Origin: an archaeon | GTDB taxonomy: Archaea; Micrarchaeota; Micrarchaeia; CAILAH01 | Reading direction: 5' to 3' | DNA: 64,000 nt | NCBI GenBank assembly: GCA_024274875.1 | Contig: JAJSAH010000009.1 | Span: forward strand, 8,303 to 72,302 | Shown here: in pieces, positions 1 to 64,000 of the stretch | How the letters are laid out: each line of letters begins with the position of its first letter | Numbering within the stretch: the stretch's first letter is position 1 | Program-made: the position numbers and the translations under genes | The notes under the pieces: generated by a model | Databases searched by the model: none | What the model saw: only the letters and a program-made list of their open reading frames with translations | Told to the model about the DNA's origin: nothing

Positions 1-220
1 TTAGGCGGGGCTGATATGCCGGGCGAGGCTGTATGCGTATGACAGGTCCATGCGTTTAACGTTGATCTCCTGCCTTGCGCGGCGGCTCTTGCAGTGAACC
101 GGGTCAGGCCGGAAGGAGCAGCCCTAAACTGTAAGCGCCGTGCCGCAAGTCAACAGGAATGAGTTGGCGCTTGGAGCAACCTGGTTATGCGCATGCCGTC
201 CAACCCGGCAATTCCGCGCG
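1..220 (+). ncRNA. Signal recognition particle RNA (7S SRP RNA), 5' end truncated by the window edge
   Basis: Positions 98-124 read ACCGGGUCAGGCCGGAAGGAGCAGCCC, which is the conserved SRP helix-8 signature (GGUCAGG..GGAA..GCAGCC). Segment 27-46 (GGCUGUAUGCGUAUGACAGG) pairs, with G-U pairs and one bulge, with 180-198 (CCUGGUUAUGCGCAUGCCG) as a long helix 5. The 3' end is approximate. Confidence 0.8.
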
Positions 221-225
221 AAAAA

Positions 226-306
226 GCTGGGGTCGCCTAGTGGTATGGCGCAAGCCTGCTAAGCTTGTGTGCATTGCACGCGTGGGTTCGAATCCCACCC
301 CCAGCG
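226..306 (+). tRNA. tRNA-Ser (anticodon GCU), class II with a long variable arm
   Basis: Acceptor stem is GCUGGGG/CCCCAGC. Anticodon arm is CAAGC-CUGCUAA-GCUUG, giving anticodon GCU. The variable arm is a hairpin, GUGC-AUU-GCAC. T arm is GUGGG-UUCGAAU-CCCAC. Total length is 81 nt. Confidence 0.9.
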
Positions 307-379
307 TGCTAATGGTTTTTAAACGAATTCTGCAAACTTAAATAAATCACAACCCTAAAAATAATGAGAGGTGTTTAGC

Positions 380-760
380 ATGATGAAGCAATTGACCATC
401 ATAGTAGAGAATAAAGCTGGGGCGCTCGCGGATGTGACTGAGGCGCTCGGCAGAGGCGGAGTTAATATTATATCGATATCTGCGCAAGGGTTTGAGAACA
501 CAGGAATAATAAGAGTCCTTACCACAGATGTTAATACTGCGCTTAATGAGCTCAGCAAAGCAGGATACAATGCAATAATAAACGATATAATCGTGCTCAA
601 GATGATCGATAGGCCTGGTGAATTGTACAAGGTTGCAAAAAAATTGTCTCGTGAAGGGATTAATCTAAGATCTGTGTACATAATTGGAAAAGAAAATGGA
701 AAGACCGTTGTTGCAATCGATCCAGAAGATTATGAAAAAGCACTTAAGATTATTTCCTAA
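380..760 (+). CDS. ACT-domain protein (tandem small-ligand-binding ACT-like folds)
   Basis: Two repeats of the ACT pattern are present: LTIIVENKAGALADVTEALGRGGVNIISI and VLKMIDRPGELYKVAKKLSREGINLRSV. I chose the ATG at 380 because GAGGTG lies about 8 nt upstream. The ORF track starts at a GTG at 371. Confidence 0.7.
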   Translation: MMKQLTIIVENKAGALADVTEALGRGGVNIISISAQGFENTGIIRVLTTDVNTALNELSKAGYNAIINDIIVLKMIDRPGELYKVAKKLSREGINLRSVYIIGKENGKTVVAIDPEDYEKALKIIS

Positions 761-1130
761 TTATTATATTTCCTTTTGAATTGAGCACTGCGAACTCACC
801 TGTGCTTGCAGGCGCAGTTGAATAATACTTTTCCGGAACTATGCAAATATATGGGTTATACGGATCGCCTATATGCACCTCTCTTGCATCTCCGTTGCTG
901 AAGTTCAACTGCTCATTTGAGTAGAAAACATACTCTGCGCCTTCGCCGCTCATCTTTGCATCAGTTATGGTCTTTGATAAAGATTCGCATAATCTCTCCT
1001 TCATAAGCAGTGAAATCTGATGAGTATAAAGAGCATTTTGAGCATGAATGATCGCTATAAGAAACGCAAACAAAAGAGATAATGCTGAAAGCGCAAGCAT
1101 AAAATCGAATGTAATCTGAGCGCGCATCAT
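750..1130 (-). CDS. Type IV pilin-like protein (class III signal peptide)
   Basis: The N-terminus MMRAQ-ITFDFMLALSALSLLFAFLIAII has a short charged leader, then Gln at +1 and a hydrophobic helix. The start overlaps the upstream gene stop by 4 nt (ATGA). Confidence 0.6.
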   Translation of the reverse strand: MMRAQITFDFMLALSALSLLFAFLIAIIHAQNALYTHQISLLMKERLCESLSKTITDAKMSGEGAEYVFYSNEQLNFSNGDAREVHIGDPYNPYICIVPEKYYSTAPASTGEFAVLNSKGNIIIRK

Positions 1131-1846
1131 GACACCCTAATATTAAGAATAATTGTCTCATTTTCTCCGCTGTTGCTCATGAGATGCATGAATGCTTTAA
1201 TGTCCGCGCTGGAATCAGAATAAACTGAGACATCAAGCTCTTTGTATTCCCCTCCTTCTATCACTGCTGAAGTCCAACTTGGGTCAATATTAACATTTGA
1301 AGGATTATCTATTGAAACCTTAATCACCGACTCACTATATCCCGGATTACGAACCTTTATCGTCTTTGAAGAGGTTTTGCCTTTTTCTGCATTCAGATAT
1401 ACAATTACTGCATCAGTTGTTATCGAAGGATCGTATGTTAAGTAAACATACCCATTGTGCGAGACAGCATATACTTCATAATCACCAGGTTCGAAACTTA
1501 TGTTGCCTCTCACAGGAACATCAAACGGTTGCGGGATGTCTTTTATGCCATATTTATGTTCGAGCCGAAGGTTTATCAGATTATCAGCGAGGTATGATTG
1601 TTCAGGAACTACTGTACTAGGTATATGCAAATTCGTTTTTTGCATAGAACCTGCTCCGCTCTCATACGCATTTTTGGCATTGCGCGCAAGCATGCGCAGG
1701 CTGTTCTCAGACATTTTTGCGCTTAATGAGATTTGCATGTCCTCAAATGCGCTTTGCGATGTTGCAAGAATTATGCCAAGCACAAGAAGAGATACCGAAA
1801 GTATTGAAATAAGCTCTATCGATGCCTGCGCTCTTGCATATGCCAT
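1127..1846 (-). CDS. Type IV pilin-like protein (class III signal peptide)
   Basis: The N-terminus MAYARAQ-ASIELISILSVSLLVLGIILA has Q at +1 and E at +5, as in prepilins. The remainder is beta-rich and extracellular-looking. Confidence 0.65.
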   Translation of the reverse strand: MAYARAQASIELISILSVSLLVLGIILATSQSAFEDMQISLSAKMSENSLRMLARNAKNAYESGAGSMQKTNLHIPSTVVPEQSYLADNLINLRLEHKYGIKDIPQPFDVPVRGNISFEPGDYEVYAVSHNGYVYLTYDPSITTDAVIVYLNAEKGKTSSKTIKVRNPGYSESVIKVSIDNPSNVNIDPSWTSAVIEGGEYKELDVSVYSDSSADIKAFMHLMSNSGENETIILNIRVS

Positions 1847-1897
1847 AGTAAATGATTGAAGAGAAATAATAAAAACAATTGGCTGCCTAATTAGGAT

Positions 1898-2461
1898 ATG
1901 TTATTGAGCAATGCTGATATTGAGAGATACATACAGCAAGGGGATATTAAGATTGATCCGTTTGTTCCAGAAAATGTTGGTCCTGACAGCATAGATATAC
2001 GGCTTAGTGATAAACTGCTCATCGCGAAGAAAGTAGATAAAGTAATAGATCCTCAGAAAGGCATAGATATGGAATTTGATGAGCATTCCCTCATAGATGG
2101 GCCGTATGCAATCAGGCCAGGAGATTTCATCCTTGGAAGCACATATGAAAAAATAGGGTTGTCAAATATCATTACTGCGCAGCTTGAAGGGAGATCTTCA
2201 ATAGGGAGGCTTGGGATAGTCATACATATGACTGCAGGGTTAATACATGCGGGATGGGGGAACAAAACGCCTTCAACGCTTACTCTTGAAATTTCATCAG
2301 TTAATCCAAACCCTGTGTACCTATATAATGGCATGAAGATTGCGCAATTGTCATTCTTCAAACTCATGGGTCCGGCAAAAAAAGGCTATGATGACCAATC
2401 AAAAAGCAAGTACTCGGAACAGCAGGGACCGCTTCCATCGAGGTTGCATCACGAATTTTAA
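1898..2461 (+). CDS. dcd: dCTP deaminase (dUTPase-fold, Dcd family)
   Basis: The N-terminus MLLSNADIERYI..IKIDPF..VGPDSIDIRL and the motif EGRSSIGRLGIVIH..AGLIHAGW are typical of Dcd. Confidence 0.85.
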   Translation: MLLSNADIERYIQQGDIKIDPFVPENVGPDSIDIRLSDKLLIAKKVDKVIDPQKGIDMEFDEHSLIDGPYAIRPGDFILGSTYEKIGLSNIITAQLEGRSSIGRLGIVIHMTAGLIHAGWGNKTPSTLTLEISSVNPNPVYLYNGMKIAQLSFFKLMGPAKKGYDDQSKSKYSEQQGPLPSRLHHEF

Positions 2462-2623
2462 TCATTCCAGTTTTTCAAATGCTGATTTCGGTGCGCCGCA
2501 CTGCGGGCATTTCCAATCTTCGGGTATGTCTTCAAATTTTGTTCTGGGATCAATCATTGAATCTGGATCTCCCATCTCTTCATCATACATATATCCGCAA
2601 ACCGTGCATCTATACTGCGCCAT
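2462..2623 (-). CDS. rub: Rubredoxin (53 aa, below the ORF-track length cutoff)
   Basis: My reverse-strand translation is [53 protein letters not shown]. It has the two rubredoxin knuckles CxxCGY and CPxCGAPK plus the conserved F-E-D-I-P-xxW. Confidence 0.9.
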
Positions 2624-2697
2624 AATCAGTATTTTATCAAAATATATATAAACATATGCGCGAAAAATATTTAAATATAAGTGAATACTTATATGTT

Positions 2698-2961
2698 ATG
2701 GACGTGCATGCGCTGTTCAAAGTGCTTGGGGATAAAAAAAGGCTAGAGATCGTTAATGCATTGTTGAGCAAGAAAATGTGCGTAAGCAAAATAAATAGGT
2801 GCGTTGGGACTACGCAGCCGAACATTTCACAGCATCTTAAAGCGCTGAGAAATGCCGGGATAGTTAAGCTGGAGCGCAGAGGAAAAGAGTGCTGTTATTA
2901 CATTGCCAAAAGCAGAGAGCTCAAAAAATTAGTGCATTATGCTAAGAAGGTGGTTGGATGA
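2698..2961 (+). CDS. ArsR/SmtB-family winged-helix transcriptional regulator
   Basis: LFKVLGDKKRLEIVNALL...CVSKINRCVGTTQPNISQHLKALRNAGIV is the canonical ArsR HTH. I prefer the ATG at 2698 because TTTAAATA lies about 20 nt upstream. The ORF track starts at 2656. Confidence 0.8.
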   Translation: MDVHALFKVLGDKKRLEIVNALLSKKMCVSKINRCVGTTQPNISQHLKALRNAGIVKLERRGKECCYYIAKSRELKKLVHYAKKVVG

Positions 2962-3281
2962 AGATAGAAATAGATGAAGAGGATGAGCTTGAAGAGATTA
3001 GGAGGAGAAAGATTGAGGGGATGCTAAGCAAAAGCAAGGAAAAGAAAGCATCTGTGATTATATATAGAACTCCTACCTGTCCGTATTGCCATATGGTTGC
3101 AGAATACCTAAAATCAAAAGGCATCTCATTTGTTGAAATTGATGTCAACAGAGATCCTGCGGCTGCAAAGGAGATGGTTATGAAAAGCGGGCAGATGGGA
3201 GTGCCAGTAATAGACATAAATGGGCAGATAATTGTTGGGTTTAATAGGCCTGCGATTGATATGGCAATAGCAAACAGTTAG
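2958..3281 (+). CDS. Glutaredoxin-like protein (CPYC active site) with an acidic N-terminal extension
   Basis: VIIYRTPTCPYCHMVAEYLKSKGISFVEIDV....GQMGVPVIDINGQIIVGF is a Grx/NrdH-type fold. The start overlaps the ArsR stop (ATGA). Confidence 0.8.
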   Translation: MKIEIDEEDELEEIRRRKIEGMLSKSKEKKASVIIYRTPTCPYCHMVAEYLKSKGISFVEIDVNRDPAAAKEMVMKSGQMGVPVIDINGQIIVGFNRPAIDMAIANS

Positions 3282-3775
3282 TATGGCTTTCCATTCATTT
3301 TTTTCCATTTAAGGAACAGATTATAGCACTCATCCTTCATAAAACCTTTTACAATTTTCATGCCCAAACGTCCACATCGATTAAGATGTTCATTGCCAAT
3401 TCTCATTTCATTAAACCCGAATTTTGCAGCATCCGAGATGCTTGTTCCGTAAACTATTTTGCGCATTCTTGCCCAATGAATGGCTGAAAAACACATAGGG
3501 CACGGCTCTGTTGTAGAGTATATTGCGCATTCAGTTAAATCAATCGTACTAAGCTTTTTGCATGCCTTTTTAATTGCATTAATCTCCGCGTGCGCGGTCG
3601 GGTTCATATCTTTCCAAACAGTGTTGTGCGCAACAGCGATTATCTTGTTATTTTTATCAACAATTGCTGCTCCAAAAGGCCCGCCATGCTTCCTGCGAAT
3701 GCCCTGCAATGCGCTGCGGATGGCCATTTCCATGCTTTTCACAGAGAAGTTATTAATTCCGGTGTTATGTACCAC
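3278..3775 (-). CDS. CMP/dCMP-type zinc deaminase (guanine deaminase-like)
   Basis: GGPFGAAIV...HAEINAI...PCPMCFSAI matches the H(A)E and PCxxC zinc motifs, with a GuaD-like N-terminus. An internal ATG at 3733 would remove the overlap with the upstream gene. Confidence 0.75.
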   Translation of the reverse strand: MVHNTGINNFSVKSMEMAIRSALQGIRRKHGGPFGAAIVDKNNKIIAVAHNTVWKDMNPTAHAEINAIKKACKKLSTIDLTECAIYSTTEPCPMCFSAIHWARMRKIVYGTSISDAAKFGFNEMRIGNEHLNRCGRLGMKIVKGFMKDECYNLFLKWKKMNGKPY

Positions 3776-4182
3776 TTAATCACCCAATTTTTTTCAGATT
3801 CCTCAAGGCACAGCACGCCACTGTATGTAAAACGCACTGACTTTGCCCCTATCATAGCATGTGCTGCATTGCTCAGATGCGGAAGATGGCCAACCACCAT
3901 TAATCCATCTTCAAGCATGCCTAATAGTTTTTGCGGATCATCCATCGGAGCTATCCCGTCTGTCTGCTCAACTGCTTGCACGTCAAGATGCTTCGAGAAT
4001 ATAACTGCAGTTTGCTTCGCGCGAAGCTTACCCGAATGAATTATTTTTGATGGAATTATTCCCGCCCGTTTTAAAAACCTTGCTATTTTGCTGGAATCAT
4101 TTTCCCCCTGCTTAGTTAATGGCTTTGCCGGATCCTCCTGTTCGGAAGTGCACCTGCCATGCTGCGCAAGATATATTTTCAT
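3739..4182 (-). CDS. Histidine-phosphatase superfamily protein (SixA-like)
   Basis: MKIYLAQHGRC....PLTKQG....SKIIHSGKLRAKQTA....VVGHLPHL resembles SixA. The usual RHG motif reads QHG here. Confidence 0.6.
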   Translation of the reverse strand: MKIYLAQHGRCTSEQEDPAKPLTKQGENDSSKIARFLKRAGIIPSKIIHSGKLRAKQTAVIFSKHLDVQAVEQTDGIAPMDDPQKLLGMLEDGLMVVGHLPHLSNAAHAMIGAKSVRFTYSGVLCLEESEKNWVIKWYITPELITSL

Positions 4183-4212
4183 GGTTAAAAATTATCTGAA
4201 ATAAATATAAAC

Positions 4213-5067
4213 ATGGCCAAACCGCCTTGGCTTAAGATTAAACTGCCTAACCAAACATGCAATCAGACCAAACAACTCATTCAAAAACTGGGTGTTGCAA
4301 CAGTATGCAGAGAAGCAAAATGCCCTAACGCAAATGAATGCTGGGGAAATAAGACGGCAACATTTATGATTCTGGGAAAAATCTGCACAAGAGGATGCAG
4401 ATTTTGCAATGTTAAAACCGGGAGGAAAGGCGAGGAACTCGATTGGGGCGAAATTGGAAGGATAGCGAATGCAGTAAGAAAACTAAAATTGAAATATGCT
4501 GTTATAACTAGTGTAGATAGAGATGATTTGCACGATTTAGGTTCAAAATATTTCGCTGAATGCATACGACGGATAAAAAAATTAGGCGTGCTTGTTGAAG
4601 TGCTAACCCCGGATTTTCAAGGAAAGGTAGAGTGCATGCAGCGTGTTGCGGAGGAAATGCCGCATGTTTTCGGCCATAATATAGAAACCGTTGAGAGGCT
4701 CACTACATGCGTAAGAGATGCGCGCGCAAGCTATGAGCAATCACTCGGTGTGCTAAGATATGTTTCTGAGAATTATGGAGAACGAATCATAGTTAAGTCA
4801 GGCTTGATGGTGGGGTTTGGCGAAACAAAAGATGAAATTATTGAAACTCTTAAAGATTTGCGTGATGCAGGAGTTAGAGCAATCTCTATTGGTCAATACC
4901 TGCAACCAACAAAAAATCATATTCAAGTAAAAGAGTATATTACTCCTAAAAAATTTGATGAATACGGGCGCATTGCAAAACAGATTGGGTATGAATTCGT
5001 GGCTTCGGGGCCTTTCGTAAGAAGCTCATACAGAGCATGGGAGATGGTTAAAAATAATAAATGTTGA
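4213..5067 (+). CDS. lipA: Lipoyl synthase (radical SAM)
   Basis: The auxiliary cluster motif is CREAKCPNANEC and the radical-SAM motif is CTRGCRFCNV. The C-terminus RSSYRA is typical of LipA. Confidence 0.9.
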   Translation: MAKPPWLKIKLPNQTCNQTKQLIQKLGVATVCREAKCPNANECWGNKTATFMILGKICTRGCRFCNVKTGRKGEELDWGEIGRIANAVRKLKLKYAVITSVDRDDLHDLGSKYFAECIRRIKKLGVLVEVLTPDFQGKVECMQRVAEEMPHVFGHNIETVERLTTCVRDARASYEQSLGVLRYVSENYGERIIVKSGLMVGFGETKDEIIETLKDLRDAGVRAISIGQYLQPTKNHIQVKEYITPKKFDEYGRIAKQIGYEFVASGPFVRSSYRAWEMVKNNKC

Positions 5068-5267
5068 TGCAGATTTTTGATTGTATGATAACGCATGCCC
5101 GCATCAGCATCAGATTGCCTAAGAATACGCTGCCGAGCAGAATGTTGGATGAAGTATCGGCGCGCATAAAAAAGAAAGTTAAGGGAGATGTGGTTAGGTT
5201 CGCAATCATAGATGCAAAGAAAAATCTTATTGTTATAGATGCAAGCGTATGGAAAAGAAAAAGGTGA
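5061..5267 (+). CDS. Hypothetical small protein (possible ribbon-helix-helix)
   Basis: The ORF fills the lipA-to-downstream gap. RISIRLPKNTL..MLDEVS weakly resembles an RHH N-terminus. No firm motif is present. Confidence 0.3.
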   Translation: MLMQIFDCMITHARISIRLPKNTLPSRMLDEVSARIKKKVKGDVVRFAIIDAKKNLIVIDASVWKRKR

Positions 5268-5271
5268 ATTA

Positions 5272-6342
5272 ATGGCTAACAAATTTATTGTTGCGCACAT
5301 TGTGCCAACCGGCGTCAAAGCAAGCATAGGAGGATATGTGGGGGATGCAACGCCGGCAACCAATATGATTGCATCGATTGCTGATAAAGTAATCTCTCAC
5401 CCTAATGTGATCAATGGAGTTGCGCTGAATGTTGCGCTGAGCAATGTAATGTATGTTGAGGGATACAGTTTAGATGCATTCTTTAAAGGGGAGGTGCGCC
5501 TGCAAGAAGTTGAGAGCAATAAGATAGGAGTGATCATTGATTCCGGAATGGATGAGGAGAGTTATGAGTTAGCAATGAATACAATTAACGCAATGCGCGC
5601 AGTTGCGGGCGTTAAGATTGCTGGAATTTTCAGAACTGATAAGAATGTTGATGCGCGCGCCATAAAACTGCGCAACGGTTCTTTCATAGGTGAAATAAGC
5701 AATGAGAATGTTTTGCTGAAAGCATGCAAAAAAGCGATTAAAAATGATGCGGATGCATTGGCCCTTTCAATGTCTATAAAGATAGATATGAAAGACTTAA
5801 AGAGGTATTTTATGGGCAAAGGCGCAAACCCTTACGGGGGGACTGAAGCAATCATATCTCACATAGTTTCAAAGCGATTTTCAGTTCCATGCGCGCATGC
5901 GCCTTTATTGAGCAAGTTTGAGATATATGAAGAAACACATTCAGGCATCGTTGACCCTAGAGCTGCTGCAGAGGCCATAGGTCCTGCATATCTGGGCTGC
6001 GTTCTGCAGGGATTGAGCAAAGCTCCAAGGATTATTAGAGCAAAAAAAAGCACTGCGCAAGGGGGAGGAGATGTTTATGGCGTTAAGGATGTTGATGCAA
6101 TCGTGCTTCCATACTCGTGCATGGGGAATGTTCCTGTGCTTGCTGCGCAAAAATACTCAATTCCAATCATTGCAGTGAAGGAGAACAAAACTGTTATGAA
6201 AATGAGTCCCAGCAAACTTAATTTAAAAAATGTGTATGTAGCTGAAAATTATTGGGAAGTAGGAGGGATTCTCGCTTGCATGAAAGAGGGAATCGATCCA
6301 CTGAAACTGAGGAGGCCTCTGCGCAGATTAAATGTTAAATAA
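5272..6342 (+). CDS. Conserved hypothetical protein, DUF3326-like (assigned from memory)
   Basis: The N-terminal motif IVPTGVKASIGGYVGDATPA resembles the PTGIGAxIGGxAGDA signature I associate with DUF3326. The ATG at 5272 is preceded by AAAGGTGA. Confidence 0.5.
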   Translation: MANKFIVAHIVPTGVKASIGGYVGDATPATNMIASIADKVISHPNVINGVALNVALSNVMYVEGYSLDAFFKGEVRLQEVESNKIGVIIDSGMDEESYELAMNTINAMRAVAGVKIAGIFRTDKNVDARAIKLRNGSFIGEISNENVLLKACKKAIKNDADALALSMSIKIDMKDLKRYFMGKGANPYGGTEAIISHIVSKRFSVPCAHAPLLSKFEIYEETHSGIVDPRAAAEAIGPAYLGCVLQGLSKAPRIIRAKKSTAQGGGDVYGVKDVDAIVLPYSCMGNVPVLAAQKYSIPIIAVKENKTVMKMSPSKLNLKNVYVAENYWEVGGILACMKEGIDPLKLRRPLRRLNVK

Positions 6343-6362
6343 TTTAATGCTGAGTTTGGGTT

Positions 6363-7442
6363 ATGGCAATAAAGGCTGTTTTTAAAGGAAGCGTTGATTA
6401 TGTGCAAATTCTTAATGAGAGGGGCGTTGCCGATAAAAAGTTGGAGAGTAAAATCAAGCTGAAAAAAAGCGAACTTGAGTTTTTGTACAAATCCCTTGTG
6501 CTGACAAGAGTGTTTGATGACAAAGCAGTTAAGCTGCAGCGGCAGGGGAGATTGCTTACATATGCGCCATGTTTGGGTGAGGAGGCGATTTCAGTTGGCT
6601 CTGCATATGCGCTGAAAAAAGGTGATTGGGTTGTTCCATCCTACAGAGAGCAGGGCATGTATGTTGTTAGAGGCCTGCCGCTTAAGTATGTGTTAATGTA
6701 TTTTATGGGGCTTGAAGAAGGGAATAATACCCCTGAGGAATTTAACATAACGCCTTTTTCAATACCTGTTGCAACGCATTTCCCGCATGCTGCAGGCATA
6801 GGAATGGCAATGAATTACCTAAAGAAAAAGAATGTTGTTATGGCATACACTGGAGACGGTGGAACTTCAGAGGGGGATTTTTATGAAGCGCTCAACTTTG
6901 CTGGAGTGTTCAACGCGCCGGTTGTGTTCGTAGTGCGCAACAACCAATGGGCAATTTCTGTTCCAAGAAAGAAGCAAACTAAAGCTGAAACGCTTGCGCA
7001 GAAAGGAATTGCAGCTGGAATAAATTATGCACAGGTTGATGGCAATGATGTGCTGGCAGTGTATTATGTATGCAAAAACGCGGCGGATCGAGCAAGAAAA
7101 GGAGGCGGCCCTACATTGATTGAGGCAGTTTCTTATAGGATGAGCTTGCATACGACTGCAGATGATCCAACAAGATATCGCACTCAGAAGGAAGTTGATG
7201 CGTGGAAACAAAAAGACCCTATATCAAGGTTCAGGCAATACTTAAAAAAGAAGAAAATATGGAATGAAAGATTTGAAAAACGCGTTCAGCAATGGGCTGA
7301 GGATGAAGTTGATGAAGCAGTAAGGCTGGCTGAATCATGCAAAACCAACTACAAAAATATGTTTAAGCATGTGTATAAAGAGATGCCTGAGGAATTGAGA
7401 GAGCAGATGGGTTATCTGGCATCATTTGTTGAAGGGGAGTGA
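6363..7442 (+). CDS. 2-oxoacid dehydrogenase E1 component, alpha subunit (TPP-binding)
   Basis: YREQG, the TPP motif GDGGTSEGDFYEALNFA...VVFVVRNNQWAIS, and YRMSLHTTADD are present. Confidence 0.9.
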   Translation: MAIKAVFKGSVDYVQILNERGVADKKLESKIKLKKSELEFLYKSLVLTRVFDDKAVKLQRQGRLLTYAPCLGEEAISVGSAYALKKGDWVVPSYREQGMYVVRGLPLKYVLMYFMGLEEGNNTPEEFNITPFSIPVATHFPHAAGIGMAMNYLKKKNVVMAYTGDGGTSEGDFYEALNFAGVFNAPVVFVVRNNQWAISVPRKKQTKAETLAQKGIAAGINYAQVDGNDVLAVYYVCKNAADRARKGGGPTLIEAVSYRMSLHTTADDPTRYRTQKEVDAWKQKDPISRFRQYLKKKKIWNERFEKRVQQWAEDEVDEAVRLAESCKTNYKNMFKHVYKEMPEELREQMGYLASFVEGE

Positions 7443-7446
7443 GAGA

Positions 7447-8427
7447 ATGGCGGAAGTTAATATGGTTCAAGCAATAAACATGGCTCTTGCGCAGGAACTC
7501 AGCAGAGATGAGAGAGTAGTTGTTTTTGGCGAGGATGTTGGCAAGAATGGAGGCGTGTTCAGAGTTACAGATGGACTGCAAGCAAAGTTTGGTGAAAAGA
7601 GAGTTTTTGATACGCCGCTTGCGGAATCTGGAATAATGGGCGTTGCAGTTGGGATGGCGTATGCTGGATTGCGGCCAGTTCCTGAAATACAATTTGATGG
7701 GTTTACATGGTTGGCATACAACCAAATAAATGCGCACATGGCAAGAGTGCGCAACCGAACGCGAGGGAAATTTGAGATGCCCATAGTGCTGAGGTTTCCT
7801 TATGGAGGTGGCATACGCGCGCTTGAACTACATGCTGAACCTGTTGAAGGCATGTATGCAAACATACCTGGGCTAACAATAGTTATCCCATCAGGACCAT
7901 ACGAAGCTAAAGGATTGCTTGCATCAAGCATTGAAAGCGATGACCCTGTGTTGTTTATGGAACACAAAAGATTGTACAGGGCATTCAAAGAGGAGGTGCC
8001 TGAAGAGAGGTATAAAATTCCCCTAAGAAAATGCAGGATTGCCAAAGAAGGGAATGATATAACAATAGTTGCTTGGGGAGCGATGGTGAGAGTTGCTGAG
8101 AATGCCGCAAAAGAGATTGAAAGGGAAGATGGAACTGATTGCGAAATCATAGATGCAAGGACCATCAAGCCGCTCGATGATGAAACTATTGTGAATTCGG
8201 TCAAGAAGACTGGCAGAGTTGTTGTTGTCCAGGAAGCGATGCAGAGCTTCAGCGCGAGTTCGGAAATCATCGCGCGCATATCAGAGAAGGCAATGTTCAA
8301 CCTTGAAGCGCCAGTAAAGCGCGTTGCAGGGTTTGATGTGCCTGTTCCTCTGCCAAAACTGGAAGAATATTTTCTGCCTAACGAGCGAAGAGTGAAGCAT
8401 GCAATTAAAGAGGTTATGAGATATTGA
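7447..8427 (+). CDS. 2-oxoacid dehydrogenase E1 component, beta subunit
   Basis: VVVFGEDVGKNGGVFRVT..L...FGEKRVFDTPLAESGI.G.AVGMA and FMEHKRLY are present, with a C-terminal transketolase-like domain. The ATG at 7447 follows GGGGAGTGAGAG. Confidence 0.9.
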   Translation: MAEVNMVQAINMALAQELSRDERVVVFGEDVGKNGGVFRVTDGLQAKFGEKRVFDTPLAESGIMGVAVGMAYAGLRPVPEIQFDGFTWLAYNQINAHMARVRNRTRGKFEMPIVLRFPYGGGIRALELHAEPVEGMYANIPGLTIVIPSGPYEAKGLLASSIESDDPVLFMEHKRLYRAFKEEVPEERYKIPLRKCRIAKEGNDITIVAWGAMVRVAENAAKEIEREDGTDCEIIDARTIKPLDDETIVNSVKKTGRVVVVQEAMQSFSASSEIIARISEKAMFNLEAPVKRVAGFDVPVPLPKLEEYFLPNERRVKHAIKEVMRY

Positions 8428-9144
8428 TTATCTTTCTTTCCTTCTCAGCACTGCCTCTTTAAGCATGATTGAGTTGGGTATGCTAACTATGCTCTTATCA
8501 TCAAGTTGAATTCTCGTGCTCCTCAGGCTTATTTCAACAACTTTGCCTTCATAACCTTTAACCTTAATCTTATCGCCAATCAAAAATGTTTTATCTACTA
8601 TTAAAAGCATGCCTCCAAAAAAGCTTTCGATAATTGATTGAGATGCAAGCGAGAATCCCAATCCTGCTACGCCAAGCGCAGCTACTATCACAGAAACATC
8701 GTATCCAAGTTTAGAGAGGATTAACGCAATCGCGACTACTGATAAAAGTATGTACACTGCATTGCGCAGTATGGGCAGAAGCATGTCATCAACTTCTGTT
8801 TCAGTTTTTCTCGCAAGCTCTTCAAGAACCGAATATACTATGCCATCAAATACCCTTACAGAAAGATATGCAAGCAAAATAATCATGAAGATTGGCATGT
8901 ATGTGTCTGCAAGCGCGCGCCATTCCGCAAGCGCAGGCGATAGGTAAAATACTGCATAAACTCCTAAAAGCAAAAAAAGCAAATAGTATTTCAATTTTAT
9001 CCTTCTTATTGTCTTATCTGCGCCCTTGCTTTTTATAACGCGCGTAAGAGACATCCTTATCAATCCAAGGCTTGCTATCCCTATCAGTACGGACAAAAGC
9101 ACAATAAGAGCCGCTGTTAGCGCATCATGCATAAGAGCATCCAT
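8428..9144 (-). CDS. Small-conductance mechanosensitive channel (MscS family)
   Basis: Several N-terminal TM helices are followed by the MscS beta-domain motif LLIVDKTFLIGDKIKVKGYEGKVVEISLRSTRIQ. Confidence 0.8.
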   Translation of the reverse strand: MDALMHDALTAALIVLLSVLIGIASLGLIRMSLTRVIKSKGADKTIRRIKLKYYLLFLLLGVYAVFYLSPALAEWRALADTYMPIFMIILLAYLSVRVFDGIVYSVLEELARKTETEVDDMLLPILRNAVYILLSVVAIALILSKLGYDVSVIVAALGVAGLGFSLASQSIIESFFGGMLLIVDKTFLIGDKIKVKGYEGKVVEISLRSTRIQLDDKSIVSIPNSIMLKEAVLRRKER

Positions 9145-9194
9145 GCAACTAATTCAATAAGCACATATATAAATTTTATACAAGATAGTGCTTT

Positions 9195-10610
9195 ATGGCG
9201 TTTGAGTTTAAACTGCCTGACTTAGGGGAAGGCATGGAGGAAGCGACAATTGTTAAATGGCTTGTGAAGGAAGGAGATTTGATTAAGAAAGATCAGAACA
9301 TTGTTGAAGTGGAGACTGATAAAGCAATCGTTGAAGTTCCATCGCCTTATGAAGGAAAGGTATTGAAGATCAATTTTAAGCAGGGTGATGTTGTAAAAGT
9401 AGGGAGCACGCTCATAGTTATTGGGTCTAGCAAGGAGATATTTCCCGAAATCAAACCTGCGCAGATAAAAGAATCTGCGAAAAAACCGCTTGCAACGCCA
9501 AGAGTAAGAAAACTTGCGCGCGAATTGGGAGTTAATCTGCATAATGTTAAAGGGAGCGGCGCAAATGGCAGGATCACTGAAGATGATGTTAGAAAGGTGT
9601 TCGCTCAGAAGCGAAATGCATTCAGGAGTATTGAAGTTGGGGAAGAAATGAGGATAGTCGAAAGAGAGGTAAAGCATCCTGCGCATGTGCGCGCCGTCCC
9701 AAGAGCTAGGGAATTGGCTATGAAGCATAGCATAGATTTAGGGAAAGTAGGGGGCACAGGACCTGGAGGAGTTATAACTGTGAAAGATGTTGAGGATGCG
9801 ATCGAGCGTGCAGAGAGCATAGTTGAAGTAACTAAGTTAAGCAAAAAAAACGAGAAAGAGATTAAAACTAAAATATCCCACCCATTAAAACAAACGATGG
9901 CAAAACATCTCGAAGTGCGCATGCCAATTAAAGGCATAAGAAGAAGCATTATCAAAAAACTCACAAAATCTAACAATCAATCAGTGCAAACAACTGCTAT
10001 GGAAGAAATCGATGTGAGTGATTTAGTGGCGCTGAGAAACAAAGAAAAACTATCCGCAGAAAAAAAGGGAGTTAAACTTACATACCTGCCTTTTATTTTA
10101 AAAGCGTGCGTAATCTCGCTGAAGCGCCACCCGTGGCTTAACGCAAGCATAGATGAAGCAAGGGATGAATTCGTCATTAAAAAATATTACAATATAGGAA
10201 TAGCTGTTGATACGGAAGATGGGTTGATTGTGCCAGTTATTAAGGATGTAGAACTGAAGAGCATAATTGATATCGCAAGAGAAGTGCAAATGCTTGCTGA
10301 AAAGGCAAGAAATAGGGCATTAAGTATTGATGAATTGAGCAACAGCACATTTACAATCACTAATTGGGGGTCTATTGGAGGCGGATTTGGAACGCCAATA
10401 CTGAATTACCCTGAGTGCGCGATACTGGGGATTGGAAGAATATCAAAAAAGCCAGTTGTTGTAAAAGATGAAATAAAAATAAGATATATGCTTCCCATTT
10501 CGCTAACTTTTGACCATAGAATTGTAGACGGAGCGGAAGCAGCAAGGTTCTTAACCGACATAAAAAAACATTTAGAAGACCCTGCACTGCTGCTTGTGGA
10601 TATAATTTAA
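9195..10610 (+). CDS. Dihydrolipoamide acyltransferase (E2) with one lipoyl domain and two peripheral-subunit-binding domains
   Basis: The lipoyl-lysine motif is VETDKA. PSBD-like segments are ATPRVRKLARELGVNLHNVKGSGANGRITEDDV and AVPRARELAMKHSIDLGKVGGTGPGGVITVKDV. The catalytic motif is SLTFDHRIVDGAEAARF. Confidence 0.9.
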   Translation: MAFEFKLPDLGEGMEEATIVKWLVKEGDLIKKDQNIVEVETDKAIVEVPSPYEGKVLKINFKQGDVVKVGSTLIVIGSSKEIFPEIKPAQIKESAKKPLATPRVRKLARELGVNLHNVKGSGANGRITEDDVRKVFAQKRNAFRSIEVGEEMRIVEREVKHPAHVRAVPRARELAMKHSIDLGKVGGTGPGGVITVKDVEDAIERAESIVEVTKLSKKNEKEIKTKISHPLKQTMAKHLEVRMPIKGIRRSIIKKLTKSNNQSVQTTAMEEIDVSDLVALRNKEKLSAEKKGVKLTYLPFILKACVISLKRHPWLNASIDEARDEFVIKKYYNIGIAVDTEDGLIVPVIKDVELKSIIDIAREVQMLAEKARNRALSIDELSNSTFTITNWGSIGGGFGTPILNYPECAILGIGRISKKPVVVKDEIKIRYMLPISLTFDHRIVDGAEAARFLTDIKKHLEDPALLLVDII

Positions 10611-10611
10611 A

Positions 10612-11418
10612 TTAGGAAAAAATAGATAGGTTGGCTGAACCAGCAGCATTGTTTGCAAGAAACGGAAGCGTGAACAGCCCTAAATACAGCAATGCAACGA
10701 ATGCTATCCCTATCGCAACCAACGCAAGCCATGGGACTAAAACAGTTATTGCGCTTCTCATTCCACTGTACTTATGCACGATTATGAAACCCTTGTATTT
10801 TAAGAACAGAGAATAAATACCCACCAATATCATCGCAATCGACAAAAGCATCAAAATCGGTGAGACTAAGCATGAAATCACGGGGATTGATGAAATCCAA
10901 GTCAATAAGATTGACACTATGTATGCAGGTAGGAGAATCGCAACAACCGCAAAAGACGAAAGAAATGAGACATTTGAATGCGCTGTAAAGCTGCCTTTCC
11001 CACCGCATATTTTCGCGACAGCAAATTCAACTGCGAAATACAGAATATATAGCAAGGGGAGCAGCAAGCAAAAAATGATTGCTCCTGCCAAAGCAAGCAA
11101 TGCAAACATTATTGTTGATGGGGCGATGGTTATGGAGACCAATACTGTTGCGAGAAGGAATATTATGCCCGGCAGATTGCTGAGCATAGAAACTATAAAG
11201 TCAACTAAGAGCTTAACATAAAAATCCACTATCCTGGTTTTTAGGGGTTTTATTTCGAACTTTTCAGGATTAAGGAAGAAACTCTTCCATTCCAAAAAAC
11301 GCTCCTTAAACGGAAGAAAGGAAATTATCTTATCCACATAGCGCAAATACATATCTGCATATTCCTTGTAATTGCCCATAAATATGCTATTAACATAACT
11401 CTTTTTAAGATTTTCCAA
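10612..11418 (-). CDS. Polytopic membrane protein (Yip1-like)
   Basis: A soluble N-terminal region of about 70 aa is followed by about 5 hydrophobic helices. No catalytic motif is present. Confidence 0.45.
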   Translation of the reverse strand: MENLKKSYVNSIFMGNYKEYADMYLRYVDKIISFLPFKERFLEWKSFFLNPEKFEIKPLKTRIVDFYVKLLVDFIVSMLSNLPGIIFLLATVLVSITIAPSTIMFALLALAGAIIFCLLLPLLYILYFAVEFAVAKICGGKGSFTAHSNVSFLSSFAVVAILLPAYIVSILLTWISSIPVISCLVSPILMLLSIAMILVGIYSLFLKYKGFIIVHKYSGMRSAITVLVPWLALVAIGIAFVALLYLGLFTLPFLANNAAGSANLSIFS

Positions 11419-11430
11419 CGATTTTTGATT

Positions 11431-12810
11431 ATGGTGATGGGGGAGGTTGCGAAAGAGTATGAGCTTGCAATCATCGGCGGCGGACCTGGAGGATACATGG
11501 CCGCAATAAGAGCAGGGCAGTTAGGAATAAGCACAGTTTTAATAGAAAAGGAGGAAGTAGGGGGCACATGCCTTAACAGAGGATGCATTCCATCAAAAAT
11601 GCTGTTGCATATATCAGAATCAGTCAAGGAGATGAAACTGCTGCAACATGCAGGAATCATTGCAAAAATTGATATTGATGCAAAAAAAATAAGAAAGAAA
11701 AACTTAGATGTCGTCAGGAGATTGAGAGATGGGGTAAAACTTCTGCTCAAATCATACAATATTGATGTGATGAAAGGCGAGGCGCGCCTTGAATCGCGCA
11801 ATTTTGCGCGCATATCTGGAAAAAAAGTGAATGAAAGTGTGAGGTTTGGGAAATGCATTATCGCAACAGGTTCTATTCCGCGCATTCCAAAAGGCGTAAA
11901 AACCGGAAATAACATCATTACTTCGCGGGAAGCATTGTTTCTTAAAGATATTCCAAAGAGGATTGCAATACTTGGAGCAGGATACATCGCAGCAGAGCTT
12001 GGCACATATTTTTCTGAGATGGGATCTGAAGTGCATCTGCTTGCAAGATCAAGGTTGCTGTCGAGAATTGATGGAGATGCGGTTTCAATAGTGCAAAAGG
12101 AGTCGTTCTTTAAGGTTCATGAACAAACAATCATTGCCAGCATAAATAAAAGCAGAAACCGCGTGCAGATTGAGTTCCTGTCAAGCGGAAAAAGAATTAA
12201 GTTGGATGCAGACAAGCTCATAATTGCTATGGGGAGAATCCCAAACACTAAAGGGATAGGGCTGGAAAATGCAGGAGTGAACGTTGATGAACAAGGATAT
12301 ATTAAGGTTGATGAAAAGATGCAAACAAACATGCCTAACATTTACGCAATAGGCGATGTTGTTAAGGGCCCAATGCTTGCGCACAAAGCCTTTATGCAGG
12401 GCAGAGCAGCTGCGGAAGCGGTTGCTGACATAAAAAGCTCTGCGTACGATGTTAATGCGATGCCTGCGGCAGTGTTTACGCATCCTGAGATTGCGGTTGT
12501 TGGAGACATCAAAAACTCAAAAAATGTTGTTAAATTTCCATTCTCAGCGCTCGGAAAAGCTGTGGCCACAGGAAGCAAAGGGTTCATTAAAATCGGATAT
12601 GATAATGATGGCAGAATTACCGGAGCAACGGCAGTCGGTAAGAATGCATCTGAACTTCTTGGAGAGTTGGGGCTGGCAATAGAGATGAATGCATTCTTAG
12701 AGGATATTGAAGGAACAGTTCATACACACCCTACAATGTATGAATCAATTCATGAAGCGGCGGCGCTTGCACTGGGCAAGCCCATGCATTATCTCCAAAA
12801 ATTCCATTGA
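11431..12810 (+). CDS. lpdA: Dihydrolipoamide dehydrogenase (E3)
   Basis: The FAD motif is IIGGGPGGYMAAIRA, the redox disulfide is GGTCLNRGCIPSK, and the C-terminal dimerisation motif is HTHPTMYE. Confidence 0.9.
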   Translation: MVMGEVAKEYELAIIGGGPGGYMAAIRAGQLGISTVLIEKEEVGGTCLNRGCIPSKMLLHISESVKEMKLLQHAGIIAKIDIDAKKIRKKNLDVVRRLRDGVKLLLKSYNIDVMKGEARLESRNFARISGKKVNESVRFGKCIIATGSIPRIPKGVKTGNNIITSREALFLKDIPKRIAILGAGYIAAELGTYFSEMGSEVHLLARSRLLSRIDGDAVSIVQKESFFKVHEQTIIASINKSRNRVQIEFLSSGKRIKLDADKLIIAMGRIPNTKGIGLENAGVNVDEQGYIKVDEKMQTNMPNIYAIGDVVKGPMLAHKAFMQGRAAAEAVADIKSSAYDVNAMPAAVFTHPEIAVVGDIKNSKNVVKFPFSALGKAVATGSKGFIKIGYDNDGRITGATAVGKNASELLGELGLAIEMNAFLEDIEGTVHTHPTMYESIHEAAALALGKPMHYLQKFH

Positions 12811-13535
12811 TGCGTTTTATACTTATTTTTAGCTAAAAAGTTTGCATCTGCCAACTCTTTCTCAGTAAGTTCACCAAAACGCCATTCTTTTCCATAGCAG
12901 AAACTATTGAGAAGGGAATTGTGAAGCTTCTGTATAGGAATGTCGCAGTAATCATTTACGCAAGTAACTCTTTGCCTTGCAGAATTAATCATTTTATCCC
13001 TAATTTTTTCATCGCTTACTTTAAGGCACCTGAACATCGTATCTAAGTTTAGGGAATATAAAACCGTGCCGTGCTGCAAAAGCACGCCTTCTTTTCTCGT
13101 TTGCGCGCTGCCAGAAATCTTTTTTTCATTGATTATGATATCGTTTATGGGCTTAAATGATGAATTAATTCCTATGCTTTCTAATCCATCAACAATCCAA
13201 CTGCATATCATTTTGTATGATTGCAATATCGATTCTGGGAACATATCCTGGGGCGCAATCACGCTGTAAGTGATTTCCCCATGCGAATCGTGATACACTG
13301 CGCCTCCCCCTGTTCTTCTGCGAACAACGCTTATGCCATTCTTGTTGCAGAATTCTACATCAACTTCATCCATAACGCTTTGAAAATACCCTATGCTAAC
13401 TGCGGAAGGATTCCACATGTAAAAGCGTATTGTTGGCTCGCCGCCGTCCCGAACATAATTGCATATTGCTTCATCTACCGCCATGTTCATGAACGCATCA
13501 TTTTTTGATGCAGTGATTACTCTCCACATCGCCAC
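12789..13535 (-). CDS. lplA: Lipoate-protein ligase A, catalytic (N-terminal) domain protein
   Basis: NMAVDEAI, VVRRRTGGGAVYHD, GEITYSVI and the catalytic-lysine region KKISGSAQ are present. Its 3' end overlaps the convergent lpdA 3' end by 22 nt. Confidence 0.85.
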   Translation of the reverse strand: MAMWRVITASKNDAFMNMAVDEAICNYVRDGGEPTIRFYMWNPSAVSIGYFQSVMDEVDVEFCNKNGISVVRRRTGGGAVYHDSHGEITYSVIAPQDMFPESILQSYKMICSWIVDGLESIGINSSFKPINDIIINEKKISGSAQTRKEGVLLQHGTVLYSLNLDTMFRCLKVSDEKIRDKMINSARQRVTCVNDYCDIPIQKLHNSLLNSFCYGKEWRFGELTEKELADANFLAKNKYKTHQWNFWR

Positions 13536-13810
13536 GCCTCCTCAACCATGCTGCACACATCATTATAATCAAACCCTATGCACACAATTTTTATCTTGCG
13601 TTTCACTAGCTCCTTCATTATCTTACTGCGCAGACCTTCAACCTTTTTTCCCATGAATATCTGCTCAAACTCGATTATGCTTTCTTCAGGATGCATAAAA
13701 AAATCCCCAGTAATTTTTAAATCTGAAATGCGGTCACCGTTGAATTTTACTGAAATCCTTACCAACTTCCCATTCTTAATCTTGCGTTCTACGGTCTTCA
13801 CGCGCACCAC
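13517..13810 (-). CDS. lplB: Lipoate-protein ligase C-terminal-domain protein (LplB-like, split ligase)
   Basis: The sequence reads GKLVRISVKFNGDRISDLKITGDFFMHPEE. Its size and its position immediately upstream of lplA match the Thermoplasma-type split LplA/LplB arrangement. The start codon is GTG. Confidence 0.65.
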   Translation of the reverse strand: MVRVKTVERKIKNGKLVRISVKFNGDRISDLKITGDFFMHPEESIIEFEQIFMGKKVEGLRSKIMKELVKRKIKIVCIGFDYNDVCSMVEEAWRCGE

Positions 13811-14156
13811 CTTTGCACAGGGATTTAACAGCGTTCAGTATGATTTCAACGCACCCTTTTCTGCCAACAGAAGGCATAAAACCTATTAATTCAACCATTC
13901 TATTAAAATCTAATTCGCATAAATCATCAAGTTCCTTTCCCATCAAATAATCGCACAATATATCTGCGCTAACAAATGAAAGCACGCATCCTTTCCCATC
14001 AAATTTTGCATCAACGATTTTTGAACCGCGAACCTTAACATATACATCTATGCTGTCGCCGCACGAGAAATTTGATTTGAATGTATGCAAAGCCCCTTCA
14101 ATCTTCCCTCTGTGTTTAAGAGATTTATACCTGTCTATAAACTCTTCATAATTCAT
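13776..14156 (-). CDS. sufU: SufU/IscU-like Fe-S cluster scaffold or sulfur acceptor
   Basis: NFSCGDSIDVYVKV....IVDAKFDGKGCVLSFVSADIL carries the NifU N-terminal-type Cys residues. Confidence 0.8.
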   Translation of the reverse strand: MNYEEFIDRYKSLKHRGKIEGALHTFKSNFSCGDSIDVYVKVRGSKIVDAKFDGKGCVLSFVSADILCDYLMGKELDDLCELDFNRMVELIGFMPSVGRKGCVEIILNAVKSLCKGGAREDRRTQD

Positions 14157-15358
14157 AAAGAGAACACCTTCTTCACATTTTGAAGAGCCGAAAACAGCGC
14201 ATCAACATCTGATTTGCTGTTGTAGAAATAGTAGCTCGCGCGCACAGTGTGGTCTGCTCCAAGCAGATTGTGCAGGGGCTGCGCGCAATGATGGCCCCCA
14301 CGCACGCAAACATTAGATTCATCAAGTATTGCCGCAACATCATGCGGATGAACGCCTTTCACGCTGAATGTGAATATTCCTAAGCTGTTCTTCAAATCAG
14401 TGTTTGAGTGCAGCTCAACAAAATCGGATACTTCATCATGCCTTTTAAGCGTGTGCTCAAGAAGATTTGTTTCAGTGCGGTGCATTTGTTCATACCCAAT
14501 CTGCTTTATGTAACGAACAGCTGCGCCAAACCCTATCACTCCAGCAATGTTAGGCGTGCCCGCCTCAAATTTCTGCGGTATTTCTGCAGGGATGAACGAT
14601 TGCAGATCTGCTTTTGAAACCATGCTTCCGCCGCCAAAGAATGGAGGAAGAGATTCGAGAAGATGGGATTTGCCTATCAGAATGCCTACTCCAGTAGGCC
14701 CAAGCATCTTGTGTGCTGAGAATGCTACATAATCCACCCCAAGTTTGCGGAAATCAATACGCATATGCGGTGCGGACTGCGCGCAATCCATAACAGTGGT
14801 TATGCCTAAATCTGAGCACATATCCAATATTTTTTTCGCATCGTTGATTGTTCCGAGAACGTTAGATGCATGAACAAAAGAAACAACTTTTGGTTTGAGC
14901 GAATGAATCTTTGATTCAAAATCCGAATAATCAAGCGTTGGGCCATCCAGCTTAACATACCCTACTTTTATTCCTATCTTCTGCTTAAGCATCAACCATG
15001 GTAGTAGGTTGCTGTGGTGCTCCATCTCAGTTATCAACACAACATCGCCTTTGTTTAGCAAAGTGCCTGCGAAAACATTTGCAAGTTGGTTTATGCACTC
15101 AGTTGTATTTCTGGTAAAAACGACCTCATCAGGCTTGGAATTAAACAACTCGGCTGTTGCTTCCCTACTTTTTTCATACTCATCTGTTGCGCGCTCGCTT
15201 AACTTATAAACTCCCCTATGCACATTGGCAGGATATTCCATATAATACTCTCTAACTGCCTGCACAACCGAAACTGGCTTGAGCGAGGTCGCTGCGCTGT
15301 CCAAATAATGAAACTTGCTCAATATAGGAAAATCTTTCTTAATATCCAAATGCATCAC
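14153..15358 (-). CDS. sufS: Cysteine desulfurase, SufS type (class V aminotransferase)
   Basis: HHSNLLPW, the PLP-lysine motif SAHKMLGPTGVG and the active-site motif RGGHHCAQP are present. Confidence 0.9.
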   Translation of the reverse strand: MMHLDIKKDFPILSKFHYLDSAATSLKPVSVVQAVREYYMEYPANVHRGVYKLSERATDEYEKSREATAELFNSKPDEVVFTRNTTECINQLANVFAGTLLNKGDVVLITEMEHHSNLLPWLMLKQKIGIKVGYVKLDGPTLDYSDFESKIHSLKPKVVSFVHASNVLGTINDAKKILDMCSDLGITTVMDCAQSAPHMRIDFRKLGVDYVAFSAHKMLGPTGVGILIGKSHLLESLPPFFGGGSMVSKADLQSFIPAEIPQKFEAGTPNIAGVIGFGAAVRYIKQIGYEQMHRTETNLLEHTLKRHDEVSDFVELHSNTDLKNSLGIFTFSVKGVHPHDVAAILDESNVCVRGGHHCAQPLHNLLGADHTVRASYYFYNSKSDVDALFSALQNVKKVFSL

Positions 15359-16142
15359 CCATTTTATTAATCATACGCTGCACAACTCCATTCTTAAACA
15401 GCTCTGCCGCCTCATGCCTTGGCACACCACGGCTCTGAATATATGACAGCGCATCATCTTTTATATCTTGAACTGAAACATCGTGCTTTACATCAGAATC
15501 TCTGTTGTGTATGCTCAGCGCAGGAACAACAGATATGTTGGAATTGTTAATATTGATAAGCCTGCACCTAAATGATGAAATTGCATCACGAGCATGCTCC
15601 TTTACAGAGATCATGCTGTCAATTTTGCAGGAGGCGCCATCTACTATGCCTGCGCAATCAATCTGGCTCAATGACGAAAAGCCTGCGTGCGCATGAGTGA
15701 GGTTAGCATTTATGCTCGAGCCGTTTTCAGGGAGCACCAGCAAATTCAACTTATTTGATGTTTTGATGCAAAGCTCTGAGCGAACATCCAGCCAGGCATT
15801 CTTGCAATGCGCAGCAATAATATTGAGAGTTGAATTGCAATTATTCGATAATTTGTTGTTGATGGCAACATGCGATTGAACAGAGTTTTGAATGTTTGCC
15901 GTGTGCACAAACACCGACCCTTCACCTGCAACGCAATCATATTTCACATTTTGGTTGGAGTCAATAAACTGGCATAAAGATGAAAGGATAAGCTTTGAGC
16001 AGCTTCCAAGCTTAACAGAAACACTGCCAGAATACATAAGCTTCAGCGTTATTACTGCATTAGTATTGCCAGGAACAACAATTTTTACTGAATCTCCATT
16101 CTGCGAAACGAAACCTGTATCACCAAAATAATATCCAATCAT
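15339..16142 (-). CDS. sufD: SufD-like Fe-S assembly protein (short form)
   Basis: It has beta-helix-like repeats and the conserved SufB/D C-terminal motif ALSYIQSRGVPRHEAAELF. The start overlaps the sufC stop by 4 nt. Confidence 0.75.
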   Translation of the reverse strand: MIGYYFGDTGFVSQNGDSVKIVVPGNTNAVITLKLMYSGSVSVKLGSCSKLILSSLCQFIDSNQNVKYDCVAGEGSVFVHTANIQNSVQSHVAINNKLSNNCNSTLNIIAAHCKNAWLDVRSELCIKTSNKLNLLVLPENGSSINANLTHAHAGFSSLSQIDCAGIVDGASCKIDSMISVKEHARDAISSFRCRLININNSNISVVPALSIHNRDSDVKHDVSVQDIKDDALSYIQSRGVPRHEAAELFKNGVVQRMINKMGDAFGY

Positions 16143-16852
16143 AAATCATACCCCTCTCCTTTAATAAGCGCAATCAGCTCTTTTCCGCCCTGTTTAGCTA
16201 TGCTGCCATTGCTGAAAATGTGTACCATGTCAGGATTAAGAAATTCAGATATTAGCGGGTTGTGCGTTATCAGCAGCACGCCCATCCCTTTTTTAACCTG
16301 CGAGGTTATTATCGATGCCGCATTCTTTACTGAATTGATATCTAAACCTGAATCAATTTCGTCAAGTATCGCATACTTTGGGTTCAACATAAGCATCTGA
16401 GCAAGTTCGTTCTTCTTTTTTTCGCCTCCAGAAAAACCGGAATTAACGCTTCGCGAATAGAACGATTCATCCAGCCCAGCTTTTGCTAAATTATTTATAA
16501 ATGACAGTTTAAATTCACTCAATTCTTGAGCAATTCCGCAAGCTTTCATGGCCTGCCTAACAAACAATGAATTCTTAATCTCATCAATCTCAACAGGATT
16601 TTGAAATGAGAGAAATAGCCCTCTGCGCGCGCGGGCATCAATGCCCATTCCAGTTATGTCTTCTCCATCAAGCAAAATGCTTCCCTTCACATCATATCCT
16701 GGGAGGCCCATGATTGCATTGGCAAACGTTGATTTGCCGGAGCCGTTCTTCCCCATAAGCACATGCAGTTCTCCAGAATTTATCTGCATGCTTGCATCCT
16801 TAACTAAATGCCTTTTTCCTATGTAAACATTCAAATTGTTAATTTTCAACAT
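16139..16852 (-). CDS. sufC: SufC Fe-S assembly ATPase
   Basis: The N-terminus MLKINNLNV, Walker A GKNGSGKST, signature FSGGEKKK and Walker B AILDEIDSGLD are present. I moved the start to the internal ATG because the 5' extension in the ORF track lies inside sufB. Confidence 0.9.
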   Translation of the reverse strand: MLKINNLNVYIGKRHLVKDASMQINSGELHVLMGKNGSGKSTFANAIMGLPGYDVKGSILLDGEDITGMGIDARARRGLFLSFQNPVEIDEIKNSLFVRQAMKACGIAQELSEFKLSFINNLAKAGLDESFYSRSVNSGFSGGEKKKNELAQMLMLNPKYAILDEIDSGLDINSVKNAASIITSQVKKGMGVLLITHNPLISEFLNPDMVHIFSNGSIAKQGGKELIALIKGEGYDL

Positions 16853-18173
16853 TATCAACATCCTCCAACTCAATCTGTATGAACCTGTTAAGCTCAATCG
16901 CATATTCAAGGGGAATCTGTTCAAGCACAGGTTTTATGAACCCGTTTATGTACATGGTTATGGCATCGCTCTCGCGTATACCCCTGCTCCTCATATAACT
17001 CAGCACATGTTCAGAGATTCTGCCTGTTTTTGCTTCATGGCTAAATTGCACATGATCCGATTCTTGGATATCCGAATAGGGATATGTATCGGTTTTTGCA
17101 TCATCCCCTATCAAAACCGAATCGCACTTAACATTGCACGATGAATTTGTTGCGCCTTTGCCTATCTTAACAAGACCGCGGTATACGCTATGCCCCCCTT
17201 CCAAAGATATGCTCTTGCTTAAAATGATTGATTTAGTGTTTGAAGCCAAATGAATCATTTTTGCACCGCCTTCCTTCACAGTTCCTTTCGGAGCTAATGT
17301 AATGGAGAAGCTTGATGATTTTGCGCCTCTGCCTAAAAGAACACTGCATGGATAGAGCATAGATACTTTTGAACCTAATGATGCGCCAACCCATTCAACC
17401 AGCGCATTGTCATGCACAAGCGCGCGCTTAGTGTTCATATTGTAAACATTTCTGCTCCAATTCTGTATAGTAGTGTACCTGACATGGCTGTTATTATGCG
17501 CAAACACCTCCACTACTGCTGAGTGCAACGAGCTTTTGTCATAGAGCGGAGCACTGCACCCTTCTATGTAATGCACGCTTGAACCCTCATCGGCGATTAT
17601 TAATGTGTGCTCGAATTGCCCTTCATTCTTGGATTTCATGTAAAAATATATTTGCATGGGCACGCCTACCTTAACCCCTTTTGGAACATACAAAAAAGAC
17701 CCGCCGCTCCATACTGCATAATGCAATGCGCTGAATTTATTATCATCAATTTTGACTGCATTAGAAAAGTATTTCCTGACCAGTTTAGGATGCTCTGACA
17801 ATGCTCTGTCCAAACTCATGAAGATAACTCCTTTTCTCTCCCAATCCTTCATTATTTTCTCATATATGCTCTCTGACTGATACTGCGCGATAGACCCCCC
17901 AACTAAAAGCTCTCTTTCAGCAGCAGGTATGCCCATCTTTTCATAAATTGCGCGCATATATTCCGGAACTTTCTCCCATGAACTGCTTTTCACAGATTGC
18001 GGAGTGTAATAGTTTATTTCATCAAAGCGAATCTCAGCTAAATTAGGAACTGGCCACTCGGGCATTTTCATCTCATTAAACCTGCGCAACGCGTTCAATC
18101 TAAGCTTAAGCATCCATTCTGGCTCCTTCTTACGCTCTGATATCTCCTCTGCAACGGACTTATCCAACATCAA
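16839..18173 (-). CDS. sufB: SufB Fe-S cluster assembly scaffold
   Basis: FEHTLIIADEGSSVHYIEGCSAP, GATNSSCNVKCDSVLIGD and FSHEAKTGRISE..L.YMRSRGI are typical SufB motifs. Confidence 0.9.
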   Translation of the reverse strand: MMLDKSVAEEISERKKEPEWMLKLRLNALRRFNEMKMPEWPVPNLAEIRFDEINYYTPQSVKSSSWEKVPEYMRAIYEKMGIPAAERELLVGGSIAQYQSESIYEKIMKDWERKGVIFMSLDRALSEHPKLVRKYFSNAVKIDDNKFSALHYAVWSGGSFLYVPKGVKVGVPMQIYFYMKSKNEGQFEHTLIIADEGSSVHYIEGCSAPLYDKSSLHSAVVEVFAHNNSHVRYTTIQNWSRNVYNMNTKRALVHDNALVEWVGASLGSKVSMLYPCSVLLGRGAKSSSFSITLAPKGTVKEGGAKMIHLASNTKSIILSKSISLEGGHSVYRGLVKIGKGATNSSCNVKCDSVLIGDDAKTDTYPYSDIQESDHVQFSHEAKTGRISEHVLSYMRSRGIRESDAITMYINGFIKPVLEQIPLEYAIELNRFIQIELEDVDNVEN

Positions 18174-18386
18174 TTAAACTACCTCAACAAGAAAGCGCTT
18201 CCTATCCACCGTAATTATGCGGACATTTGACTTTTTTGAAATATTCATATACTTTGCTAAATCCTCAGGTATTGAGATTATGAGAGATCTTCCAGAATAA
18301 CTTACCCTTCTCTCAAAATGCAGATTCTTTTTCTCGATGTTGGGTATTGCAACCTCGCAGGTTTTGCAGTCCTCGCACTTCCCCAT
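18174..18386 (-). CDS. Small AbrB/SpoVT-type DNA-binding protein with an N-terminal Cys cluster. It is the first gene of the suf operon.
   Basis: GRSLIISIPEDLAKYMNISKKSNVRIITVD matches the swapped-hairpin AbrB/SpoVT pattern. The N-terminus has CEDCKTCE. Its stop abuts the sufB start with zero spacing. Confidence 0.6.
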   Translation of the reverse strand: MGKCEDCKTCEVAIPNIEKKNLHFERRVSYSGRSLIISIPEDLAKYMNISKKSNVRIITVDRKRFLVEVV

Positions 18387-18486
18387 AATACCACTAACTT
18401 AATTAGTGAAAGATATATTTTTAAATAAATTTGTTGATTTTTTCATTTGATCCAAATCGCGCATGTATAAGCGCAAGCGCTTGCCC

Positions 18487-19257
18487 CTACTTCTCGCGCT
18501 TCTTTGCCTCTTTCCAGATGCGTTCGGCATCTTCTTTGGAAACTTTTTCTCCTCGAATAAGCCATGGCTTCCTGTTCTCAATCTTATTAAGTATGCTGCG
18601 CGGAACAGATTCGCTGCTGAATTTGCCTTCCTTCTCGCATATATGCGAAAGCGTTAGCAAATCCCATATTATATCGCCAATCTCCTCCTTCACATTATCG
18701 TAATCTTTGCTTATGAACGCCTGCCTAAGCTCTTCAACCTCGCCAACAACTTCTTTTAAGAATTGCGATGAAGAACGCTCGCCGCACCACGGGCAAAGCC
18801 TAATGTTCCTCTCAGAAAGATTGATCAATTCAACTAAATTTCTTTCCTTTGCATTAAGCATCCTGCGTTTTATTGCTGATGTTTTATGCCTGCTTGGGTC
18901 CATGCTGCATTTATCTCTTATAATCTCTATGCCATGCTGATTGCAAAACCTCTCCAACCCATCAGGAACATGCTGGTCATAGCCAAGATATATGATGGAA
19001 GGTTTTGCATTTTTTACTGAATTAAGCATGTCTGCCTCATCACCAATAATAACTTCATCAACCATCCGCAGATTTTTAACAAGATCTGCGCGCTCATTTT
19101 GATTGTGCATGAGATGTTTCCCGTGCTTGCGCGCAAACTTATCTGTGGCAACTACAACAACAAGCTTGCCGCCAAGCTCTTTTGCGTGAGCAAGATAATG
19201 GACATGCCCTAAATGCAGTATGTCAAAAGTGCCTGCAGCAAGAACAACCTTATCCAT
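18487..19257 (-). CDS. Fusion protein: cytidylyltransferase-like nucleotidyltransferase (RibL/FAD synthase-like) plus a MazG-type NTP pyrophosphohydrolase domain
   Basis: The N-terminal domain has AAGTFDILHLGHVHYL...VVVVATD. A CPWCG linker follows. The C-terminal domain has EVEELRQA...VKEEIGDIIWDLLTLSHI, which is the MazG EExGD pattern. Confidence 0.7.
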   Translation of the reverse strand: MDKVVLAAGTFDILHLGHVHYLAHAKELGGKLVVVVATDKFARKHGKHLMHNQNERADLVKNLRMVDEVIIGDEADMLNSVKNAKPSIIYLGYDQHVPDGLERFCNQHGIEIIRDKCSMDPSRHKTSAIKRRMLNAKERNLVELINLSERNIRLCPWCGERSSSQFLKEVVGEVEELRQAFISKDYDNVKEEIGDIIWDLLTLSHICEKEGKFSSESVPRSILNKIENRKPWLIRGEKVSKEDAERIWKEAKKREK

Positions 19258-20386
19258 TTTTTGCGACCTCCTTTAGCAAAGAGTCAAAAACTTTGAAAAA
19301 CCTTTCCCATGAAAAATTTCTCTTAACATGCTCCCTGCCAGCCCTCCCAATGCGCTCAACCAAATCCATGTTATCAGCCAGCATTTTCATTGTTTCAGCC
19401 ATCTCATCAACAGAATTTACTAAATAACCTGTTCTTCCGTGCGCAATCGTTTCTTTCGGGCCGCCTTCATTAACCGCAATCACAGGCTTCTCGGATGCCA
19501 TTGCTTCCAGCGGAATTATGCCAAAGTCCTCGCTAACAGGCGTGAAAACCACGCACAGCGCTTCCGAATACAATTGTTTAAGCTCTGCCTGCGAAACATC
19601 AAGCAATATCCTGCCGTAGCCTTTTATCATATCGCGTATTTTCTCGTAATACATGACATGCTCCGCCCTATCCTTTATCAGCGAACCAGCAATAATCAGC
19701 TCATATCCCTTTTCTCTAAGGCCAGATTTCTTGAATGCGGATATTGCATACTCAAATCTTTTTTCAGGAGTTATGCGGGATGGATAGAAGAAGTATCTGC
19801 CGTATCCGTTGTTCATGTATTCATTAACATCAACGCCAGGGGGGATAATTTTTGAATCGCGCCTGAGGTATTTCTTTATGCGGAATTGCGAATTAACTGA
19901 ATTTGTTGCAATTCTCTCAATGCGGTTTATCACCTTGAACTCAAAAAACTTGTAAAACTGTATTGATGACCAAAACATTGCTCTGCCAAAAAAACCTCTT
20001 TGCTTCATTCTCCATTCGTACAAATCAAAAGCCTCTCTGTTGGGAGAATGGCAATACCATAACATTCGCTCATTCTTGTTGCGCGCCCATTCGCTCGGCG
20101 TGCCGTGCGCATTCAGCACATCATAATCGTGCTTTATTTTGAGATTCCAGAACGCATCTCCGCTCTGCACGCCCCATTTAACCCTCTCTGGCAAAACGCC
20201 CGCGGGAACAGTAAGGAAAGGTTTTACAACCTTTATATCAAATTCCTTGAACTCTGAAAATGTATTCTCTGGAAGATAGCGGTAGGAATAAATAATCGGA
20301 GAATGCCTTTCCGCAATCTTGAGCACTACTTTTTCAAGACCGCCCTTTGCGTGGAGGAAAGGTTGCAGCAAAACAAGGTCCATCAA
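19250..20386 (-). CDS. Glycosyltransferase (GT4 / Glycos_transf_1 fold)
   Basis: The C-terminal motif is PVSEDFGIIPLEAMASEKPVIAVNEGGPKETI (E-x7-E type). Confidence 0.8.
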   Translation of the reverse strand: MMDLVLLQPFLHAKGGLEKVVLKIAERHSPIIYSYRYLPENTFSEFKEFDIKVVKPFLTVPAGVLPERVKWGVQSGDAFWNLKIKHDYDVLNAHGTPSEWARNKNERMLWYCHSPNREAFDLYEWRMKQRGFFGRAMFWSSIQFYKFFEFKVINRIERIATNSVNSQFRIKKYLRRDSKIIPPGVDVNEYMNNGYGRYFFYPSRITPEKRFEYAISAFKKSGLREKGYELIIAGSLIKDRAEHVMYYEKIRDMIKGYGRILLDVSQAELKQLYSEALCVVFTPVSEDFGIIPLEAMASEKPVIAVNEGGPKETIAHGRTGYLVNSVDEMAETMKMLADNMDLVERIGRAGREHVKRNFSWERFFKVFDSLLKEVAKNG

Positions 20387-20471
20387 CAGAAATAAACAAA
20401 TTTATTTTATAAACATCACGGCTCTTAATTTGAGCGCTGTGCGTTCGCGCGGAACGTACTGGGGTGAAATT

Positions 20472-20867
20472 ATGAAGATAAATATTGGAGACAAAGATGG
20501 AAAGACATATAAAGTAGAGTTGGATGCTGGAAAATCTGCTGCTCTGGCGGGAAAAAAAATCGGCGAGGAGCTTGAAGGAGATTTAATAGGCGTTCCCGGA
20601 TATATTTTTGAAATAAAGGGGGGCAGCGATAACTCAGGATTCCCTATGCGAAAAGATGTTAGGGGCGCTGGAAAAAAAGTTGTGTTCATAGGTGGCGGCC
20701 CAGGAATAAGAAAGGCAAAGAAAGGATTGAGAAGGAGAAAAACAGTTAGGGGCAATACGATTTCTGAAGAAATTTCTCAAGTCAATGTTATAGTGAAAAA
20801 GGCGGGCGCGCAACCTCTTTCTGAAATGTTCAAGAAGGAAGAGGAAGAAAAAAAGGAGGAAAAATAG
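20472..20867 (+). CDS. rps6e: 30S ribosomal protein S6e
   Basis: MKINIGDKDGKTYKVEL...GGSDNSGFPMRKDV.G....V......G.R......RRRKTVRGN is present. The ATG at 20472 follows GGGGTGA. The upstream extension in the ORF track was rejected. Confidence 0.85.
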   Translation: MKINIGDKDGKTYKVELDAGKSAALAGKKIGEELEGDLIGVPGYIFEIKGGSDNSGFPMRKDVRGAGKKVVFIGGGPGIRKAKKGLRRRKTVRGNTISEEISQVNVIVKKAGAQPLSEMFKKEEEEKKEEK

Positions 20868-22070
20868 ATGCAACCGCAACTTAACATAGTGATGCTCGGC
20901 CATGTAGACCACGGCAAAACGAGCATTACCAAAGCGCTCAGCGGCGTGTGGGCTGATAAGCACAGCGAGGAGATACGAAGAGGGATCACGATTAAAATAG
21001 GTTATGCAGATGTTGAGATACGCAAATGCCCTAAGTGCAAAGGAACGCAGGCATTCACTACCAAGCAAACCTGCGGAATATGTGGTTCCAAAACCGAAGT
21101 GGTCAGGAAATTCTCCATACTCGACGCGCCGGGCCACGAGACGCTTATGACCACTGCAATCGCAGCATCGAGCATAACGGATGGGGCAATATTAGTGATT
21201 GCTGCGAATGAGGATTGCCCGCAGCCGCAAACATTAGAACATTTGATGGTGTTGCAGATACTTGGCATAGACAAGATTGTGGTTGTGCAGAACAAGGTAG
21301 ATATAGTAAGCCCTGAGAAGGCCAAGCAAAATTATGAGCAGATTAGGGCTTTTCTCAAAGGCACGAAAGCCGAAAACGCGCCGATAATACCTATGGCCGC
21401 TAATTATGGCATAAATGTGAATGCGCTTCTTGAAGCTGTATATGAAACAATACCTGTTCCTGAAAGAAATGCTGAACTGCCCGTTGCCATGTATGTTGCA
21501 AGATCTTTTGATGTTAACAAACCGGGCTCGGAGTTAACGCGGCTCGTTGGAGCAGTGATAGGTGGATCTATAATGCAAGGGGAGGTAAAGATAGGTGATG
21601 AGATTGAGATTTCACCGGGAATAATAATAGATAAAAAAAGAGGGATTCATAAAAAATTGCATACGACCGTCACTGACATACGCTGCGCGGGCGAAAAGCT
21701 TGAAAAAGCAGGTCCTGGCGGGCTTATCGCGCTGTCAACCTTGCTCGACCCATCGCTCGCAAAATCTGATGGGTTGGTTGGGCAGTTGGTTGGAAAGCCG
21801 GGCACTTTGCCTGACCCAGTAAATGAAATTGATATTAAATACGACTTAATAGAGCGCACTGATGTGCAGATGCCTTCATTGCAGATGAATGAACCAATTG
21901 TGATCAGCGTAGGAACAGCAATAAGCGTAGGAATAATTAAGAATCTGAAAAAAGGAGTTGCGCACCTAATACTGAAAAGGCCGATCGTAGCAGAGAAGGG
22001 AACAAAGGTTGCAATTAGCAGAATGGCATCAAATAGGTGGAGATTGGGAGGCTTTGGAATTGTTAAGTAA
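20868..22070 (+). CDS. eif2g: Translation initiation factor aIF2, gamma subunit
   Basis: The G1 motif is GHVDHGKTS. The zinc ribbon is CPKC...CGIC. DAPGHE and NKVD are also present. Confidence 0.9.
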   Translation: MQPQLNIVMLGHVDHGKTSITKALSGVWADKHSEEIRRGITIKIGYADVEIRKCPKCKGTQAFTTKQTCGICGSKTEVVRKFSILDAPGHETLMTTAIAASSITDGAILVIAANEDCPQPQTLEHLMVLQILGIDKIVVVQNKVDIVSPEKAKQNYEQIRAFLKGTKAENAPIIPMAANYGINVNALLEAVYETIPVPERNAELPVAMYVARSFDVNKPGSELTRLVGAVIGGSIMQGEVKIGDEIEISPGIIIDKKRGIHKKLHTTVTDIRCAGEKLEKAGPGGLIALSTLLDPSLAKSDGLVGQLVGKPGTLPDPVNEIDIKYDLIERTDVQMPSLQMNEPIVISVGTAISVGIIKNLKKGVAHLILKRPIVAEKGTKVAISRMASNRWRLGGFGIVK

Positions 22071-22282
22071 AGCTGGCTAAAAATGGCTGCAAAACTAAAA
22101 TGCGCTGTTTTGCCCTTTGTTTTTTGATTATGGAAATCTGAGCGCTTTATTTTGCTTTTACCGCAGTTTTCCTGAGAGAATGCCCTATTAATGAAAACTT
22201 CGCGCAAACGCACGCCTAATTTTTTCAGAATAGGAATCCTGCCCCAAAAACAAATAAAAATGATTCAGCAGCTAAACAAATC

Positions 22283-24301
22283 ATGCAGGTAGATGAGAAA
22301 TTTGCGAGCGAGTGGGAGGAATTTTTGTCAACAGTATATGGAAAGAAGATTGCAAGATTAAAAAGCATGTTCCCAAAAGTTCGCAGCATTCTTATCGATT
22401 ATTCGGATGTTGAGAAATGGAATACCGAACTTGCTGATGCCCTCCTGTCAAGCCCTGATGAGATGCTTGCTGCTGCAAACGAAGCCCTTGAAAAGTGCGG
22501 CGTTGAGAAAGAGTATGGGCACGAACCGCATGTTCGCATAACCAATCTTCCGGATACAAACTTGCTCATACAGGATATTGGTGCGGCGCACATAGATAAG
22601 ATGATAAGAGTTGAGGGGGTTGTGACAAAACGCGCTGAAACGAAACCCAAAGTGAAAATTGCAATATACAAATGTTCCAATTGCGGCGCAACTTACAAAA
22701 TCGCCATAACTAAATCAACTAAACCCATGAGCATCTGCGAAGTATGCAAAAAGAAAATCAATTTTTCCGAAGAGGAGTCGTACTTCATAGATGTGCAGAT
22801 GGCCGAGATACAAGAACTGCTTGAAAGGTTGAGAGGCGGTGCGCCGGCAAGCCACATACCGCTTATGATAGAAGATGATCTAGTGAATACAATCAATCCT
22901 GGAGATAATATCATCGTAACGGCAGTGCTGAGGATAAAACCGCCTCAGAAAGGCAAGAATGAGAATGTGTACGCAAAATATTTAGATGTTGTGAGCATAG
23001 AGAAGATGCAGAAGGATTTTGAGCAGTTGGAAGTTACAGAAGAAGAAGAAATTGAGATAAAAAAACTCAGCAAAGATCCAAACATATTGAAGAGGATTGC
23101 TGAATCAATTGCGCACGGAATCTACGGACACGGCATGATTAAGCAGGCTATTGCGCTTCAATTGTTTGGAGGCACGCGCAACAAAGTTTTGCCGGGCGGC
23201 GCGCCAATCAGAAGCGATATACACCTTCTATTAATAGGTGATCCCGGCGCGGCAAAATCAAGAATGTTGCAATATGTGTCTGATGTTGCCCCAAAAAGCG
23301 TGTATGTGAGCGGAAAATCAATCTCAGGAGTGGGGCTTACAGCATCAGCCGAAAGAGATGAATTGGGTGATGGGGGATGGGTGCTGAAAGCCGGAGCGCT
23401 TGTTCTCGCGAGCGGCGGAATTGCTGCAATAGATGAGTTTGATAAAATTGATGATAAGGAAAGAGCCGCGCTTCACGAAGCTATGGAAATGCAATCAGTA
23501 TCGGTTGCGAAAGCAGGAATTGTTGCAAGATTCAAAACCAAAACCTCAATAATTGCTGCGGCAAACCCTAAGTATGGGAGGTTCAACCCAAACCAGTATC
23601 CTGCTGAGCAGTTCAACATCCCTCCAACAATATTGAGCAGGTTTGATCTCATATTTCCAATTTTCGATGTGCTTGATGAACAGAAGGATAGGGAAATGGC
23701 TAAGCACATACTGAATTTTCATGCAAATGGGGAGGAATCCATAAAAGATGACAGCATAATAGATAAGGAATTGTTGAGAAAATACATAGCGTATGCGCGC
23801 AAGAACATCTTCCCAAAGCTTACAAAAGATGCAATGGATAGGATTTCTGAATACTATGTTGAAATGAGAAAGATGGGGAAGAAGGAAGGTTCAGTGCCTA
23901 TAACCGCACGGCAAATAGAAGGGCTGATACGGCTTACAGAAGCGTCTGCAAAAGCAAGGTTGAGCAACTTCGCAGAGATTGAAGATGCTGAACGCGCGAT
24001 AAAATTGTTCGATTATGCACTTAAACAGATTGCGCTCGATTCAAGCACAGGAAAGCTTGATATAGATATCATCGCCACAGGCCAGCCAAAGGCAAGGACA
24101 GAGAAGTTTGCTATTATGCTTAATGTAATCAAACAGTTGTCGGAAAAGTATGATATGATTGATGTTGAAGATATAAAGGATGCATTGAAAGAGTATGACA
24201 TTGATGGGAGAGAAGCTGAGAGGATATTGGATCAGCTCGCGGAGAAGGGAGAGATATATAAGCCAAAACATGGATTTATAAAATTGCTAGATAGAAGATG
24301 A
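22283..24301 (+). CDS. mcm: MCM replicative helicase
   Basis: The zinc finger is CSNCG...CEVC. Walker A is IGDPGAAKS and Walker B is IDEFDK. The arginine-finger region SRFDL and a C-terminal winged helix are present. Confidence 0.95.
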   Translation: MQVDEKFASEWEEFLSTVYGKKIARLKSMFPKVRSILIDYSDVEKWNTELADALLSSPDEMLAAANEALEKCGVEKEYGHEPHVRITNLPDTNLLIQDIGAAHIDKMIRVEGVVTKRAETKPKVKIAIYKCSNCGATYKIAITKSTKPMSICEVCKKKINFSEEESYFIDVQMAEIQELLERLRGGAPASHIPLMIEDDLVNTINPGDNIIVTAVLRIKPPQKGKNENVYAKYLDVVSIEKMQKDFEQLEVTEEEEIEIKKLSKDPNILKRIAESIAHGIYGHGMIKQAIALQLFGGTRNKVLPGGAPIRSDIHLLLIGDPGAAKSRMLQYVSDVAPKSVYVSGKSISGVGLTASAERDELGDGGWVLKAGALVLASGGIAAIDEFDKIDDKERAALHEAMEMQSVSVAKAGIVARFKTKTSIIAAANPKYGRFNPNQYPAEQFNIPPTILSRFDLIFPIFDVLDEQKDREMAKHILNFHANGEESIKDDSIIDKELLRKYIAYARKNIFPKLTKDAMDRISEYYVEMRKMGKKEGSVPITARQIEGLIRLTEASAKARLSNFAEIEDAERAIKLFDYALKQIALDSSTGKLDIDIIATGQPKARTEKFAIMLNVIKQLSEKYDMIDVEDIKDALKEYDIDGREAERILDQLAEKGEIYKPKHGFIKLLDRR

Positions 24302-24304
24302 TGC

Positions 24305-25177
24305 ATGAATAATGTTGCAAAATTGCTCGCAATGTTCGCAATCGCACAGATTTTAGGTTTGGTTGTGATGAGCGCGTTTGTGCAGCATGATGCATCAGAT
24401 GTGTTTAAATATGAACAATATTCAATAGATGACTTGTTCTTCATGCTTCTTGGGTTTGCGTTCACTGTAATATTTCTGGTAATATTAGTGACTAAGTATA
24501 AAGGGGTGCTGCTCTACAAAATAATGGAGTTTATTATCGTAGCAAGCGCAACATTCGTAATATTCTACGGAGTAGGCTTGCATGTCGGGTATGACATTGG
24601 AACGGCGGTTGCGCTCGCTGTTATGCTGTCCACCATAAAATTCTTCAATCCTCGCATAAAAAACCTCACGGCAACGGTCTCAAGCGCGGGAGTTGCTGTA
24701 ATGTTTGCAACGTTCTTTTCCTTCATAGATATGATAATATTCGTAATTATCATGAGCGTGTATGATTATGTTGCTGTATTCGTCACAAAACATATGGTTC
24801 TGCTTGCTTCGGAGTTTGGCGCGAGAGATATCTCTTTCTCAATATCTGCAAAGGAGAAAGTAAGGAAGAGAGTGAAAGCAAAATACAAAGGCAAAGTTAG
24901 GGAATTTATTCAGGAAAGAACTGAACGGCTGGAGCTTGGGACTGGGGACATTGCGCTCCCATTAGCATTCAACTTGGTTGTATTCAAATTCATGGCGGTG
25001 CAGAACATTGGAGCGGCAATAAGCGCGTTCATAGTTATCTCAACATTCTCAATCATATCGCTTGCCATCACATTAGCATTCGTTAAAAAGCGCAAATTAT
25101 TCCTTCCCGCGCTGCCGCCCATCATGCTGGGAACGGTGCTTGGGTATATATTAGCGTACATCAGCGGAATGGTATGA
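24305..25177 (+). CDS. Presenilin / signal-peptide-peptidase-like intramembrane aspartyl protease (A22 family)
   Basis: It is polytopic and carries YD (SVYDYVAVF), GxGD (LGTGDIALP) and PAL (LPALPPI) motifs in the canonical order. Confidence 0.8.
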   Translation: MNNVAKLLAMFAIAQILGLVVMSAFVQHDASDVFKYEQYSIDDLFFMLLGFAFTVIFLVILVTKYKGVLLYKIMEFIIVASATFVIFYGVGLHVGYDIGTAVALAVMLSTIKFFNPRIKNLTATVSSAGVAVMFATFFSFIDMIIFVIIMSVYDYVAVFVTKHMVLLASEFGARDISFSISAKEKVRKRVKAKYKGKVREFIQERTERLELGTGDIALPLAFNLVVFKFMAVQNIGAAISAFIVISTFSIISLAITLAFVKKRKLFLPALPPIMLGTVLGYILAYISGMV

Positions 25178-25201
25178 TTTTATTGCAATAAAAAAGAAAA
25201 A

Positions 25202-25621
25202 TTAGGCTCTTTTTCCTGAAGTTGCCGCGCCGCCCTTGCTTGTAATTTCTATGCGAGGCGGTATCAACGGGGGCGCAAGGTTAACTGCGCGCGCAACGAA
25301 CACGCCGTTTACGCCTGAGCTGAAATTGATGAGATTGAGCAGCGGCTGCGCAATCTCATTTGGGAGTTTCTTCTCCATTCTCCACCCCTCTTCAATCTTC
25401 TTTGCGCCGTCTTCGCTGTCCTTTGCATACACAGTGCCGCTTATTTTAAGATAACCAACATCATCTGCATATTTCACAGTGTATGTGAAATCTAACATAA
25501 TATCTTCTTTCATCGCTTTAATATCATCTATGTTTATGTTTATGTTCAACCCATTAATGAGAGTATCTTTCTCCCTCTTTGCTTCAACATATCCTAGCTT
25601 AACTCCTCTAAATTCCACCAT
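25202..25621 (-). CDS. Hypothetical protein (140 aa)
   Basis: I trimmed the ORF to the ATG at 25621 (MVEFRGVKL...). I recognise no motif. Confidence 0.45.
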   Translation of the reverse strand: MVEFRGVKLGYVEAKREKDTLINGLNININIDDIKAMKEDIMLDFTYTVKYADDVGYLKISGTVYAKDSEDGAKKIEEGWRMEKKLPNEIAQPLLNLINFSSGVNGVFVARAVNLAPPLIPPRIEITSKGGAATSGKRA

Positions 25622-25667
25622 ATAAAAACACCTCTCTGCGAATAATATGCAAAGAAAAATTATTAAG

Positions 25668-26945
25668 CTAAATGTTTTGGTATTTAGCCAGTTCAAACCC
25701 GCTTATGCGCGATGAAACCTCTTTTATTTCCCTCTCTTTCAGATCGATGTACATGTGAAGGAACTCATCGCTAAATATGTTTTTAAGAAAGTCATGGTCG
25801 CTGAGCAGAGAACTGAGCGATTCAGCAAGGGACCTCGGAGTAGATACTTCCTTCCCTTCATCAAAAGATAGCTTTTTGTTGATGCCATCAACCCCTGCAG
25901 CGATAAGAGCGCTGTATGCAAGGTATGGATTGATTGAGGAATCTGCAAACCTGTACTCTATTCTCTTATCTGATTCGCCCTGTATTGCGAGAGGAATTCT
26001 AACGAGATTGTTGAATGCTCGAATGTGCTCAATATGCACAGCATCTTTGTATGAAAGAGTGGTTGGAAGCAGGAATGCGCTGAGAGAGCGTATGTGGTCC
26101 ATAAGCCCTGCCAAAAAATAATACCCTGTATCGCTGAGCTGTTTGCCGCTCAAATCCATGAATATGTTGTCATCACCTTTCCATCCGCTGAAATTTATGT
26201 GCGCTTCGCTCATCGGTTCGTTGTTTGATACTTTTGGCGCAAATGTTGCTATTGCGCCCACAAGCATAGCTGCATTCTTAGTGAGATGCTTCACGCTTGC
26301 AAAATCATCAGCAGCTTTGAGAGGGCTGTTTGGTGATAGCGCAACCTCTTGCTGCATTCTGCCCTTCTCATGAGTAAGCGAGCGCACATCTACTCCTGTA
26401 AGGTCGGCATAATCTCCTATTTGCAGGCGAATGCCCCTCGCTATGTCCGCATTCAGCGTCTGATTGCGTCTCGAACCGTGCTCAAACTCCCCATCATATT
26501 GGCTCATGGCAATCTCTCTCGAATCCATGTATGCGCCATAACTAAAATGCGAAACATCCGTAACTAAAGAATCCATTATGTAAAAGTCCATCTCAGTTCC
26601 CAATTCAAATGAGATTTTATGTTTCTTTCCTAAATCCTGCGCATTAGACAACAGGTTGCGCGGGTCGTATGGGGAATTCGTGCGCGCGATCAACCTGACT
26701 GTGCTCGGCTCCCATGGAACAACTGCGTATGTGTTGGGGTCAGGTATGAGAGGCAGATGCTCTCCCGAGTCATAGAACATTGAGTAATTGTCTATCACTG
26801 CGCCTCCAACCTTGAATGAATCAACATCAAGATTTCTCGAAGGAATAGTAACTGTTTTGAAAAAACCGAGCACATCTGTATACTGCAAGTCCACCCATCT
26901 ATACCTGTCAGCATTAATCTGGTCCAATACTTTAGAAGCATCCAT
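25668..26945 (-). CDS. Glutamine synthetase-family protein, divergent
   Basis: GS-like motifs present are FELGTEMDFY, FNNLVRIP and IEYRFADSSINPYLAYSALIAAGVDGI. The GSGMH nucleotide/metal motif reads PMSEAH, and no FDGSS motif was recognised. The start is set at MDASKVLDQ. The longer ORF in the track runs through a tRNA gene. Confidence 0.7.
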   Translation of the reverse strand: MDASKVLDQINADRYRWVDLQYTDVLGFFKTVTIPSRNLDVDSFKVGGAVIDNYSMFYDSGEHLPLIPDPNTYAVVPWEPSTVRLIARTNSPYDPRNLLSNAQDLGKKHKISFELGTEMDFYIMDSLVTDVSHFSYGAYMDSREIAMSQYDGEFEHGSRRNQTLNADIARGIRLQIGDYADLTGVDVRSLTHEKGRMQQEVALSPNSPLKAADDFASVKHLTKNAAMLVGAIATFAPKVSNNEPMSEAHINFSGWKGDDNIFMDLSGKQLSDTGYYFLAGLMDHIRSLSAFLLPTTLSYKDAVHIEHIRAFNNLVRIPLAIQGESDKRIEYRFADSSINPYLAYSALIAAGVDGINKKLSFDEGKEVSTPRSLAESLSSLLSDHDFLKNIFSDEFLHMYIDLKEREIKEVSSRISGFELAKYQNI

Positions 26946-27024
26946 GCTATCACCATTTATAACTATGCTTAAATACGCAGCATAATTTATATAATTTATA
27001 ACATCAAATATCGATGAGTGATGG

Positions 27025-27216
27025 ATGATGATAAAGCGATGCGAAAGATGCGGGAGAGAAACGCATTTCGTTGAGAAGTGTGCATTTTGCAATAAGTATG
27101 TGTGCAGAAGCTGCGAACACGCTGCGAAAAATATACGCAAGGTGCGCAGGATTGTAATATGCAAAACGTGCTTCGGCGATGCAGCAAAGATGAAAAAATA
27201 CGAGAACATGAAATAA
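27025..27216 (+). CDS. Small cysteine-rich zinc-ribbon protein (63 aa)
   Basis: Four CxxC pairs are present: CERCG, CAFCN, CRSCE and CKTCF. It occupies the gap between the GS-like start and the tRNA-Phe. Confidence 0.55.
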   Translation: MMIKRCERCGRETHFVEKCAFCNKYVCRSCEHAAKNIRKVRRIVICKTCFGDAAKMKKYENMK

Positions 27217-27217
27217 T

Positions 27218-27325
27218 GCCGCAGTAGCTCAGCCTGGGAGAGCACACGGCTGAAGAATGCAGTATGTGCTCTGAAACCGTGGTGTCGGTGGTTCAAATAT
27301 TTGGTTGGAAATCCGCCCTGCGGCA
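27218..27325 (+). tRNA. tRNA-Phe (anticodon GAA), apparently with two introns: about 20 nt after position 37, and 14 nt within the T-loop
   Basis: Acceptor stem is GCCGCAG/CUGCGGC with discriminator A. D arm is GCUC-AGCCUGGGA-GAGC. The anticodon stem CACGG/CCGUG encloses 27 nt that begin CUGAAG. The T stem GGUGG/CCGCC encloses UUCAAAU plus 14 extra nt. Removing both inserts leaves a canonical 74-nt tRNA. Confidence 0.75.
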
Positions 27326-27358
27326 TCTATTTTTATATGTTTAAGCAGATAATTGCAT

Positions 27359-27520
27359 ATGGATGCAGTGCACTTAGGAATCGTGCTCGTCATATCGCTC
27401 GCATTGGCATATGTGCTTGCGAGCATTGTTTGGAAGGGTATAGAATTATTGTTTAAAACGATTGTTGTGCTTGTGCTCACAATCATAATTGCAGGCATAT
27501 TGTTTCTTGTGTTAAGATAG
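27359..27520 (+). CDS. Hypothetical small membrane protein (53 aa, two hydrophobic helices), not in the ORF track
   Basis: My translation is MDAVHLGIVLVISLALAYVLASIVWKGIELLFKTIVVLVLTIIIAGILFLVLR. Confidence 0.4.
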   Translation: MDAVHLGIVLVISLALAYVLASIVWKGIELLFKTIVVLVLTIIIAGILFLVLR

Positions 27521-27559
27521 GTTTATATTTATCCAAACCCAAAATTTAATGGGGAGATT

Positions 27560-28171
27560 ATGGTTCAAAAACGAATGAAAAGGAGAATTAAGCCCAAAAA
27601 GGAAGACATTAAAATAACTAATCTCTTGCTCGCCAGGGGCGTTGGATTGGCGGTTGGAAATGTGCGAAACAATACTGTTGGGCAAAAGTATGAGAGATTG
27701 ATTACGCTTGATTACGGATTGGATAAGAGGCACAATGGAAAAAACTGGATAGGAGGGGCAAATGGCGTATGGAAGCATGAGGAGATAGTGTATGTGCAAG
27801 CTATATACAACACGCTAGTCAACCTTGGATACATTAAGGGGAAAACAATAAAGATTGATGGCGTGTACGGCGCAAAAACCAAAGAAGCAATCAAGAAATT
27901 GCAAAAACTGGCAGGTGCAAAAACAGATGGGTATTTTGGTATAGATACTAGGAATAAGCTGGCTGCATGGGTGACTAGGAATAAGAATTCGTTGCAGAAC
28001 AAATATTCAGAACTATTTAAGAAACCAGCTCGCAATAGATCTGTTCCTATGAGAGCTAGCAAAAAGCGGGCTGCGAAGAAAAAGAAAACAGCCAATCAAA
28101 AATCCAAAAAAGAAGAGAAAAAGAATCGCAAATCCAAAGGAGAAGAAAAAATAAGGGATTTGGAAATATAA
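27560..28171 (+). CDS. Protein with a peptidoglycan-binding (PG_binding_1-like) domain and a Lys-rich C-terminal tail
   Basis: VYVQAIYNTLVNLGYIKGKTIKIDGVYGAKTKEAIKKLQKLAGAKTDGYFGIDTRNKLAAW matches the LGY..IDG.[FY]G..T..A[VI]..[FL]Q...G...DG..G..T...L consensus. The ATG follows GGGGAG. Confidence 0.65.
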   Translation: MVQKRMKRRIKPKKEDIKITNLLLARGVGLAVGNVRNNTVGQKYERLITLDYGLDKRHNGKNWIGGANGVWKHEEIVYVQAIYNTLVNLGYIKGKTIKIDGVYGAKTKEAIKKLQKLAGAKTDGYFGIDTRNKLAAWVTRNKNSLQNKYSELFKKPARNRSVPMRASKKRAAKKKKTANQKSKKEEKKNRKSKGEEKIRDLEI

Positions 28172-28212
28172 GCGATGAGTTTATATGCTTATATTCATTC
28201 TAATTTTACCCT

Positions 28213-31200
28213 ATGAAATCATACAAGCTTCGAAAGTTTATCATCACCATTGCTGCCGTGCAGCTTATGCACTCCGCTCCTGCAAAAAGCAGTGCAGAAA
28301 GTATAAAAAGAATAGGCAATAACATATTAGTGGAGGATATCATGGTTGCGCAGGCAATAAAATCCAAGGAAGAGCGAGAGAGGGAAAAAATCCTAAACAG
28401 AATCGCAACGGTTGCAGTCCGCCTTGACCAATTAGGTTATACTGGACTCAAAAAAGATGAAGATTACATGAAAAGTAGGTATCTTGGCAAAACCAAATAT
28501 AAGTGGCTGTTTAGCAATGAAAAACTTCTGCCGGATAAACTGCGCAATCTGCTAAAAACGTTCGATAAGAATAAGAATTGGCTTGGGCTGAAAATGTTGT
28601 TTTTGTATGCTGCGACAAGAGATATGAGCGCGCAGGAGATAAAAAAATATGCAAATAGCATGCAAAAACATGTAAATGAGGCAGAACAGCGCATAAAACA
28701 AAGAAAAAGGGTAAGAGTAGAAGTGCCAAAAAGAAAAACAACTGATAATGATGCGCTCATAAAAAAACTGCTTGATGAAAGGTTTGCTCCTACTGAGAGA
28801 GAAATAAGTGCGCTGAACAAAGTAAGCGCCGAGGAGATTATGAGCGTTGCAGAGGAGGAGCAGAATATAATGCGCAAGCGCATGATGTTTGCGCTGGCAG
28901 ATTATGTAAAAGATGGAAATAAGCTTGGGGAAGTTAATGCTAAGCTTTTCTACCGTGCGGCAATACTGGTCTATAAAGGTGAAAAATGCTACTTATTTGG
29001 TCTCAATAGTGAGTTTGATGCATTGGATACCTACATAAAAACAAACTACGATAAATTAAGCGAATCTGAAAAAAAGCTGTTTGCGGCATACTTATATTAT
29101 AATGTGCGACATTCGTTGGAGGATTTCCAAAAAATATTTCCAAAAAAGAGCAAAACAAATATTGATTATTTCAGAGGAGTTATGGCAAATTTGAAAGATA
29201 TATACGCGCAGTTCAGCCGCATTTCATACTTAGATGATGAAAAAACCATCGAACAGAGATTGCAGTTCATCGAAAAAAGGATAAGGAAGATGTTTGGGAA
29301 AAATGTTTCTGCAATAACTGTGCTTAAAACAAGAATAGATTTTGAGAGCATGAATAACCTGTTTCCAGATGAAATGAAGGCAGATTACAGCATGAAAAGG
29401 CAATCGTTTGAGGATTTGGTCAGGACTGCTTCAATGGAGATTGGAGAGGAGCAATTGGCGGATTATGAAGCGAGCAAGCTGAAGGGCGTGCAGCCTCCTC
29501 AACTCACAAATGAAGAGCAGGCTCTCCTCAACTCATTCCTGTCCAACGCAACATATATGGATGCATACCTGCTCGGAGATTTCTGGAATAAGTGCGCCTT
29601 TAAAGATCCATACACTGCAAGAACCGTGCTGAGAACATTGCTTGCGATCTACAAAACTGATCCTTATTTAGTGCAACATGCGGCTAAATATGTTCTCCCA
29701 ACATTAAGCAGAGTGAGCAACGATGAATCAGAGTTTGTTAGGTTGCTTGCAGGGTTTGGCGCAGAGTTTTCAAGGAGGGCTTCGCCGTCAAGAGACCTCT
29801 CTTCTCTGTTCCAGCGCAGATATTATATCGAGAAGTTTAGGGAGATTAGTAAAAAACTTCCGAAAGTGTTGGGTTTTGATTATAGGGATCTCTCATTTGA
29901 TTTATGGGAAAGGCCTGGCGGTTATGAGCATCCTGATTACTACAATGTAAAAAAATCTAGGGTTATTCCTGAGGAAAGAAAATCTATTCCTGAGTATACA
30001 AGCATGCGCAGATATAATCTCAGTTTATATCCATACAGAGTTCCGCTGCTTGACCCAGGAAGATTGCATCTTAATCAAGATGTTCTAAGCATGATGCATC
30101 CGGAAGCTAAAGAAGTGTATTCATACGCAAACAATCTGTTCAATCCAGAGATGAGAGCATTTAGAGCAGGCGTTCCAAACCCATATAAAATACGCAGGTA
30201 TAATCCGGATAGAATTTACAAAAAGATGATGAGGATTTTTGCAGATTTTCCGGGCGTTGCATATTCGGGCGAGCTCACATCGGGAAATGCTGTTGGAGGA
30301 GCATATGCAAATGAAGAGTTGTGGGAATTGGGGGCGCGCGGCGCTATAGCAACTACCTCTGGAGGCGCCAGCAGTGAAGTCATCGGGGGCAAAATTTCAG
30401 GGAGGGGAGAGGTTCGAGGACGCGCGGATGCCTCGATGATTCCAATCTCAGGACCTGTGCAAGTCCACAAAGCGTCCATGAAAGGCAATTGGAGAGAGGA
30501 GGAATATGTTGAAGGTGCGCTGCAATCTTTTATACAAGTTGCAAAGGAACAGCGAAAAGATATGTTAGTTTATGTATATGGATATGACAGGCTGCCTGAA
30601 GAAAAAGGAAAGTTTAGAGAAAGGTTGTATTATGTTGATAAGGAGGGCAATTATGTGCAGATTGCAGCAGGGCAGGATGATTACAGCAGGGTTTACAATT
30701 ACGCCTTCGGTGAGGCAGATTATAGCCCTATTCTGCTCAGCGCAAAAGCTCAGCACGATTTGCATGATGAGTATGCATTCAACGGAGGCGCGCTCGGATT
30801 TGATGTGAAGGATTATGTATCTATGTTCGGAATAGCAAATCTTCCAAAAGGCATACCAAAAGAAAAGTATGAAAAAGCTGAATTTGGGGTAGGGGCTGGA
30901 GTAAAGGTTTCGAAAACGCCGGATATAATTGTTGCCAATTTCAGAGGGTTCATCCCTAATGAAGAAAGCCGTGCAAAAGGGATATATGTAGGTGAATTAC
31001 AGTGGCTCAGAATACCTAAAGATGAGCGCGCATACGCGCACATTGCGAGAGCAGTAGGGGGCGTTGGCACAGTAGGGGGGGAGTACAGAGTTGAATGGAC
31101 GGGTGAGAGGAAGTATGGGGTAGGAGCGTCTGGTGGTTTGGAAACAAAAAACATTATCCAAAACTTCCCGCAACTTGATGAAGATGCGAGCGAATACGCA

Positions 31201-32337
31201 AGGAGCGTTAAAGAAATTCTTGTGAATGTTTACCATTGGTCTGAGGATGCGGCTGAAAAGCAGGGATGGTTTATTGCAGGCATGTACATCTACTCCAAAC
31301 TCTATAACCTCGTTGATAACGCAGATGATAAGGAGATTGCGAAGCATTATGCGCAGGCAATATTCATGTACTGGTCTGACAAACACCAGATTTTGGTAGG
31401 CGGTGAAAAAATGCCGCACTGGAACAGCGTGCGCAATGAAATTGATGCAGCTGTCAGGAATGCAGAAATGTACCCTGGCCGTGCGGATGAATATTACCAA
31501 CGCGCGTATGACAACATAAAAAACATTATGGAAAAAGATGACCTGTGGAGGTTCAGCATCGGATGGGGTTGGGACGGCAAAGTATATGTGGCAGGCACAT
31601 TCAAAAGCGATGAGTATGCAAACCTCCGCGGCATAATAGCGATAAATGAAGATATGCTTATAGATATGTATGGGCAGGCATACGTATATTTTGGAGAAAG
31701 ATTCATCGATGCTTTTGGAGGAGTAGTGTGGAGAGATATAGGGGAGATTATAAGTTTGAGAGCAGATCTCGGACCAACCTTTTCAATTGATGGAGATTAT
31801 TCAGGCATGTCTGGCAGAGGGCTAGTGAGGTTTGCAAAGGATAATCTTGCATTGATATTGGGCGGCATGGGCGGATACAAAGACCTTAAGACCGCAAAGC
31901 TTGATCAGTGGCAGATAGTGCTCACAGGAAATGTGAAGAACATCGATGAGGGAAAATTAAGCGAACACACATTCTATGTTGGAGTTAATGTCGCCAATAA
32001 GGAAGCTGTGATTGTTGATGAAAGCGAATGGGAGATGTGGAGAGCAAAGGCCGGGTATGAATGGAGCATGATGGAAATAGATGATTCTGGAATACATATA
32101 TTTGCCGATGCATCTGTTGGGAGGATCAATAACATAAGCGAAGGAAGAAATGATTGGATAGCCACAGGCCAGTTTGGGTTTAGGTTGGAGGATTATTTAA
32201 GCATAGCGATGTTCGGAGGGTTCAATCCACCAGTGGGGATTGGAGATGTGAATATGTGGTGGCCTAATTATGTGGGAAGAATCCCGTTCTCAATGGATAG
32301 CTGGTTTATTGGACTGAAAATAAGCGGAACATTTTAA
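28213..32337 (+). CDS. Giant secreted protein of unknown function (1374 aa)
   Basis: The signal peptide is Sec-like: MKSYKLRKFIITIAAVQLMHSAPA. The N-terminal half is K/E-rich and helical. The C-terminal half is Gly- and aromatic-rich with alternating-polarity segments and ends ...WFIGLKISGTF. No internal TM helix or known catalytic motif was recognised. Confidence 0.7.
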   Translation: MKSYKLRKFIITIAAVQLMHSAPAKSSAESIKRIGNNILVEDIMVAQAIKSKEEREREKILNRIATVAVRLDQLGYTGLKKDEDYMKSRYLGKTKYKWLFSNEKLLPDKLRNLLKTFDKNKNWLGLKMLFLYAATRDMSAQEIKKYANSMQKHVNEAEQRIKQRKRVRVEVPKRKTTDNDALIKKLLDERFAPTEREISALNKVSAEEIMSVAEEEQNIMRKRMMFALADYVKDGNKLGEVNAKLFYRAAILVYKGEKCYLFGLNSEFDALDTYIKTNYDKLSESEKKLFAAYLYYNVRHSLEDFQKIFPKKSKTNIDYFRGVMANLKDIYAQFSRISYLDDEKTIEQRLQFIEKRIRKMFGKNVSAITVLKTRIDFESMNNLFPDEMKADYSMKRQSFEDLVRTASMEIGEEQLADYEASKLKGVQPPQLTNEEQALLNSFLSNATYMDAYLLGDFWNKCAFKDPYTARTVLRTLLAIYKTDPYLVQHAAKYVLPTLSRVSNDESEFVRLLAGFGAEFSRRASPSRDLSSLFQRRYYIEKFREISKKLPKVLGFDYRDLSFDLWERPGGYEHPDYYNVKKSRVIPEERKSIPEYTSMRRYNLSLYPYRVPLLDPGRLHLNQDVLSMMHPEAKEVYSYANNLFNPEMRAFRAGVPNPYKIRRYNPDRIYKKMMRIFADFPGVAYSGELTSGNAVGGAYANEELWELGARGAIATTSGGASSEVIGGKISGRGEVRGRADASMIPISGPVQVHKASMKGNWREEEYVEGALQSFIQVAKEQRKDMLVYVYGYDRLPEEKGKFRERLYYVDKEGNYVQIAAGQDDYSRVYNYAFGEADYSPILLSAKAQHDLHDEYAFNGGALGFDVKDYVSMFGIANLPKGIPKEKYEKAEFGVGAGVKVSKTPDIIVANFRGFIPNEESRAKGIYVGELQWLRIPKDERAYAHIARAVGGVGTVGGEYRVEWTGERKYGVGASGGLETKNIIQNFPQLDEDASEYARSVKEILVNVYHWSEDAAEKQGWFIAGMYIYSKLYNLVDNADDKEIAKHYAQAIFMYWSDKHQILVGGEKMPHWNSVRNEIDAAVRNAEMYPGRADEYYQRAYDNIKNIMEKDDLWRFSIGWGWDGKVYVAGTFKSDEYANLRGIIAINEDMLIDMYGQAYVYFGERFIDAFGGVVWRDIGEIISLRADLGPTFSIDGDYSGMSGRGLVRFAKDNLALILGGMGGYKDLKTAKLDQWQIVLTGNVKNIDEGKLSEHTFYVGVNVANKEAVIVDESEWEMWRAKAGYEWSMMEIDDSGIHIFADASVGRINNISEGRNDWIATGQFGFRLEDYLSIAMFGGFNPPVGIGDVNMWWPNYVGRIPFSMDSWFIGLKISGTF

Positions 32338-32346
32338 ATAAAAAAA

Positions 32347-32766
32347 TTATTCGCTCTTCTCAGCGAATTCATTAAGCTGCGTTTCGAGCTCATCTAATTG
32401 CTTGCTTATGCGCTCTAATGTCCTGCGCATGCTTGTGAGCTCATACGTCAGGTTTTGGAAGTATACCCTATCTGCAAACGGCGATATCATAGCACCCTGC
32501 GCTGCCGGAGGTTCCTGTTTTGCTGATGGTTGCGGCGCCTTGGCAGCGGTTTTCTCGACGACTGCTGATTTTTGCTTGCTCATAGCTCTCATCTCCTTCT
32601 TTACTTCTCTCACCCATTTTCTAAGATTAACATATGGCAGGAATTTGTGCTTCCCTGTTTTCTTCGTTATAATCTCCCTTAATTCTGCCAGTTTAGTGAC
32701 GGTTATGCTCTCGCCCTCCCAATCTTTAAGCTTCTTCATGATTATGCTTTTAACTTTGTCATCCAC
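32347..32766 (-). CDS. Hypothetical protein with a Pro/Ala/Gln linker and a C-terminal coiled coil
   Basis: The ORF has clean boundaries. Its C-terminus reads LTSMRRTLERISKQLDELETQLNEF. I recognise no family. Confidence 0.45.
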   Translation of the reverse strand: MDDKVKSIIMKKLKDWEGESITVTKLAELREIITKKTGKHKFLPYVNLRKWVREVKKEMRAMSKQKSAVVEKTAAKAPQPSAKQEPPAAQGAMISPFADRVYFQNLTYELTSMRRTLERISKQLDELETQLNEFAEKSE

Positions 32767-32819
32767 TTGACCACCTAATAAGTTATTAAGTAAAATAAAT
32801 ATAAATGTAAAAATAGCAG

Positions 32820-33095
32820 TTATTCTCTTCCAAGAACAATCTCTATGGCTGATACTTTGCTTTTGCTTCCGTCCTCGCTTGTCAGCTCTTCAGTCATTAT
32901 CCTAACATCTTTTACTTTAGCATCATTCACAAACCTGTTTCTGACAATCTCTGCAACATCAACTGCCCTGCTTATCACTTTGCCCCTCGCTTTTATAGTG
33001 ACCTCCTTCACGCCGCTGTTAAACTGCGTCACCACTGCCAGCACATAGCTCATTATGTTCTTCTTGCCTACAAACACTACATTCTCATCTGCCAT
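32820..33095 (-). CDS. albA: Alba DNA/RNA-binding protein
   Basis: [50 protein letters not shown] is the canonical Alba sequence. Confidence 0.9.
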
Positions 33096-33151
33096 ATTTA
33101 CACCTCTATTGCTTACCTGCGCTTAAAATTAGGTTGTGCAACATTTAAAAA

Positions 33152-34447
33152 TTATTCACGAGCTGAAATCTGGCTGAATTCAAGATTTTGGACCTGCAAC
33201 ACTCGTGTATTAGACGGCACATCTCTGCTAACCACAACTCCAGGACCTATCATCGACTCACTCCCTATTTTTCTGCCAGGCAGTATTATTGAATTAACGC
33301 CAAAATTCACTCGAGACCCTACCACACAACCCATCTTTTTCCTTCCCGTATCGCAAAGCTTTCCATTTATGCGCATTTTCACATTCTTGCGGTCGAAACG
33401 CAAGTTCGCCACCTGTGTTGAAGAACCAAAATTGCAGTTCTCTCCTATAACGCTGTCGCCAATGTATGACAGATGTTTTGCCTTACAACCCTTTAGCAAT
33501 ATGCTGTTCTTTATTATAGTGGAGCCACCTATTTCGCATTCTTCGCCTATGAAAGAATGCGGCAATATCTGAGAGTATGAAGTTATCTTTGCGCCTTTGC
33601 ATATATAGCAAGGCCCATGGATGTATGAATCGCTGACCTCAGCGCCTTCCTCGATAACAACGCCTACGCCTTTTATCACGCAGTTGTCAACTGACCCTCT
33701 TAAATCATTCTTCCCGCGCATTTTCATGTACCGTTCGTTTGCATCAAGAAGGGCCCACGGCGTGCCAATATCATTCCAATAACCCTGCGCAACTACCCCA
33801 TACAACTCTCCCTTGTTGCATAAAGCATAAAGCGCGCTCGTAATCTCATACTCACCTCTTGCGCTCAACTTAACCTTTTCTATTTCATCAAAAAATGTTT
33901 TGCCGCATGCATATACGCTCGTGTTCGCAAGATTGCTCTTGGGATTTTCCGGCTTCTCAATTATATCAGTGATTTTACTATGCTCAAGAACTGCAACACC
34001 AAAACGCCTGGGGTTATCCACTTCCTTCAACAAAACCGAACTGCCTGACTCATTTTGTTCATGAAAATTGCGCAAACGCTCCACATCTTCATAATCAACT
34101 AGTATGTCACCTGCGACCACCATCACCGGCTCATCACCAACAAACTGCTTCGCGGATGCCACTGCGCCTGCAGTCCCCTTCATCTCAACATCTTGAACTG
34201 AATATGAAATGCGAACATTTCCAAATGAATCTCCAAATATGCTCTCAATCATTGACTTGTTTTCTCTGCTTACAACTATGCATACTTCATGTATCCCAAG
34301 CCTGTTCATATGCTCTAAAGAATACTGCATTATGGGCTTTCCACCAACGGGAAGAAGGCATTTTGAGATGTTTTCAGTAACAGGCAGAAGCCTTGTGCCC
34401 CTTCCAGCAACCATTATGATTCCTTTCATCATTACACCTTCAAGCAA
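33152..34447 (-). CDS. Bifunctional sugar-1-phosphate nucleotidylyltransferase / acetyltransferase (archaeal GlmU-like)
   Basis: The N-terminal motif is MVAGRGTRLLPVTENISKCLLPVGGKPI. The C-terminus has hexapeptide left-handed beta-helix repeats (IGENCNFG, VGSRVNFG, and so on). The true start may be the internal ATG at about 34429. Confidence 0.8.
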   Translation of the reverse strand: MLEGVMMKGIIMVAGRGTRLLPVTENISKCLLPVGGKPIMQYSLEHMNRLGIHEVCIVVSRENKSMIESIFGDSFGNVRISYSVQDVEMKGTAGAVASAKQFVGDEPVMVVAGDILVDYEDVERLRNFHEQNESGSSVLLKEVDNPRRFGVAVLEHSKITDIIEKPENPKSNLANTSVYACGKTFFDEIEKVKLSARGEYEITSALYALCNKGELYGVVAQGYWNDIGTPWALLDANERYMKMRGKNDLRGSVDNCVIKGVGVVIEEGAEVSDSYIHGPCYICKGAKITSYSQILPHSFIGEECEIGGSTIIKNSILLKGCKAKHLSYIGDSVIGENCNFGSSTQVANLRFDRKNVKMRINGKLCDTGRKKMGCVVGSRVNFGVNSIILPGRKIGSESMIGPGVVVSRDVPSNTRVLQVQNLEFSQISARE

Positions 34448-35691
34448 GACCGAACCAATTCATTGATTTCAGAGTGAATATTTTTAACTGCATTCTCATC
34501 AGGGTGTTCAGTCGTGATGCGTATTATATCCTGCGTATTGCTTGCGCGCACAAGGACTTTTACGCCTTTATGATTAAATAGGAGGCCGTCCATCGTATTA
34601 ATATCTGTTATGCCAAGCGAATCCACTTTTTTAAGAATGCGTTCCATTACATCTGCTTTGCTGTTTCCTTTAAGCATTACGGCGTCACGAATTGTGTGGT
34701 AGGGTTTGTAGCTCTTAAACCCGCGTTTGCAGTGCATCTCAGCAAACTTAAGCGCTGCATACACTCCGTCCGCTGAAAAGAGCCAATCAGGAAATATGTA
34801 TTCGCCGCACGGCTCGCCGCCGAATGATGCGCCTGCTGATTTCACTTTCTCGCCAACATAATTGCTGCCCACAGGAGTTATGAGCACGCTCACGCCTTTC
34901 TTGCGCAACTCATCCGCAACTAATTGCGATGCTTCAACAGTGGTTACGAAAACATCGCCCTTGCTGCACATGTAGTCTGCCATGTTAAGCAATTGGACAT
35001 CTTGGTTCATGATGCCTTCGCGCGTGACAATCCTGCACCTGTCTGAATCTGCATCATGTGCAACTGCGAAATCTGCAGAAACGCGCTCAACAAACTCGGC
35101 GAGGTAAGGAATATTCTTGTCGGGTTCGGATGGCCTGGAGAATGGCACTGAATGATCTGCATTTATAGTGATTGCTTTCGCGCCGAGCATGCGAAGCGCG
35201 TGCGCAGTGAAAGCAGATGATGAGGCATTTCCAAAATCTACAACTATCTTGGGAGATCTGCGCTTCACTGCTTCCGAGTCCAGCCCGCGCACAGCATCTT
35301 TAATGTATACATACCTGAAATCCCTGCAGTCATACTCATTCTGAGATGGCATGCGAGATTTTATTGGACGATCAGGAATGCTTGCCTCCAAACCGGAATG
35401 AAAAAGCTTTATGCCGTTGTCTTCCTCAGGATTGTGCGATGCAGTAATCATTATGCCTAAGCATGAATTAATCTTTGTGTAGCGGGAAAGATACGGGGTG
35501 GGACCTACTCCGAGATTGCGCACTTCGTTGCCGTTCTTTAAAAGCATGGAGGATATGTGATGGTGAAGGCATGCGCTGGACGGTCGAGTGTCCCTGCACA
35601 CCGCAACAACTCCAACGCAACCCATTTTCTCAATAACGCTGGAGATCTTAACGACAAGCTCATGCGAGAACCTGCCTCTTAAATGATACAT
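34432..35691 (-). CDS. Phosphohexomutase (PGM/PMM/GlmM family), paralog 1
   Basis: The active-site serine loop is TASHNPEEDNGIK, the metal loop is HDADSDRC and the sugar loop is GGEPCGEYIF. Confidence 0.85.
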   Translation of the reverse strand: MYHLRGRFSHELVVKISSVIEKMGCVGVVAVCRDTRPSSACLHHHISSMLLKNGNEVRNLGVGPTPYLSRYTKINSCLGIMITASHNPEEDNGIKLFHSGLEASIPDRPIKSRMPSQNEYDCRDFRYVYIKDAVRGLDSEAVKRRSPKIVVDFGNASSSAFTAHALRMLGAKAITINADHSVPFSRPSEPDKNIPYLAEFVERVSADFAVAHDADSDRCRIVTREGIMNQDVQLLNMADYMCSKGDVFVTTVEASQLVADELRKKGVSVLITPVGSNYVGEKVKSAGASFGGEPCGEYIFPDWLFSADGVYAALKFAEMHCKRGFKSYKPYHTIRDAVMLKGNSKADVMERILKKVDSLGITDINTMDGLLFNHKGVKVLVRASNTQDIIRITTEHPDENAVKNIHSEINELVRSCLKV

Positions 35692-35744
35692 CGATTTGTT
35701 TAAAATAAGTAGGTTTTTAAGATTATCTTATTATAAAAAACACT

Positions 35745-35897
35745 ATGATACATACGTGCGATTCATGCGGAAAGCGGACTACAGAATTTACCAATATCAA
35801 ATGCCCTAAGTGCGGTACTGCATTCATAAGGTGTTTTGAATGCAAAAGCAATATCGTTAAGTACAACTGTGGAAAGTGCGGGTTTGAAGGACCATGA
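35745..35897 (+). CDS. Small zinc-finger protein with four CxxC knuckles (50 aa), not in the ORF track
   Basis: My translation is MIHTCDSCGKRTTEFTNIKCPKCGTAFIRCFECKSNIVKYNCGKCGFEGP. Its stop overlaps the downstream ATG (ATGA at 35894-35897). Confidence 0.65.
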   Translation: MIHTCDSCGKRTTEFTNIKCPKCGTAFIRCFECKSNIVKYNCGKCGFEGP

Positions 35898-37243
35898 GCG
35901 CGCCGGGTTATCCTGCTTTTGGAACTAATGGAATAAGGTCTACGCTGGATGGAATTACTCCTGATTTTATAGTTAAAATATGCGCGTCATTCGCTACATG
36001 GAGCAGTGCGAAACAGGTTCTTGTTGCGCGCGATACGAGAACAACCGGGGAACTTGTTGAGGGTGCGGTGGCAAGCGGGCTGTTATGGGGCGGAGCGCAG
36101 CCCGTGTTGCTCGGAGTGCTGCCTACACCGGCTGTGGAGTATCTAAGCAAAAAGAGAGGCGTGCCATCCATAATTATAACTTCCTCCCATAACCCGCCTG
36201 AATGGGTTGCGCTGAAATTCAATGATGAGAAAGGAGTTGCACTAACTAAAGAGAGGGGAAGAGAAATTGAAAATATTTACGAGAGCAGGGCTTGGAAAAC
36301 TTCAACTTGGGATAGAATACCTAAAATAATCAGAGATGAACTTGCAATAAATGAGTATAAGCAGGTCTTAAAAAAAGAATGCAAAAATGCGCTTAAAGAA
36401 ATAAAAGTAATCATTGATTGCGGGAATGGCACTGCTGGAAAAATTGCGCCGTATGTGTTTAAGGAACTTGGAGCAAAAGTCATCACATTGAACGCGCAGG
36501 AGGATGGGTTTTTCCCAGGCAGGAATTCGGAGCCCACTGAACAGAATGTGGGCGATTTGATAGGCGCAGTTAAGACGATGAAAGCTGATTTGGGCATTGC
36601 GTATGATGGCGATGGTGACAGGCTCGCGCTTGTTGATGACAAGGGCAATTATGTGCTTGGCGACAAGGTGTTTGCCATTGCAGTCGATATAATACTCAAT
36701 GAAATGGAAGGGGATGTGGTGACAACTGTTGCTACGAGCAACATCATTAGGGATATCGCGGCAAAGCATGGGAGGAAGGTTAAATATGTGAAAGTGGGTG
36801 CGCCGTACATCGCTGAAGAGATGGAAAAAGGAGGGTATGCAACGGGCGGCGAGGAAGTAGGAGGCATAATATGGCCTAATGCGCACCCTGGCAAAGATGG
36901 AATACTGAGCAGCATAAAAATAACAGAATATCTTGCCTCAACAGGCAAGAAATTGAGTGAAATTGTGGATGCGCTACCAAAGTATGAGAATGTGAAAATC
37001 AAGATTCCGTTCGGGAATGAGAGGTTCGGGCTTATTCGCAGGATGCAGGAAGAGTTTAAAGAGCGGGAGGATGCAATAACTATAGATGGAGTTAGAATTG
37101 ATTTTGAGGATGGATGGTGCATCGCAAGGGCCAGCGGAACTGAGAATTATGTGCGAGTTTTCGGAGAAGCAAAAACAAAAGAGAGGGCTGAACAGCTCGT
37201 CAATTTTATGAAAGATGAAATCGAAAAGTATAAATTAGGATGA
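35894..37243 (+). CDS. Phosphohexomutase (PGM/PMM/GlmM family), paralog 2
   Basis: The three loops are TSSHNPPEWVALK, YDGDGDRL and GGEEVGGIIW. Confidence 0.85.
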   Translation: MSAPGYPAFGTNGIRSTLDGITPDFIVKICASFATWSSAKQVLVARDTRTTGELVEGAVASGLLWGGAQPVLLGVLPTPAVEYLSKKRGVPSIIITSSHNPPEWVALKFNDEKGVALTKERGREIENIYESRAWKTSTWDRIPKIIRDELAINEYKQVLKKECKNALKEIKVIIDCGNGTAGKIAPYVFKELGAKVITLNAQEDGFFPGRNSEPTEQNVGDLIGAVKTMKADLGIAYDGDGDRLALVDDKGNYVLGDKVFAIAVDIILNEMEGDVVTTVATSNIIRDIAAKHGRKVKYVKVGAPYIAEEMEKGGYATGGEEVGGIIWPNAHPGKDGILSSIKITEYLASTGKKLSEIVDALPKYENVKIKIPFGNERFGLIRRMQEEFKEREDAITIDGVRIDFEDGWCIARASGTENYVRVFGEAKTKERAEQLVNFMKDEIEKYKLG

Positions 37244-37258
37244 GCTGCGAAGTAATGT

Positions 37259-38743
37259 ATGGAATACAATAAATTGTTGTATGTAGCGATATTTCACCCA
37301 AACGAGAGTGTGAGAGTTGCTGCAGGGGAGAGATTGGTTGCTATCGCTGAGCAGAGAGGGGCGTTTGCACTAAAGTTAATATCAGGAAATGAGGACTTGC
37401 ACCAAATAACGCGAATGCAGGCGGGCAAGCTGGCTGTTCAGAAAGCAATCGTTGAAGGCGATTTTGAGTTTGTTCTGTCTCTGTCAAAAAGCAAAGATGT
37501 TCTAAAAGAAGTAGTTGATTACGCAAAGATGCATTTAGAGAGAAGCGCAACTGCATTCTGCGATGCGTGCATGGAAAACAGGCAGTATGGGAAAATAGAA
37601 AGGTGGGCTGCGGATGAATCTGTCCCTGAAAATATTAGATTGAAAATGTGCAACCTGCTCATAGAAGAATATGTTGAATCTGACAATGCAAGCGCGCTCA
37701 TTGAATTAAGCGGAAATGAAGATCTTCCGATGGATGCGAGAGAAAATGCTGGAAAAACTGGAGTTAGGATTATTGCAGAAAAGGGGGATTTAGAATGGTC
37801 CATAGCGTTGTCAAAAAGCCAGGATGTGCCTGAGTGCGTGCGCAAATTTGCAAAAGAAAAGATCAAAAATGCTGTAGAAAACACTGTTAAAAATGCGTTT
37901 GAGCAGGGCGGTTTCTTTCATTTAGAGAGATGGTTGAAAAAAGACCTGTCTCATGATATAAAAGAGAAAATTGGAGATGCGATGATCAATGAATTGATTT
38001 CTTATGGAATTGAGGATTTGATGGTGAAGCTTGCGGGAAATGCAGACCTCAGCGATGTAATAAGGGAGCGCGCTGGAAGGATCGCTGTGGATTATGCATG
38101 CAACAAGAGTGATTTGGAGCAGATGCTTGCAATATCAAACAGCAAAGACCTGAATAAAAATGTCAGAGAATATGCAAAAAAGAAGATTGAAGTTGTTGCT
38201 GTTAGCATTATCGGAAAGTTCATAAATGATAAAGATGGATCGTTGATTGAGAAGTATGCAAGATTTGCAAATGTGCCGGAGCATGTGCGCGTGGCGTTTG
38301 GAACTGCGATAATAGAACATAAGATGGAATGCAGAGACATGTGCGGGTTGATTGAGATAGGGGGAGACCAAGACCTGCCTATGTGTTTAAGAGAACTCGC
38401 CTGCAAAAAGGCATTAGAAATCGCGCATGAGAAAAATGATGTGCTTGCAGTAATAAGGATGATTAAGAGCAGAGATCTGCCTAAATCTGCGCTTGATGCA
38501 TCAGTAAGAATGATGCGAGAGATTGCAAAAAAAGTGCGAAATAAAGAGATCGATGACAATGAGTTGCAAGAGATGTACATTAGATCTGCAGAAACATTTG
38601 CGGCGCGAGCCACAGTGTATGCGTCTGAGTTCGGGCTGGAAGAGGATAAAGGAATCCTGTTGAAACCCGATGCTAAATTTACAAGAAGAAATAAAAATGC
38701 AGCAAATAAGAAAGCAGAGAAGAGTAAAAGGCAAATTTGGTGA
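37259..38743 (+). CDS. HEAT-like (PBS-lyase-type) alpha-solenoid repeat protein: four tandem units of about 109 aa plus a basic tail
   Basis: The motif SGNEDL / SGNEDL / AGNADL / GGDQDL recurs at aa 42, 151, 259 and 368. LS(K/N)S(K/Q)D(V/L) and ERW-type motifs recur at the same period. Confidence 0.7.
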   Translation: MEYNKLLYVAIFHPNESVRVAAGERLVAIAEQRGAFALKLISGNEDLHQITRMQAGKLAVQKAIVEGDFEFVLSLSKSKDVLKEVVDYAKMHLERSATAFCDACMENRQYGKIERWAADESVPENIRLKMCNLLIEEYVESDNASALIELSGNEDLPMDARENAGKTGVRIIAEKGDLEWSIALSKSQDVPECVRKFAKEKIKNAVENTVKNAFEQGGFFHLERWLKKDLSHDIKEKIGDAMINELISYGIEDLMVKLAGNADLSDVIRERAGRIAVDYACNKSDLEQMLAISNSKDLNKNVREYAKKKIEVVAVSIIGKFINDKDGSLIEKYARFANVPEHVRVAFGTAIIEHKMECRDMCGLIEIGGDQDLPMCLRELACKKALEIAHEKNDVLAVIRMIKSRDLPKSALDASVRMMREIAKKVRNKEIDDNELQEMYIRSAETFAARATVYASEFGLEEDKGILLKPDAKFTRRNKNAANKKAEKSKRQIW

Positions 38744-38897
38744 TTAAAAAAACGCATATCAAATTAGCGAAGCAAAGAGTGACATTTATGAAATTTGGAG
38801 CGCGCTAAACACTCATTTAAGTTTTTTCCGTCGGTAAGAGAATGGGTTTTAAAAATCTGACTGTGCAACTATACTCATACACTGTGGGGGTGTATTT

Positions 38898-39134
38898 ATG
38901 AGATGCATTAGCAGGTATGACATAGAAAAGCTTATTCGTAAGAATGCTCCATCTAAAATAAGAATAGATGAGGAGGCCACGGAAGAGCTTGTTTCCATAA
39001 TCGAGGAAAAAGCAGGCGAAATTGTGGAAAAAGCAGTGTTTATTGCGATGACCACAAGAGATAAGAGAAGAAGGAAGACAAAAAAGGTAAAGCTTACTAA
39101 AACAGATATAAATATTGCCGCAGCGGCATTCTAA
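38898..39134 (+). CDS. Histone-fold protein (archaeal histone-like, with a basic insertion in loop 2)
   Basis: It aligns by eye to the HMf-type pattern: IEKLIRKNAPSKIRIDEEATEELVSIIEEKAGEIVEKAVFIAM....RKT.K...K.DINIA. The ATG follows GGGGGTG. Confidence 0.6.
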   Translation: MRCISRYDIEKLIRKNAPSKIRIDEEATEELVSIIEEKAGEIVEKAVFIAMTTRDKRRRKTKKVKLTKTDINIAAAAF

Positions 39135-39187
39135 TTTTTTCATATTACCAATTTTTCTGGTAGCAGGCGCTGTACCATATTGTTAAG

Positions 39188-39268
39188 TTTTGTTGTCTGT
39201 AAAAAGACAATTGAAATAAGAAGAAAAATGCAGTATATTTTGTTGTCTGTAAAAAGACACTTATAAAT
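39188..39268 (+). promoter_or_regulatory. Two identical 22-bp direct repeats, each with an internal inverted repeat, followed by a TATA box upstream of the TrmB-family gene
   Basis: TTTTGTTGTCTGTAAAAAGACA occurs at 39188-39209 and at 39238-39259. The core is the inverted repeat TTGTCT-N6-AGACA. TTATAAAT at 39261-39268 lies about 21 nt upstream of the ATG at 39289. Confidence 0.65.
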
Positions 39269-39288
39269 GTTTGCGCATATGCATAATC

Positions 39289-40011
39289 ATGGGAGGCCAA
39301 TTAGAAGCGCTTAAACAATTAGGATTGAGCGAAGGCGAGGCGAAGGTGTACCTTGCGCTTGCAGACCTTGGAGAAGCCAGCGTTGGAGAGATACAAAAAA
39401 TAGTGAAAATACATAGGACGACAATATACGATTATTTGGAGAAGCTTGCGAACAAGGGATTGGTTTCGCATTCAATACTTAACCGAACAAAGCGATATTT
39501 CCCAACCGATCCAAAAAACATACTTCTGTATGTTAAACACAAGCAAGAGCTTGCGGAACAGGTTATGCGCGAGCTTGCAAGCAAAAATAAGAAAATGCAC
39601 CGGTTGAAAGTTGAGGTACTGAGCGGAAATCAAGGGTTCAGGATGCTTCTTAATGACATACTTCAATCCGGAGAGAAGGAGTTTATAGGGTTCGGCATAG
39701 ATGAAAAGATGTTTATCAGCGCATTCCCTCCGCATTACATCGAAAAATTCTTCAAAAAAGAGATGGAGTTAGGCATAAGAGAGAGAATGATTACATTTGA
39801 GGGAGCGGAATACACTGCAAAGCATAAGCATATACAATACGCATTCCTCCCAAAAAAATATTTCAGCCCAATACCTATTGCGATATATGCGAACAAAATT
39901 GCAATGATAGTGTGGGAACCAAAATCAGTGATATTGATAACTAATGCAGAGCTTGCTGATAGCTACAGAAAATATTTCGAGTTGATGTGGAAAACCTGCA
40001 AAGAAAAATAA
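39289..40011 (+). CDS. TrmB-family transcriptional regulator
   Basis: The N-terminal wHTH is LKQLGLSEGEAKVYLALADLGEASVGEIQKIVKIHRTTIYDYLEKLANKGLV. The start is set at the ATG at 39289, which looks leaderless. The ORF track starts at a TTG at 39271. Confidence 0.8.
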   Translation: MGGQLEALKQLGLSEGEAKVYLALADLGEASVGEIQKIVKIHRTTIYDYLEKLANKGLVSHSILNRTKRYFPTDPKNILLYVKHKQELAEQVMRELASKNKKMHRLKVEVLSGNQGFRMLLNDILQSGEKEFIGFGIDEKMFISAFPPHYIEKFFKKEMELGIRERMITFEGAEYTAKHKHIQYAFLPKKYFSPIPIAIYANKIAMIVWEPKSVILITNAELADSYRKYFELMWKTCKEK

Positions 40012-40015
40012 AGAA

Positions 40016-40339
40016 TTATTTGCGCTCCTTAAAATCGAGATCGAGACCTCCGCCGACACCGAGAAAGATGTTGTAGGCTATCGCTATAACGGCGCCTATG
40101 ATGAATGAGATCGCTGCAAATATAATTGCCCCTATAAATCCGCCTATTAAAACACCTGCGCTTATCATCAGCGCAGATGTAAGTGCAGATGCTGCATCGT
40201 TTGCTGCGGATTCTAAAAATGCAAGCGCGAAAGATAGCGCAGACCACACCAGCGTTGACAGGAGCGTTATTATGAATGTCCATATTGCCAGCAACTTGCC
40301 CAAAGATACAACGCCAATATGCTTAAGAGTAACTTTCAT
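40016..40339 (-). CDS. Small hydrophobic membrane protein
   Basis: Three Gly/Ala-rich hydrophobic helices are present. No motif was recognised. Confidence 0.45.
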   Translation of the reverse strand: MKVTLKHIGVVSLGKLLAIWTFIITLLSTLVWSALSFALAFLESAANDAASALTSALMISAGVLIGGFIGAIIFAAISFIIGAVIAIAYNIFLGVGGGLDLDFKERK

Positions 40340-40347
40340 GAATTCAT

Positions 40348-43104
40348 ATGAGCAACAAATTATATAAAAGTGGAATCGAGCATTTGTTTATAAAATTCAT
40401 ATATGATTCTTATACTATGGGCGGGCTGTATGCGCAGAAGATAAAGGCGGTTGTATACACGCTGGAAAAGAACGAGAATTTTTTGAGAGCCCTGCTCATA
40501 TACATCGCCACATTATCAGTTCTCCTGGCATTTCCCACTTTTCCATTCCTTGCAGTGCCTTTTATCGCGCTCATACCAGCGATTGCCGGCTATTCGCATC
40601 CTGCATTGGGAACAATATTGAGCGTGCTTATCGCAAACATAGCTGTTGCATACCAATCACCCGTGTTGGGATGGATATTTACAGTTGCGCTGAGCATAAC
40701 TTTGGTCGCATCATTCAAGCACTGGTACATAATTTCACTCTTAGAATTGCTAATATTTGCGCCGTTCGCAAAGGGAATTGGGCCGTTTGGGGGCATCATC
40801 ATCCCAGTGATGTTCATATCTGCGTTAAGGCTTGGAGCGAAGAAGAGCCTTATGATAACTTTGCCTGCAGTATACTTGGTGCTCCTGCTGACAGCAATAT
40901 GGGGAGTTGATAACACTGCGTTCCTCAGCGTCAGCCATCCATATTATGAAGGAATGCGCGGTGCCGTTCCTGAGAAATTGCTTGTTCCATCAAAACCTCC
41001 TGCATCAATATTCAACATTGCAGGTGTGATAGGGAAGGCGATTGGAGGGATGTTCAGCGGGGAGGCGCTAATATACATAAACTCTTTGCTTGGATTGACC
41101 GGAAATGCAACGATTACGTTGTTATTTGGAGATGTAGGCCTCATTGAGATTTTATGCGTTGGAATGCTCATGTACGCAGCCTCTTACCTCCCTGGAATTA
41201 TAAGGAATAAGTACGAACAAACAATCTCTTCGTTCGTGTTTTGGCTGTTTATTCCACTCCACTATGCATTTGCAATGCTCACAGGCAATCAATTCAACCC
41301 TTCAATAATTGCGTATGCAGTAGGCACGACTATGCTTATGTACTATCTCGACCTAAAAAAAGTATACATAGCTGGGCAGACGGCCTCTATACTAAGGGAG
41401 AAGGAAAAAAAGTTCGCAAAATTTGGCATACAGGATTTGGGTTTGGCATCGGCAACCAAGCTAAAGGATATTGGAAACTACGAAGATGTTAAAAAAGAGC
41501 TTAAAACAGCAATATTAATGCCTTTAAGAAGAAAAGATATCAGCCTAGCATACGGGATAAAACCCCCTAAGGGAATTTTGCTGTTTGGTCCTCCTGGCAC
41601 TGGAAAAACACTTCTTATGCGCGCATTTGCAAATGAGATGGAGATTGGTTTTTACTATGTTAAGGCATCGCAGCTTTTGTCCCAATATTTTGGTGAATCA
41701 GAAAAGAATGTGAGCAAAATATTTGAGATTGCTCGCAAGAATGCGCCTGCAGTATTGTTTTTTGATGAGATAGACGCGATAGGAAAAAGCAGGGAATATT
41801 CAAGAGGCGATGAAGCGGCTGCGAGAGTGCTGAGCACGCTGCTTGAAGAGATGGATGGATTGAAATCAGATAGCAATGTTCTTGTAGTTGGCGCAACAAA
41901 CCTGCCTCAAGTTCTTGATAAAGCATTGATGAGGCCTGGAAGATTTGATAAGATTGTTTACATGCATCTTCCTGACTTAAAGGGGAGATTGAAGATATTG
42001 AAAATACACATTAAAGGCATGCCCCTTGCTGATGATGTTAACCTTGAAAAAATTGCCAAAAAGCTCGAAAGATACTCAGGTGCAGACATAGCTAATTTGT
42101 GCAAGGAGGTTAAGAGGATTGCTGCAAAAACCGCGATGGAGAGAGAGGAGATTGTGCCAATAACTATGGATGATTTTGAGAATGTCATCAGCAGACTGAA
42201 ACCGAGCACTACAATTTCAATGTTGGATGATTACGAAAGGTTTAGGCTCGATTATGAGCGAAGGATTGGCGAAGAGAAGCAGAAAGTAAAGCGCATAACC
42301 TGGAATGATGTGATTGGGCTTGATGAAGTTCGGAGCATGCTTAAAGAGGCCATAGAGATTCCGCTATTGCATTCCGAATTGCTCGAAAAATATGATGTCA
42401 AGCCAAGCAAGGGGATTTTGATGTTCGGACCGCCCGGATGCGGGAAAACGCTCATCGTTAAAGCAGCCGCAAACGAACTTAACGTTAATGTGATGAGCGT
42501 GAGCGGCGCAGAACTGCTTAAAAGAGGGTATGAGGGGGCTGTCGCAGTAATTAAGGAAACATTCAACAGAGCGAGGGAGAATGCGCCCGCAGTTGTGTTT
42601 ATTGATGAAATTGAGAGCATCGCCCCAAGCAGGGAGTTGTACAGTTCAAAGTATGTTGAAGATGTGGTGACGCAGCTTCTTCAAGAGATGGATGGTATGA
42701 AAGAACTTAAAGGAGTGCTGCTCATCGGCGCCACAAACAAACCTGAAATGTTGGACAAAGCGTTGCTAAGGCCCGGCAGATTGGACAAAATTGTGTTTGT
42801 CCCGCCTCCTTTAAAACCACAACGAGCCAAAATGTTTAAGTTATTCCTTAAGAAAGTGCCAAAAGAATCAGTTGATTATGATACGCTTGCGGAAGCAAGC
42901 GAGGGTTTCACTGGTGCGGATATAAACAGCGTATGCCAAGAAGCAAAATTCATGCTCGTGAGGAAAAGCATTGCTGGAAAAAAGAATGTCAAATTGGAAA
43001 CTGATGATATACTGAAAGTGATACGGAGAAGAAAACCTTCGCTCACCATGGATATGTTAAGAAAATATAAACGATTCCTTGATGAGTATGGTGAAAGGAT
43101 TTGA
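40348..43104 (+). CDS. Membrane-anchored Cdc48/VCP-type double AAA+ ATPase
   Basis: About 350 aa of polytopic hydrophobic N-terminal domain is followed by two AAA modules. D1 has GPPGTGKT, FFDEIDA and pore loop YFG. D2 has GPPGCGKT and FIDEIES. SRH-like segments are VGATN.P..LD.A..RPGR.D. Confidence 0.85.
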   Translation: MSNKLYKSGIEHLFIKFIYDSYTMGGLYAQKIKAVVYTLEKNENFLRALLIYIATLSVLLAFPTFPFLAVPFIALIPAIAGYSHPALGTILSVLIANIAVAYQSPVLGWIFTVALSITLVASFKHWYIISLLELLIFAPFAKGIGPFGGIIIPVMFISALRLGAKKSLMITLPAVYLVLLLTAIWGVDNTAFLSVSHPYYEGMRGAVPEKLLVPSKPPASIFNIAGVIGKAIGGMFSGEALIYINSLLGLTGNATITLLFGDVGLIEILCVGMLMYAASYLPGIIRNKYEQTISSFVFWLFIPLHYAFAMLTGNQFNPSIIAYAVGTTMLMYYLDLKKVYIAGQTASILREKEKKFAKFGIQDLGLASATKLKDIGNYEDVKKELKTAILMPLRRKDISLAYGIKPPKGILLFGPPGTGKTLLMRAFANEMEIGFYYVKASQLLSQYFGESEKNVSKIFEIARKNAPAVLFFDEIDAIGKSREYSRGDEAAARVLSTLLEEMDGLKSDSNVLVVGATNLPQVLDKALMRPGRFDKIVYMHLPDLKGRLKILKIHIKGMPLADDVNLEKIAKKLERYSGADIANLCKEVKRIAAKTAMEREEIVPITMDDFENVISRLKPSTTISMLDDYERFRLDYERRIGEEKQKVKRITWNDVIGLDEVRSMLKEAIEIPLLHSELLEKYDVKPSKGILMFGPPGCGKTLIVKAAANELNVNVMSVSGAELLKRGYEGAVAVIKETFNRARENAPAVVFIDEIESIAPSRELYSSKYVEDVVTQLLQEMDGMKELKGVLLIGATNKPEMLDKALLRPGRLDKIVFVPPPLKPQRAKMFKLFLKKVPKESVDYDTLAEASEGFTGADINSVCQEAKFMLVRKSIAGKKNVKLETDDILKVIRRRKPSLTMDMLRKYKRFLDEYGERI

Positions 43105-43105
43105 G

Positions 43106-44572
43106 TTATCTGCGGCTTTTACGTATGAGTAGGGACCTTACTTTCATCTTCGCATCTATGCTCTGGCACTGATTGAGCAGAGAGCGAAGTATGTTTTCGG
43201 ATATCTTTTTCTTCGGTCCAGTCTTAATTTCATAAGTAGCGCCGTCTTTAACTAAATCAAAGAAGGAGAATTTTCTTCCAGATGTTGCAGAGCTAACTGA
43301 AATCACTTTTGTAGGGTCGACAACGCTGCATACCATATCAAATATGCGGGATTCGGCAGGAAGCTCAATCTCTTTAACTGATTTCCTGCGCACAACCTTA
43401 ACTTTCATTCTGTCTGACCTTATGGCAAATGACATCGATTCAATATCATCAGTGCTGGCGTCTTTCAGAAAATCGCTGAACCTTGAAACAAGAAGCAATT
43501 TATCCTTATTAATTTTCCTGGGTTTGAACAGCGCGTGCGCCCAATCTCCTTTCTCGCATCTCTCAAGCATCTTTCTGGTCTTTATTTGAACCTCAATATA
43601 AATGCCGTTGTACGGAATATCCACATGAATGGATTGGTATCCTGTTTCTCCCCTTGGGTTTTTTATGTAATCGTCCACATCATCATCTGTTAGGCCAAAC
43701 TTCTCCTTGATCATCTCAGCAATGAAATACGCCTCATCAACTGATTCAGTCACAAGCATAAATGCAACGATATCATGAAGCTTCCTTATGTCTTCGGGGC
43801 TCATTTCCCTTGAAACAAGCTTCAATGTTATGCTTCCGGGCGTTTTAATCCTGCTTCTGCAACACGGATCAACCCTTATTCCATGAAGAGAGATGGCTTC
43901 ATTTACTATATCACTGAGCTCCTGGCTGAATGCTCTTTCGTTCTCCATTATTTTATCGTTCAGCGCGCTAAGCTCCTCCAACACCTTTGAATGCAGCTTT
44001 GGATAAAGAACTTTGGATGAATAATCGCGCAGCTTGTTCATTACAGAATTGAGACCAAGCATATCAGCGAACGGCGTGTAAACATAGAGCATTGACTGCG
44101 CAAGATTGTATATCTGTTCATCAGGTCTATGTTTGTTAATGAGAAAATTATTGATCAGCACGCGCTTATCTTCAGGAAGATGCGAAAGATCAACCGTGCG
44201 GAACACTGCGAGAGGAACATTAGTTGATAATATTGAATAATCCTTCCATTGCTCTTTTTTCGACATATCTAAATGCTTCAAATGCATGAATTCCTCAAAC
44301 AACTTTCCAATTTTAGCGCGTATATCATCGGGAAGCATCTTGCTGGACCTGAAATCTTCATGGTATAATGCTAAACGAAGAAGATCGTAAGGGTCAACAT
44401 TAAACATTCCATTATCGTTACTGTCGTTCATTCCAGATGCAAGTTTTAAAAATAAGGATACATTATGCGAAATTATTGTATCAGACACATCTTTCTTTCT
44501 AAGCCATTCGACTGCTTTTTCTTTCATGCGCTTAAGCATCCCGTGCTTTGTCAATGCTTTTTTATATGTCAT
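43106..44572 (-). CDS. RelA/SpoT-homolog-like protein: degenerate HD-like N-terminus, alarmone-synthetase-like nucleotidyltransferase domain and a TGS-like C-terminus
   Basis: Synthetase-like motifs are RIKTPGSITLKL (RxKxxxSxxxK), HDIVAFMLV, and GYQSIHVDI...IYIEVQIKTRKM....GDWAHALFK (GYxSxH...E.QI.T....A..G.AAH..YK). The N-terminus has LLRLALYHEDF where LLHDxxED is usual. The C-terminus resembles TGS, ending DGATYEIKT. Confidence 0.65.
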   Translation of the reverse strand: MTYKKALTKHGMLKRMKEKAVEWLRKKDVSDTIISHNVSLFLKLASGMNDSNDNGMFNVDPYDLLRLALYHEDFRSSKMLPDDIRAKIGKLFEEFMHLKHLDMSKKEQWKDYSILSTNVPLAVFRTVDLSHLPEDKRVLINNFLINKHRPDEQIYNLAQSMLYVYTPFADMLGLNSVMNKLRDYSSKVLYPKLHSKVLEELSALNDKIMENERAFSQELSDIVNEAISLHGIRVDPCCRSRIKTPGSITLKLVSREMSPEDIRKLHDIVAFMLVTESVDEAYFIAEMIKEKFGLTDDDVDDYIKNPRGETGYQSIHVDIPYNGIYIEVQIKTRKMLERCEKGDWAHALFKPRKINKDKLLLVSRFSDFLKDASTDDIESMSFAIRSDRMKVKVVRRKSVKEIELPAESRIFDMVCSVVDPTKVISVSSATSGRKFSFFDLVKDGATYEIKTGPKKKISENILRSLLNQCQSIDAKMKVRSLLIRKSRR

Positions 44573-44585
44573 GATTGATTATATG

Positions 44586-44607
44586 AAAACATATTTAAAT
44601 ATGTTTT
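44586..44607. promoter_or_regulatory. Perfect 22-bp palindrome with a central TATA-like core, in a 49-bp divergent intergenic region
   Basis: AAAACATATTTAAATATGTTTT equals its own reverse complement. Its centre lies about 24-26 nt from both divergent start codons (44572 on the minus strand, 44622 on the plus strand). Confidence 0.6.
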
Positions 44608-44621
44608 GATTAATAACTCTC

Positions 44622-45293
44622 GTGGAATTAAAGTTCATATATGGGGAACCATTGGCAGTGTGGAAAGATTATTTGATCGCAGCGGATCTGCATATAGGAA
44701 AAAGGGGGCTCCCTGATTGGAATGCGCACTCGAAAGTAATTGAAAGAGTAATGGATACTGAGGGGATTTGCAAGCTAATCATCGCAGGAGATATAAAACA
44801 TAAGATTGGCGGCACCGATGGAAAGGTAGGCAAATTTATAAGAGAAATCGGCTCAAAGTATGAATTGCACATAGTAAAAGGCAATCATGATGGTGGGCTG
44901 AATAAATACGCGCAATACGCCAAAATTTATGGGGCTGATGGCGCAGTTTTTGATGGGCTTGGGGTTTTTCACGGGCATGCGTGGCCTTCTAAGGAAGTTT
45001 TGGAGCAGAAAGTTGCAATAATGGGGCATCTTCATCCGCACGCATGCATTGATGATGAAAATGCAGGTTTTGAAAAAGCATACATAATCGGGGAACTGTC
45101 AGCAGATAAACTTAGCAAGAGATATAAGCGCAAATTTAATAGAAATGCAAAAATTGCAGTCATGCCTTCATTCTCAGAGCCATACGCACGCGGCAACACA
45201 TGCTTCGAACGGCTCTCCCCTGTGATGAAAAGAGATATATTTATAAAAACGACAGCTCAAATATATCTGCTTAATGGCATCAGGATTAAGTAG
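44622..45293 (+). CDS. Calcineurin-like metallophosphoesterase (archaeal SbcD/Mre11-related small phosphoesterase type)
   Basis: The motifs ADLHIG, AGDIKH, GNHD, FHGH and MGHLHP occur in canonical order. The start codon is GTG. Confidence 0.75.
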   Translation: MELKFIYGEPLAVWKDYLIAADLHIGKRGLPDWNAHSKVIERVMDTEGICKLIIAGDIKHKIGGTDGKVGKFIREIGSKYELHIVKGNHDGGLNKYAQYAKIYGADGAVFDGLGVFHGHAWPSKEVLEQKVAIMGHLHPHACIDDENAGFEKAYIIGELSADKLSKRYKRKFNRNAKIAVMPSFSEPYARGNTCFERLSPVMKRDIFIKTTAQIYLLNGIRIK

Positions 45294-45305
45294 GAGGTTT
45301 GTGAG

Positions 45306-45545
45306 ATGGGTAAGAAAGGCAGAGGAAGAGACACTTCAGTAACTTGTTCTGCATGCGGTCGAAGCGTGCTGCGCAGCAAAGCTGTGCAGGACAATAGGAG
45401 AGTGAGGTATTCGACTGAGCTGCGCACGGGAGATGACGTAACTTATACTGAGATGAGAAAGGTATACTACTGCATAAGCTGTGCAAAGCACAGGAAGATT
45501 TTTGAGAAAAAAAAGAAAAGGTTTCTTAGCAAATATAATCGATGA
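45306..45545 (+). CDS. rps26e: 30S ribosomal protein S26e
   Basis: KKGRGR..V.C..CGR.V...KAV and YYCISCAKHRKI resemble the eS26 pattern (KGRGH...C..C...VPKDKA...YCVSCAIH). A strong AGGAGGT precedes the ATG. Confidence 0.7.
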   Translation: MGKKGRGRDTSVTCSACGRSVLRSKAVQDNRRVRYSTELRTGDDVTYTEMRKVYYCISCAKHRKIFEKKKKRFLSKYNR

Positions 45546-46414
45546 GCGCAGGAGCCATAGAGAGCATTTTTAGATTTTCGCTGTTTTTTATTGGCGCGGC
45601 AGCGGTTCAGCACATTCTCATGCAGAAAATGTACAGGGCGTTGTTCGTAAAACTGAAAAATGCAGGCATAATAGGGGGCATGTTCAGCCGGCCTGCGGTG
45701 ATTGCGCATGAGTTAGTGGGCCATCTCATTCCAGCTATGTTGAGCGGAAGCAGAATAATCGATGTTGAGTTGAGGGAAGAAAGAGGCCATGTTGGAGTGA
45801 AATATGCAAAAAACCTGTTTGGAATGATTTCTGTGACAATTTCAGCGTTCGGACCTGCATTCTTCCTTCCTTTGTTGTTTATAGCGTTGTATGCATACCT
45901 TAATGCATACGATATTAGTTTGTATCTCACGTCTGGGGACCTCTCCAATAAAATATTTGGATTGATTTCAGATGTGTCAAGGCTTGATGAAATAAAAGAT
46001 ATAATTGTCCTGTATGCAGCAGTTGCGATTGCGCCAAGCGCAGCATCGAGCACAGGAGATATAAAAATGTTCATCTCATTCGTAAAAAACAACAAAGGTC
46101 TTGCAATAATCTGGGCAAGCGTTTGGCTCATCGTGTTCTACATAAGCTATGCGTTGGGGACGCATGCCACAGACATTGGAGCAGCAATAATCATAAACTC
46201 TTTTGCGCATTACATTTTCATGTATGCGATATCCTTTGCGGTGTTGTTTGCCATAGTTAGAGGATGGGAAAAACATGCGCTTATGGAAGGCGTTGCTGCA
46301 ATGATATGCTTTCCAGCAGCAGTAAAATTCATATTCCCATCTTTTGAATATCCTCTTATTATAGGGTTGCTTGCATCTGATTTAGTTGTGCTTGCGCTTA
46401 AAAATAAAAAATAA
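45542..46414 (+). CDS. Polytopic membrane protein with an HExxH motif (putative zincin-like membrane metallopeptidase)
   Basis: AHELVGHLIP lies near the first hydrophobic segments. About 6 further TM helices follow. Confidence 0.5.
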   Translation: MSAGAIESIFRFSLFFIGAAAVQHILMQKMYRALFVKLKNAGIIGGMFSRPAVIAHELVGHLIPAMLSGSRIIDVELREERGHVGVKYAKNLFGMISVTISAFGPAFFLPLLFIALYAYLNAYDISLYLTSGDLSNKIFGLISDVSRLDEIKDIIVLYAAVAIAPSAASSTGDIKMFISFVKNNKGLAIIWASVWLIVFYISYALGTHATDIGAAIIINSFAHYIFMYAISFAVLFAIVRGWEKHALMEGVAAMICFPAAVKFIFPSFEYPLIIGLLASDLVVLALKNKK

Positions 46415-46755
46415 TGCAGGCATATACTATTATGGATATGTTCAAAATCTTCAAGAGGGTTGTGAAAAGGCTGGTTGAGAAAAGCGGTCGAATACGGGAT
46501 AAAGTGGCTGACATACCCTCATCTTTCCTGGTTCATTTTGCAAGATTGAAGCAAAAAGACGAACAAAAGTTTGAGAGTTATCTTATAGCAAGCGTTGATG
46601 AAGAAGATAGGGATGATGCTGCTGCAAACGCATCGCAGTTGGTTGAGTATGTTGATGAGATACAGAAAAAAGGGAGGAACAGGAACAAAATTTCAAGAAA
46701 GGGCAGGAGAATGGGAAGAGCAAGAAAAGGCGCTAAGCGAAAAGCAGTCAGGTGA
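46414..46755 (+). CDS. Hypothetical protein with an Arg/Lys-rich C-terminal tail
   Basis: The ORF is translationally coupled to the upstream gene (TAATG). I recognise no family. Confidence 0.4.
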   Translation: MQAYTIMDMFKIFKRVVKRLVEKSGRIRDKVADIPSSFLVHFARLKQKDEQKFESYLIASVDEEDRDDAAANASQLVEYVDEIQKKGRNRNKISRKGRRMGRARKGAKRKAVR

Positions 46756-47203
46756 TGTAAACGCTTGCTGTGATTTTAGAGAGTTTGCCATCGTAGGAAA
46801 CTATGCGCTCCGCTGACACAATTTTTGATGGATTTGCGGGCTCATCGCCGCATGTTGCAAGGATATTTCCATCTTTATCCGAAATAGAAATAAAGTAATT
46901 GTGAATGAGACCTACCTTATCTATATCTATATTGCACCCCTGGGCAAATTTTTGTTCATTTACGCTGTATCCATCCTCATCTAAGAGTTCTCCGGGCAAC
47001 ATAAGGTTGTCGAGCGCTCTGTTTGCTTCTGCAACCAGGTCTGCATCTTCCGTACCTGCAGAACTGCTCAATGCAGACCAATATGTTAGCAGTATGCCCA
47101 TGGCTATCAGAAATATGATTGCGCCTCCAAGCGCATCATATGAGAGCACCTGCCCCCTCTTACCTTTTACGTATTGTGATAACATTATCATCACCATATG
47201 CAC
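46748..47203 (-). CDS. Type IV pilin-like protein (class III signal peptide)
   Basis: ...KGKRGQ-VLSYDALGGAIIFLIAMGILLTYW has a basic leader, G then Q at +1, and a hydrophobic helix. Confidence 0.6.
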   Translation of the reverse strand: MHMVMIMLSQYVKGKRGQVLSYDALGGAIIFLIAMGILLTYWSALSSSAGTEDADLVAEANRALDNLMLPGELLDEDGYSVNEQKFAQGCNIDIDKVGLIHNYFISISDKDGNILATCGDEPANPSKIVSAERIVSYDGKLSKITASVYIT

Positions 47204-47591
47204 CTTGCGTTATAGATACATATTCATATGACCCTACCTTTAAATAATAGAAGATGCTGTTTCCATTTACAGTTGTGTTTCCCTGCACAACTCCTCTTAA
47301 CTCATCGCCCTCTATTGTTATGCCTGATCCTTTCACGACAACAGGCAAAGTCACATTCACTTCCATGTTGTCAACATGCTGAGACAATAAGTTTGCATCG
47401 CGCACATTTTCAGCAACATAAATTAACATCGATTTGAATCTCTGCTGGGAACGCTCAGAGAACTCGCCGCTTGAATGCATGAAAATAAATGATGAAAACG
47501 ATGCAGCAATCATCAGAAAAAATGCAAAATAAGTGAGATATTCTATCGATGTCTGTCCCTTGCATCCTTTAAACAAATTCCTTGCGCACAT
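47160..47591 (-). CDS. Type IV pilin-like protein (class III signal peptide)
   Basis: With the start at the internal ATG, the N-terminus is MCARNLFKGCKGQ-TSIEYLTYFAFFLMIAASF, with Q at +1 and E at +5. Confidence 0.6.
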   Translation of the reverse strand: MCARNLFKGCKGQTSIEYLTYFAFFLMIAASFSSFIFMHSSGEFSERSQQRFKSMLIYVAENVRDANLLSQHVDNMEVNVTLPVVVKGSGITIEGDELRGVVQGNTTVNGNSIFYYLKVGSYEYVSITQGAYGDDNVITIRKR

Positions 47592-47997
47592 GAACTTTTC
47601 CCCCCATATTTTCGAAAACGAATGAATAGGTTCCCCCGCTTGGAAGATCGATCTCTGCATACTCAAACATTGCCGGCCCCATCCTTACCACATCTGACTC
47701 TAAATTGCCGTATTTTACAAATATGGAAACAGATGTTCCATTGAGCGTGATCTTCTGCGCATGCTTGGGCAGGACTATAAGCCTGCTTATTTTAGTGCCT
47801 TCTGATTGAACGCCAACCATCGCCCCATACTTTATGAACTCGTTGCACGCAGCTTCTGCTTGCGAAAGGCTTGCATAATACTCTTTCTGCGGCGCAGAAA
47901 CATAGAAATACATAAACACTGGAACGGTTAAGAGCAGGAACATTGCGACAACTGCAAGAAATTCAACTGCTGGCTGGCCTCTCCTCATATCAATCAA
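47569..47997 (-). CDS. Type IV pilin-like protein (class III signal peptide)
   Basis: MIDMRRGQ-PAVEFLAVVAMFLLLTVPVF has Q at +1 and E at +5. Confidence 0.65.
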   Translation of the reverse strand: MIDMRRGQPAVEFLAVVAMFLLLTVPVFMYFYVSAPQKEYYASLSQAEAACNEFIKYGAMVGVQSEGTKISRLIVLPKHAQKITLNGTSVSIFVKYGNLESDVVRMGPAMFEYAEIDLPSGGTYSFVFENMGGKVHVRKEFV

Positions 47998-49516
47998 CCC
48001 TTATCTCATCCATTCCGTAATCGCCCGCTCGCCCATCGCTTATCCTAAACTTTCCTATAACCATTTCTTCTTCATCTATGCGGTTTCCATCTATCACAAG
48101 CGGGTCGTTGCACATGCCCATCGTTATGCAACCCGGCATGCCCATAATTTTATCTCCAGGAATGTTCCTGTAATACTCATTAGCTACTCTCGAACGAGGC
48201 TGTCTTGCCCATTCGCCAACTGCGAATGTTTCCAAGCCAAGCAAGCCATCGTTAGCATTAAGGTTTCCCTCAAGCCTGCTTAGAATGCTTGGTCCGGAAT
48301 GCATTGCAAAATAATTTGCGCATAAGACTGCTGCGCGCTGGTCCTCAATATTGTATATCACGGCATCTTCACGCGTTGGTGGATATTCTTCCGTAGTTTC
48401 AAACTCCCTAAGCAAATTGGAAATTAGAACTTTGTCTCCTGAGCTTACGGAATGCGAAGTGATTTTAACAAATGGAACATTGGGCTGCGTTCCTTGGCCG
48501 TTGTAGGCATGCACCTTCCCCCTAACTTCTTCATATGTGTCAAACATGGAACCCCAATTAACCGAACTGCACCCCTGTGGGCTTACTATGTAATACCTTC
48601 CGCAATATATGCATGGAGATCGCTCAACCCAAGTTTCAATCTCATAGTTGCATGTTGAACCGTCCTCAGCGATTATTGTCCCAGAACTGGATGAATATTC
48701 GCTGTTATCCTCGCCCTCTAGAATAACCCCTCTAAACCTTCCAAGTTTGCTTCTCCACGCGTCGAGCTCATCGCCTTTAACAAGCAGGATTTTATTAAAC
48801 CACGCATTTTCACCTAACGCATCGGCGCGGCTTGCGCTGACAACCTCTCCGTATGCCCAACCTCTCCCGTATTTTCCATTAGCGACGATATCAACATCTT
48901 CAAGCTCAGCAACCGGAATTGAAGAGTTTATTATGGGTCTCAGCACTGGGGCGCACTCTGATGGGTTAGGAAGCGAAGAGCATTGCTTGGACGACTCAAC
49001 CGCAAGCATAGGGTCGTACACGCCCTGCACGCTGAATATTACCTCCCTGCTCAACGATTTGCTCACTTTCACGCCGTTTCCAAATGCGGATATATCTGTA
49101 CTTACAGATAACTTTGCGTCATACGGTCCAACAAGCTCCAACTGGCATGTAGGGTCTGTGTATGACAATTCAAGCCCCATATCTGACGCGCGGAGAGCAA
49201 CCGAATTTAAGTATGCAACAAACTTTTGCGTGAATTTGCCGCAAATCTCTTCGTCAGCGTCAGTTTGCAAATATTCACCATTGTTTATCACTTCCATATC
49301 AACATCGTGCAACGACCTCTTAGCGAGTTGAGATAATGAATAGTTAAATGCAGGAGAATCAAGGTCTGAAAACAATGATGAAAGCGCGCGCATGCGCGCA
49401 TGCGAAGAGCGTGTTTTTTCCTCTATACTAACTCTCTGCGATTCTATGCTCAGTATGAGCGCCAGGAAAAATATGAGAACAAGCATCGATAATGTGAGCG
49501 CAAATCCCTTCTTCAT
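47990..49516 (-). CDS. Large pilin-like or pilus-associated protein (508 aa) with a prepilin-type N-terminus
   Basis: MKKGF-ALTLSMLVLIFFLALILS has a G-then-F junction. A large, presumably extracellular domain follows, with no motif I recognise. Confidence 0.55.
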   Translation of the reverse strand: MKKGFALTLSMLVLIFFLALILSIESQRVSIEEKTRSSHARMRALSSLFSDLDSPAFNYSLSQLAKRSLHDVDMEVINNGEYLQTDADEEICGKFTQKFVAYLNSVALRASDMGLELSYTDPTCQLELVGPYDAKLSVSTDISAFGNGVKVSKSLSREVIFSVQGVYDPMLAVESSKQCSSLPNPSECAPVLRPIINSSIPVAELEDVDIVANGKYGRGWAYGEVVSASRADALGENAWFNKILLVKGDELDAWRSKLGRFRGVILEGEDNSEYSSSSGTIIAEDGSTCNYEIETWVERSPCIYCGRYYIVSPQGCSSVNWGSMFDTYEEVRGKVHAYNGQGTQPNVPFVKITSHSVSSGDKVLISNLLREFETTEEYPPTREDAVIYNIEDQRAAVLCANYFAMHSGPSILSRLEGNLNANDGLLGLETFAVGEWARQPRSRVANEYYRNIPGDKIMGMPGCITMGMCNDPLVIDGNRIDEEEMVIGKFRISDGRAGDYGMDEIRVD

Positions 49517-50082
49517 ACTGACACCACCACTCTTACAAACGCATTTTCATACCCTGCACCTTCAACAGCAAATTCATCAGGAGAATACAAATCGCTCGGC
49601 AGCATGCACACATTGGCGCCTGCATTCAACCCCTCCCCTGGATCGCAGTAATCGCCATACTTGTATGGAGTTGTATAATGCTCGTTTTCAAGTATTACAG
49701 GAATGGTTGAAACAACAGATATGCTGCGCAACGCGCCATCCTTTTCGCGCGCGCACGATTCAAAACTCTTCCATTTTTCGCCATCAAAATATTGTATTTT
49801 TATACCATACTGGCTTGGAACCAAACTCATTATATCCTCGCACAGCGCAGGGTTTTCATTGAGCATATGCACCATAGGGACTTTTCTAACCGTGCCATCA
49901 CCTGCATTATAATCAACGGGCTTTTGCAAGAGCACATTCATTATGCTTCGGCCATATGAATACAGCGCTTCATCCTGAAGGTATGAATAATCGCGTGAGT
50001 ATTGATTCAGCATGCTCACAAACGCAACAACAATTAAGAGCGAAATAAATGCGTCAAGCATGAATACGAAGCCGCGTCGCAT
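49513..50082 (-). CDS. Pilin-like protein with a prepilin-type N-terminus (first gene of the cluster)
   Basis: MRRGF-VFMLDAFISLLIVVAFVSML is the N-terminus. Its stop overlaps the next gene start by 4 nt. Confidence 0.55.
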   Translation of the reverse strand: MRRGFVFMLDAFISLLIVVAFVSMLNQYSRDYSYLQDEALYSYGRSIMNVLLQKPVDYNAGDGTVRKVPMVHMLNENPALCEDIMSLVPSQYGIKIQYFDGEKWKSFESCAREKDGALRSISVVSTIPVILENEHYTTPYKYGDYCDPGEGLNAGANVCMLPSDLYSPDEFAVEGAGYENAFVRVVVSV

Positions 50083-50127
50083 GATTGAATTTATGCTATC
50101 ATATTAATAAACTTTTTCTACCGTGCG

Positions 50128-51879
50128 TTAATTCTCGCGCACATACTTTTGGCTTTTATACATATCTATTATTTCATCTACGGTTGTGGCGTCCTCGGGC
50201 CGCTTATCCTCTCGCATCTCGCCAACCATGCGCGGAAACCTTAACGCATATCCTGGCTCATCGCCTACTTTTCCACAGGTATGGAGAGGAGACTTGGTAA
50301 TCTCATCAGCTTTAACCGTAATCACATAACGTGGCTCAACCCAATAAGTTGGCTTAATTATTGAATCGACGCGCGGATTGGGGGACTTAACCTTAATCTT
50401 CGATAAAATGCGCCTGAGCGATTGCATCTGCTCCTCGCTGAATCCAGACCCCACCTTTGCAATCGTGCGGAACATATCATCATGCGAATCATACACTGCT
50501 CCCAACACTCCTCCGAATCCAAACTTTGCGCGCGAACCTTTCCCTGCATAATAACCCACTATTGCAATATCTATGGTGTCGCTAAGCTCGCCTTTATAAG
50601 AGCGCTTCAGCTTTATCCATGCAAACTTTCTGGCCCCCGCAATATACGGTGCATTTAAATCCTTAGCCATCAACCCTTCCAAACCGCGCGATATGAAATC
50701 ATTAAAATGCTGCTCGATTTGGCAGGCAGTTTTAACAATATAACCTTCAGAGATGCGCATAACTCCGCTATTGCTTTTGGAGATGAGAGATTCCAACGCT
50801 TCCCTCCTTTTCCTAAGCGGCAGACCCATTAAATTCTCGCCGTCCAAATATAGTATGTCAAACGCAAATAACTTCAATGGCATTTCAGCAGCCTTCTTCT
50901 GCACGCCGTGCTTTCTCTTCCGCGTTATAGTCTGCTGAAATGGGTAGAACTCGCCCGTGTTCTCGTTATACGCCAAAGCCTCCCCTTCAAAAATTGCCTC
51001 CTCGCATTTCAGCTCATTTTTTATTGCATTAACAATCTCTGGAAGCATGTCAGTCATCCTCTCCATCCTGCGAGAGAATATCTCAACCTTACCATCCTTT
51101 TTGTGGCATTGGAGCCTAAATCCATCATACTTTGCCTCAACAAGGCATGGCCCAAGCTTTTCTATTATTTCTTCCGCTGATGGCAGGCGCTCGGCGAGCG
51201 CGGAACGCACAGGAGTAAACACTTGCACGCCAATATCCTTGAGCGAAGCAGGATTTTTGCAATACTTGAATGCTATTAGCCCAAGGTCAGATAGAAGATT
51301 GTATGCGTGTTCTATGTATTCTCTATCGCTTTTGTCGCCTTTGCGCATAAAAGAAAGAGCATCCAAAACCGTTGGGTCGCCGATACCCAACCTCAACCTG
51401 CCTATGGGGAAACGCGCTATATACCTTGCTTCAACTGGAGATGCATTGTTAATGAGTTCTGCGAGAAGAGAGATTTTTAAATCCTGCGAACCATGCCCTG
51501 ACGCAACAGCAATCTTATAAAATGTATCATACACCTTCTTTATAGTAAGCTTTTGCGTAAACAGTGAAGTTTGCTTCTTTTTCGCGCACAACTCCTCTGC
51601 AACCGTGCCCAAATCCCCCATCTTTAAGTACAGCTTCTCAACCTGCTTCTTCGAGTATCCTGTGGCTTTGCACACAGCTTCTTCAACCAACCTCTCGCCA
51701 AGACCAACATCTATGCCTTTAAATGATGGCGCAATCCTGCCCTGGAGCAGATACACTGACAGCTTCACATCAGCAGGAGGGAGAGATGAGAACAACTGCG
51801 CGATTATTCCAACCATTGCATTCCTCGATGAAGTTGCTTCCAATTTGCTCATCGCGCCCGCTAGAACTGAAAAATTCAT
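50128..51879 (-). CDS. lig: ATP-dependent DNA ligase
   Basis: The adenylation motif is EAKYDGFRLQ (KxDG). EGLMAK and WIKLK are also present. The start is set at MNFSVLAGAMSKLEATSSRN. The ORF track has an 18-codon upstream extension. Confidence 0.9.
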   Translation of the reverse strand: MNFSVLAGAMSKLEATSSRNAMVGIIAQLFSSLPPADVKLSVYLLQGRIAPSFKGIDVGLGERLVEEAVCKATGYSKKQVEKLYLKMGDLGTVAEELCAKKKQTSLFTQKLTIKKVYDTFYKIAVASGHGSQDLKISLLAELINNASPVEARYIARFPIGRLRLGIGDPTVLDALSFMRKGDKSDREYIEHAYNLLSDLGLIAFKYCKNPASLKDIGVQVFTPVRSALAERLPSAEEIIEKLGPCLVEAKYDGFRLQCHKKDGKVEIFSRRMERMTDMLPEIVNAIKNELKCEEAIFEGEALAYNENTGEFYPFQQTITRKRKHGVQKKAAEMPLKLFAFDILYLDGENLMGLPLRKRREALESLISKSNSGVMRISEGYIVKTACQIEQHFNDFISRGLEGLMAKDLNAPYIAGARKFAWIKLKRSYKGELSDTIDIAIVGYYAGKGSRAKFGFGGVLGAVYDSHDDMFRTIAKVGSGFSEEQMQSLRRILSKIKVKSPNPRVDSIIKPTYWVEPRYVITVKADEITKSPLHTCGKVGDEPGYALRFPRMVGEMREDKRPEDATTVDEIIDMYKSQKYVREN

Positions 51880-51971
51880 AACAGCATTTCGAGAATAAAG
51901 AATAAAAATTATGCATTTAGTTATTCGAAACATTTAATGAAATGGAGTCCTTAAATTGTTCTCCATCATCG

Positions 51972-52742
51972 TCATCCACCAACTGCTTCATACCTTCCTT
52001 TAACATGCATCCACAATACAAAATAAATTATAGAGGTTAAAATCACAGCAATGCCTGCACCTGCATATTCATAGATGTTCGGCTCGATGAACAGAGCGCT
52101 TGAAGGGAGGGCTGCAATAAATACCAACGGAAATATGGTGGTTAAGATTGCGGTAAAACCCTTTAAATGAGTGATCGGAAGGTCAGCATACCGCAACATG
52201 GACCAAATGATGCTCGATAAGAACTCTGCAGATCTCTCATACGCTATAAGCAAAATAACTGAATAATTAAGCAAGTTTATGAGAACGAGAACGCCGCACG
52301 CAAAAAGAAAGACAAATCCTAATGATAATGAAACATTAAACACATGCATGAATGCAAGCAAAAACAGGATTTGGGCAAACAAGCGCATAATAGATGAAGG
52401 ATTAATATGCATTCCATATATCATAATGAGCGGGTGCACGGGCTTGTAAAAATATGTAACTATTGTTTTTCTGCCTTCGCTGGATGATAAAATGTACCAT
52501 ACATCAAATATGCCTATAATCTCAGCGAAAGCAAATGCAAGACCGAACACCATAGGCAGGACTGCAAGATATTTGAATTCCCAACCAAACAACGCTTGAG
52601 AACCGCCATCCGTGATTAAGTACCACATGAATGGGACTGCTGCCACATCAACAAACAACATAAGAAATGAGTAAAAGTACTCAATTTTGTACTGGTTGTA
52701 CTCCTTTATCTTAACTAAAAGAAACCTCAAAAACAAGTTCAA
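51972..52742 (-). CDS. ABC-2-type transporter permease
   Basis: It has about 6 TM helices and follows a second permease and an ATPase directly, in operon order. Confidence 0.6.
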   Translation of the reverse strand: MNLFLRFLLVKIKEYNQYKIEYFYSFLMLFVDVAAVPFMWYLITDGGSQALFGWEFKYLAVLPMVFGLAFAFAEIIGIFDVWYILSSSEGRKTIVTYFYKPVHPLIMIYGMHINPSSIMRLFAQILFLLAFMHVFNVSLSLGFVFLFACGVLVLINLLNYSVILLIAYERSAEFLSSIIWSMLRYADLPITHLKGFTAILTTIFPLVFIAALPSSALFIEPNIYEYAGAGIAVILTSIIYFVLWMHVKGRYEAVGG

Positions 52743-53492
52743 TTAACCACCCAATGATTCAAACTTTCTCATTCCAACTCTGTGGATTGCATATCCAATC
52801 GCAATAAAGAGCAATGACCATGCTAACAGAACTGCGTATGATGAATATGGAAAATTTCCATCAAGTATTGCATTTGCAATATAATGTATTTTGTTGGGAA
52901 ATGGCAGTATCGAGAGCATCTGCAAGTAAGCGGGAGGGAACAGCGCAAGAGGAATTACCATTCCACCAAATATATTCTGTATTATGTTGTAAAATACGCG
53001 AATGCCCCATACAGAATATGTAAAATACGTTAATGATGAAATCAAGTATGCTGTGCATATTTCGTACATAATAACGAATATAATCGAAACGATATATACC
53101 GGCACAGAAGGAGATGCGCCCAATAAATAGAGCGCAACCATCCCAACGATGAAGTTTAACACTATGAGAACAGATTCACTGCCAATCTTAAGGAATGCAT
53201 TGTAGCTGAACCATCCAACAGGTTTCGCGAACGGAAGCATCCATCCTGCCCGAATTTTGCGCTCGTAATCCATTACTACACTGAAGAAAAAATGCAAGGG
53301 TATAAACAGGTTAACTGCAATGAAATATGTTAAGAAATCGTGCTGAGGAGACAGCGATGCCCATATGAACGCAATCACCAATGCAGAAATGATTGATGAA
53401 ATAACATTTCCAAAAACGTTTCCCTTATATTGAATTGCAGTTTTAACGCCTGCAACGAAAGATGCTTTGATTGAACGAGCCGCAAACATCAC
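52743..53492 (-). CDS. ABC-2-type transporter permease
   Basis: It has about 6 TM helices. Spacing to the downstream permease is zero, and it overlaps the ATPase gene by 4 nt. Confidence 0.6.
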   Translation of the reverse strand: MMFAARSIKASFVAGVKTAIQYKGNVFGNVISSIISALVIAFIWASLSPQHDFLTYFIAVNLFIPLHFFFSVVMDYERKIRAGWMLPFAKPVGWFSYNAFLKIGSESVLIVLNFIVGMVALYLLGASPSVPVYIVSIIFVIMYEICTAYLISSLTYFTYSVWGIRVFYNIIQNIFGGMVIPLALFPPAYLQMLSILPFPNKIHYIANAILDGNFPYSSYAVLLAWSLLFIAIGYAIHRVGMRKFESLGG

Positions 53493-54430
53493 ATCGCCCT
53501 GTAATATTCAGATAATATTTCCTCAAGAGATGGGTCGCTAACAGATAAGGAAGAAAGCTTGTAAGTTGAAAGAATGTCTGAAATCGCTTTAATCTGGTCT
53601 GAACGCTTGATTCTTCCAGACGCAATGTTGCCTTTGCGTGAAAGCCGGTATTTCTGCATCACATCTCTTCTGCCAACCTTCTGCAATATCTCAAAAGTTA
53701 TGTGTTTGTAGTCCACATATTCATCTCTGAATTTCTGGATAGAACCGTCATACATAAGATTTCCCTTGTGTATTAGTATCATGCGATTGCACAACAGTTC
53801 TATTTCAGAAAGATTATGAGTGGTGAGTATAATCGTTGTTTTGGTTTTTTCATTTATTGTTCTCAGGAAATTGTATATGCTCTGCTTTGCAACTGCATCA
53901 AGCGCTATCGTAGGTTCGTCCAAAAGAACTGCTTTGGGGGAATGAAGAAATACTGCTGCTGTCTCTGCGCGCATCCTCTGGCCAAATGAAAGCTTCCTCA
54001 CAGGGATCTGAAGCAGTGGGTCGAGATCAAGCATAGATGTGAATAATGAGAGGTTGCGGCTAAATGTTTTCTCAGGCACCCCATAAATATCCTTCAGCAG
54101 AAGGAATGAATCTATTACAGGAATGTCAAATACCAAGTTGGAGCGGTTTCCGAACATAACGCCTATTGACTTGAAGAAATCTGACCTCCTTTTTTGAGGA
54201 TTATAGCCGGACAAAATAACTTCTCCCGAAGACGGCGTAAGTATGCCCGAAAGAATTTTCATAGTGGTAGTCTTGCCTGCGCCGTTAGGTCCAACCAATC
54301 CAACAAATTCCCCTCTGCTGATGCCGAATGAAATGCCGTGCAGAACTTCAACGCTTTTCCATCTAGGGAAAACGAAGTATTTCCCTGCGGGAACATTGAA
54401 AGATTTTGACAGGCGCCTGACCTTAATCAT
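53489..54430 (-). CDS. ABC transporter ATP-binding protein
   Basis: Walker A is GPNGAGKTT, the signature is LSFGQRMR, Walker B is LLDEPT and the H-loop is TTHN. Confidence 0.9.
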   Translation of the reverse strand: MIKVRRLSKSFNVPAGKYFVFPRWKSVEVLHGISFGISRGEFVGLVGPNGAGKTTTMKILSGILTPSSGEVILSGYNPQKRRSDFFKSIGVMFGNRSNLVFDIPVIDSFLLLKDIYGVPEKTFSRNLSLFTSMLDLDPLLQIPVRKLSFGQRMRAETAAVFLHSPKAVLLDEPTIALDAVAKQSIYNFLRTINEKTKTTIILTTHNLSEIELLCNRMILIHKGNLMYDGSIQKFRDEYVDYKHITFEILQKVGRRDVMQKYRLSRKGNIASGRIKRSDQIKAISDILSTYKLSSLSVSDPSLEEILSEYYRAM

Positions 54431-54507
54431 AAACTGAATTGAACTAAGAAATCATTTAAGCGTAAGCGCGAACATTAAAAAAATATCCTCCTTAAAAATA
54501 ATGAGGC

Positions 54508-54580
54508 GGGCCCGTAGTCGAGGGGTTAAGACGTCTGCTTGACGTGCAGAAGATCCCAGGTTCGAATCCTGGCGGGCCCA
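54508..54580 (+). tRNA. tRNA-Val (anticodon GAC)
   Basis: Acceptor stem is GGGCCCG/CGGGCCC with discriminator A. Anticodon arm is UCUGC-UUGACGU-GCAGA. T arm is CCAGG-UUCGAAU-CCUGG. Length is 73 nt. Confidence 0.9.
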
Positions 54581-54583
54581 TTC

Positions 54584-55162
54584 ATGATTATTGTTTTTGA
54601 GGGGATTGACGGGTGCGGAAAGGGAACGCAGATACGCGAACTCTCTAAAATCATGCGGTTTGATGCAAAGAATTATCCTGATAGGAAAGGGGTTTATGGG
54701 GAGCTGTTCAACAACATATTGAAAGATAGAGCGGGGTTTAGTGTGGGCGCTGAATCGCTGTTCGCAATGTTTCTCATGGATATGCTTAAAGATGCGGAGT
54801 TGTTGAAGCAGTATAAGGGCAATGCAAGCAAAACCTTGCTCATTGATCGGTATGCGCACTCAACGCTAGCATACCAGTGCGCGCAGGGTGTAGATTATGA
54901 AAAAGGCAAACAGATGATAAGGAAGTTTGGGCTCGTAGAGCCAGACCTTGTCATAATAATGCACATAACCCCTGAAGAAAGCATGAACAGAATAAGAAGA
55001 GAGAAGGAGATTTTTGAGAATGAAGGTTTTCTGAGCAAAGTATCGGAGAATTATGCAAGAATATTTGATGAAAAATTCTTTGCTGAAAAAATGTACTGGG
55101 TAGATGGGATAAAAAATGTTGAAGAGATAAACAGAGAGATACGCGGCATAATAAACAAATAA
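54584..55162 (+). CDS. tmk: Thymidylate kinase
   Basis: The P-loop is MIIVFEGIDGCGKGTQ and the DRY motif is LIDRYAHSTLAYQ. The ATG begins 3 nt after the tRNA-Val 3' end. The upstream extension in the ORF track runs through the tRNA and was rejected. Confidence 0.85.
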   Translation: MIIVFEGIDGCGKGTQIRELSKIMRFDAKNYPDRKGVYGELFNNILKDRAGFSVGAESLFAMFLMDMLKDAELLKQYKGNASKTLLIDRYAHSTLAYQCAQGVDYEKGKQMIRKFGLVEPDLVIIMHITPEESMNRIRREKEIFENEGFLSKVSENYARIFDEKFFAEKMYWVDGIKNVEEINREIRGIINK

Positions 55163-55166
55163 AAAT

Positions 55167-56642
55167 ATGCATATGCATATTAAGTGCATGAGAGCATACT
55201 TCTTGTTCATTATAACATTGCTCGCGTTCAGCGCGCTTGCGCACTCAACTCCTGCGCAGGTTGCAAAATCCTATACTGAACCTGACGAGCAGTTTCGCCT
55301 CGAGAAAATTACTGCTGATGGAAATAACTACTGGATTGTGGTTATTGATGGGTCGAAAGAGCTGTTGATAGATTCAAGCGATAATTTGGTCGATGATAAA
55401 GGAGAGATTGAGCGCATTTTCACTACTAATTTAATTGAAGAAAGCGAAGTAAGCGTGAAAACAGATGCGATAAGAGATGGAATAGATGCGTTCAATGCAA
55501 GCCAATATCCTAACAGAACTGATTGCGAGCGCATAACTGGTGTTGATAAGAAGGAATGCTATGATAAAGAGAGTTGTATAAAAGCGTGTTATGCTGTGCC
55601 TTTATGCGCGATGCAGATAAGAGATGATTTAATAGACAGCATACTTGAATGGAACACGCTCCGCGCAGAAGTTGACTCTGCTATACAGAATGCGAAAAAC
55701 AAAGCTGATGCGCTTAATGGCGAGGATGCAGATAAGTATAGAGATGTTAAAAATGCAATACAGAATATGATTGATAAGATGGAGGAATTTGAGAATGCCA
55801 ACCTGTACTCAATCGCATACTGCGCGCCGATGGAGATTGATTATGATGCTGCTGAAGATGCAGCCGCGAATGCAGATTCTGTGTGGATGGTTTTAGGGAG
55901 TTATGATGATGTGGTTGCTGAAGCGAACGAATTGCACAAAAACATGAATGAGAGAGTTGAATATTTTAGCAATCGGGCGGAAATGTATCAGAATGTTTAT
56001 TCTCAGGTGCTCAACCTGTACAATGAGGTTAGCAACGAATACGAAAAACAGAGATTCACCGAAGATGAAATCGATGAAATGCTGAGTGATGCAAGCAACT
56101 ATACAAGCATAATGAAGCAGTTAAAAAGCTCTGGGCGTTATAGAGAGGCAATTGATGCAGGCAATGAATATGTGCAGGAGCTTAATGCAATGAAGAATCG
56201 CATAAAGGTTTACAGCGTGCAGTATGAAGTTCTGAAAAACAAAGCAGATGATGCATTGGAAAGGATTGAGAAAGCAAAACTTAAAGTGAAAAGCAGATCA
56301 AGCAAGCATAAATTAGATGGCCTCAAAGCAGAGATAAACCGCATGATTAATTTTAAAATAGATGCAAAAAACATAAGCTCATATTCTGAAAGGATTGATG
56401 AAATTAATGATGAGGTGAAAACCATCGTTGCAAATGCGGTGCTTGAAGAAGAGGAGGAAAGCCAGGATGCAATGGAAGATGCTGAACAAACAGTGAAAGA
56501 AGAGGTAGAGGTGGACAGCGGTGAAGAAAAAGAAGAGTTAAAAATAAGCGATGTTGTGCTTAAAAGCCTGTGCAACGCGCTGCACAGCATTGGCGAGGTG
56601 TTAGGTGTTGATGTGGCTGGCATGCTGGGGGTGTGCGGATGA
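55167..56642 (+). CDS. Secreted or membrane-associated coiled-coil protein with a Cys-rich segment
   Basis: The signal-like N-terminus is MRAYFLFIITLLAFSALAHS. CERITGVDKKECYDKESCIKACYAVPLC follows. The rest is long and acidic/helical. I recognise no family. Confidence 0.5.
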   Translation: MHMHIKCMRAYFLFIITLLAFSALAHSTPAQVAKSYTEPDEQFRLEKITADGNNYWIVVIDGSKELLIDSSDNLVDDKGEIERIFTTNLIEESEVSVKTDAIRDGIDAFNASQYPNRTDCERITGVDKKECYDKESCIKACYAVPLCAMQIRDDLIDSILEWNTLRAEVDSAIQNAKNKADALNGEDADKYRDVKNAIQNMIDKMEEFENANLYSIAYCAPMEIDYDAAEDAAANADSVWMVLGSYDDVVAEANELHKNMNERVEYFSNRAEMYQNVYSQVLNLYNEVSNEYEKQRFTEDEIDEMLSDASNYTSIMKQLKSSGRYREAIDAGNEYVQELNAMKNRIKVYSVQYEVLKNKADDALERIEKAKLKVKSRSSKHKLDGLKAEINRMINFKIDAKNISSYSERIDEINDEVKTIVANAVLEEEEESQDAMEDAEQTVKEEVEVDSGEEKEELKISDVVLKSLCNALHSIGEVLGVDVAGMLGVCG

Positions 56643-57601
56643 GCGAATATACAAATATATATTATTCTGAAAAAATGCTGGAGTTCAAGGGGAAGTTCCC
56701 GGATACTCCTGAAAGGTTGACTGCAATAGTTGAATACATAAAAAACAGTGATTTAAAGCATAAGTTTGTGAAGCCAAAGCCCGCAAAACGCAAAGATTTA
56801 GAGAGAGTTCATAATGAAAGATATCTTGATGAAATAAAAAATTATAAGCGAATCAATATGTACTTTCCAGACGAGCCGATAGACAAGCACACATATAGTG
56901 TTGCATCTCTTGCCGCAGGAGCTGCAATTGACGCTGCACACTGCGCGCTTAAACACAAAAGATTTTCGTTTGCATTGACAAGACCAAAAGGAAACCATGC
57001 CGGCAGGGATTTTTTTGGGGGGTATGCATACATAAACAACATGGCAGTGGCGGTTGCGAACTTGCTTGATGAAAAAAAGGCAAAAAGGGCGCTCATAATA
57101 GATTTTGATGCTCATTTCTGCAACGGAACAAACAACATCTTCGTGAACGATGAGAGAGTATATGTGTTGTCAATGCACCAACACGCAGATTCAGTATATC
57201 CGTACATAGGAAGAGAAAAAGAAAGCACGAAACGGATGAGATATTATGAAACTCGGTTATGGATAACTGATAAAGAATATTATGAGAAGTTCAGAGATGT
57301 CGCATCAAAATTCATCAATGAGGTTGAGCCAGATGTTATTGGCGTGTCGGCAGGATTCAACTCATACTATAAAGATATATTTTTTGGAACTGTGAGCAGA
57401 ATCAGGCATCCACGCACATACTTAAAAATCGGGAGAGCAGTTCACCTGAAAGCAAAAGAGCTGGGAATTCCTGTGTTTGGAGTTCTTGAAGGCGGATATT
57501 GGATAGATGATTTGGGGGAGTTGGTTTATAACTTCCTCACCGGAATGTCTGAGAACAAAAAAGAGCCGCTTCCAGATGTAGTGAGTGAGGAGCATGTATA
57601 A
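56639..57601 (+). CDS. Histone deacetylase / acetylpolyamine amidohydrolase-family protein with substituted active-site positions
   Basis: RPKGNHA replaces RPPGHHA. IIDFDAHFCNGT replaces DxDxHHGxGT. SAGFNSY replaces GFDA. LEGGY is retained. The ATG at 56639 overlaps the upstream stop (ATGA). Confidence 0.7.
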   Translation: MSEYTNIYYSEKMLEFKGKFPDTPERLTAIVEYIKNSDLKHKFVKPKPAKRKDLERVHNERYLDEIKNYKRINMYFPDEPIDKHTYSVASLAAGAAIDAAHCALKHKRFSFALTRPKGNHAGRDFFGGYAYINNMAVAVANLLDEKKAKRALIIDFDAHFCNGTNNIFVNDERVYVLSMHQHADSVYPYIGREKESTKRMRYYETRLWITDKEYYEKFRDVASKFINEVEPDVIGVSAGFNSYYKDIFFGTVSRIRHPRTYLKIGRAVHLKAKELGIPVFGVLEGGYWIDDLGELVYNFLTGMSENKKEPLPDVVSEEHV

Positions 57602-58901
57602 TAAAAAAATTATCGAATACCTCAATAAAAATGGAATTAAAATCGGAGATGAAGTATCCATAACGCATAATGGGAAAAAGTATGAGGGAATTCTCATACA
57701 GAATCCCTGCAGAGATGCGGAAATTATCGAAGTTAAATTGAAAAATGGGTATAATATAGGAGTTGTGTTCAATAATGATATTGAGTTAATAAAACGGTTT
57801 AATAAAGAAAAGAAAGATGTAAGATGCGTTGAGAAACCATATGACACATCCGTGCTTATATGCGGCGGAACCATTTCATCAAAAGTTGAGTACAGAACCG
57901 GGGCAGTGTTCCCATCTATGACTACGCAGGATTTTGAGGAGATGTTTCCGGAAATAAGTGTAAAATTCAAGGTGAGGTTCAAAAAAGTATTGTCTGTCTT
58001 ATCTGAAGATATAAATGCAGAACATTGGAAAATCATCGGGAAAGCTGTGCATGAGCAGTTGAAAGAAAATAAGGGAGTGGTAGTTGCCCATGGAACCGAT
58101 ATGATGGGATATACTGCCGCAGCCGTATCGTTCATGATTAGGAACCCTGCAAAACCTGTGGTGTTCACCGGCGCGCAAAGAAGCAGTGATAGAGGATCAT
58201 CAGATAACAAAGAAAACCTGCTCAATTCATTGTATTATGCAAAACACGGGAAGAAGGGTGTGTTCGTGTGCATGCACGAGGCGAGCAGTGATGGGTATGC
58301 GCTCGTCCATAAAGGAACCAGAGCCAGAAAAATGCATACTTCGCGGAGAGATGCATTCAAGAGCATAAACGCAATGCCTGTGGCAAGGGTTGATTACTCA
58401 AAAAAAGAGTTGGTTTACATCGATGATGAGTTTAAAGAAAGGCAAGGGACGATGGAGTTTATCCCTAAATTCAATGAAAATGTTGCGCTGATATGGGTCC
58501 ACCCTAACATAAAACCTGAATTTATATCGGCGTTGAGCGATTATGATGGAATTGTGCTTGCAGGTAGCGGGCTTGGGCATGTGCCAACCAATCCTTTTGG
58601 AGATAAACACGCAAAACCTATCATAAAACAGTTGGAACAGCTTGTTGAATCAGGCGTGAGCGTGGTTATGGCGCCTCAAACTATATACGGCAGGATTAAC
58701 CTGAATGTGTATACTGCTGGAAGAATGTTGGAAGAGATTGGAGTGTTAGGGCACCTGTGCGATTGGACGCCCGAAACAGCATATGTAAAGTTATGTTGGG
58801 TGTTAGGGCAAACGAAAGATAAAAGAAAGATCTCGGAAATGATGCGTACGAATTATGCAGGAGAAATAAGCGAGAGGAGCTTAATGGAGAACTACTATTA
58901 A
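57594..58901 (+). CDS. gatD: Glu-tRNA(Gln) amidotransferase subunit D
   Basis: An N-terminal GatD-specific domain is followed by an asparaginase fold with CGGTISS and VVAHGTDMMGYTAAA. The ATG at 57594 follows GTGAGGAG. Confidence 0.85.
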   Translation: MYNKKIIEYLNKNGIKIGDEVSITHNGKKYEGILIQNPCRDAEIIEVKLKNGYNIGVVFNNDIELIKRFNKEKKDVRCVEKPYDTSVLICGGTISSKVEYRTGAVFPSMTTQDFEEMFPEISVKFKVRFKKVLSVLSEDINAEHWKIIGKAVHEQLKENKGVVVAHGTDMMGYTAAAVSFMIRNPAKPVVFTGAQRSSDRGSSDNKENLLNSLYYAKHGKKGVFVCMHEASSDGYALVHKGTRARKMHTSRRDAFKSINAMPVARVDYSKKELVYIDDEFKERQGTMEFIPKFNENVALIWVHPNIKPEFISALSDYDGIVLAGSGLGHVPTNPFGDKHAKPIIKQLEQLVESGVSVVMAPQTIYGRINLNVYTAGRMLEEIGVLGHLCDWTPETAYVKLCWVLGQTKDKRKISEMMRTNYAGEISERSLMENYY

Positions 58902-59224
58902 GCTTCGGCATCGCTCAGAGCAACTATTGCAGATGCAACATCTCCGTTTTCTTTAAGCGCCTGCAATGCTTTTTCGCGAGTTGCGCCAGTCTTTTCCATT
59001 ATCAGCGCAATATCTTCTTCATTAACAGAGGCTTCCTCGCTAACATCACCGCTTATATTATAGTTAAGCTCTCCCTTGACATTCATCTCCATTACTTTTG
59101 GGTTGGTTATGATTATGTTTGAGCCTTCGCACTCAATCACAACGCGCTTTGCATCAACCATCTTGCTTTTTATACCCATCTGCCTGAGCAATTGCTGCAT
59201 TTGCCTCGGATCTGTTGGAAACAT
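58898..59224 (-). CDS. nac: Nascent polypeptide-associated complex protein (NAC domain plus UBA)
   Basis: The NAC domain starts PRQMQQLLRQMGIK...V.RVVI......III. The UBA domain is EEDIALIMEKTGATREKALQALKENGDVASAI. Confidence 0.9.
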   Translation of the reverse strand: MFPTDPRQMQQLLRQMGIKSKMVDAKRVVIECEGSNIIITNPKVMEMNVKGELNYNISGDVSEEASVNEEDIALIMEKTGATREKALQALKENGDVASAIVALSDAEA

Positions 59225-59264
59225 ACAAGTTAATAAGAAAAGTAATAATATAAATCTAAAAATA

Positions 59265-62200
59265 TTAATTGAGCAACCACGCCTTTATTCGCAAATATAT
59301 TATTGCAATCTTGTCGTTGAATGATTCAACATTTCCTTGGTTGAAAACATTCACTGAACTGCCAGATGCTGTGTAGTCAAGAGACTGCGAAGTCACATTA
59401 AGGCTGGTGTTTGCAACCTTTGCATCATTAACATAAACCTCTAAGCTTACATTGTATGGGCCCAACTCAGATGGAACGCCATTCCCGCCAGTGGGTATGA
59501 ATGTTATATAAGCTGAGCCCGCACTTGAAGTGTTTGCTTCGCCAACAGCATAATTGGATACATTGCTGTCTATGTTCTGCGGAAGCGCAAACGGAGGTAT
59601 GCCGTTCTTCTCAATTAAATAAACTTTTGCATTGGATATTGGCGCGCCAGTATTGTGGTCTCTTACCGTGATATTGACGCCATACGGCTTTCCAGAAATC
59701 AATGGATAATCCGCGCCAACCACTGTTCCGTTATCGTATGCAGTAATCTCAAACTTCTCGCCACCTCCCAACAGCAACCATTCCTTAACTCTTAGGTATA
59801 CTTTGGCAACTAAATCGTTGAAGTATTCTATATTGCCTCTGCTTGAAACCTGGGGAGTTGTGCCGTCATCATATGGGAGATCTCTTAATGTAACGGACAT
59901 TGATTTGTTGGCTTTTAACCGCGCGCCGTCATACGCGCGAACGGTTATGTTATAGATCCCTACCTTGCTTTCATCAATCTCAGACGCACCTGTTGGAACA
60001 ATGGTTAATGATACATTGCCAAACGCATCAGCAGTGGCATTTGCATAAACATAATTGCTTACATTTGTGTCTATGTACTGTGGCAGGCTGAACGGCAAGT
60101 ATCCGTTCTCCTCATATATGCGCACATTCGCATCGCCAACTGGGCTTCCGTTAATATACATTACATTAACGGTAACATTGTATGGTTCTCCTGAATTCTG
60201 CAATGTTGTTGTTTCAACACCATTCACGAAAATTGTGAGATCCCAGTCAGGATATAAGTATATGTAAATGTTTACAGGACCGCTGTCACCGCCCGGATTT
60301 ACAGTTGGAATAACCAGCGACTCGTTGTAGCCGGAGTACCTGACAGTTGAGTTGCGCGCTTCAAAATCGTATGGATTGAAGTAAACTACTGATGTATCAT
60401 TGAGCGTTATATTCTCATACACTGCAAAACCTTCGATTTCATCGTAAGGATTATCATAATTACCGCTTGCGTTTGTGTTGATCGTTGATAATGGAGTGAG
60501 CATGAATAAATCGTATGCGCCCGTACCTCCTGTACTGTTTGCAACTTCAACCGTGCTTGGTATGGCTTTCGTTATATCTGTTGAGTTTAATGTGTGCACC
60601 TGCGTAATCCACATGTATGCAACCTTGCCAAAACTATTGTTTTCAACTTCAGAAATGTTCAACACTGCATTGGGAGAGCTTTCAAGCACTATGCCATATT
60701 TGCTGTTGTTGGCTGCAATATTATTATCCAAAAATGTAAAGTTGGAATATACGGATATCACACCCGCAATTGCCGCATTGGTGAAGTTGTTTTCATTAAA
60801 CAAGATGTTTCCAGAGCGAAGCATAATGATGCCATATGTATCGGAACCCGTAAAGTTATTGAACTCATAAACTGCGTTCGTGCAGTTAACAGACATCACT
60901 TTCTTATCTAAAAGAATGTTCTGAGAAATGTTTATGAGCCTGCTCGAATTCAAAATATCTATAACGCTTTCCCCAACGGAATAAATTGTATTGTTGGTTA
61001 TGTTCGCGCCGCTCTCAGTATTCAGCTTCACGCCGTTGGCCGAAACATTGTATATCTCGGAATTCAGCAATTCAAATGAGCTGTTGCGCGCAAATATGCC
61101 TGAACTGTCTATTGAGAATAACTTCAATAAATCGAGAGTGATTGCTGTTGAATTAATCATCTCTATTCCAACGCGCGAAGTATTGTGCACGGATGAGTTA
61201 TACACCACTGAAGCATTCGCTTCAGATAAGAGAATGCCGTTGGCTGAAAAATTGTATATATCGCAACCCTTTATAGTTATATTATACCTCGCGCTCATAG
61301 TCAAACCATACTGCTCTGTTTTTGTTTTGTTGCCCGTAACATTGTAACCTCTGCAATCAAGCGTCACATTATCTGCACCGAACCCGATGCAGTTATAATT
61401 ATTAGTGTAATTGTATATGTCGTTGTTTAAGCATACATATCTATTGGGCGTATCTACAGCAACATCGCATTCGCCGCACGATGAGCAATACACTTGGCAT
61501 ACGCCACTCAGCACCGCATAGCCGCTGAATGATGAAACACCGAATTTTAGCGAGGTTGCAGAAGAGCACTCCTTCGCCAAAGTGCTATACACTGATCCGC
61601 CCGAAAGTATCTCATCCCTCGTCTGCGGGAAGCCAGACAATCTATAAACTGTATATGTGCTTGGGTCGGTGCACGAATCCACTGAAACAGTTATGTTCGC
61701 TGATTTGTTGAACTGAGTTGCGTTTGCATCGCTGTCGTTCAAAGAAACAAAGGTTGAATTCAATATTATGTTTGATTGAGACTGCAACTTTGCATATGTT
61801 GTGTTGGCAAAATCAAATGTTATGCAACCAACATCAGAAGAATTATAGCACAGCGTGAAATTCGTGAAATTATTGTAAGAGCCTGCCGGCCAGGTATCGT
61901 CATAATAGTAGACATAATATGTTGCGTTTCGCACAAACGAACCTGAAAATGTGTTGTTCGTTGAACGGCCATTCCCATCATCAGAAGTGTAGTTGAAGTA
62001 TATGCCATAATCGACATCATTGATGCGCAAATCAGAGAATGTGTTGTTGGAGCTGTTTACCTCTAAATACAATCCAACTGTTGCATTGTATATTGTTAAA
62101 TTGGTGAATGCAGATGAGTTTGCATCAGACAAGTATGCGCCATAGGTTGAGCCGAATATCGTCGCATTAGCAATATGGCTTCTGTATGGAACCTGCATAA

Positions 62201-64000
62201 TCGTGCTCTCAACATACAGGCCATAATTGTCATTATTTGAGAGAGTGATATTATCAGTTGTGATTGCAGACGATAATACATACATGCCGCTGTCAACATT
62301 GTTATGAGCATATGCATCGCTTATGTTCGTGTCAAATGAAAATTCCGTGCGGATGCCCATGTATGTGTTGGATGAATTCACAATGCTTATGTTCGCATGA
62401 TCCGTCCCTAAAACAAAGAATCCGTTGTTTCTGTATGTGTCAGAACCTCTTATCGTGATGTTTGTCAGCTGCGAGTTGTCAGCGTTGCACAGAACCAATT
62501 CAGCATATGTTTGATCTGAGATGGTAACTGTGCTGTTGAATACCTGTACTGGTCTGTTCCCTGAACCTACTAAATTTACTATGGAATTGCTGCAGGTAGG
62601 CGCATTGTCTAATGCAATTACACTAAACTCAACATAATAAAAGTCAACATATTTGTTCTCCCTTGCGTAATTGTCTATAATCTCATTGTCACTGCTGTCC
62701 TCAATGAAGAACCCGTAATCATTGTAATCCATCGTATTGTTGTAAACTGTGTTGTTATGCGATCCAGCATCCAAATCCAAACCTATTGTGTTGTTGTTCA
62801 AAGTGTTGTTTTGTATTAAGTTATACTGGGATGAAGTGTACAAATAAATGCCGCGGTGAGTAAGGTTAACTGCATTAAAAGTAAGATTGTTGTAAGATGA
62901 GGAATACAAATATATGCCGCCAACATCAAGGAATGATGACTGCTGATTCGTGATATTGTTGTATGAAATATCGTTGTAATTTGAGTTTTCAACATCAATT
63001 CCTAACCTAACCGTATCAATTGTATTGTTATGCACTTTGCAGTTAGCAGCACCGTTATAAAGCGTGATTGCGCCAGTGCGCACAGAGCTGTCGGTGAGAT
63101 TATGCATATAATTGTTCGAGATTGTGATGTTATTTCCGCTTTCTGTTACATACACAAATGCTACAGATGCGTTGTAAAATGAATTTCCATCAACAATTGA
63201 ATTGTTTGATTGCGATTCAAAAATAATTGGTATATCAATTCCGGCAAATGTTGAGTTGTATATATCAATTGCGCGGCTGCCTGTCGACAATACGCCTTTC
63301 GTGACAAAAATTCTGGAATCAAGGCGCGGTGAATGCTCAAACGACGACGCAGATATGTTTATTATAGTGATGTTTGATGCGTTGAGCAGCCATACTGCTG
63401 ATATTGTGGAGTCGCTTGATTCATTTGCATCTATGTAAAAGTTTGAGAATGCATTGTTTTCAAGCGTTATATTCCAAAAAGATGAAGGAAATGATAACGG
63501 AGCCTCTATTTGCAATGCTTGCAGTTTCACAAAATCCCCTGAAGGAGATACATTAGTAGCGTTGAAACCAGTAATGGTATTGTTGGATATTAGAACATGC
63601 ATGAACTTTCCTGCGTCTTTAGTAGTGAATGCGGCGATTGATGGCGAGGCGTACACGGTCTTAAAATCTGAAAATGTGTTGTTAATTATGTAAATGTGGG
63701 TGTAATTGTTCTGTGATATAATCGTATCATCCAATCCCAAAGCGATGCCGTAGCCAGGAGCGGACGGGCTTGAATAAAACCTTGAGAATGTTATGTTGCG
63801 CACGGTCAAGTTGTCAGTTGCGTTGTCCTTATACACACCGTATGAATAATTCTGAATGGTTCCGCCTTCAATAGTTATGTTTTGCAGGAATTTCTCAGGA
63901 ACTAAATACATGCAGGTTCCGGAGCCCGAGCCGTTTATCAAACTTCCGTTCAGGTTTATCTGCACATTGCTTGAATTTATGTAGAATGCAAGATCATATG
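59265..64000 (-). CDS. Giant surface protein with right-handed parallel beta-helix repeats (PbH1/NosD-like) and two C-terminal tandem modules of about 150 aa. It is partial, because the reading frame is still open at the window edge.
   Basis: More than 1570 codons are present. Beta-helix rungs recur every 20-25 aa (for example N.T...N.I.....GI.L..S..N.I..N.). N-x-S/T sequons are extremely frequent. The duplicated C-terminal modules read GEPYNVTVN...YFNDLVAKVYLRVKEWLL and GKPYGVNIT...SFNDKIAIIYLRIKAWLL. There is no stop codon between the first in-frame start listed in the ORF track and position 64000. Confidence 0.8.
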   Translation of the reverse strand, partial: YDLAFYINSSNVQINLNGSLINGSGSGTCMYLVPEKFLQNITIEGGTIQNYSYGVYKDNATDNLTVRNITFSRFYSSPSAPGYGIALGLDDTIISQNNYTHIYIINNTFSDFKTVYASPSIAAFTTKDAGKFMHVLISNNTITGFNATNVSPSGDFVKLQALQIEAPLSFPSSFWNITLENNAFSNFYIDANESSDSTISAVWLLNASNITIINISASSFEHSPRLDSRIFVTKGVLSTGSRAIDIYNSTFAGIDIPIIFESQSNNSIVDGNSFYNASVAFVYVTESGNNITISNNYMHNLTDSSVRTGAITLYNGAANCKVHNNTIDTVRLGIDVENSNYNDISYNNITNQQSSFLDVGGIYLYSSSYNNLTFNAVNLTHRGIYLYTSSQYNLIQNNTLNNNTIGLDLDAGSHNNTVYNNTMDYNDYGFFIEDSSDNEIIDNYARENKYVDFYYVEFSVIALDNAPTCSNSIVNLVGSGNRPVQVFNSTVTISDQTYAELVLCNADNSQLTNITIRGSDTYRNNGFFVLGTDHANISIVNSSNTYMGIRTEFSFDTNISDAYAHNNVDSGMYVLSSAITTDNITLSNNDNYGLYVESTIMQVPYRSHIANATIFGSTYGAYLSDANSSAFTNLTIYNATVGLYLEVNSSNNTFSDLRINDVDYGIYFNYTSDDGNGRSTNNTFSGSFVRNATYYVYYYDDTWPAGSYNNFTNFTLCYNSSDVGCITFDFANTTYAKLQSQSNIILNSTFVSLNDSDANATQFNKSANITVSVDSCTDPSTYTVYRLSGFPQTRDEILSGGSVYSTLAKECSSATSLKFGVSSFSGYAVLSGVCQVYCSSCGECDVAVDTPNRYVCLNNDIYNYTNNYNCIGFGADNVTLDCRGYNVTGNKTKTEQYGLTMSARYNITIKGCDIYNFSANGILLSEANASVVYNSSVHNTSRVGIEMINSTAITLDLLKLFSIDSSGIFARNSSFELLNSEIYNVSANGVKLNTESGANITNNTIYSVGESVIDILNSSRLINISQNILLDKKVMSVNCTNAVYEFNNFTGSDTYGIIMLRSGNILFNENNFTNAAIAGVISVYSNFTFLDNNIAANNSKYGIVLESSPNAVLNISEVENNSFGKVAYMWITQVHTLNSTDITKAIPSTVEVANSTGGTGAYDLFMLTPLSTINTNASGNYDNPYDEIEGFAVYENITLNDTSVVYFNPYDFEARNSTVRYSGYNESLVIPTVNPGGDSGPVNIYIYLYPDWDLTIFVNGVETTTLQNSGEPYNVTVNVMYINGSPVGDANVRIYEENGYLPFSLPQYIDTNVSNYVYANATADAFGNVSLTIVPTGASEIDESKVGIYNITVRAYDGARLKANKSMSVTLRDLPYDDGTTPQVSSRGNIEYFNDLVAKVYLRVKEWLLLGGGEKFEITAYDNGTVVGADYPLISGKPYGVNITVRDHNTGAPISNAKVYLIEKNGIPPFALPQNIDSNVSNYAVGEANTSSAGSAYITFIPTGGNGVPSELGPYNVSLEVYVNDAKVANTSLNVTSQSLDYTASGSSVNVFNQGNVESFNDKIAIIYLRIKAWLLN

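Follow-up and report, generated by a model that had tools for sequence, protein, structure and literature searches.

An operon in the 0.83-Mb genome of a symbiotic archaeon of the Micrarchaeota encodes five differing type IV pilin-like proteins (g1 to g5), which probably constitute a ‘minor pilin’ cassette with g2, its only large member, as the cap. Most likely, the cassette is no new machine but an uncharacterized example of a system whose kind is known. Its five genes are tightly packed on the minus strand at positions 46748–50082 of the window, the stretch of 64,000 nucleotides that we analysed. They are listed here in the order of transcription, with a slash at the predicted cleavage site of each N terminus and with the putative promoter first.

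50104–50119, minus strand: putative archaeal promoter, read from the sequence
49513–50082, minus strand: g1, 189 amino acids, MRRG/FVFMLDAF, F at +1 and D at +6
47990–49516, minus strand: g2, 508 amino acids, MKKG/FALTLS, helix without an acidic residue
47569–47988 from ATG (alternative TTG start at 47997), minus strand: g3, 139 amino acids, MRRG/QPAVEF, Q at +1 and E at +5
47160–47591 from ATG, minus strand: g4, 143 amino acids, ..KGCKG/QTSIEYLTY, Q at +1, E at +5 and Y at +9
46748–47203, minus strand: g5, 149–151 amino acids, ..KGKRG/QVLSYDA, Q at +1 and D at +6, DUF7287-like

All five proteins share the same start, a short basic leader and a G followed by about 20 hydrophobic residues, and the genes meet in overlaps of 4 to about 40 nucleotides or across a 1-nucleotide gap. 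The first-pass annotation had described five consecutive minus-strand genes with a basic leader and a hydrophobic helix, which the open reading frames confirm; the N-terminal strings that it gave for all five genes are correct in the translations, as are its counts of three Q residues at +1, two E residues at +5 and two G–F junctions. Upstream of g1, a 45-nucleotide gap behind a DNA ligase gene (stop codon at 50128–50130) contains the putative promoter, the centre of which is about 25 nucleotides from the g1 ATG. It consists of a TATA-like element, TTTATTAA (50104–50111), preceded by the purine-rich AGAAAAAG (50112–50119). This short distance implies that the operon mRNA would be leaderless or near-leaderless.

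A strict, home-made pattern for class III signal peptides, run on the 877 gene-like open reading frames of the genome, matched 20 of them (2.3%), every one in a cluster, and the chance of five such matches in a row is about 5 × 10−6 genome-wide. Across families of 45–74 homologues each, the G or A at −1, the F or Q at +1 and the acidic residue at +5 or +6 are kept family by family. The sequence logo of g1 reads [KR]A/FIFSLDAF (D at +6 in 38 of 45 loci) and the signature of g5 is KG/QYFSFDA (D at +6 in 53 of 54 homologues). The g3 and g4 families have the form G/Q...E, with E at +5 in 59 of 74 and 63 of 72 homologues, respectively. Only g2 (KKG/F.F) has an acid-less helix, with no acidic residue from +1 to +20 in 67 of 69 homologues, whereas the other four families keep E at +5 or D at +6. 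These patterns support the prediction that the five proteins are class III signal peptide substrates of the type IV pilin-like kind. The earlier prepilin-type reading of these N termini gains from junction residues that are kept lineage-wide, over dozens of genomes, from the A24 peptidase and the ATPase–TadC loci that the genome encodes, from a related family whose cassette adjoins ATPase, TadC and pilin genes, and from the long N-terminal helix and four-stranded sheet of the g5 model (both below).

It is very improbable that the N termini are ordinary Sec signal peptides or uncleaved anchors on unrelated envelope proteins that happen to share an operon. This explanation would accommodate two results: none of the five proteins reaches the threshold of a curated pilin model, and fold searches with g2 and g5 recovered neither pilins nor pseudopilins of solved structure (best E values of 0.03–0.04). 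However, anchors and Sec peptides do not require an invariant G or A at −1, an F or Q at +1 or an acidic residue that stays at either +5 or +6, a charged D or E within the hydrophobic stretch is atypical of a Sec h-region, and the leaders are just 3–15 residues long across the families. In addition, one GTDB family has the cassette within a pilus locus, and the same N-terminal types adjoin a pilus machine of the source genome (both below).

The five-gene cassette is lineage-wide and its gene order is fixed. In a comparison with relatives, the five families follow one another as g1–g2–g3–g4–g5 in all 68 of the Micrarchaeota loci that have 3.6 kb or more of upstream sequence, and likewise in loci L007–L024. 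We detected g2 in 158 of the 301 sampled Micrarchaeia species, with no detectable copy in about half.

No ATPase, platform protein or prepilin peptidase is encoded within the 64,000-nucleotide window, as the first-pass annotation had stated; these genes sit on other contigs. Searching the genome for homologues of PilB, PilC and PibD/EppA returned four matches to T2SSE (PilB-type ATPases), eight T2SSF domains (pairs on contigs C7, C10 and C12 and one two-domain protein on C17) and a single Peptidase_A24 (contig C19, 2586–3356; score, 32.8 bits; cut-off, 26.5), so that both prepilin peptidase and pilus ATPase are present above their Pfam cut-offs. In most genomes, including the source genome, no ATPase or platform gene occurs within 10 kb of the cassette. 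In GTDB family f4, the cassette is located about 3 kb behind a series of genes for an ATPase, two TadC proteins and a small pilin. The best matches of these genes in the source genome are in the C12 locus, the pilin of which is above the Pfam cut-off for Class_IIIsignal. The machine types that are linked to the cassette differ, being C12-type in f4 and C7/C6-type in locus L092. Two platform genes per locus are described as the hallmark of ‘system 1’ or Epd pili, and scattered pilin genes as usual in DPANN (PMC13705601).

The source genome also contains two smaller paralogous cassette-like sets with the same N-terminal types. The set beside the C12 machine runs g3′–g4′–g5′–g1′–g2′, a cyclic permutation of the order in the window, and a triad on C7 runs g5″–g1″–g2″. 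Both contain the order g5–g1–g2; the window cassette has g5 last.

These arrangements bear on another, improbable, explanation, in which g1–g5 form a short type IV filament-derived structure of their own (a pseudopilus or piston, or a bindosome-like assembly) instead of decorating a pilus, and might work with an S49 (SppA-like) protease and a small Cys-rich membrane protein. The cassette is mostly unlinked to ATPase or platform genes, 43 of 60 loci have an S49 peptidase gene upstream in the same orientation, and a conserved open reading frame of about 110 amino acids, transmembrane and Cys-rich, often lies between the S49 gene and g1. As the genome has three of these sets and no fewer than three machines, the sets need not all serve pili, and archaeal type IV filament machines have been proposed to be functionalized for other tasks (PMC13705601). 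However, no substrate-binding or enzymatic domain was detected in any of the five proteins, and loci in which cassette and machine are linked also hold a small Epd-type pilin, which fits a normal pilus. The S49 gene of the source genome is on a separate contig (C22), so the S49 link is not obligatory.

Beyond their N termini, g1–g5 have few detectable relatives among known families; only g5 touches one, DUF7287 (PF23958), at 24.1 bits (below the cut-off of 27) over model positions 2–155 of 157. The same profile matches 9 of 11 g5 orthologues (best E value of 4 × 10−5), several more distant orthologues bear a precomputed PF23958 hit, and Haloferax volcanii is the only control genome in which the family occurs. 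g5 is likely to be a distant member of DUF7287, although the window protein itself is below the cut-off. The AlphaFold2 model of g5, built from an alignment of 73 sequences (pLDDT of 83.6), is lollipop-shaped, with a helix at residues 20–65 and a four-stranded sheet, and had no significant Foldseek match in the PDB. The paralogue of g5 on C7 aligns with the full DUF7287 model at 18.6 bits, also below the cut-off.

g3 and g4 are full-length paralogues of one another (hhalign probability of 97.8%, E value of 9 × 10−13). Matches to Class_IIIsignal (PF04021, formerly DUF361) were found in 1 of 17 g3 and 4 of 13 g4 members at sub-cut-off E values of 0.04–0.07; the N termini of g1, g2 and g5 do not fit the QxSxExxxL motif of PF04021. 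Two of the 13 g4 members weakly match DUF7266 (E value of 0.0035, sub-threshold). In g1, F5, D10, F12, C146 and C159 are invariant in family alignments, with the two cysteines in the globular part; a Pfam scan gave no family match for g1, even with 69 family members. PDB sequence-profile searches returned no solved pilin or pseudopilin.

The largest protein, g2, has 1,246 cluster representatives in a library of 1.84 billion proteins. Its length is 228–278 amino acids in the paralogous sets and about 430–710 amino acids in orthologues. The C-terminal region is Cys-rich and conserved, with the motifs GPS.F.R, GIE.F.VG.WA, SR.D.E[YF] and KGMPGC...MC. The AlphaFold2 model (pLDDT of 78.5) has a helix at residues 2–52, followed by helices, sheets and further domains, with the most conserved C-terminal part modelled at low confidence. 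Neither the sequence, compared with Pfam (69 members) and the PDB, nor the model, compared with PDB folds (best E value of 0.03), has a match.

Among known systems, the Epd pilus of Methanococcus maripaludis (‘system 1’ or clade 1), with its minor pilins EpdA–EpdD, resembles the cassette in several respects. As in g3 and g4, its pilins have a class III leader with a terminal G and the Q+1/E+5 pair (PMC3875500, PMC4858521 and PMC13705601). Each system has at least five differing minor pilin-like genes and two TadC-type platform genes per locus, some pilin genes are not linked to the ATPase gene, and the C12 pilin of the source genome passes Class_IIIsignal. In M. maripaludis, piliation depends on several minor pilins of the Q+1/E+5 type (PMC3875500), and clade 1 loci contain at least five minor-pilin-like genes (PMC4858521). 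In contrast to Epd pilins, g1, g2 and g5 have no detectable relation to curated Epd families, the g3 and g4 matches to Class_IIIsignal are sub-threshold, and three of the five cassette junctions are of other types (F at +1, or Q+1 combined with D+6). Moreover, a single A24 peptidase was found in the source genome and not a separate EppA and FlaK pair.

The euryarchaeal clade 2 multi-pilin set, haloarchaeal genes linked to PilB and PilC that correspond to DUF7287 and neighbouring DUFs in Pfam (Makarova 2016, Fig. 4B), is likewise a fixed cassette of five pilin-like families that include a large one. The sub-cut-off, full-length DUF7287 matches of g5 and its C7 paralogue and the hint of DUF7266 in g4 add to the likeness, whereas the g2 model is a mixed α/β multi-domain protein, unlike the all-β Ig-like protein described for arCOG02911. 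We rejected g1 and g2 as DUF7288 or DUF7261 proteins, as both profiles miss them and scans with the 69-member families returned no DUF match. In the source genome, the DUF7288 profile has no match and the only DUF7261 match is weak, unrelated and on C14.

In bacteria, GspH–GspI–GspJ–GspK of type II secretion and FimU–PilV–PilW–PilX(–PilY1) of type IVa pili are sets of four to five pilin-like proteins that are co-encoded apart from the major pilin. Like the cassette, they include one large member without an acidic helix residue (g2 against GspK and PilX), and the role proposed for them, to start and cap a filament, is the same. The idea of an acid-less cap derives from GspK and PilX; in the bacterial systems the missing acidic residue marks the first-assembled, distal subunit. 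The cassette differs in having the acidic residue at +6 in two members and in its archaeal setting, without an outer membrane or a secretin. We detected neither sequence nor fold similarity to these complexes, with no GspH/I/J/K or PilV/W/X chain among the Foldseek or PDB-profile matches. The likeness is an analogy of working principle only and does not make the cassette a member.

We hypothesize that each of the five proteins enters the membrane through its N-terminal hydrophobic helix and that the sole A24 prepilin peptidase trims the basic leader after the conserved G or A. The five mature proteins would then assemble, by way of their N-terminal helices, as a small complex that primes, and subsequently caps, a filament made by an Epd/Tad-like machine of the genome, composed of a PilB-type ATPase and two TadC-type platform proteins. 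The bulk of this filament would be a small major pilin of the Q+1/E+5 type that is encoded elsewhere. In this model, the distal end, with no subunit above it, would be occupied by g2, the only large member and the only one without an acidic residue in its helix; the layers below g2 would consist of the D+6 proteins g1 and g5 and of the E+5 paralogues g3 and g4. At this position, g2 would expose its Cys-rich domain of about 450 residues, a candidate adhesin for the host cells that these episymbionts need. For g2, the first-pass suggestion of a tip adhesin or a minor-pilin complex is still the preferred reading.

A minor-pilin set could also hold with g2 as a basal or anchoring subunit, or as a membrane-retained assembly factor, and not as a distal adhesin; we regard this placement as possible but unlikely. 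The most conserved part of g2, the C-terminal Cys-rich motifs, resembles an interaction surface more than a fast-evolving adhesin, and domain scans of g2 found no lectin or adhesin domain. However, g2 alone lacks the acidic residue, which in bacteria is the mark of a distal subunit, and its wide variation in length among lineages fits an exposed module. A basal position would agree with the placement of archaeal minor pilins near the pilus base, proposed by analogy with minor archaellins (Makarova et al., PMC4858521).

An extension of the distal-cap reading, tentative and on balance doubtful, would make the cassette the archaeal counterpart of the bacterial minor-pilin priming or tip complex, built with unrelated globular domains, with g2 as the host adhesin and the S49 and Cys-rich proteins in maturation. 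If so, the operon would encode a fixed stoichiometric set, in which two subunits have E+5, two have D+6 and a single cap is acid-less, and g2, a fold without a solved relative, would be the adhesin that seizes Thermoplasmatales-type host cells. Maturation of the complex would involve the conserved S49 protease encoded upstream as well as the small membrane protein rich in Cys.

The first-pass annotation also pointed to a second pilin-like pair at 750–1846. The pair is real, and both N termini were found:

1127–1846, minus strand: pilin-like gene, 239 amino acids, MAYARA/QASIEL
750–1130, minus strand: pilin-like gene, 126 amino acids, MMRA/QITFDF

These genes are outside the five-gene operon and belong to the same pilin repertoire. 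The g3 profile finds other Q-type pilins of the genome, including the 239-amino-acid protein (E value of 6 × 10−10). The C-terminal part of that protein has a weak hint of an Ig-like domain.

Five successive minus-strand ORFs at 46748-50082, here termed g1 to g5 and together the cassette, carry the N-termini that the first-pass annotation had listed for a five-gene operon of class III signal peptide proteins; every detail of that layout was borne out by the ORF table. In what follows a slash marks the predicted prepilin cleavage junction, from which +1, +5 and +6 are counted, with -1 just before it.

Genes of the cassette and its flanks
49513-50082, minus strand: g1, 189 aa, N-terminus MRRG/FVFMLDAF
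47990-49516, minus strand: g2, 508 aa, N-terminus MKKG/FALTLS
47569-47988, minus strand: g3, 139 aa counted from ATG, N-terminus MRRG/QPAVEF
47160-47591, minus strand: g4, 143 aa counted from ATG, N-terminus MCARNLFKGCKG/QTSIEY
46748-47203, minus strand: g5, 149-151 aa, N-terminus ..KGKRG/QVLSYDA
50128-51933: ATP-dependent DNA ligase gene, upstream of g1 in this genome
46414-46755, plus strand: convergent ORF, 113 aa, whose C-terminal tail (..KKGRNRNKISRKGRRMGRARKGAKRKAVR) is very basic; 8-nt overlap with the g5 stop codon

Adjacent cassette genes either overlap, by 4 to about 40 nt, or leave 1 nt between them. The DNA ligase stop codon and the ATG of g1 are separated by 45 nt, in which AGAAAAAG-TTTATTAA is found. 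Because a TATA-like box, as read from the sequence, is centred about 25 nt ahead of the g1 ATG, the arrangement fits an operon with its own putative promoter and a leaderless mRNA. The sigma-70 promoter and terminator scan applies a bacterial model and is uninformative for archaeal DNA. We place the end of the operon at g5, as the plus-strand gene converges there and overlaps the stop codon.

The N-terminal logos differ from family to family:

g1 family: junction [KR]A/FIFSLDAF, D at +6 in 38 of 45
g2 family: junction KKG/F[LF]F[TV]V, no acidic residue from +1 to +20 in 67 of 69
g3 family: junction KG/QSSLE, E at +5 in 59 of 74
g4 family: junction [RK]G/QVATEF..Y, E at +5 in 63 of 72
g5 family: junction KG/QYFSFDAI, D at +6 in 53 of 54

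Conservation within each family of the residues at -1 and +1 and of the acidic position, across 45-74 homologs per family, supports the earlier prepilin-type reading. Ordinary Sec signal peptides or plain membrane anchors would not need such conserved positions, and we consider it very improbable that these N-termini are of that kind. A strict class III-like pattern ([KR][GA][QF] and then hydrophobic residues with no K, R or P among them) is matched by 20 of the 877 gene-like ORFs of the genome, in clusters on contigs C7, C9 (which carries the window) and C12 plus a few singletons; the chance of five neighbouring matches is about 5e-6 per genome. At least 20 pilin-like genes, about 2% of gene-like ORFs, are present in about 0.83 Mb.

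Two of the five proteins, g3 and g4, are full-length paralogs (hhalign 97.8%, E 9e-13), and g1, g2 and g5 share the N-terminal helix only, with one another and with the rest. When the five proteins were compared with Pfam and NCBIfam, the sole match was a sub-threshold hit of g5 to DUF7287 (24.1 bits, where the cut-off is 27, covering the whole model). DUF7287 is also matched by 9 of 11 g5 orthologs and weakly by the g5 paralog on contig C7, and a precomputed PF23958 match exists for several distant g5 orthologs; among 14 control genomes the family was found in Haloferax volcanii only. Per-member Pfam scans of g1 and g2 (69 members each) returned nothing, and DUF7288 and DUF7261 profiles run over the whole genome had no match at either gene. 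The g3 and g4 alignments gave only weak Pfam matches, to Class_IIIsignal and DUF7266, the latter touched by just 2 of 13 g4 members. The g1-g4 proteins have no Pfam family, and their source-named homologs are all 'hypothetical' or 'uncharacterised'.

In the model of g5 (73-sequence alignment; pLDDT 83.6), a helix at residues 20-65 leads into an antiparallel sheet of four strands, which is the overall lollipop shape of pilins. That of g2 (17-sequence alignment; pLDDT 78.5) has a helix at residues 2-52, two more helices and a four-stranded sheet, then extra mixed domains. Foldseek searches of the PDB gave no significant match for g5 and none below E 0.03 for g2, and sequence-profile searches of the PDB gave no matches. 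The predicted structures therefore resemble a pilin fold only qualitatively: the g5 layout is lollipop-like, yet neither fold nor sequence profile finds a significant counterpart in the PDB. The Cys-rich C-terminal motif region of g2 is highly conserved and poorly modelled; residues of about 430-490 (SR.D.E[YF], KGMPGC...MC, IG.F) contain the most conserved motifs at the lowest AlphaFold confidence (pLDDT 35-47). This region could be an interface whose folding depends on a partner, or else a site of metal binding or disulfide formation.

The cassette is a lineage-wide, unannotated five-family pilin-like set of Micrarchaeota. A six-frame search with g2 recovered relatives' homologs, about 500-550 aa long, and the flanking regions hold the same five gene types in unchanged order. 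The labels of all relatives of this genome are Micrarchaeota, Micrarchaeia, Anstonellales or Bilamarchaeaceae. A pattern scan with the g5 alignment, covering each GTDB species by one genome, yielded 135 confirmed loci, all of them Micrarchaeota according to their record titles. With profile HMMs of the five families, the comparison of cluster order that had been proposed gave g1-g2-g3-g4-g5 in all 68 loci with at least 3.6 kb upstream. Of 301 species sampled from the class, 158 have the family by g2 profile, as do 82 of 169 genomes of high quality, and an exhaustive search produced 1246 cluster representatives at E ≤ 0.001. Profile searches of a 5.8-billion-protein set for haloarchaeal DUF7287 proteins returned only Micrarchaeota among the best 120 matches, and a tblastn search of plasmids returned noise only. 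Our literature search found no paper describing this cassette.

In 43 of 60 related loci (within L038-L113; for example, L041:5121-6507), g1 is directly preceded, on its own strand, by a Peptidase_S49 (SppA-like) gene. The two often flank a conserved ORF, roughly 110 aa long, with one transmembrane helix and the Cys-rich motif C..G.TQ.C..G.CSG.S.C..G.WS.C. The S49 homolog of the genome studied here is on another contig (C22:2014-3021), and the DNA ligase gene precedes g1 instead.

As the first-pass annotation had stated, the window contains no ATPase, platform or peptidase gene; all are on other contigs of the 833-kb assembly (24 contigs, about 90% complete). There are four PilB-type ATPases (C6, C10, C12 and C18), pairs of T2SSF platform genes on C7, C10 and C12 with a two-domain protein on C17, and one Peptidase_A24 gene above the Pfam cut-off (C19). 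A complete lack of prepilin peptidase and pilus ATPase would have counted against the earlier reading; the genome has both, and the reading survives. Archaeal 'system 1' (Epd-like) filaments are distinguished by two platform genes per locus, and DPANN archaea are reported to retain ATPase and platform side by side, with pilins scattered (PMC13705601).

In one GTDB family (loci L027-L029), an ATPase (640 aa)-TadC-TadC-small pilin locus, the pilin beginning KKG/QATIEYLVLL, is followed by the cassette about 3 kb behind. Its best match in the present genome is the C12 locus at 30554-34743, whose pilin exceeds the Class_IIIsignal cut-off; this match rests on the TadC and pilin genes, as the ATPase scores nearly equally against the C10 paralog. 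By contrast, locus L092 has a C7/C6-type machine 6 kb from the cassette, and we therefore dropped a firm assignment to a C12-type partner. A candidate ATPase beside g5 in locus L087 was rejected as an unrelated 756-aa protein. The great majority of loci have no ATPase or platform genes within 10 kb of the cassette. The cassette therefore belongs with type IV filament machinery, although the divergent linkages and the many unlinked loci do not single out one partner machine. We consider it unlikely that it builds a short filament or surface structure of its own, perhaps together with the S49 protease.

Interpretation as a pilin-like accessory set for a type IV filament is supported, which places the cassette in a known class of archaeal accessory pilin sets rather than in a new kind of system. 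Clade 1/Epd loci contain at least five minor-pilin-like genes (PMC4858521); the pilins of M. maripaludis carry G at -1, Q at +1 and E at +5, and its piliation requires four minor pilins (PMC3875500). We propose that the five proteins would insert into the membrane through their N-terminal helices and have their leaders cut by the single A24 peptidase; the trimmed proteins would then form a priming or cap complex on the filament of one Epd/Tad-like machine. Candidate major pilins of such filaments are encoded at C12:34288-34743 and C7:26030-26488. As the sole subunit lacking an acidic residue in the helix, and the sole large one, g2 would by this model take an exposed distal position, possibly as an adhesin, and g1, g5, g3 and g4 would lie below it. 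Bacterial GspK and PilX supply the logic of an acid-less distal subunit; we borrow this working logic and claim no homology to g2. Alternatively, the accessory-set interpretation may hold with g2 basal instead of distal.

The pattern of acidic residues (E5, E5, D6, D6, none) yields a testable prediction on subunit order in an archaeal pilus; to our knowledge, no archaeal minor-pilin complex has been structurally described. This pattern, the invariant order and the orphan fold of g2 are modestly novel. Contact between the ultra-small, episymbiotic Micrarchaeota and their archaeal hosts has been seen by microscopy, but its molecular basis is not understood; co-cultures with Thermoplasmatales hosts exist for 'Ca. 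Micrarchaeum harzensis' and 'Ca. Mancarchaeum acidiphilum'. At about 3.3 kb and with invariant gene order, the cassette is a well-defined candidate host-contact apparatus. Naming the g1-g4 families would also improve the annotation of hundreds of metagenome-assembled genomes.

BLASTP of g1-g5 against all ORFs of the genome detected no paralogs; profile HMMs alone revealed two further sets, whose members are primed here.

Paralogous sets in the same genome
C12 set (C12:23582-28624)
g3', 679 aa, N-terminus MRG/QSSAEL
g4', 145 aa, N-terminus SSRG/QSSVEF
g5', 170 aa, N-terminus SRG/QLFTAD
g1', 139 aa, N-terminus MKKA/FVFTMD
g2', 278 aa, N-terminus MKKG/VFMTF
C7 set (C7:4554-6536)
g5'', N-terminus RRG/QIFVQD
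g1'', N-terminus MRG/FVFSID
g2'', N-terminus MLKG/FMYTL

The C12 set adjoins the C12 ATPase-TadC-TadC-pilin locus, behind a KaiC-like ATPase gene, and its order (g3'-g4'-g5'-g1'-g2') is a cyclic permutation of that in the window. The C7 set, g5''-g1''-g2'', is accompanied by a convergent Q-type pilin. What recurs is thus a g5-g1-g2 core (D+6, D+6, no acid) joined by Q/E+5 subunits. The presence of three sets in 0.83 Mb is, like the frequent upstream S49 protease gene, modestly novel.

The second pair reported earlier is present at 750-1846 (minus strand) and encodes pilin-like proteins of 239 aa (MAYARA/QASIEL) and 126 aa (MMRA/QITFDF); the larger matches the g3 profile (E 6e-10) and has a weak hint of a C-terminal Ig-like domain. 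Additionally, three small successive ORFs at C8:40300-41193, with class III-like N-termini carrying S or F at +1 (MNRG/SISIEY, MHRKG/SISIDL and VRG/FILSLEP), may be another pilin cluster.
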